IMG/VR virus record: IMGVR_UViG_2675903658_000005
Length of the DNA: 15,769 nt
Source of the DNA: a virus
Lineage: Duplodnaviria > Heunggongvirae > Uroviricota > Caudoviricetes
Reading direction: 5' to 3' (one strand)
Shown: positions 1 to 15,769 of the stretch, one piece after another
Layout of the letters: each line of letters begins with the position of its first letter
How positions within the stretch are numbered: the stretch's first letter is position 1
Notes under the pieces: generated by a model
Database searches by the model: none
The model's input: the letters and a program-made list of their open reading frames with translations, nothing else
What the model was told of the DNA's origin: nothing
Position numbers and translations under genes: made by a program

Positions 1-585
1 TCATGGATTTTTTTGACTGTAAGCAACAATGTAAGAACAACTCTGGCCGCTATCTGGGTTTCTCATTTGGTACTCGCTGGCAAAGGTAAGAGCAAGACAA
101 TCACCGGCTTGTAAATGATGAGTCTGATGATTGACTCGAAAATCAAGGCTGCCGTTTAACATCCACAGAGTTTGTCCGGAAAGATGCTCATTTGCAGAGG
201 CAGGGATAGTCAATTGCCCCATAGGGGGGATTTCAACTTTTATTAGTTCCGGACATGCACCCGCTGGGGACAAAGACCAGCGGGTAATGCCTGTTTCTTC
301 ATCAATCCAGTGTTGTTGCTGGTCAGCCAAAAGTACAAGTGAATTCTGTTGCATCTCAAGCTCTGCAAAAAGCTTTGATAGCGTAATATTCAGTGCATTA
401 GCTAACCGACTAAGTATTGTTGCACTGGGGCTTGAAGTGCCTCGTTCAACTTTGCTGATCATCGCCTGACTGACACCAGATCGTTGGGCAAGCTCTGTAA
501 CAGTCAAGTTTCGAGACTTTCTGAGCTTGAGTAACAAACGTGCAATATCGCTATCGACTATCTGATTTTTAGCTCTTTTATCCAT
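1..585 (-). CDS. XRE-family helix-turn-helix transcriptional regulator with C-terminal cupin-like domain
   Basis: ORF 1..603 (-). N-terminal HTH signature (LTVTELAQRSGVSQAMISKVERG, SPSATILSRLANALNI) typical of XRE/Cro-C1 family; C-terminal ~100 aa resembles the cupin sensor domain of PuuR/SutR-type regulators. Likely start is the ATG at 585 (MDKRAK...) preceded by GAGGGGAG; the ORF-track start at 603 is a GTG. Stop TGA at 3..1. Motif recognition only. Confidence 0.7.
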   Translation of the reverse strand: MDKRAKNQIVDSDIARLLLKLRKSRNLTVTELAQRSGVSQAMISKVERGTSSPSATILSRLANALNITLSKLFAELEMQQNSLVLLADQQQHWIDEETGITRWSLSPAGACPELIKVEIPPMGQLTIPASANEHLSGQTLWMLNGSLDFRVNHQTHHLQAGDCLALTFASEYQMRNPDSGQSCSYIVAYSQKNP

Positions 586-1082
586 TCTTCTCCCCTCTTT
601 CACCGACCTGATTATGCCATTACATAAATTGCGATTAAATAAATGATTTTACACGTCTCAAATGCATTTTTTCTATACGTTATAGCTTTAGAGTAAGAGC
701 TGGTAACTTCAACTTCCGTATTTGGCACATAACAGTCCTAGATACAGTGACGCACAGTTTCTTTACAAAAACATAGCTACATAGAGGTTGATCATCGTGT
801 CAAATGTACTGTAGAAATACCTACAATAATATTTTTTTGCTAATATGCGTATAAATGAATAACTATAGATAGATAAAAATATCAGCAAAAAGAAAATTTC
901 CAGCATATTAAACCAAAACAATAATACAACACTTGGCAAGTTGACCATAAAGAATGAATAAAACGAAACAATAATTCAAACTTAAACAAACTATAAACAG
1001 TTAAACAATATACAATTGACTCATGAAGTTAGATATAAAAAATACATATTCAATCATTAAAACGATTGAATGGAGACCTTTT

Positions 1083-2036
1083 ATGCGGGCGAAACTTCTG
1101 GGAATAGTCCTGACAACCCCTATTGCGATCAGCTCTTTTGCTTCTACCGAGACTTTATCGTTTACTCCTGACAACATAAATGCGGACATTAGTCTTGGAA
1201 CTCTGAGCGGAAAAACAAAAGAGCGTGTTTATCTAGCCGAAGAAGGAGGCCGAAAAGTCAGTCAACTCGACTGGAAATTCAATAATGCTGCAATTATTAA
1301 AGGTGCAATTAATTGGGATTTGATGCCCCAGATATCTATCGGGGCTGCTGGCTGGACAACTCTCGGCAGCCGAGGTGGCAATATGGTCGATCAGGACTGG
1401 ATGGATTCCAGTAACCCCGGAACCTGGACGGATGAAAGTAGACACCCTGATACACAACTCAATTATGCCAACGAATTTGATCTGAATATCAAAGGCTGGC
1501 TCCTCAACGAACCCAATTACCGCCTGGGACTCATGGCCGGATATCAGGAAAGCCGTTATAGCTTTACAGCCAGAGGTGGTTCCTATATCTACAGTTCTGA
1601 GGAGGGATTCAGAGATGATATCGGCTCCTTCCCGAATGGAGAAAGAGCAATCGGCTACAAACAACGTTTTAAAATGCCCTACATTGGCTTGACTGGAAGT
1701 TATCGTTATGAAGATTTTGAGCTAGGTGGCACATTTAAATACAGCGGCTGGGTGGAAGCATCTGATAACGATGAGCACTATGACCCAGGAAAAAGAATCA
1801 CTTATCGCAGTAAAGTCAAAGACCAAAATTACTATTCTGTTGCAGTCAATGCAGGTTATTACGTAACACCTAACGCAAGAGTTTATGTTGAAGGCGCATG
1901 GAATCGGGTTACGAATAAAAAAGGTAATACTTCACTTTATGATCACAATGATAACACTTCAGACTACAGCAAAAATGGTGCAGGCATAGAAAACTATAAC
2001 TTCATCACTACTGCTGGTCTTAAGTACACCTTTTAA
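1083..2036 (+). CDS. ompT: Outer membrane protease OmpT (omptin family)
   Basis: ORF 1023..2036; true start at internal Met 1083 (MRAKLLGIVLTTPIAISSFA signal peptide, GGAG 8 nt upstream). Near-identical over its length to E. coli OmpT as I recall it (STETLSFTPDNINADISLG ... NYNFITTAGLKYTF). Stop TAA 2034..2036. Confidence 0.93.
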   Translation: MRAKLLGIVLTTPIAISSFASTETLSFTPDNINADISLGTLSGKTKERVYLAEEGGRKVSQLDWKFNNAAIIKGAINWDLMPQISIGAAGWTTLGSRGGNMVDQDWMDSSNPGTWTDESRHPDTQLNYANEFDLNIKGWLLNEPNYRLGLMAGYQESRYSFTARGGSYIYSSEEGFRDDIGSFPNGERAIGYKQRFKMPYIGLTGSYRYEDFELGGTFKYSGWVEASDNDEHYDPGKRITYRSKVKDQNYYSVAVNAGYYVTPNARVYVEGAWNRVTNKKGNTSLYDHNDNTSDYSKNGAGIENYNFITTAGLKYTF

Positions 2037-2055
2037 CGAAGTTAACCAGATTTTC

Positions 2056-2092
2056 TCCCCGGTGGTATTGTATAACCCCGGGGAATTTGTTT
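2056..2092 (+). terminator. Putative intrinsic terminator downstream of ompT
   Basis: Inverted repeat tccccgg (2056..2062) / ccgggga (2078..2084) followed by atttgttt; sits 20 nt after the ompT stop. Loop is long (~15 nt), so strength is uncertain. Confidence 0.5.
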
Positions 2093-2222
2093 ACAGTTAC
2101 AAGTAGACAATATCCACTAATTTTGTAAGCATTTAACCTATGTCATAACGTGTAATCTCTTACCGCAACACAAGACCTCAATATATTCAAATTTTATCTT
2201 TATTCCGATATTCAGAGACACA

Positions 2223-3707
2223 ATGCGAAAAATAATTACTCATTTCAAAGTTGTTTTAACGTTACTTCTACCAGTAACCGTATCTGCCCAGCAGATACAG
2301 TGGCAATCCTGTATGGCCAGTCAATTCAACCACTGGTTTGGTGAGGAAAAACCGTCTCCTGACTTACTATGTGGTTATTTGTCTGTTCCATTAAAATATA
2401 CAGACACAGGCGGAGATGCTTCTTATGAAAAAAAATCACAAGTCAAACTAGCGTTGACAAAATTGCCGGCAAAAAGCAAGCATAAAGGAAGTATCCTGAT
2501 AATAAGTGGTGGTCCCGGGTTACCAGGCATAAATCCTTATATTAACTTTGACTGGCCAGTCACAAATCTTCGTGAGTCATGGGATATTATTGGATTTGAT
2601 CCTCGAGGCGTCGGACAGTCCACTCCGACAATAAACTGCCGGCAATCAGATACAGAGACTCAGGAAAACATAACCGAAAAGCAACAAGTATTAAATAAAA
2701 TTAATGCCTGTATCCATAATACCGGAGCCGAAGTCATTCGCCATATCGGCTCTAACGAGGCTGTATACGATATTGATCGTATTAGGCAAGCCTTGGGGGA
2801 TAAACAACTGACAGCCGTGGCGTATTCGTATGGAACTCAAATTGCAGCCTTATATGCAGAACGTTTTCCCTACAACGTAAGATCTATCGTTCTTGATGGA
2901 GTCGTCGATATCGATGACCTGGAGGACAACTTCACATGGCAACTCAAACAGGCACAGAGTTATCAGGAAACGTTTGATCGCTTTGCATCCTGGTGTGCGC
3001 GTACAAAAAGTTGCCCGCTTTCTTCAGACAGAGATAAGGCAATAACTCAGTTCCATGAGCTATTATCAAAATTACATCACAAACCTTTATTAGACAGTAA
3101 GGGAGAAAATATATCTTCAGATGAACTCATATCATTAACAACAGACCTTCTGCTATGGCGTTCATCATGGCCAACCCTTGCAACTGCCATACGCCAGTTC
3201 TCTCAGGGGATTGTCAGTAATGAAATTGAAACTGCGCTCAGTGCTCCGATAGCCTCAGAAGAGTCAAGCGATGCTTCGGGGGTAATCCTTTGTGTAGATC
3301 AGGGGGATGAGCAATTAACACCAGAAGAGCGAAAATCCCGAAAAGACGCTCTTGCGAATGCCTTCCCGGCTATTAACTTTGACAATGGACGTTCCGATTC
3401 ACCTGATTTTTGTGAATTATGGCCAATACATAGCGACCTGAACAAAACTCGCCTGAAAAATACTGTTCTGCCCTCTGGTTTACTGTTTGTAGCACACAAA
3501 TACGACCCAACAACGCCCTGGATTAATGCCCGTAAGATGGCAGAGAAATTTTCCAGCCCGTTACTAACAATAAATGGTGATGGGCATACATTAGCTCTCA
3601 CCGGAGTTAATTTATGTGTAGATAAAGCAGTTGTACATCACCTGATCACTCCACAAAAAATAGAAAATATATACTGCCCAGGAAATTCTGAAGCAGAAAT
3701 ACAATAA
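2223..3707 (+). CDS. Secreted alpha/beta-hydrolase, tripeptidyl-aminopeptidase (TAP)-like peptidase S33 family (putative)
   Basis: 494-aa ORF with N-terminal signal peptide (MRKIITHFKVVLTLLLPVTVSA-QQ). GGPG motif (ILIISGGPGLPG) and nucleophile-elbow-like motif AYSYGTQ as in TAP/prolyl-aminopeptidase-type hydrolases; several Cys suggest a periplasmic/secreted disulfide protein. Family assignment is from motifs only. Confidence 0.62.
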   Translation: MRKIITHFKVVLTLLLPVTVSAQQIQWQSCMASQFNHWFGEEKPSPDLLCGYLSVPLKYTDTGGDASYEKKSQVKLALTKLPAKSKHKGSILIISGGPGLPGINPYINFDWPVTNLRESWDIIGFDPRGVGQSTPTINCRQSDTETQENITEKQQVLNKINACIHNTGAEVIRHIGSNEAVYDIDRIRQALGDKQLTAVAYSYGTQIAALYAERFPYNVRSIVLDGVVDIDDLEDNFTWQLKQAQSYQETFDRFASWCARTKSCPLSSDRDKAITQFHELLSKLHHKPLLDSKGENISSDELISLTTDLLLWRSSWPTLATAIRQFSQGIVSNEIETALSAPIASEESSDASGVILCVDQGDEQLTPEERKSRKDALANAFPAINFDNGRSDSPDFCELWPIHSDLNKTRLKNTVLPSGLLFVAHKYDPTTPWINARKMAEKFSSPLLTINGDGHTLALTGVNLCVDKAVVHHLITPQKIENIYCPGNSEAEIQ

Positions 3708-3728
3708 CTTCAAAATATTCCGCTATTT

Positions 3729-3779
3729 GCTCCCAATGCAAAACATATATTGCATTGGGAGCATATTCATATTTTTGTT
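3729..3779 (+). terminator. Hairpin plus T-tract downstream of hydrolase gene (possible terminator)
   Basis: Perfect 13-bp inverted repeat gctcccaatgcaa / ttgcattgggagc (3729..3762) with 8-nt loop, followed 8 nt later by atttttgtt (3771..3779). Confidence 0.4.
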
Positions 3780-3890
3780 ATTCTTGTATGAAATCGTCTC
3801 ATGTACACGGTCCTTTTTTCGCCGAAAACTGATATTACTTTAATCAAAAGTTGACATGCCAGATTCGAAGCAAATTTATAAAATATCAAA

Positions 3891-4196
3891 TCAATATACA
3901 TTTTGCACCTTCGATATAGTAATGGCCGTTACTGTAATATGAGTTACAAACAGCTTCATACCCAGAGCTACTGATGTATCAACACGATTCAACAATACCC
4001 GATATTTATTCCATGCCTCCAGCAACGATCTTTCTTCCTCCGTTGCGATTTCCAGATCTACAGCATCCTGCAGTGGCGCAATATACTCACTGAATTCCTG
4101 GATGTAGAACTGTGTGGTGACGGTCTTCCAGCCATTCGGCTCCTGCTGTATCGAAGCATACCAGGCTATTTCAATATCGCTATGCTGCGGCAGCAT
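3891..4196 (-). pseudogene. Tail fiber assembly protein (Tfa) family remnant, tfaX-like, with altered C-terminus
   Basis: 101-aa ORF containing the conserved Tfa C-terminal core ([38 protein letters not shown]), but the N-terminal ~40 aa and the last ~25 aa do not match canonical Tfa (normally ~190 aa ending ...TAPDIEWP). Looks like a recombination relic, as in DLP12 tfaX. Confidence 0.6.
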
Positions 4197-4223
4197 TTAA
4201 CCCCTTGTAATTCATCGCCATAA

Positions 4224-4252
4224 TTGATTTAATTCACAAATAAAACTATAAT
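4224..4252 (+). promoter_or_regulatory. Predicted sigma70 promoter upstream of ybcY-like gene
   Basis: TTGATT (4224..4229), 17-bp spacer, perfect TATAAT (4247..4252); GGTGA Shine-Dalgarno and ATG at 4265 follow. Confidence 0.5.
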
Positions 4253-4264
4253 ACGGTGAAACTA

Positions 4265-4920
4265 ATGAAAAAAACACAGATGATGGGGCTAAAATTTACA
4301 CACCACTTACCCTAAAGCTTTATGACTGGTGGGTTTTGGGAGTATCAAATCGGCTTGCATGGGGATGTCCTACAAAGGAACACCTTCTTCCACACTTTCT
4401 GGAACATTTAGGTAACAACCATCTGGATATTGGCGTTGGAACTGGGTTTTACCTTACTCACGTACCTGAGAGCAGTCTGATATCTTTAATGGATTTGAAC
4501 GAAGCTAGCCTGAACGCGGCATCGACAAGGGCTGGGGAATCAAAAATTAAACATAAAATTAGCCATGATGTTTTTGAACCTTATCCCGCGGCGTTACATG
4601 GTCAATTTGATTCCATTTCCATGTTTTACCTTCTTCACTGCCTGCCTGGAAATATATCTACAAAAAGCTGTGTAATACGCAATGCGGCGCAGGCCTTAAC
4701 TGACGATGGAACTCTATACGGAGCCACAATTCTTGGCGATGGAGTTGTGCACAATAGCTTCGGTCAAAAACTGATGCGCATTTACAATCAGAAAGGCATC
4801 TTTTCAAACACAAAAGATTCCGAAGAAGGCTTAACACATATACTCTCAGAGCATTTCGAGAATGTTAAAACCAAGGTTCAAGGTACTGTAGTAATGTTTT
4901 CCGCTTCAGGGAAAAAATAG
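4265..4920 (+). pseudogene. ybcY: YbcY-like SAM-dependent methyltransferase, frameshifted in an A7 tract near the 5' end
   Basis: ATG 4265 with promoter and SD opens a frame that stops after 16 codons. The long frame (ORF track 4336..4920, motif I LDIGVGTGFYL) is open back to 4228 but is one base out of phase. Adding one A to the A7 run 4268..4274 restores a continuous ~219-aa protein (MKKNTDDGAKIYTPLTLKLYDWWVLGVSNRLAWGC...). ybcY is also a pseudogene in E. coli K-12 DLP12, from memory. Confidence 0.65.
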
Positions 4921-4927
4921 CATCCAA

Positions 4928-4960
4928 CCGCAGCACGTTCTTGCTTAAGACGTGCTGCGG
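4928..4960. terminator. Strong hairpin between convergent ybcY and tfa relic (possible bidirectional terminator)
   Basis: ccgcagcacg (4928..4937) pairs with cgtgctgcgg (4951..4960); inner tctt/aaga extends the stem to ~14 bp with a 4-nt loop. A T-run follows on the minus strand only after ~11 nt and no clear U-tract on plus, so terminator function is uncertain. Confidence 0.4.
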
Positions 4961-4974
4961 CATAATCCCAATGA

Positions 4975-5104
4975 TTACTCCCTGACAGGGTTCGTAGGCC
5001 ACTCAATATCAGGTGCAGTTGATGTATCAACACGGTTCAGCAACACCCTGCATGCCTTCCATGCCGCCAGCAATGATGTTTCCTCCTTCGTTGCATATAC
5101 TGCT
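4975..5104 (-). pseudogene. Tail fiber assembly (Tfa) 3'-terminal relic, tfaD-like
   Basis: Minus-strand translation gives ...[36 protein letters not shown], the canonical Tfa C-terminus, with an in-frame stop immediately upstream. Only ~40 codons remain and there is no start codon. Confidence 0.6.
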
Positions 5105-5112
5105 CACCTTTT

Positions 5113-5406
5113 TCACCCACGATTAACCAACAGCCAGACCAGCAGACACGCCACCACCGGCACAGCAAAATCCATCAGGCTTGCCACATCCCATGCACGT
5201 GGATCAAAACCGCCCCACCACGGCATGTTAATCCGCTTGCCATGCCCGAACATTTCAATCCAGCGATATTCTGCCTGGGTGTGTTCACGCGCAATGAAGA
5301 ACGTACAACCGGCTATCGCCCCGTAAGCCCAGTTTCCGGTAAAAAGACCAGCCAGTACCTGCACCGCCACGGCACAAAGCGCATGAAGTATCGACGTGAT
5401 ATCCAT
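5113..5406 (-). CDS. Small predicted two-helix membrane protein, unknown function
   Basis: 97-aa ORF; two hydrophobic segments (ILHALCAVAVQVLAGLFTGNWAYGAIAGCTFF and FAVPVVACLLVWLLVNRG) flank a Trp/Gly-rich loop (INMPWWGGFDPRAW). GGGGAG SD 3-4 nt before the ATG; start is 9 bp downstream of orf92 stop. No family recognised. Confidence 0.55.
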   Translation of the reverse strand: MDITSILHALCAVAVQVLAGLFTGNWAYGAIAGCTFFIAREHTQAEYRWIEMFGHGKRINMPWWGGFDPRAWDVASLMDFAVPVVACLLVWLLVNRG

Positions 5407-5415
5407 CTGCTCCCC

Positions 5416-5694
5416 TTAAAACCACTCCCTTAGCGGGCGCTCTGGTGTAACCACCCACTCACGGAACACGGATTCATCAAAGCCATCGTCAAGAAGACGA
5501 ATATTAACAAAGTACCCTTCGTCTCGCGTGTATTCAGGCTCCCCGTCAGCAGAAACACCTGACTCACTGAACGTAAAACCAATCTCATCAACCAGAACGG
5601 CATTCTGCAGCTCTTCGTCCTCTTCCCAGTTAAGTTTCCTGAGAAATGCCCTGAAATCTGCTTTATCACTGAAACGCAACGTGAAATCTCTCAC
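5416..5694 (-). CDS. Small acidic protein, unknown function (translationally coupled to stf)
   Basis: 92-aa ORF; 23 Asp/Glu vs 11 Arg/Lys. GTG start overlaps the stf stop as GTGA (5694..5691). Not a canonical Tfa. No family recognised. Confidence 0.5.
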   Translation of the reverse strand: MRDFTLRFSDKADFRAFLRKLNWEEDEELQNAVLVDEIGFTFSESGVSADGEPEYTRDEGYFVNIRLLDDGFDESVFREWVVTPERPLREWF

Positions 5695-7754
5695 TCCACA
5701 ACCTCCCCAAGCTGCGCATCTGTTAGCTCTTTATGCCAGAGACGAAAATTCCTCACATGCCCAAATAAATGGCGTAATCCTGCTGTAGTTTGTCCACCAA
5801 TGCGAATGGTTGCTGTACTCCGGATATATTCCCATTTGGTTTTAGTTTCGCTGCTTAACTTACCGTTACTGACTACACATGTGGACCGTTCGGACTTTAC
5901 CCGCATACCAATAAGCATTTTTTCCAGCCCGGCATTTTCATTTATTCGTCGGTCTGAACCACCTATATCACAATACGGAAAACCGTCGTACCCACCTGAT
6001 GAACCAAACCCCATTACGATCCCCGCATCTGCCTGATGCCGGTATGTGTCAAAAACACGCGGTGCTGCATTTGGCGTTTTATACCAGTTCTTATGTACCT
6101 CACAAAGAACCGTAAAAGGAAGATTATAAAGATTATTCTTAATCGGAACTGTAACCATATCGCTTGCCCGCGTTACCGGTGCCGTCCCCGTAACAATAAA
6201 AGATGATGCGCCTGTACCAGCCTCAATCTGTGGAGTGGTTACATCGAGATAATCCCCTGATGCAACCATCTGCCCTGTATCCGGAGAATACTGGACAAAA
6301 CCACCAACCGTATTTTCTGTTGTATCTGCTTTTAATGTAGCCTCAAAAAATATCCAGCCAGTTGCATCATCCTTAACAGACCTTGCTGTAACACGGCTTG
6401 TCTGACCTGTCTTGCTAATTATGCGGGTGGTAAGGTTCAGGTTTGCTGCTCCTATTGATGTCCTTACCTCCCCATCATAATGTTCAAATAAAATACGAAC
6501 GGCGATATTATCAACTTCACTTTTTACCCGACAGGATATAGTTACATGCTTTTCGTCCCCTGAAGTATCAACCCCTCCGGTACTCGAATACAGTCCGATA
6601 ATGGTATGCGCTTTACTTGTACCAACAATCGAATCCTGTACGACAAACCGGCCATAATTAAACCCGAAACTATCTGTGCCTGTTTCTGTAACGTCCAGTG
6701 AAGTTGACTTATTCCACTTCGAAGGGTCTGTACTGTTCGGGAAGAAGTTCGTTCTTTGCCCCTCAATAAGCAGGCCATCACACTCAAATCGTGGCTCATT
6801 AATTTCCGCCGTTTTCAGTTCGCCAGATTTGTTGATATATGTTGCCGTTGATGCGCGACTGAAATTAACCTGTTTATCACTGGCAACCTGAACCACATTA
6901 TCACCAATCTTCACTTTTTTATAACCCGGAGAATAGCCCGTAATCATATCCAGCGAATCATTAAAGGGTATCCACACATCCGGCAGCGGCTGTAAAACAT
7001 ATCTGTACGGCTCTGCTGTCTGGTTTGCGTATTCTCTGGCAGCATCTTCACTTGCTTTTGCTGCCGTCTGGCTTGCTGCCGATGCTTTCGCCGAGTTCGC
7101 CGCCGCTGTTTCGCTCACCTTTGCGTTGGCTTCACTGTCTTTGGCATTCGTCTCACTGGTTTTCGCTGCCGTCTGGCTGGATTTTGCGTTTTTTTCGCTG
7201 GCCTTTGTGGCTGTCTCGCTATTTTTCGCGCTGGTTTCTGATTTTTTGGCTGCTGTCGCGGAGTTTGCCGATGCAGTCTGCGAGGCCGCTGCCGCCTGTG
7301 CGCTGTTAGCTGCATTCGTTTCTGAGGTTTTCGCCGCGTTCTTCGATGATGCCGCTGCAGTTTCGGATTTCTTTGCTGCCGCTGCGCTCTGTGATGATGC
7401 TCCGGCATGACGTGCCACTTCATTCACCATCAGCTCAAAACGGCGCAGTGCCTCCGGCATGACATCATCTTCCGTCATGGCGCCGAGAAAATCATTCAGC
7501 GTACCTGGTCTGGAACCTTCATAGACGGTAATGGTCCCGGCATGTGAAGGCGGAAAATCTTCAACCAGCAGGGTGACGCTGTACTGGCCATACTCAACAT
7601 CCATGCTGTAACGCCCGGCTTCATCCGGATTTTCAGAGGCCACCGTGTTCACCACCACCGTGCTGCTGGTCCGTCTGGCCTTCAGCACAATGGTGCAGTT
7701 CTGTACTGGTTTTCCTGTGCCATCTTTAAGCACGCCAGAAATTTTTACTGTCAT
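5691..7754 (-). CDS. stf: Side tail fiber protein (Stf) with conserved lambda-type N-terminus and divergent C-terminal receptor-binding region
   Basis: 687-aa ORF. N-terminal ~110 aa match the lambda Stf N-terminus as recalled (MxVKISGVLKDGTGKPVQNCTI...YSMDVEYGQYSV...FPPSHAGTITVYE...[14 protein letters not shown]). Central Ala/Ser/Thr-rich heptad-like repeats. C-terminus ends GLRHLFGHVRNFRLWHKELTDAQLGEVVE, resembling the C-terminal signature of concanavalin A-like lectin/LamG-type domains (inference). SD GGTGGA before ATG 7754. Confidence 0.85.
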   Translation of the reverse strand: MTVKISGVLKDGTGKPVQNCTIVLKARRTSSTVVVNTVASENPDEAGRYSMDVEYGQYSVTLLVEDFPPSHAGTITVYEGSRPGTLNDFLGAMTEDDVMPEALRRFELMVNEVARHAGASSQSAAAAKKSETAAASSKNAAKTSETNAANSAQAAAASQTASANSATAAKKSETSAKNSETATKASEKNAKSSQTAAKTSETNAKDSEANAKVSETAAANSAKASAASQTAAKASEDAAREYANQTAEPYRYVLQPLPDVWIPFNDSLDMITGYSPGYKKVKIGDNVVQVASDKQVNFSRASTATYINKSGELKTAEINEPRFECDGLLIEGQRTNFFPNSTDPSKWNKSTSLDVTETGTDSFGFNYGRFVVQDSIVGTSKAHTIIGLYSSTGGVDTSGDEKHVTISCRVKSEVDNIAVRILFEHYDGEVRTSIGAANLNLTTRIISKTGQTSRVTARSVKDDATGWIFFEATLKADTTENTVGGFVQYSPDTGQMVASGDYLDVTTPQIEAGTGASSFIVTGTAPVTRASDMVTVPIKNNLYNLPFTVLCEVHKNWYKTPNAAPRVFDTYRHQADAGIVMGFGSSGGYDGFPYCDIGGSDRRINENAGLEKMLIGMRVKSERSTCVVSNGKLSSETKTKWEYIRSTATIRIGGQTTAGLRHLFGHVRNFRLWHKELTDAQLGEVVE
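7019..7412 (-). repeat. In-frame heptad-like Ala/Ser/Thr-rich tandem repeats inside stf
   Basis: Protein region ...AAKTSETNAANSA...KKSETSAKNSETATKASEKNAKSSQTAAKTSETNAKDSEANAKVSETAAANSAKASAAS...; the DNA shows ~21-bp imperfect periodicity. This low-complexity stretch generates spurious overlapping ORFs in other frames (7025..7309, 7115..7423, 7126..7410). Confidence 0.7.
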
Positions 7755-7765
7755 ACTTTTCCACC

Positions 7766-7801
7766 AATAAAAAAAGCCCGCAGCAGTGACGCCACGGGCT
7801 T
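7766..7801 (-). terminator. Intrinsic terminator downstream of lom (copy 1), 11 nt upstream of stf start
   Basis: On the minus strand: stem aagcccg / cgggctt (plus coords 7774..7780 and 7795..7801) with ~14-nt loop capable of extra pairing, followed by TTTTTTTATT (plus 7766..7775). Confidence 0.5.
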
Positions 7802-7905
7802 CAGGACAGTGTAACTTTACGTTTCCTCAAACGCAGTTCACCCCATAAGGCGGATGAACCTGCGTATCATAACAATATTTACAGAAGATAAATCGGCGTC
7901 TGTTG

Positions 7906-8505
7906 TCAGAAACGGTATCCGATACCAACAATAAATGCATCCGTTCGCCAGTCGCCACTGCCGGAGCCTTCATAAGCAATATCAATGGCCACGGATTCGG
8001 TCGGGTTAAACTGCACGCCAGCTCCCCACGCCAGAGAGGTATTGCTGTGGCGACCGTCATCACTTCCGGTCAGCACGTCGTGCATTTTCCCCTTGTTGTC
8101 AGTTACGCGGAGATAATCCCCGGAGAAAGTCGACACACGGCTGTAAGCCACACCTGCCATCGCATAAGCACTGAACCATTCATTCACGCGCACAGACGGC
8201 CCCGCCATTACGCTGAACCAGCGGTTACGCACGGAATCTTCATGCCAGCGGGTATCGCTGTAATGCGTTTTTTGCTCATCTTTGGCATTGGCATAACTGA
8301 ATGACGTCACCAGCCCCAGCGTGTCCGTAAACTCATAACGGTATTTCACGTTAATCCCGTTCAGATCATCGCTGCCAGGCATATCAGTATGGGTCTGAAG
8401 ATACCCGGCGCTTAGTGTGGACTGATGCTCTGCTGCGCTCGCTGGCGTACCAGCGGCAACCAGCCAGACTACTGCGGACAGAATAACAGCACATAATTTA
8501 CGCAT
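7906..8505 (-). CDS. lom: Lom outer membrane protein (Ail/Lom family), copy 1
   Basis: 199-aa ORF with signal peptide; strongly similar to phage lambda Lom as recalled (EHQSTLSAGYL...NGINVKYRYEFTDTLGLVTSFSYA...WHEDSVRNRWFSVMAGPSVRVNEWFSAYAMAGVAYSRVSTFSGDY...). SD AGAGG upstream of ATG 8505. Confidence 0.9.
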   Translation of the reverse strand: MRKLCAVILSAVVWLVAAGTPASAAEHQSTLSAGYLQTHTDMPGSDDLNGINVKYRYEFTDTLGLVTSFSYANAKDEQKTHYSDTRWHEDSVRNRWFSVMAGPSVRVNEWFSAYAMAGVAYSRVSTFSGDYLRVTDNKGKMHDVLTGSDDGRHSNTSLAWGAGVQFNPTESVAIDIAYEGSGSGDWRTDAFIVGIGYRF

Positions 8506-8526
8506 AATTACCTCTCGCTTTTCTGC

Positions 8527-8553
8527 AATAAAAAAGGCGCCATTTCTGGCGCC
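8527..8553 (-). terminator. Intrinsic terminator upstream of lom copy 1 (duplicate of the J terminator)
   Basis: Duplicate of 9758..9784: stem ggcgcca / tggcgcc with 4-nt loop followed on the minus strand by TTTTTTATT. Confidence 0.5.
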
Positions 8554-8572
8554 CGTATTGGGGTTATAAAAT

Positions 8573-8695
8573 TCAGCTAATCGTGATGCCTGCAGTGGCT
8601 TTCTTCATCACAACAACCAGCAAATCGCTGATACTTGCTGTGGGATACCAGCCATTTACCCACCATGCTGATACAGAAAACTCCAGCGTCATGTG
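8573..8695 (-). other. Relic of the J 3' end (last 41 codons) created by the tandem duplication
   Basis: Identical to 9804..9926, the last 123 bp of J. No start codon, out of frame with the upstream stf fragment. Confidence 0.7.
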
Positions 8696-8985
8696 ACATC
8701 TTCCGTCATGGCGCCGAGAAAATCATTCAGCGTACCTGGTCTGGAACCTTCATAGACGGTAATGGTCCCGGCATGTGAAGGCGGAAAATCTTCAACCAGC
8801 AGGGTGACGCTGTACTGGCCATACTCAACATCCATGCTGTAACGCCCGGCTTCATCCGGATTTTCAGAGGCCACCGTGTTCACCACCACCGTGCTGCTGG
8901 TCCGTCTGGCCTTCAGCACAATGGTGCAGTTCTGTACTGGTTTTCCTGTGCCATCTTTAAGCACGCCAGAAATTTTTACTGTCAT
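8689..8985 (-). pseudogene. Truncated duplicate of the stf 5' end (97 codons, then VT-stop)
   Basis: 8697..8985 is identical to 7466..7754; the ORF diverges at the duplication junction (...GAMTED-VT* vs ...GAMTEDDVMPEA in full-length stf). Confidence 0.8.
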
Positions 8986-8996
8986 ACTTTTCCACC

Positions 8997-9032
8997 AATA
9001 AAAAAAGCCCGCAGCAGTGACGCCACGGGCTT
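8997..9032 (-). terminator. Intrinsic terminator downstream of lom (copy 2)
   Basis: Identical to 7766..7801 (offset 1231). Confidence 0.5.
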
Positions 9033-9136
9033 CAGGACAGTGTAACTTTACGTTTCCTCAAACGCAGTTCACCCCATAAGGCGGATGAACCTGCGTATCA
9101 TAACAATATTTACAGAAGATAAATCGGCGTCTGTTG

Positions 9137-9736
9137 TCAGAAACGGTATCCGATACCAACAATAAATGCATCCGTTCGCCAGTCGCCACTGCCGGAGCCT
9201 TCATAAGCAATATCAATGGCCACGGATTCGGTCGGGTTAAACTGCACGCCAGCTCCCCACGCCAGAGAGGTATTGCTGTGGCGACCGTCATCACTTCCGG
9301 TCAGCACGTCGTGCATTTTCCCCTTGTTGTCAGTTACGCGGAGATAATCCCCGGAGAAAGTCGACACACGGCTGTAAGCCACACCTGCCATCGCATAAGC
9401 ACTGAACCATTCATTCACGCGCACAGACGGCCCCGCCATTACGCTGAACCAGCGGTTACGCACGGAATCTTCATGCCAGCGGGTATCGCTGTAATGCGTT
9501 TTTTGCTCATCTTTGGCATTGGCATAACTGAATGACGTCACCAGCCCCAGCGTGTCCGTAAACTCATAACGGTATTTCACGTTAATCCCGTTCAGATCAT
9601 CGCTGCCAGGCATATCAGTATGGGTCTGAAGATACCCGGCGCTTAGTGTGGACTGATGCTCTGCTGCGCTCGCTGGCGTACCAGCGGCAACCAGCCAGAC
9701 TACTGCGGACAGAATAACAGCACATAATTTACGCAT
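9137..9736 (-). CDS. lom: Lom outer membrane protein (Ail/Lom family), copy 2
   Basis: 199-aa ORF, identical in translation to 7906..8505; in the position expected from lambda gene order (directly downstream of J). Confidence 0.9.
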   Translation of the reverse strand: MRKLCAVILSAVVWLVAAGTPASAAEHQSTLSAGYLQTHTDMPGSDDLNGINVKYRYEFTDTLGLVTSFSYANAKDEQKTHYSDTRWHEDSVRNRWFSVMAGPSVRVNEWFSAYAMAGVAYSRVSTFSGDYLRVTDNKGKMHDVLTGSDDGRHSNTSLAWGAGVQFNPTESVAIDIAYEGSGSGDWRTDAFIVGIGYRF

Positions 9737-9757
9737 AATTACCTCTCGCTTTTCTGC

Positions 9758-9784
9758 AATAAAAAAGGCGCCATTTCTGGCGCC
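9758..9784 (-). terminator. Intrinsic terminator between J and lom
   Basis: Minus strand: ggcgcca-gaaa-tggcgcc (plus 9767..9784) followed by TTTTTTATT (plus 9758..9766); 20 nt after the J stop, followed by the lom SD. Confidence 0.55.
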
Positions 9785-9803
9785 CGTATTGGGGTTATAA
9801 AAT

Positions 9804-12800
9804 TCAGCTAATCGTGATGCCTGCAGTGGCTTTCTTCATCACAACAACCAGCAAATCGCTGATACTTGCTGTGGGATACCAGCCATTTACCCACCATGCT
9901 GATACAGAAAACTCCAGCGTCATGTGGCCGCGACCAGCAGGCATATCAATAACACCACTGTAAACCAGCGTATTATCCATCGCGGTACGGTTATAAATTT
10001 CAGCACCGTTTTTCTTCACTATCAGGCGGCATGACGAATAAGTATCGCTGTTCTCCCGCTCATGTCTGGCACCGCTGAAAGCCACCGCCGGAATAACAAT
10101 CTGCCGGTTAAACGGCTGATCGTCATAAACCCTGACGGTAATGGTTCCTGATGGCCAACGCTTCGGTGCACGGGAGTCACGAGGGAAAGCCTTACCCACT
10201 GTTTTAACGAGATCGCCTTCAATCTGGTTTGCAGACAGTTTCCCTCTGATGACACAGTTCTCGTTAATGGTGACATTATTGAGCGTGCCGGTATTCGCCG
10301 TGATGGCTCCACTGATATCCGCATTGCGGGCTGTCAGCCTGCCATCCGGCGTCAGGGAAAACGTCGGAGGATTGCCGGATGACGTGATGCTCACCGCAAA
10401 CAGTCGCTTCAGGAACACGTCGTTCATGAACAGCTGATTCCCCTGCGCCACAAACAGCGGCGTGGTGTTGCCATTCTCCGGGGTAATCATCGCGATACGG
10501 TCAGCCTGCAGCAGAATACTGCTCAGCGTCTGACCATCAACATCCTCAATCCCCGCACCAATCCCGGCCACATAGGGAATACCGTTTTTTGTTTTCTGCA
10601 CCTTCAGCATATACATGGCATTCAGCTCATTGCGCGTGTCTGACTGAACCCGCTGGATTTGCTGTATGGTCACGGCCTGGTCACCCAGTTTTTTATCCGT
10701 GGTCGAGGTAATTTCACTCCCTTTTTTATCCACGTACTGGCGGACCTGTGCTATCTGTCGGGCATTTTCTGACTGCCCCTGGCTGACAGTCTGTGAGATT
10801 TCACTGCTCACCCGGTCCACTTTCTGGCTCACCTGCGCGATGGCCAGTGTCTGGTCCTCATTCTTTTTCGCAACCAGCTGCGTGAGGCTGTTTTCCGCCT
10901 CCCCGATTTTCCGGGTCACTTCTGCGATATCCGTGTCCATCCGCTGACGGATGTCTTCTTCCAGTTGCGTGACCTCCGTACGCAGCGCTGAAGCATCAAT
11001 GCGCTCTTTCAGTGCCTGGCCCAGAAGCGTCTCATCTATCAGCCCCCGGAAAATTTCCAGATACCCTTCACCATCATTGCTGGGCTGCCCGCTGGCTTCC
11101 ACAAAAGCAGATTTTCCCACCAGGTTGACGCTTCGCACGTAAAACCAGAAATCCGTCCCCGGCTTAATCCGGCTCCCCTGGACAGTCCACTGACTGCCGG
11201 TCCCCAGATAACGGGCAGATTTTTCCACCTGTGCCGTGTTCGTGATGCGTTTTTCTGAGAACCAGAATTCAAACTGTACCGTCGGGTCATACACCGCAAG
11301 ACGCGGGACCGCCGTTATCTGAAAATACCCCGGCGTCAGCTCAATGGTGGCGGGTTTTGCAGGCGCGTTAATCCGGAAGGTGGTGGTCGCAGGTTCGCCC
11401 TGCTGGCCGTAGCTGTTAATGGCCCGCACCGTCAGGGTGTATTCCCCCAGCGGCAGACCACTGAAACGGTGCTCCGTGTCTGCGGTGATGGCGGTGCTCA
11501 CCAGACGGCTGTCTTCTCCGCTTCCGCTGGTCAGACGCAGACTGAAGCGCACACCCTTCACCACCCGCGGCGTGTCCCATTTCGCCTGTGCCAGATACTG
11601 ACCGTCAGCTGCACTCACCTCCACCGTCAGGTGCTGCACTGCCGGTGGGATAACGCTGTTCAGGCTGCCTGACTGCGGCTCAAAGCTGGCCCCGTTATCC
11701 ACAATGGCTTCTTTTTCCGGTACGTGCTGCACCGCCGTGATGGCGAACGTGCCGTCCGTGTTTTCCCGAATGGAGACACAGCGGAACAGGCGACGACGCA
11801 GTGACGGCAGGGAGAGTCCCCACACACCGTATGTCTCCACACCATCCGGCAGGGTGCTGACCTGTATCCGGTCAGGCGCGGGGTGTGCGGTGATGGCCAC
11901 GCTCGCCGGCTTACCGCTGCCGTTAATCAGATTAACAGTGGCCGTGCCGGTCTCCGGCAGTGTCACCTCCCGGTCCAGCGTCAGGGTACGGCTGGCGGCA
12001 TCGATGGACAGGACACGTCCGCCGGTCATGGTCCCGGCATAGTCGTTATCACAGATTTCAATGATGTCACCGGGTGTGTGACGCAGCCCCTGTGACCCGA
12101 GCGTGAAATCCACCGTCTGCGTTTCCAGCAGTTCGGTCTTTATCACCCACAGCCCGGCACGGTGGGCCTGACCGCGGCTGGTACAGCCGAACGCGTCCAT
12201 CTTCAGCAGGTTGCGTCCGTAGCGCAGTATGGCTTCCGGGTCTTCCACCAGTTCCGTGGAGGTCTGCCAGCCGTTCTGCGGGTCGGTGTAATTCACCTCC
12301 ACTGCCGTGTGCCGGTCCTTCAGGGCACTGAAGCTGTAGCGGAAACCCACGCCGTTATCATCCACCACCACATCGCTGTTGGTGTACGGCCACACCACAT
12401 CCGACGGACGGTCCTGAACGAACGTCAGCGTCTGGCCGTTCCATACCGGCATACAGCGCATCGCAGAGCAGAAATCACTGAGAACGTCCCACGCCTTACG
12501 CTGTTGTGCCAGGTACGCATTAAAGGTCATCCGCGGCTCGGTCCCCCCGAAACCATCCGGGACCGTCTGGTCGCAGTACTGCCCGATGGCATACAGCGCC
12601 CACTTGTCCACATCCGCCGCCCCCAGACGTTTTCCCATGCCGTAGCGCGGGTGAGTCAGCATGTCCCACAGACACCAGGCCGGGTTGTTGCTGTATGCCG
12701 GTTTCAGGCTGCCGTCCCAGATACCACTGTACGTGCGTTTTTCCGGGTCATAGTTTGACGGCACCTGGATGATGCGACCGCGGATATGGTAGTTCACCGT

Positions 12801-13496
12801 CATCTGCTGGCCGCCGAACTGCTCCGCATCCACCTGCAGCCCCACAATGGCCGTGTTCGGGTAGCACTGTTTCACATCGATGATTTCGGTGTATGACGAC
12901 CACAGCGTCTTATTCTGCAGCTGGTCCGTGGTGCTGTCCGCCGTCTCCCTGACCATCCGGATGTTAAAGGGCCGGGGAGGCAGATTATCCAGAATCACCG
13001 AGGCCAGGAACTGCGAGGTGGTCTTGCCGTTAATGGTGACATCCTTTTCCGTCACCCAGCGGCCATTACGCTGTAACTGAATCAGAATCCGGACAGAGGA
13101 AGGATTACGGTCGCCCCTTGACGTGGTCTGCACCAGTGACTGCACCCCGAAGGTAACCCGCAGGCGGTCAATGTTCGCGGACGTAATGGTGCGCGTCACC
13201 GGTTTTGCCTTCGTCACTTCCACGCCCAGTCCGGTTTCAGCTCCGGAGGACTCAAAGCCTTCCGGTGGTGTCTGCTCCTGCTCCCCGGCACGCCAGACCG
13301 CGGTCACACCGTGTATCACGGGATTACCGTCCGTGTCCGTCAGCGGGGTTTTGTTCACCAGGATACTCTGCAGTCCCTTCACCGGACCTTCTATCGGTCC
13401 CTCACCAATCGCATCAATCACACTCATCATCTGCGTGGATTTGAGATTATCCTTCGCCTCACGAGGCGTGTGTGCCTTACCGCCACCTTTTCCCAT
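9804..13496 (-). CDS. J: Tail tip / host specificity protein J (central tail fiber)
   Basis: 1,230-aa ORF; N-terminal ~800 aa closely track lambda J as recalled (MGKG..[16 protein letters not shown]...[32 protein letters not shown]...[14 protein letters not shown]...). Carries a coiled-coil-like insertion and a divergent last ~200 aa relative to lambda. SD AGGGGAAGG before ATG 13496. Confidence 0.93.
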
Positions 13497-13599
13497 ACAG
13501 CCTTCCCCTGAATAAATTAACCGCCACTTGCCATTCCGTACAGAAGTCGGATATCCTTCGCCCGAAAAGCATGAAACACATTTCTGCCATGCTAAAGAG

Positions 13600-13637
13600 A
13601 AACCCCGGTATCAGCAGATACCGGGGTTTTCTTTCAT
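13600..13637. terminator. GC-rich hairpin with U-rich flanks on both strands in the I-J intergenic insertion (possible bidirectional terminator)
   Basis: Perfect inverted repeat aaaccccggtatc (13600..13612), loop agca, gataccggggttt (13617..13629). Plus strand is followed by tctttc; minus strand by tctctttagc. Confidence 0.5.
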
Positions 13638-13701
13638 GCCCACCGATAATCCTGTTGGTTAAAACCGGTAATGGCATAAAAATTCTGAATATCTTCACAT
13701 T

Positions 13702-13729
13702 TTCACAAAATCCCTGTGGCACTTATAAT
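13702..13729 (+). promoter_or_regulatory. Near-consensus sigma70 promoter on the strand antisense to the tail operon
   Basis: TTCACA (13702..13707), 16-bp spacer, perfect TATAAT (13724..13729); predicted start near 13736. Confidence 0.45.
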
Positions 13730-13735
13730 TTCTCT

Positions 13736-13827
13736 GCGTTAATTTTTTTTGTCGTGACATAAGAATAATTATCTATAGTTGATCTTCGTAACGCTCCCGC
13801 AGCTCCGCAACTCTGCGGGATTTTTTT
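13736..13827 (+). ncRNA. Candidate small RNA (~90 nt) between promoter 13702..13729 and terminator 13795..13827
   Basis: No ATG and no plausible ORF in the interval; 5' U8 tract (13742..13750), AU-rich body, 3' intrinsic terminator. Purely predicted from promoter/terminator geometry; no expression evidence. Confidence 0.3.
13795..13827 (+). terminator. Rho-independent terminator (plus strand)
   Basis: Stem tcccgcag (13795..13802) / ctgcggga (13813..13820), 10-nt loop, then TTTTTTT (13821..13827). The minus strand has no U-tract after the hairpin, so it is plus-oriented. Confidence 0.6.
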
Positions 13828-13834
13828 ATTCTTT

Positions 13835-14515
13835 TTACCCCTGCCGCCCGATAACCACGACCTTTCCGCCCCCGCCTTCATCACGGGTGCTGATGTCCTG
13901 GGATATACGGCGGGAGCCAACCAGCATTTCCCCGTAAGGCACCGGCATCGGGTTCCCCTGGGCAATCATGTTATCCAGCGAGGAAAAGTACGTGTTCTGT
14001 CTGCCGTTATCCGTTACGCGGTAATCCGGTGTTTTTGCCTTCGGGGCCAGCATCTGTGCCACACCGCCCAGTATCATGCTGGCCCCCAGTGAAAACAGCA
14101 TCGTGGTGGCAGAAAAACCACCGGCTGCCAGGGCTGAACCCCATAACGCCATCGAGGCACCGGCCGTGAAGAAAGAGCCCACGATGGCTGCCGCCCCCAG
14201 CACAATCTGCAGTCCGCCCTTTCCGGCTCCGGCCAGTCGCGGCACAATGTGGATGACCGTTCCCTCACCCAGCTGTTCGTGAAGACGGGCGTACACCGCC
14301 TCCGGTGCCGTGTCATCACCGGCAATACGTATCTGGTACCAGCCTTCGTTCATCTGACGGCGAAAGCCCGGCACCTGTAACGACAGGGCACGGATGGCTT
14401 CCGCTGCCGTGTTCACATACAGGCTGAGGCGGCGGCCAAATCGTTGCAAATCCCCGTGAAGGCAGATGCGTGCCAGTGGCGGTGACGCCAGACAGAATGC
14501 GTTCGTCGTTGCCAT
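13835..14515 (-). CDS. I: Tail tip assembly protein I
   Basis: 226-aa ORF closely matching lambda gpI as recalled (LASP..ARICLxGDLQRFGRR...AEAIRAL...GWYQxRIAG...IHIVPRxAGA...QIVLGAAAIxGSFFTAGA...FSLGASMxLGGVAQMLAPKA...NTYFSSLDNMxAQGN). Confidence 0.9.
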   Translation of the reverse strand: MATTNAFCLASPPLARICLHGDLQRFGRRLSLYVNTAAEAIRALSLQVPGFRRQMNEGWYQIRIAGDDTAPEAVYARLHEQLGEGTVIHIVPRLAGAGKGGLQIVLGAAAIVGSFFTAGASMALWGSALAAGGFSATTMLFSLGASMILGGVAQMLAPKAKTPDYRVTDNGRQNTYFSSLDNMIAQGNPMPVPYGEMLVGSRRISQDISTRDEGGGGKVVVIGRQG

Positions 14516-15156
14516 TTTTCGGAATACCTCTCCCGTTTACTCAGTTGTTCAGGCAGATGGTGAAGCAGCTCACCGTTGCCGCAGTAAATGGCGGCATGGT
14601 TCGGTACCGAAGCACCAAAGCAGCACAGCAGAATATCGCCCGCCTGTGCAGAGGACAGGGGCACCCGGTAAAAGCCGGTGACCGCCATATTGTCCAGGTA
14701 AAGGTTCTGACCGTTGCGCCACCAGTCATCCTCGCGATGAAAATCCGGCATTTCAGTCCCCGCCAGATGGTATGCATCCCGGAACAGGGTGTAACAGTCC
14801 GTCACCCCGTGCTCAAAGCGCCGTCCCGTCAGGTGCGGCACGCAGCGGAATTTGTGAATGTCACCCCGGCAGACCAGCCACCAGGGCAGTGCGCTCTTTA
14901 TCTGCAGCCGCCGGTCCGCCTCGCTCAGCCAGGGCAGACCACCGGGATGACTGTGGACCAGCGCCACAATCTCCCCCTGCATCTCTGCCCGCAGCCAGTC
15001 TTCCGGTGCGATACGAAAATACGCCTCCGGCTCTGCAGAAATATTCACACAAGGGATATACCACTCCCCCTCCGGCGTGCTTATCACGAAGCCGCACGCC
15101 TCCGCAGGCGCACACCGCCGGGCATGCGCCAGAATCGCTGATTCAGTCTGTGTCAT
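14413..15156 (-). CDS. K: Tail tip assembly protein K (JAB/MPN plus NlpC/P60 domains)
   Basis: Lambda gpK-like sequence starting at internal Met 15156 (MTQTESAILAHARRCAPAE...) of ORF 14413..15417; JAMM-type motif HSHPGG...SEAD and NlpC/P60-type Cys/His (DCYTLF, NHAAIY). The ORF-track N-terminal extension overlaps L and is rejected. The 3' end overlaps the I start by 103 bp in another frame. Confidence 0.85.
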   Translation of the reverse strand: MTQTESAILAHARRCAPAEACGFVISTPEGEWYIPCVNISAEPEAYFRIAPEDWLRAEMQGEIVALVHSHPGGLPWLSEADRRLQIKSALPWWLVCRGDIHKFRCVPHLTGRRFEHGVTDCYTLFRDAYHLAGTEMPDFHREDDWWRNGQNLYLDNMAVTGFYRVPLSSAQAGDILLCCFGASVPNHAAIYCGNGELLHHLPEQLSKRERYSEKWQRRTHSVWRHRHWHASAFTGICNDLAAASACM

Positions 15157-15166
15157 AAACCGGGAT

Positions 15167-15769
15167 TTACTGCGAAAGTTTATTAATGGAAAGGAAACCG
15201 CCAAAATTGCCGACATTCCTGCGCAGTTCACACCCGCGCATGCACTTGCTGCATCTGTCCTTACGGATATCCGTGGTGGGTTTATCGAACTCATCCGCCA
15301 CAGCCTCGCCCGTGTAACCACACTCATCAGAGCGGTAGGTCCACATACAGGTGTTCGCCAGCATGATACGACCGGGAAACAGCGCCCCGTCCGTCTCGGT
15401 CGGTGTGGCCAGCACAAACGAGGCCGTCATGGCTGTCAGCTGCGACATCTGCTCCACCACCCAGCGGTCACTCAACTCCTGCTCCGGGTCCGCCGCCGGA
15501 TTGCCCGCAACGAAATTCACCGCATCCAGAAAACGGGCATACACCCGGCGGCGGACCACCGTGGCCCCCACCAGACTCTGCAGGTCCTCCGCCACCCCGG
15601 TGACAAGGCCAAACAGATTGGACACCGTCAGCGACGGGCGGGCACTGCTGCCCCGGCCGTTCATCTCAAAGCCGCTGCCGTCAATCGGGTATGCCTCATA
15701 CTTACGCCCCTGCCAGGTGACCGGCTCCCCTTTTTCATTCAGCTCATTACAGAAAAAATACCGCTCACC
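15167..15769 (-). CDS. L: Minor tail protein L (partial; 5' end lies beyond the window)
   Basis: Frame is open to the window edge; translation (GERYFFCNELNEKGEPVTWQG...SSARPSLTVSNLFGLVTGVAEDLQSLVG...GNFGGFLSINKLSQ*) matches lambda gpL. The ORF-track Met at 15664 is internal. Confidence 0.85.
   Translation of the reverse strand, partial: GERYFFCNELNEKGEPVTWQGRKYEAYPIDGSGFEMNGRGSSARPSLTVSNLFGLVTGVAEDLQSLVGATVVRRRVYARFLDAVNFVAGNPAADPEQELSDRWVVEQMSQLTAMTASFVLATPTETDGALFPGRIMLANTCMWTYRSDECGYTGEAVADEFDKPTTDIRKDRCSKCMRGCELRRNVGNFGGFLSINKLSQ

Follow-up and report, generated by a model that had tools for sequence, protein, structure and literature searches.

Several phages encode a tail fibre together with a chaperone, as in the pairs Stf/Tfa of lambda, H/G of P2, S/U of Mu and gp37/gp38 of T4. 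The locus described here belongs to a window of 15,769 nucleotides (the whole stretch of DNA that was analysed) and follows the same logic as lambda Stf/Tfa, i.e., a fibre gene (stf) with the same Stf N-terminus and a small coupled gene (orf92) directly 3' of the fibre tip. Nevertheless, orf92 is unlike Tfa (Caudo_TAP), gp38 and the S74 chaperones, and the head of stf is a putative lectin-type beta domain instead of a lambda or T4-type tip.

The closest described locus is that of phage 21 (OL657228, CPT_21_22 to CPT_21_24), which has the same three genes (stf, orf92 and orf97) in the same order and with the same junctions. The protein identities are 54% for the fibre cassette, 64% for orf92 and 93% for orf97; fibre head and orf92 are thus divergent alleles, and the record labels read «hypothetical protein» and «putative membrane protein». 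Phage ev243 is 99.4% identical to the window at the DNA level over 5113-6900, and PhiR49_2 97.9%. Unlike these three phages, the window has a tandem duplication upstream and tfa relics downstream.

Among T5-like phages of the BASEL collection, the proximal lateral tail fibre Gp22 of IrisVonRoten has a homologous head over the whole 427 residues, followed by an orf92 homologue (bas32_0023). The N-terminal anchor is of T5 type, a distal S74 fibre (Gp24) is encoded past the small gene, and orf97 is missing. The small gene is not discussed in PMC11990801 or PMC12143355. At the same T5-like locus, DT57C and DT571/2 have a two-fibre architecture, LtfA/LtfB (PMC4728585, PMC10713586), in which the C-terminus of LtfA from DT57C is an S74 intramolecular chaperone and not a lectin-type cassette. 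An internal module (query residues 27-80) is common to the distal fibres.

A distant homologue is Rcc01080 of the gene transfer agent RcGTA (PDB 6tb9, 6tba, 6tsu, 6tui), homologous to stf residues 298-545, for which the model is beta-rich and lectin-like. Rcc01080 is a single-copy head decoration held by a 10-residue N-terminal peptide anchor, not a tail fibre; it has no aligned LamG-like end, no orf92 homologue was found for it, and only its residues 2-10 are resolved experimentally.

Organization of the locus

The locus forms the distal end of the late tail operon in a lambdoid prophage of E. coli, and its four features (stf, orf92, orf97 and the tfa relic beyond them) are all on the minus strand (Table 1). 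J (9804-13496), two lom genes (7906-8505 and 9137-9736) and homologues of L, K and I are found upstream, which places stf at the lambdoid tail-operon end. The coordinates and junctions of the original prediction all held on re-checking, including the GTGA overlap between stf and orf92 and the gap of 9 bp that follows orf92; for the tfa relic, RefSeq has a pseudogene at 4975-5094. The GTG start of orf92 is preceded by GGAGG at 8 nt, and orf97 has a GGGGAG ribosome-binding site.

Table 1. Position of the features of the locus and basis of their assignment.
Feature	Position	Strand	Basis
stf, side tail fibre, 687 aa	5691..7754	-	ORF; RefSeq «prophage tail fiber N-terminal domain-containing protein»; phrog_1419 tail protein, E 0
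stf residues 1-131, lambda-type N-terminal attachment domain	7362..7754	-	PF08400, E 1.1e-66
stf residues ~132-250, Ala/Ser/Lys-rich repeat shaft	7005..7361	-	read from translation
stf residues 298-545, domain homologous to the RcGTA head-spike fibre, putatively glycan-binding type	6120..6863	-	NF048003 GTA_spike_fiber
stf residues ~340-530, hypervariable core	6165-6737	-	identity drop between close relatives
stf residues 546-687, putative terminal ConA-like/LamG-like domain, ends in motif RHLFGHVRNFRLWHKELTDAQL	5694..6119	-	PF13385 across family
orf92, 92-aa acidic alpha/beta protein	5416..5694	-	GTG start overlaps stf TGA (GTGA); phrog_1361, function unknown
orf97, 97-aa predicted three-helix membrane protein	5113..5406	-	phrog_1443, function unknown
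tfa 3'-end relic (tail fibre assembly pseudogene)	4975..5094	-	RefSeq pseudogene, strain KE51, equivalent position
second tfa 3' relic, past methyltransferase gene	3929..4102	-	RefSeq pseudogene «tail fiber assembly protein, missing N-terminus»
terminator-like hairpin between lom and stf	7773..7802	-	13-pair stem then T-run

A terminator is annotated in phage 21 at the same place as the hairpin between lom and stf. With simple consensus patterns, neither a promoter-like site on the minus strand over 4800-8000 nor a terminator after orf97 was found. An intact Tfa of Caudo_TAP type is absent after stf: only the two relics are left beyond orf97. The first one also lacks its N-terminus according to RefSeq and has a 75-nt repeat in common with the second (3972-4046 vs. 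5020-5094, 81% identity). Profile searches of stf and orf92 gave no Tfa and no S74 match, and those of orf97 no Tfa match. The absence of a canonical Tfa, and of any resemblance of either small ORF to it, is thus as originally predicted.

The arrangement is not an unusual one. In 309 E. coli genomes (311 records), the 4.3-kb stretch 4300-8600 is covered to at least 80%. The trio is near-identical in these genomes and in phages ev243 and PhiR49_2, and homologous in phage 21; the PhiR ECOR phages have the arrangement as well, and so has IrisVonRoten, with 60% amino acid identity in the cassette. Given this coverage and the purifying selection on all three genes, the region is not a chance feature. 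The layout is common, already sequenced in known phages and genomically ordinary.

Mosaic structure of the fibre

The fibre is a mosaic of a lambda-type N-terminus, an Ala/Ser-rich shaft and a 427-residue C-terminal head cassette. Residues 1-94 match PDB 9e7m («Tail fiber protein») with E 2.3e-47. The shaft, probably a coiled coil judging from its composition, contains 41-nt repeats (7033-7220) with a spike of AT-skew, and has weak matches to the shafts of depolymerases and fibres. Adjacent genes of the locus differ up to 100-fold in dS. This mosaic divergence fits a modular swap by recombination, as had been supposed for the receptor-binding module.

The lectin-type head

NF048003 (GTA_spike_fiber) matches stf residues 329-530 with 72.1 bits against a cut-off of 36. 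The homology with Rcc01080 (PDB 6tb9) over residues 298-545 is obtained with E 4e-5 for stf alone and 7.8e-18 with a profile. The original claim of a conserved lambda N-terminus joined to a different, lectin-type C-terminal half is thus borne out by PF08400, NF048003, the Rcc01080 profile and, in the family, Laminin_G_3.

The LamG/ConA signature claimed for the end of the fibre must be considered apart. PF13385 (Laminin_G_3) is matched by the last 160 residues of 10 out of 10 diverse homologues (best E 1.4e-9), the other families found among these C-termini being DUF5849 and Pentaxin only, with one member each. On the contrary, the last 160 residues of the window copy give E 0.032 and 14.8 bits, i.e., below the 27.6-bit cut-off, and the whole window stf has no PF13385 match at E up to 1. 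As judged from these profiles, the signature holds at family level only. The terminal motif RHLFGHVRNFRLWHKELTDAQL is common to all aligned fibres that have an orf92 homologue next, and its central His, Arg, Trp and Leu are invariant.

Rcc01080 is described as a monomeric capsule-binding fibre with a lectin-like AlphaFold model (PMC7296036, PMC10218006), and binding to capsular polysaccharide has been demonstrated for it (PMC10218006). The C-terminal 427 residues of stf are 99.3% identical to those of phage ev243. In the core of the head, close relatives have only 30-65% identity between flanks that are 100% identical, and it is likely that this hypervariable core is the glycan-recognition surface. 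Since the head is homologous to Rcc01080 and hypervariable in its core, stf would bind a surface polysaccharide (O-antigen or capsule) as first, reversible receptor.

The head of IrisVonRoten Gp22, 60% identical to the stf cassette over the whole 427 residues, has been described as galectin-like from AlphaFold models (PMC11990801). A lectin-like head on BASEL phage fibres, D69, has low-resolution cryo-EM support (PMC12143355) and may be of the same kind as the stf cassette. In phage AKFV33, mass spectrometry of virions detected the homologous fibre, a 784-aa product, at an observed mass of 95.8 kDa (PMC3326045). Given this mass, the head appears to stay on the fibre and not to be cleaved off.

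orf92 and its genetic association with the head

The original prediction described orf92 as highly acidic, and its pI is 4.25 (23 Asp+Glu vs. 11 Lys+Arg). The AlphaFold2 monomer is of alpha/beta type (pLDDT 87); its C-terminal tail (PLREW) is conserved and modelled with low confidence. Orf92 has no known relative, either by sequence or by fold search of the predicted model, and no sequence or fold homology with Tfa (Caudo_TAP), T4 gp38, gp57A or the S74 chaperones. Both small ORFs had been called unknown, and sequence, profile and fold searches placed neither of them in a known family (with the AlphaFold models, no fold relative for orf92 and only generic helical bundles for orf97).

The placement of orf92 is chaperone-like: it lies directly 3' of the receptor-binding end of the fibre, coupled to it and co-inherited with the cassette. 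In all 88 inspected loci (88/88), the stop codon of the cassette coincides with the start of an orf92 homologue. The cassette is found in about 225 phage records, its hosts including lambdoid, T1-like, T5-like, Queuovirinae, Dhillonvirus and Vequintavirus phages, and orf92 has tblastn matches in 187 phage records, with a near-identical spread across these six groups. The cassette is swapped horizontally among the lateral fibres of the six groups, orf92 always being carried along. Divergent members of the orf92 family adjoin fibres bearing the same end motif. Orf92 has no co-variation with either half of the cassette; this fits a generalist partner, but yields no positive signal of co-evolution.

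An intramolecular S74 chaperone is lacking in the cassette, and no Tfa stands next to it; for this reason orf92 is regarded as a candidate assembly partner, separately encoded and dedicated to the lectin-type head. This small acidic protein with its conserved, flexible PLREW tail would bind conserved parts of the head and help folding or assembly, and it would fill the position and the role held by Tfa for lambda Stf. Built on the observed domain homologies, synteny, coupling, selection and independent assortment, the whole proposal (a mosaic glycan-binding fibre, orf92 as its assembly partner and orf97 as a separate gene) is given a probability of about 0.5. It must be noticed that, when the distant homologue Rcc01080 was produced in E. 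coli, the fusion protein bound cells and no partner resembling orf92 is reported (PMC10218006), which speaks against the proposal.

The main rival comes from the gene that follows orf92 in other phages. A second tail fibre gene stands right after the orf92 homologue in tinuso, VogelGryff, L6jm, IME178, IrisVonRoten, AKFV33 and two Escherichia prophages. Such a gene order, seen in the inspected virulent phages and in some lambdoids, favours a role as adaptor. Orf92 would then be a structural component of the virion, sitting on the proximal lectin-type head and docking a second, distal fibre, so as to form a branched lateral fibre. Peptidase_S74 is present in seven of these eight second fibres (seven were scanned; the AKFV33 gene is annotated only as tail fibre protein), the N-terminal peptide MxTxTVIPxDITxLK is common to 7 of 9 such fibres, and the full second-fibre N-terminus occurs in 61 phage records. 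Moreover, the GenBank label of the IrisVonRoten orf92 homologue is «tail fiber protein». However, there is no distal fibre between orf92 and orf97 in nearly all of the 80 prophage loci inspected on viral contigs, nor in phage 21. In the window prophage too the distal fibre gene is absent, and orf92 would have to be a leftover or a head cap. In such lambdoid loci orf92 is still intact (92 aa) and under purifying selection (dN/dS 0.26; pN 0.25 and a saturated pS of 0.88 against the phage 21 type), and its PLREW tail is conserved with or without a distal fibre. The branched fibres of DT57C are built from LtfA and LtfB (PMC4728585), and no small gene between the two is mentioned there or in PMC10713586. 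A role as adaptor is rather unlikely, and the assembly partner is preferred.

orf97, a separate, predicted membrane protein

Orf97 has a GRAVY of +0.57 with hydropathy peaks at both ends. It had been announced as a two-helix protein; AlphaFold2 gives three helices (4-23, 26-53 and 74-96; pLDDT 93). Transmembrane domains are predicted for its homologue in the phage 21 record, and orf97 is itself predicted to be an integral membrane protein. Its family has the core motif GRExxQAEYRWI, and H8, R40, E41, Q44 and E46 are very strongly conserved. It comprises 571 clusters at 90% identity and 455 at 50%; the matches listed have 63-146 aa and none is fused to another domain. The dN/dS is low (0.03-0.18).

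The original prediction considered orf92 and orf97 as a possible pair, either for chaperoning and assembly or as cargo genes. The distribution of the two genes speaks against it. Among virulent phages, T1-like, T5-like, Queuovirinae and Vequintavirus members have orf92 behind this cassette and no orf97. In the synteny survey with this stf type, the co-occurrence held for orf92 alone: orf97 is absent from all inspected virulent phages that have the cassette, such as VogelGryff, tinuso, L6jm, JeffSchatz and IME178. The fibre thus does not need orf97. Conversely, orf97 (75 records) has homologues directly after unrelated receptor-binding genes (tail fibres, tailspikes, tail-tip genes) without orf92, and many others stand alone in chromosomes beside housekeeping genes (Aeromonas, alphaproteobacteria such as sphingomonads). 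Loci in which orf92 has 63% identity show about 93% for orf97. Between the window and locus L034, dS is 0 for orf97, 0.11 for orf92 and 0.90 for the cassette, with other combinations in other loci. Joint inheritance of orf92 and orf97 was rejected, each being widespread without the other and recombination breakpoints being found between them.

A two-gene cargo unrelated to the fibre (a membrane toxin and its acidic antidote, or two genes for superinfection exclusion) would agree with the adjacency of the genes, with their accessory-type position at the operon end and with the association of one acidic and one membrane-embedded protein. Nevertheless, it appears very improbable: outside lambdoids the two genes are not found together, they assort independently as judged from dS, neither matches a PADLOC defence model, and no promoter-like or terminator-like site separates them from stf. 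No known protein of phage exclusion or defence is homologous to orf97, and no promoter or terminator of its own that could serve expression in the lysogen was found (simple consensus scan; 9-nt gap to orf92).

Orf97 is a separate gene, apparently co-transcribed at the end of the operon; the fibre can do without it, and it is no partner of orf92. An accessory function at the level of the envelope is a weakly held guess. A more specific possibility is that orf97 is a late inner-membrane factor tied to receptor-binding proteins generally and acting on a conserved component of the envelope or of glycan synthesis, so that it would benefit phages with glycan-targeting fibres or spikes and would not be a random accessory gene. 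Its homologues directly follow unrelated types of receptor-binding genes in phages of all three tail morphologies, and are even present within the tailspike gene cluster of a virulent Kuttervirus; the 9-nt gap without promoter-like site suggests co-transcription with stf, and the conserved polar residues suggest a specific, conserved target. This remains unlikely, since the virulent phages with the cassette that were inspected all lack orf97, homologues stand alone in chromosomes, the fold search yields generic helical bundles only, and accessory genes are often inserted where fibre modules end, as in the genome organisation of P2 and lambda.

Significance

This kind of locus is already known, being present in several isolated phages and in E. 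coli genomes numbering in the hundreds. At slightly less than even odds, orf92 (PHROG 1361) would represent a new family of fibre partners for heads of GTA-spike + LamG type, acting as chaperone or chaperone-adaptor and required wherever such a head is transferred to an engineered phage or a delivery particle, and, as a separate matter, orf97 (PHROG 1443) would be a conserved bacterial membrane protein that phages have repeatedly set beside receptor-binding genes, with a conserved target in the envelope.

Lateral fibres with lectin-type heads rank among the most frequent receptor-binding modules in E. coli phages, and both lambda-based delivery particles and therapeutic phages are being equipped with them. 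Should orf92 be an obligatory partner of the head, it must move with this head, in the same manner as Tfa with lambda-type tips; this practical rule was not found stated in the published work on these fibres. Orf97, once set apart from the fibre, represents a widespread and strongly conserved family of small membrane proteins that recurs beside receptor-binding genes.

Gene order and junctions

The window covers the tail-gene end of an E. coli lambdoid prophage, with the tail genes on the minus strand; its features are collected in the table below. The junctions originally described are found as such: the GTG start of orf92 (the gene of an acidic protein directly after the side tail fibre gene stf) overlaps the TGA stop of stf (GTGA), and orf97 (the gene of a membrane protein) starts 9 nt past the orf92 stop with its own ribosome-binding site. 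The motif GGAGG lies upstream of the orf92 start. The acidic character of orf92 is also confirmed (pI 4.25). Of the «two-helix membrane protein» proposed for orf97, the hydrophobicity stands but not the helix count, since the model (pLDDT 93) has three helices.

The 4.3 kb at 4300-8600 are represented with at least 80% coverage in 311 records, which come from 309 complete E. coli genomes. Over positions 5113-6900, identity reaches 99.4% with phage ev243 and 97.9% with PhiR49_2; phage 21 carries the same three genes. The prophage end adjoins potB in relatives such as strain KE51, the junction being therefore strain-dependent.

Features of the window and of compared loci (coordinates after a colon are within the locus)
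Feature	Coordinates	Strand	Remark
Non-phage genes, including ompT	1-3707		left flank
HTH regulator gene	1-603	-	non-phage left flank
ompT	ORF 1023-2036, likely start 1083	+	non-phage left flank
494-aa protein, signal-peptide-like N-terminus	2223-3707	+	non-phage left flank
Second tfa 3' relic	3929-4102		beyond the methyltransferase
SAM methyltransferase (class I)	4336-4920	+	
tfa pseudogene relic	4975-5094	-	
orf97	5113-5406	-	
orf92	5416-5694	-	
stf	5691-7754	-	687 aa
lom	between J and stf	-	
J	9804-13496	-	
L, K and I tail genes	upstream of J	-	
Distal S74 fibres in other loci	L105:3918-4958, L108:4286-4990, L013:4792-5466, L014:4789-6519, L098:6069-7793		directly after orf92 homologues
Stand-alone chromosomal orf97-family genes	L011, L109, L111-L113		Aeromonas
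Stand-alone chromosomal orf97-family genes	L137-L168		mostly alphaproteobacteria, including sphingomonads

Fibre and head

Residues 1-131 of Stf are the lambda-type N-terminus (PF08400, E 1.1e-66; PDB 9e7m is also matched), after which comes an Ala/Ser-rich repeat shaft. The shaft repeats (7005-7440) produce three spurious overlapping ORFs (7025-7309 and 7126-7410 on the plus strand, 7115-7423 on the minus strand) and a strong AT-skew spike (-0.54).

Residues 298-545, in the head cassette (i.e., the C-terminal 427 aa), are assigned to NCBIfam NF048003 'GTA_spike_fiber' (72 bits for a cut-off of 36). Their match to Rcc01080, the head-spike fibre of the Rhodobacter gene transfer agent, has an E value of 4e-5 from sequence alone and of 7.8e-18 when a profile built on eight homologues is used. 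Rcc01080 occurs as one subunit per spike and binds capsular polysaccharide; its AlphaFold model is beta-rich and lectin-like, the experimentally resolved part being the first ten residues only (PMC7296036, PMC10218006). The last 160 residues match Laminin_G_3 (PF13385, ConA-like superfamily) in 10/10 diverse homologues (best E 1.4e-9), while the C-terminus of the window's own Stf is sub-threshold (E 0.032). The LamG assignment made from the motif VRNFRLWHKELTDAQL is thus valid at the level of the fibre family. This end motif is common to all ten aligned fibres that have an orf92 homologue behind them. Among close relatives, the variable part is located at residues ~340-530 (30-65% identity) between flanks that are both 100% identical, and for this reason it is likely the recognition surface.

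The head has published relatives: (i) a 'galectin-like domain' was published for that of IrisVonRoten Gp22, which is 60% identical to the window's over the whole cassette; (ii) cryo-EM at low resolution supports the 'lectin-like head (D69)' of BASEL phage fibres, which may be of the same kind; (iii) in AKFV33 virions, mass spectrometry detects the homologous fibre (784 aa) at an observed 95.8 kDa, and the mature fibre therefore seems to retain its head. Neither the fibre type nor the gene order is new, as sequenced model phages and hundreds of genomes have both, and the lectin-type head is already described.

orf92 and the fibre head

In 88/88 loci, i.e., all examined loci that contain an orf92 homologue, the end of the cassette meets the orf92 start or overlaps it; one of these loci has a fibre gene split by an insertion and another a very divergent fibre. 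It must be noticed that in an IMG/VR prophage (L086:187-4001) about 2.5 kb are inserted near the stf 3' end, the final 41 stf codons being still contiguous with orf92. By tblastn, 225 phage records contain the 427-aa cassette and 187 contain orf92, with nearly the same spread over phage groups (lambdoids, T1-like Drexlerviridae, T5-like, Queuovirinae, Dhillonvirus and Vequintavirus). Part of this shortfall is explained by divergent members, i.e., the small proteins of AKFV33 and IME178, which match the orf92 profile at about 1e-17. An alignment built on phage records served as the seed of the wider homologue search.

orf92 is under constraint in lambdoids (dN/dS 0.26 relative to a 92%-identical allele; pN 0.25 relative to the phage 21 allele, for which synonymous sites are saturated, pS 0.88). 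Its AlphaFold2 model (pLDDT 87) is a small beta-alpha-alpha-beta4-alpha domain in which the conserved tail PLREW is poorly ordered. No significant match was obtained in Pfam, NCBIfam, PADLOC or PDB sequences; only PHROG 1361, without assigned function, is matched. Pfam and NCBIfam profile searches revealed neither a Peptidase_S74 (S74) intramolecular chaperone domain nor Tfa in or with the head cassette. Because the cassette lacks both, orf92 would be a separately encoded assembly partner, i.e., a chaperone, of the fibre head; we give this reading a probability of about 0.5. Neither half of the head was found to co-vary with orf92: an orf92 of 99% identity is seen beside a head of 69%, and one of 43% beside a LamG end of 70-100%.

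The main alternative, to which we give a lower probability, is that orf92 could be the adaptor of a branched fibre, linking the head to a second (distal) fibre. It is suggested by the next gene, which encodes a second fibre both in two Escherichia prophages and in those virulent phages that were inspected; the seven distal fibres scanned (224-715 aa) all have the S74 domain. The N-terminal peptide MxTxTVIPxDITxLK is common to 7/9 distal fibres, and the full distal N-terminus recurs in 61 phage records. However, the distal fibre is absent from nearly all of 80 viral-contig prophage loci, from phage 21 and from the window, and orf92 is still intact and constrained, which speaks against a role as adaptor only. 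Moreover, the branched fibres of DT57C are reportedly made of LtfA and LtfB, with no mention of a small gene between them. MxTxTVIPxDITxLK spans T1-like, T5-like, Queuovirinae and lambdoid phages and, as a sequence pattern, suggests a peptide by which branched fibres dock.

orf97

It had been proposed that orf92 and orf97 form a pair. This is contradicted by the absence of orf97 from the virulent carriers of orf92 inspected and by its independent assortment in lambdoids. orf97 is missing from VogelGryff, tinuso, L6jm, JeffSchatz and IME178. In lambdoids, an orf97 of 93% identity can accompany an orf92 of 63%. Between the window and the compared locus L034, dS amounts to 0 in orf97, 0.11 in orf92 and 0.90 in the head; two other loci (L017 and L030) have the opposite combinations. 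orf97 thus assorts independently of orf92 within lambdoids, and is neither a fibre chaperone nor the partner of orf92.

Many types of receptor-binding gene are directly followed by an orf97 homologue: a Uetakevirus tail fibre, the tail fibre assembly gene of Halomonas myovirus phiHAP-1, gpJ of a Comamonas prophage, P2/HP1-type and S74 fibres, and a GDSL tailspike. One is flanked by two pectate-lyase tailspikes in a 160-kb Salmonella contig, and an unannotated partial copy lies inside the tailspike gene cluster of virulent Kuttervirus KFSST3. Species-representative genomes, scanned with a closer alignment, gave chromosomal copies in Aeromonas and in alphaproteobacteria (sphingomonads, for instance) that adjoin housekeeping genes, among them those of DNA ligase, Pirin and RNase PH. 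These stand-alone copies indicate that the family is cellular as well as phage-borne.

The family comprises 571 clusters at 90% identity and, in 1.84 billion proteins, 455 clusters at 50% identity. In the latter set, no fusion to an informative domain was found among the 150 matches listed (63-146 aa). Pfam, NCBIfam, PADLOC and PDB sequences gave no significant match, PHROG 1443 (function unassigned) being the only one, and the fold search returned generic helix bundles only. Three residues (E41, W72 and P83) do not vary in the family, and H8, R40, Q44, A45 and E46 hardly do; the family motif is GRExxQAEYRWI. In the window, orf97 is probably a late gene, since no promoter-like or terminator-like site separates it from stf. 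An envelope-level accessory function is a weak guess. A role as the small O-antigen conversion gene beside the epsilon15 tailspike was considered and rejected, epsilon15 having a different gene there.

History of the locus

The original prediction of a recombinational replacement of the distal fibre module agrees with the two tfa relics and with dS, which differs sharply from gene to neighbouring gene at the fibre locus; both fit a replacement that took place repeatedly. The two relics, which bracket the methyltransferase, share a 75-nt repeat (81% identity) and look as if successive earlier replacements of the fibre module had left them. Head and orf92 are exchanged as one unit, and orf97 behaves as a separately exchangeable gene at its downstream edge.

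Two other features were observed. A 1231-bp perfect tandem duplication (7466-8696 and 8697-9927, 0 mismatches) has a unit that comprises 124 nt of the J 3' end, lom and 289 nt of the stf 5' end. It adds another lom copy (9137-9736) and an ORF for a truncated Stf N-terminus (8689-8985). It is absent from KE51, the closest relative, and could be a recent event or an assembly artefact. Between I and J, a 338-nt gap (13497-13834; GC ~0.47) contains no long ORF and has the same size in KE51; Rfam gave nothing anywhere in the window, this gap included.

Significance

No statement on orf92 or orf97 was found in the literature on DT57C, BF23, AKFV33, BASEL phages, RBPseg and engineered lambda delivery particles, nor under accession or PHROG numbers. 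On the whole, what had been observed at this locus was correct and its interpretation partly so: fibre type and module swap are retained, the orf92/orf97 pair is not. The interest is modest and lies in what orf92, always linked to the head, does for the phage, and in the function of the orf97 family beside receptor-binding genes.

Follow-up and report, generated by a model that had tools for sequence, protein, structure and literature searches.

In lambda and in E. coli lambdoid examples, a single lom gene lies between J and stf. The closest described counterparts of the locus analyzed here are the J-lom-stf-tfa segment of the lambda late operon and the prophages at the ompT and potB sites of E. 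coli strain KE51, with which it shares gene order and protein families (gpJ, Ail/Lom, and the Stf N-terminal domain). The two KE51 sibling prophages are identical to each other over more than 10.5 kb in the J-lom-stf region. Our locus comprises J, lom, and stf of a lambda-like prophage that adjoins ompT and belongs to an E. coli lineage associated with humans; it differs from the lambdoid examples in that the segment is doubled, two lom genes enclosing a truncated stf and the tail of J.

Tandem duplications with short, homology-independent junctions have been described in Salmonella and E. coli chromosomes. The present case resembles them in its head-to-tail copies, its novel junction with 0–2 bp of homology, its intact edge genes, and the RecA-dependent instability to be expected of it, but differs in its very small unit (1.2 kb), in a filler base at the junction, and in showing no sign of selection or of a higher copy number. 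Untrimmed overlaps in long-read assemblies also produce duplications, which are usually much longer and located at contig ends; shared with these are the perfect direct repeat, the arbitrary junction, a possibly wrong base, and a region that is repeated in close relatives.

Lom has been implicated in adhesion to epithelial cells (PMC3594210), and how strongly it acts against lambda reportedly depends on the level of its expression (PMC12366544). For lambda gpStfN (9E7M/9MGH; Yu et al. 2025), residues 1–91 were assigned to the collar domain and residues 92–101 to a flexible linker (PMC12617516). In virions of laboratory lambda, whose stf is frameshifted, Stf was undetected by mass spectrometry (PMC10721106).

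Results

Structure of the duplication and its junction

We scanned the entire window, i.e., the whole stretch of 15,769 nt that was analyzed, at a period of 1231 and found a single run, in which two direct, head-to-tail copies (Table 1) are identical at all 1230 of 1230 positions with 0 mismatches. A perfect run of this length cannot have arisen by chance. The original prediction of a perfect tandem duplication is thereby borne out, as are its unit boundaries near stf codon 97 and 41 codons before the J end, which agree with the ORF coordinates. Its period of 1231 bp is correct as a spacing, but not as a clean 1231-bp unit, the structure being a 1230-bp duplication plus one filler base.

Table 1. 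Features of the duplicated J-lom-stf region (window coordinates).
Feature	Position	Strand	Evidence or remarks
stf, side tail fiber, intact, 687 aa	5691..7754	-	ORF list; Pfam phage_tail_N 1-131
Duplication copy 1	7466..8695		stf codons 1-96, lom-stf spacer, lom, J-lom spacer, final 123 nt of J
Terminator-like hairpin + T-run after lom copy 1, just upstream of stf start	7773..7802	-	
lom copy 1, 199 aa, Ail/Lom outer-membrane beta-barrel	7906..8505	-	Pfam PF06316, PHROG 108, PDB 9wso
J terminator-like hairpin, duplicated copy after J relic	8535..8554	-	
J 3' relic, last 40 sense codons of J + stop	8573..8695	-	
stf', 96 native Stf codons + Val-Thr + stop	8689..8985	-	Native start, upstream sequence kept; Pfam phage_tail_N 1-96
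Junction filler base A	8696		Unlike either flank: 7465 T, 9927 G
Duplication copy 2	8697..9926		1230/1230 identity to copy 1
Terminator-like hairpin after lom copy 2	9004..9033	-	
lom copy 2, identical to copy 1	9137..9736	-	ORF list, Pfam
Terminator-like hairpin after J	9766..9785	-	
J, tail tip/host specificity, intact, 1230 aa	9804..13496	-	Pfam gpJ domains, all present; last 123 nt within copy 2

On the stf side the unit comprises codons 1–96 and extends one base into codon 97, and on the J side it begins 41 codons before the J end (40 sense codons plus stop). BLAST alignments to the single-copy allele end at 8695 and restart at 8697, and the k-mer spanning this junction is GTCATGTGACATCTTCC. 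The same letters fit equally well a 1234-bp duplication at a TG microhomology, after which CATCAT lost one CAT.

The resulting minus-strand order is J, terminator, lom, terminator, a 98-codon stf', the 40-codon J 3' relic, terminator, lom, terminator, and full-length stf. This is the order proposed from the initial inspection, apart from the length of stf', which had been put at 97 codons and is corrected to 98, since 96 native codons are followed by Val-Thr from the junction and then TGA. The unit is present in two copies only. All four genes (J, stf, and the two lom copies) are intact at the locus, so that no gene has been lost, while a second identical lom, stf', and the J relic have been gained. 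An internal ATG of the relic (8692-8690) overlaps the stf' stop as ATGA and might give rise to a 39-aa product.

Genes of the locus

The identities assigned beforehand to J, lom (as a member of the Ail/Lom family), and stf agree with the Pfam matches. Both lom ORFs match PF06316 (Ail_Lom) over residues 1-199 of 199 with 427.5 bits, relative to a curated cut-off of 23, and Lom aligns to the lambda Lom structure (PDB 9wso) with E=3e-49 and to OmpX and Ail structures with E of about 1e-19. The gene lies between terminator-like hairpins, an arrangement to be expected of a moron, and neither a consensus scan nor a relaxed scan found a promoter-like site upstream of lom inside the unit. The full-length stf product equals in length WP_016238843.1 of KE51, annotated as 'prophage tail fiber N-terminal domain-containing protein'. 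We also considered an sRNA encoded in the duplicated spacers, which is unsupported, as there were no Rfam matches at the gathering threshold in the window and none at E<=1 in 7400-10000; a paper on the Pas sRNA is unrelated to this locus.

Residues 1-94 of stf' align with residues 1-94 of the lambda Stf collar domain (9e7m_Ta; E=6e-50), with 87% identity to the solved domain (9E7M/9MGH; 82 of 94 aligned residues, by hand count), and exactly profile positions 1-96 form the part common to the PHROG tail-fiber families. As the aligned residues cover the collar limits of 1–91, stf' represents the entire collar domain, truncated in the linker. It is without the trimeric shaft by which three collar domains are held together. 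A free stf' collar domain might conceivably bind the gpV/gpM tail junction, but the virions of laboratory lambda argue against this, in that the absence of Stf from these particles suggests that truncated Stf is not stably assembled.

Comparison with relatives

When positions 8696-9926 are removed, the remaining 14,538 nt of the window match two E. coli assemblies, GCA_964052765.1 and GCA_964050755.1, without gaps at 100.000% identity, and the collapsed window is collinear with the two sibling prophages of strain KE51, from which it does not differ at any position of 4534-13116. Because of this identity, the single-copy allele is ancestral and the insertion is the sole difference.

Public assemblies contain the exact J protein in 38 blocks. 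Among the loci that encode it, J, one lom, and a 687-aa stf were called in 10 of the 10 places listed (24 contigs read), and a string search of these loci for the junction gave no match; a sibling with the duplication may exist among further similar places outside this listing. When a 3601-nt query was compared with 5426 complete E. coli genomes, the 100%-identical matches covered 2370 bp, and the matching genomes therefore carry one copy. The contiguous junction was absent from these genomes and from 50,697 phage records with either a 301-nt junction query or the 3.6-kb query, and it had no other occurrence in GTDB representative genomes, JGI metagenomes, or IMG/VR when these were searched with an exact 35-mer and with a looser pattern that tolerated 0-12 nt of filler. 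Likewise, an exact look-up of the stf' product among 15 billion proteins returned nothing. Every relative examined, be it an E. coli genome, a phage record, or a listed locus with the exact J protein, has one lom.

Recurrence of the arrangement was also sought via short stand-alone Stf N-terminal proteins, most matches being partial genes at contig ends. One candidate with Lom and Stf Pfam matches (P0078) was set aside, its assembly being ridden with frameshifts, and the 'Lom (x2)' annotation of phage PhiR49_1 proved no precedent, as it denotes a single lom split into two ORFs. A Shigella sonnei entry (P0090) carries Stf residues 1-76 fused to the J C-terminal tail, a junction of similar type.

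Discussion

The second unit stems either from a single recent copying event or from faulty assembly; the original prediction had named the same two options, and our comparisons agree with it, given the complete identity of the collapsed window to its relatives and a junction found nowhere else. Of these we lean towards a genuine, very recent tandem duplication, private to one isolate and probably RecA-independent, as read from the sequence comparisons. Since every relative examined is single-copy and both the junction and the stf' product were found nowhere else, such an event would be private and without detectable age. Repeat-mediated, RecA-dependent exchange is ruled out: the best stretch common to the breakpoints within +/-60 nt is the 7-nt CGTCATG, which the junction does not use, and a repeat scan of the window detected no other long repeats flanking the unit. 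With two breakpoints that offer no usable homology, we infer a RecA-independent origin. A real duplication probably arose by template switching during replication or by illegitimate end joining, either leaving a 1-nt filler, or, by an equivalent route, from a 2-bp TG microhomology combined with slippage of one CAT. Illegitimate junctions in E. coli usually have a few bp of microhomology, a filler base being less typical, which counts against a genuine event. A perfect 1.23-kb repeat, in a region that is doubled in close relatives as a repeat of at least 10.5 kb, is not assemblable from short reads alone, and the assembly was presumably backed by long reads or by some form of junction evidence.

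The same features can be turned towards an artifact, with a true genome that contains one lom, a possibility to be taken seriously if tentatively held. According to this explanation, contig or circularized-contig ends overlapping by about 1.2 kb were joined untrimmed, or a chimeric long read entered the consensus, whereupon polishing equalized the copies and left one erroneous base at the false junction. This would account for zero divergence between the copies, for a collapsed sequence that is the exact allele of two other assemblies, and for the unexplained extra base at a junction without microhomology. That the junction is known from one sequence only, across all collections searched, likewise speaks for an artifact and against a genuine event. 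Moreover, the locus lies within an intragenomic repeat of at least 10.5 kb in close relatives (the two sibling prophages), where contigs tend to break and to be re-joined. However, the breakpoints match no boundary of the sibling-prophage repeat, and long-read artifacts are generally inverted (foldback) chimeras or contig-end overlaps of many kb, so that a clean direct repeat of 1.23 kb in mid-contig is atypical; hybrid, short-read-first assemblers, in turn, require real junction k-mers to produce such a loop. If the duplication is real, could selection for a higher dosage of Lom have maintained it? As a proposed benefit, lambda-like phages would be excluded more strongly, or the adhesion or serum resistance of a clinical isolate would be affected, possibly with a free Stf collar as a side effect. 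In support of this notion, over-expressed Lom is a strong defense against lambda-vir while prophage-level Lom was reported to be insufficient (PMC12366544), and Lom has been linked to epithelial-cell adhesion (PMC3594210). We nevertheless consider it improbable: there are two copies only, with no recurrence in other genomes and no independent or variant junctions; in view of the lack of a promoter-like site upstream of lom in the unit, a twofold rise in the lysogen is not established; and zero divergence gives no sign of persistence. More doubtful still appears the extended version, in which extra Lom would exclude lambdoid phages or aid adhesion in clinical E. coli and, in addition, a free 98-aa Stf collar domain, encoded upstream of full-length stf with the same ribosome-binding site, would compete for the 12 tail collar positions and alter side-fiber number. 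A conserved, functional two-lom architecture of a phage lineage, for which the window alone speaks, is virtually untenable and is refuted by the single lom in every relative, including sequences 100% identical outside the insertion.

Returning to a genuine duplication, the comparisons made here yield no evidence of selection or recurrence, and the duplication is most likely neutral. Its breakpoints lie inside J and stf, yet a tandem duplication retains one complete copy of each, and transcription of the late operon under Q antitermination would cover all the gained parts. The doubled Lom dosage and the expressed stf fragment suggested from the initial inspection would be possible consequences. 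Perfect direct repeats of 1.23 kb invite unequal exchange through RecA, so the array would be expected to fall back to a single copy, or now and then to expand, within a population.

Either way, no new genetic element, system, or mechanism is revealed. If the structure is an artifact, it serves as a reminder that intragenomically repeated prophage regions need validation at the read level. If it is real, it represents a tandem duplication caught at the moment of its origin, with zero divergence so far, and indicates that the copy number of a prophage cargo gene can change without harm to the adjoining essential tail genes. Should the adaptive reading be true, this would be a natural case of a prophage moron whose dosage is adjusted by means of an unstable tandem repeat. 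A real duplication would also provide a ready genotype pair for testing the dose-dependent action of Lom against incoming lambda-like phages.

Structure of the duplicated segment

A scan of the whole window at period 1,231 returned a single run, 7466-8695 and 8697-9926 being identical over 1,230 nt with 0 mismatches, and a repeat finder returned the same pair. The perfect tandem repeat of the original prediction is thus confirmed (1,230/1,230). As base 8696 (A) differs from both 7465 (T) and 9927 (G), the structure is a 1,230-bp direct duplication plus one extra junction base; the predicted direct duplication stands, but the 1,231-bp period is not the unit length. From its sequence, the junction is also compatible with a 1,234-bp duplication via TG microhomology, followed by loss of one CAT of the CATCAT with which the second copy starts. 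The only stretch common to the flanks of both breakpoints, the 7-nt CGTCATG, is not used by the junction.

Features of the duplicated region in minus-strand order
Feature	Position	Strand	Remarks
J	9804-13496	-	1,230 aa, full set of gpJ Pfam domains
Terminator-like hairpin after J	9785-9766	-	
lom, first	9137-9736	-	full-length Ail_Lom, 427 bits
Hairpin after first lom	9033-9004	-	
stf' (truncated stf at the junction)	8689-8985	-	
J relic (duplicated 3' end of J)	8573-8695	-	
Second copy of J hairpin	8554-8535	-	
lom, second	7906-8505	-	
Hairpin 5' of full-length stf	7802-7773	-	
Full-length stf	5691-7754	-	687 aa

The tandem arrangement of the duplication leaves J and stf each with one complete copy, and no gene is inactivated. 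The stf' frame comprises 96 native codons plus Val-Thr, followed by TGA, that is, 98 codons instead of the 97 originally counted, while the J relic consists of the final 40 sense codons of J and the stop. An internal ATG of the relic and the stf' stop codon share bases in the sequence ATGA, an arrangement from which a 39-aa peptide could be produced via translational coupling. The stf shaft contains degenerate 41-nt direct repeats (window 7033-7220, 61-76% identical) encoding an Ala/Ser/Thr/Lys-rich sequence with SETAAK-like motifs.

Relatives and prophage setting

The collapsed sequence (window minus 8696-9926, 14,538 nt) aligns gap-free and at 100.000% identity with GCA_964052765.1 and GCA_964050755.1, and is identical to both KE51 prophages over window 4534-13116; the 1,231-nt insertion is therefore the sole difference from existing assemblies. 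The single-copy form is, as judged by these alignments, the ancestral allele. Searched with window 6900-10500, 5,426 complete E. coli genomes gave 100%-identical matches spanning 2,370 bp, hence one unit, and the contiguous junction is absent; a search of 50,697 phage records gave the same result. In 10/10 places listed for the exact J protein (24 contigs), the called genes are J, a single lom and an stf of 687 aa. Neither the junction 35-mer nor a relaxed pattern (0-12 nt between the sides) was found in GTDB representative genomes, JGI metagenomes or IMG/VR, and the stf' product is absent from 153 billion gene positions and 15 billion proteins.

A protein search with stf' returned mostly partial genes at contig ends and prophage-decay products. 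An apparent Lom-Stf fusion was discarded, its source assembly being riddled with frameshifts, and the 'Lom (x2)' of phage PhiR49_1 was rejected as a precedent, as it is one split gene without duplication. One hit, the 130-aa Shigella sonnei protein P0090, joins Stf residues 1-76 in frame to ~54 C-terminal J residues; known here as a protein only, it has the same stf-to-J junction type as the window, but different breakpoints. Across the genomes, phage records, contig and protein collections searched, there was no sign of recurrence or selection of the lom duplication.

The window represents the right-hand end of a lambda-like prophage, beside ompT (1023-2036) and a gene for an alpha/beta hydrolase (2223-3707). 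The nearest complete genomes are those of human isolates, some urinary (KE51, ABU 83972, HM670 and others). KE51 and GCA_014140565.1 each carry two sibling lambdoid prophages, at the potB and ompT sites; the KE51 siblings do not differ from each other across at least 10.5 kb, a stretch that takes in the J-lom-stf tail-fibre region. Such identity provides a substrate on which gene conversion and chromosomal rearrangement can act, and is also an assembly hazard.

Several other features of the window were recorded. Relative to KE51, 3 SNPs over 4534-14553 give way to ~10% divergence through the K/L tail genes, a sharp mosaic boundary (about 14554-15640) that indicates recombination among sibling prophages; GCA_964052765.1 and GCA_964050755.1 match throughout, mosaic region included. 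Within 3891-5100, two tail-fibre-assembly (tfa) remnants lie on either side of a gene for a class I SAM methyltransferase (4336-4920): ORF 3891-4196, and a second remnant in which 75 nt (5020-5094) are 81% identical to 3972-4046. A 1-nt indel at 4267 makes the methyltransferase gene shorter than its KE51 counterpart; the gene has the look of cargo that entered tfa and is now in decay. Two short, conserved phage ORFs of no assigned function (92 aa, PHROG 1361; 97 aa, PHROG 1443) lie downstream of stf on the minus strand (5113-5694), in the position expected of a tail-fibre chaperone. Tail gene I and the start of J are separated by 338 nt of non-coding sequence (13497-13834, minus strand), with an AT-rich stretch, then a strong hairpin with T-run (about 13632-13596, AAAACCCCGGTATCTGCTGATACCGGGGTTTCTCTTT). 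This gap resembles a site that could house a small moron or an sRNA; Rfam gave only sub-threshold matches there, and an 81-aa ORF (13477-13722) had no PHROG match. The PasB sRNA is reported to lie within a phage structural operon (preprint).

Origin of the duplication

The original reading of a very recent event or an assembly artefact is upheld, since the collapsed window corresponds to existing alleles and the junction was found nowhere else; the event is private and without detectable age. An untrimmed contig-end overlap or a chimeric join would agree with the odd filler base, with a junction unique to one sequence and with a location inside a region present twice per genome in relatives. 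Such an artefact is conceivable, if somewhat doubtful: the breakpoints match no boundary of the sibling-prophage repeat, and the usual long-read artefact is not a direct mid-contig repeat of this size. We lean cautiously toward a real tandem duplication. As the breakpoints lack shared homology, it would have originated independently of RecA, through a template switch or an illegitimate join, and the array would be expected to collapse through RecA-dependent unequal exchange between two perfect 1.23-kb repeats, both as established for bacterial duplications. What a single sequence shows here is a commonplace tandem duplication of familiar genes, or else an assembly error imitating one; it is a new instance of an already known kind of event.

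Possible consequences

Over-expressed Lom blocks lambda-vir, prophage-level Lom being insufficient, and Lom rises strongly late in infection (2025 study, PMC12366544). Given this level dependence, a change in copy number could matter if the duplication is real. No promoter-like site was found upstream of lom within the unit, and coverage of both copies can be assumed only for the late, antiterminated transcript.

Residues 1-94 of stf' are 87% identical (82/94, counted by hand) to the solved lambda Stf collar domain (PDB 9E7M/9MGH). In the Ur-lambda structure, Stf residues 1-91 form this domain and 92-101 a flexible linker, and twelve collar-domain copies ring the gpV/gpM junction (PMC12617516). 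Profile positions 1-96 are exactly those common to PHROG tail-fibre families of widely differing length; the breakpoint therefore happens to free a complete modular collar domain behind its native start. If the duplication is real, such a free domain might act as a competitor of full-length Stf at the collar sites. However, mass spectrometry detects no Stf in virions of laboratory lambda, whose stf is frameshifted (PMC10721106), which argues against stable assembly of untethered N-terminal fragments.

Follow-up and report, generated by a model that had tools for sequence, protein, structure and literature searches.

The right half of the gap between the tail genes I and J of this lambdoid prophage very probably carries the gene of a Hfq-dependent, trans-acting small RNA (sRNA), which belongs to the family of PasB from EPEC E2348/69 and EcOnc22-24 from EHEC O157:H7 Sakai and is inserted as a moron at a fixed site. 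The window, i.e. the whole stretch of 15,769 nucleotides that was analysed (IMG/VR virus record IMGVR_UViG_2675903658_000005), contains on its minus strand the distal part of a lambdoid tail operon. The original prediction, which was made from the letters of the DNA, had proposed an antisense promoter-terminator cassette for a prophage sRNA in this gap, and had left open whether the sRNA was an already named one. The proposal is supported, and the open question can be answered with yes: the homologues PasB and EcOnc22-24 are located at the same slot and are experimentally detected sRNAs. The element is not new. It is a divergent, unannotated allele of a validated prophage sRNA family, and its sequence anatomy, homology, fixed position and distribution are established in this work.

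The coordinates of the I-J gap and of the elements in it are listed in Table 1. The length of 338 bp for the gap (13497-13834) was borne out by the ends of the open reading frames together with the Pfam calls, and every feature that had been listed by the original prediction was found where it had been placed. The same 338 bp are identical in E. coli ABU 83972, and the RefSeq annotation of that gap there is 'none'. As had been claimed, no credible ORF exists in the predicted RNA, whose in-frame start codons are limited to GTG-ACA-TAA and a TTG that lacks a Shine-Dalgarno sequence. When the left half of the gap (13497-13672) was searched for a second sRNA or a small ORF, just a weak promoter-like site was found (9/12, 13528-13557), along with a 37-codon ORF without Shine-Dalgarno sequence, which is out of frame and overlaps the start of J. 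The left segment exists in two classes, the 186-nt class of the window, which is nearly invariant, versus the 83-84-nt class of E2348/69. The stretch 13497..13599 is near-invariant in more than 60 contigs, and is missing from E2348/69 and lambda.

Table 1. Positions of the I-J gap elements and their flanking genes in the window
Feature	Position	Strand	Remarks
J, tail tip attachment protein	9804..13496	-	seven Pfam gpJ domains; gpJ in RefSeq
About 100 nt from the J start to the hairpin	13497..13599	.	confined to the 186-nt left-segment class
Perfect 13-bp GC-rich hairpin, AAACCCCGGTATC / GATACCGGGGTTT	13600..13629	.	T-rich runs on both strands
Sigma-70 promoter, TTCACA-16-TATAAT	13702..13729	+	11/12 positions match; predicted start G13736
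Predicted sRNA, divergent allele of the PasB/EcOnc22 family	13736..13827	+	92 nt from the predicted start
Conserved core GATCTTCGT, consensus RATCTTYRT	13781..13789	+	just 5' of the terminator; candidate seed
Rho-independent terminator, 8-bp stem, 10-nt loop, U7	13795..13827	+	scan, sequence reading and folding
I, tail assembly protein	13835..14515	-	Pfam Lambda_tail_I, E 5.7e-16; RefSeq 'tail assembly protein' (ABU 83972)

The near-consensus sigma-70 promoter that had been described opposite the tail operon was recovered by a consensus scan, with 11 of the 12 positions matching. Three promoter-like sites were found in a 1.4-kb region, compared with 0.8 +/- 0.9 in shuffled sequences. The 25-mer around the -35 element is identical between the window and E2348/69, and PasB there has the same hexamers and the same spacing; among the alleles of the family, the -10 element appears as TATAAT, AATAAT or GATAAT. 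The expected U8 tract is present at 13743-13750. The 5' end that is annotated for PasB falls at 13750, past the U tract, from which an RNA of 78 nt (13750-13827) would result. The 5' end of the window RNA is therefore uncertain and would be either 13736 or about 13750, which are 14 nt apart. The transcript of about 90 nt that had been predicted holds with the start at 13736 (92 nt), but not if the 5' end of PasB applies (78 nt).

The intrinsic terminator, for which an 8-bp stem and a T7 run had been given at 13795..13827, was found again both by reading the sequence and by folding. In its stem, T13795-G13802 pairs with C13813-A13820, and the T7 run occupies 13821-13827; an alternative stem of 6 bp with a 4-nt loop is the form reported by the scanner. 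The terminator ends 7 nt ahead of the I stop codon, and is one-directional because there is no T run after the hairpin on the tail strand. Its arms (CCCGCAG/CTGCGGG) are essentially invariant across the alleles, and its loops vary. The window RNA folds with an MFE of -21 kcal/mol (z -2.4). In the RNAalifold consensus of 14 diverse alleles, the terminator stem is the sole helix, and no compensatory pairs were found among these alleles because this stem never varies. Since there is no covariation and the only conserved helix is the invariant terminator, the structure gives no independent support.

The core upstream of the terminator is the one part of the RNA body that is conserved among the 38 distinct alleles (at least 120 IMG/VR contigs). 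Its predicted unpaired probability ranges from 0.37 to 0.98 across the alleles and has a moderate value, 0.48, in the window allele, where a predicted local hairpin half-sequesters the candidate seed. The same core region has been proposed as the seed by Zhu, Shabalina and Storz 2026 (bioRxiv 10.64898/2026.05.13.724894).

The first named homologue is PasB, one of the five 'Pas' sRNAs that were defined by RIL-seq in EPEC E2348/69 (Pearl Mizrahi et al. 2021, PMC8550237). PasB (E2348CN_0006) is an 83-nt RNA of prophage PP6, located at NC_011601.1 1466343-1466261 (-), and its Northern probe is AATCCCGCAGTGATCGCGGAGCT (PMC8550237 Table S6). In the RefSeq record this interval lies between I (ends 1466255) and gpJ (starts 1466496), antisense to both genes. 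The reverse complement of the probe, AGCTCCGCGATCACTGCGGGATT, corresponds to AGCTCCGCAACTCTGCGGGATT in the window. PasB is abundant and visible on Northern blots, with the highest level in static overnight LB, and it drops in the hfq deletion (log2FC -6.8 and -2.4) (PMC8550237). In the same paper, 37 significant RIL-seq interactions are given for PasB, which is nearly always the sRNA-side partner in the chimeras; these chimeras on Hfq involve many unlinked core and accessory transcripts, and MEME found no target motif.

PasB and the window element share the I-J slot antisense to the tail operon, the TTCACA-16-TATAAT promoter, a similar predicted size, the TTGATCTTC core (GAUCUUC), the terminator arms and the U7 tail. 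The alignment has 61 identical positions out of 87 over the RNA as annotated, and 74 out of 102 when it begins at the predicted start. However, the identity is just about 70-73% and no exact word is longer than 15 nt; another sequence block makes up the 5' two-thirds of the body, and the terminator loop differs. The 5' body of the window allele is replaced relative to PasB (GUCGUGACAUAAGAAUAAUUAUCUAUAG versus GCCCGAGUAACAAAAACAACUCCUUCACA). The left half of the gap is also unlike, having 186 nt with another hairpin in the window and 84 nt in E2348/69.

The other named homologues are EcOnc22, EcOnc23 and EcOnc24, which were identified as Hfq-CRAC sRNAs in EHEC O157:H7 Sakai (Tree et al. 2014, PMC4104026 Table S2). 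They belong to the prophages Sp15 (Stx1), Sp14 and Sp11, respectively, are all encoded on the plus strand, appear as RNAs of about 85 nt on Northern blots, and are 'destabilised' in the hfq deletion (PMC4104026). EcOnc22 is entered with targets unknown in a 2021 review (Sy and Tree 2021, PMC7873438). All three published coordinates fall within I-J gaps, where the tail genes are on the minus strand. The common Northern probe of EcOnc22-24 is GGGAGAGAACGATGAAGATTAACTGATGAGTTA (PMC4104026), and in the Sakai gaps its complement matches the RNA body over 23 nt, GTTAATCTTCATCGTTCTCTCCC, directly before the terminator. The last 10 nt of the probe differ from the three genomic copies (L125-L127), TAACTCATCA versus TAACTCCATAAC. 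The published peaks (NC_002695.1) sit about 128 nt left of the RNA in NC_002695.2. This offset presumably reflects the difference in length between NC_002695.1 and NC_002695.2, and adding 128 bp would put the CRAC peak on the RNA. As the peak coordinates are off the RNA, the identification rests on the probe sequence.

Like the window element, EcOnc22-24 lie antisense in the I-J gap, and their terminator CCCGCAGCTCCGC..CTGCGGGATTTTTTT is identical to that of the window. The core AATCTTC is common to both, and the RNA identity is 76%. The differences are the -10 element AATAAT, another spacer, a shorter and different 5' body, and a left segment of the short class. No statement that equates EcOnc22-24 with PasB was found in the searched literature. 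EHEC homologues are given for PasA and PasD, and none for PasB, in PMC8550237 Table S6; the EcOnc names are not mentioned in the preprint of Zhu, Shabalina and Storz 2026. For these homologues, transcription, size, Hfq dependence and RNA-RNA chimeras have been demonstrated by others.

The window RNA has the features that are common to the family, namely the I-J slot, homology in the promoter, core and terminator, a promoter and a terminator of its own, and a predicted size in the range of about 80-100 nt. When IMG/VR was scanned with the promoter 25-mer, at least 120 contigs with 38-39 distinct cassette alleles were obtained. Both the exact PasB of E2348/69 and the exact window allele are among the listed alleles, which form one graded mosaic family with intermediates joining PasB, EcOnc22 and the window. 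The alleles are mosaics of a few blocks, with a 5' body of GCCCGAGTAACAAAAACAACTCC... or GTCGTGAYATAAGAATAATT... and several terminator loops, and the parts that stay constant are the promoter hexamers, the U tract, the core RATCTTYRT and the terminator arms. The identity of the window RNA is highest, 95%, with the allele L096, and falls to 83% with the commonest allele and 76% with Sakai EcOnc22; with PasB it is 73% if calculated from the predicted start.

The position of the cassette is fixed. Among the IMG/VR matches listed, I and J lie within 500 bp of the cassette in 108 of the 120 contigs, and the remaining listed cassettes lie at a contig end, have lost I, or are split by an IS. In the contigs L033 and L129, an IS (beginning TGAACCGCCCCGGGAATCCTGGAGACTAAACTCC...) is located in the promoter spacer directly after the -35 region, and judged from this position it would inactivate the sRNA gene there. 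In E. coli O157:H7 strain 8368 (L124) and in L103, L005 and L046, the cassette is kept although I (and K) is deleted; the cassette in those O157 prophages adjoins a truncated L pseudogene.

The cassette is more than a chance spacer. Sensitive blastn with its 145 nt finds the promoter-terminator unit again at the I-J junctions of 1844 out of 5426 complete E. coli genomes (4496 places). Among the same 5426 genomes, megablast with the 83 nt of PasB found 956, and megablast with the 92-nt window RNA found 34. The window allele is rare, and its carriers include ABU 83972, M1/5 and O25:H4 isolates; it is identical in at least 27 genomes from different sources. Among the GTDB species representatives, the cassette was found only in E. 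albertii and in three short contigs, which are probably contaminants. Two hits in Deltaproteobacteria were rejected as chance matches to a 22-mer.

The distribution of PasB in Escherichia has been surveyed with a word size of 28, and the variants reported there differ by few nucleotides (Zhu, Shabalina and Storz 2026). The same survey locates PasB within structural operons of phages and finds it commonly in strains other than EPEC/EHEC. Because of the word size of 28, the window allele was probably uncounted there. As a tentative but quite possible extension of our main reading, the I-J sRNA family would be about twice as widespread as the PasB survey implies (34% of complete E. coli genomes versus 18% by PasB megablast), and PasB and EcOnc22-24 would be united in it as mosaic alleles with a constant promoter, RAUCUUY core and terminator and a swapped 5' body. 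In the same extension, the window allele would be typical of ST73/ABU 83972-like ExPEC and have targets partly unlike those of EPEC PasB. If this is true, the family would be a module that re-programs host regulation and travels with tail modules.

The mechanism that we propose for the window allele follows its homologues. The right half of the gap, about 13683-13834, would be a stand-alone gene for a small non-coding RNA, carried at a fixed site by lambdoid prophages of Escherichia. Its near-consensus sigma-70 promoter would be active in the lysogen and convergent to the late operon, which is silent there, and the intrinsic terminator would halt transcription 7 nt before the I stop codon, giving an RNA of about 78-92 nt. 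By homology, Hfq would bind and stabilise this RNA, which the terminator hairpin and the U7 tail would allow. Both are retained in the window allele, as in the homologues PasB and EcOnc22, for which Hfq binding is reported. The RNA would then base-pair in trans with mRNAs of host and prophage, for which the conserved and presumably largely unpaired GAUCUUC core upstream of the terminator is the most likely site. For the window allele, expression, the identity of the seed and the targets belong to the inferred part of this model. Since the 5' two-thirds of the RNA body have diverged, the targets may differ from those of PasB.

The place of the gene invites a different explanation, in which the RNA or the convergent transcription acts in cis. 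Through RNase III cleavage of the duplex or through interference, it would tune J, lom and stf in lytic growth, or silence leaky read-through in the lysogen. Over its full length the RNA is indeed complementary to the spacer between I and J in the late tail mRNA, and in PasB, EcOnc22-24 and the listed contigs that were examined the gene without exception occupies I-J on the strand opposite the tail operon. In every gap class, moreover, a terminator-like hairpin on the tail strand stands beside the gene, which suits insulating J from read-through. However, the RNA overlaps no coding sequence or ribosome-binding site, as it ends 7 nt before the I stop codon, and the sRNA promoter is about 190 nt from the start of J. 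Late transcripts of lambdoid phages are made under Q antitermination and at a very high level, which also counts against a cis effect. Many of the carriers are defective prophages, some of them with I deleted, that still keep the cassette, and the chimeras of PasB with many unlinked transcripts on Hfq fit action in trans. A role in cis is therefore considered improbable.

It is even less likely, to the point of being barely credible, that the window cassette is an inactive relic, poorly transcribed or functionless, hitch-hiking with the tail module, with a 5' body shaped by drift and recombination rather than by selection. Such a relic would agree with the rarity of the allele (34/5426 genomes), with the mosaic and variable RNA body that has no covariation, and with the searched literature, in which no family member has a described function. 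The promoter, however, matches at 11 of 12 positions and the terminator is intact. Among the alleles the spacer and the body vary, whereas the -35 and -10 elements, the core and the terminator arms stay the same or nearly so, as would be expected if selection acted on an expressed sRNA. The identity of the allele in at least 27 genomes from different sources also speaks against decay, and homologues with a weaker -10 element (AATAAT, Sakai) are expressed and readily detected. The reading as an expressed, trans-acting sRNA gene is preferred over both alternatives.

The original prediction had also taken the segment for an insertion of the moron type and had suggested comparing the I-J junction with those of related lambdoid prophages. 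In lambda, the I-J gap is 60 bp long and has no cassette. The 338 bp are thus not present at every junction, and the unit, with its own promoter and terminator, is a moron-type insertion rather than a universal spacer. Morons were defined for the phages HK97 and HK022 (Juhala et al. 2000, as cited in PMC4104026). Like those, the present unit is an autonomous promoter-gene-terminator unit between conserved late genes, is missing in a close relative and would be expressed from the prophage. Unlike those, its cargo is a non-coding RNA and not a protein gene, and in the contigs listed it occupies only this one site.

Other known sRNAs were considered and rejected. AgvB/AsxR (RF02702, RF02703) are anti-sRNAs of EHEC prophages, with 51-60 nt and a common 42-nt 3' region (Tree et al. 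2014, PMC4104026). They resemble the window element in being prophage-encoded, Hfq-binding, short and of the moron type with their own promoter and terminator; however, they are located downstream of PR'/Q near stx/lysis genes, versus the tail operon here, and their size of 51-60 nt also differs. Neither Rfam family had a hit in the window. With Rfam 15, the whole window gave no match at the gathering thresholds, and the hits in the gap at E values up to 10 were chance hits, mostly terminator look-alikes. Among these, GcvB (RF00022) over 13692-13829 (+) reached 10.9 bits (E 7.9) versus a gathering score of 42 bits and was dismissed as chance. The Rfam result says nothing on membership in the PasB/EcOnc22 family.

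The second hairpin of the gap had been suggested to insulate the cassette or to attenuate read-through from I into J. Its perfect 13 bp and its T-rich flanks on both strands were confirmed (fold z-score about -6), but it does not belong to the cassette in particular. Just before J, a GC-rich hairpin with a T run after it on the tail strand occurs in three unrelated forms, at 13600-13629 in the window, at 6431-6454 in the contig L002 and within 15445-15504 in lambda (L123); it may be an attenuator, or an element for mRNA processing or stability. Gaps of the E2348/69 class have an unrelated hairpin followed by TTGTTTTTG on the tail strand, which was scored as terminator-like, and this short-class hairpin has two compensatory forms, CAGGCACC/GGTGCCTG versus CAGGCATCC/GGATGCCTG. 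The lambda hairpin, AAACCGCC-TGCG-GGCGGTTTT, lies directly ahead of the ribosome-binding site of J. Because a hairpin precedes J at junctions with or without the sRNA, it is a positional feature of I-J junctions. The 13-bp hairpin is regarded as the local stand-in for this pre-J hairpin, outside the sRNA unit. With its T run also on the plus strand, the hairpin of the window class could shield the sRNA promoter from antisense read-through.

One IMG/VR contig (L064) is without exactly 47 bp, corresponding to 13587-13633 of the window with the 13-bp hairpin included. The missing segment is flanked by the short imperfect direct repeats TTTCTGCCATGC / TTTCTTTCATGC, which suggests that the hairpin may be gained or lost via slippage or recombination.

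The reading of the sequence alone had picked out a real prophage sRNA gene that is unannotated in RefSeq and Rfam. The biological gain is modest, as a divergent allele of a validated Hfq-dependent sRNA is placed in extraintestinal and commensal strains, e.g. ABU 83972. In addition, the names PasB and EcOnc22-24 are tied to one locus, and BLAST surveys with a word size of 28 are indicated to undercount the family. If different targets are set by the allelic 5' bodies, the I-J slot would offer a simple, naturally occurring case in which to study the evolution of sRNA specificity through module exchange.

Other features of the window were also noted. An exact tandem duplication of 1230 nt is present at 7466-8695 and 8697-9926, with a spacing of 1231 nt. 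It spans the N-terminal part of the side tail fibre gene, the complete lom (Ail/Lom) and the 3' end of J, so that lom exists in two identical copies (7906-8505 and 9137-9736), and a truncated stf fragment lies at 8689-8985. ABU 83972 has a single lom, though it is otherwise identical around I-J. Beyond the tail fibre region, Pfam identified as cargo an omptin-family outer-membrane protease (1023-2036, +), an alpha/beta hydrolase with a TAP-like C-terminus (2223-3707, +) and a SAM-dependent methyltransferase (4336-4920, +).
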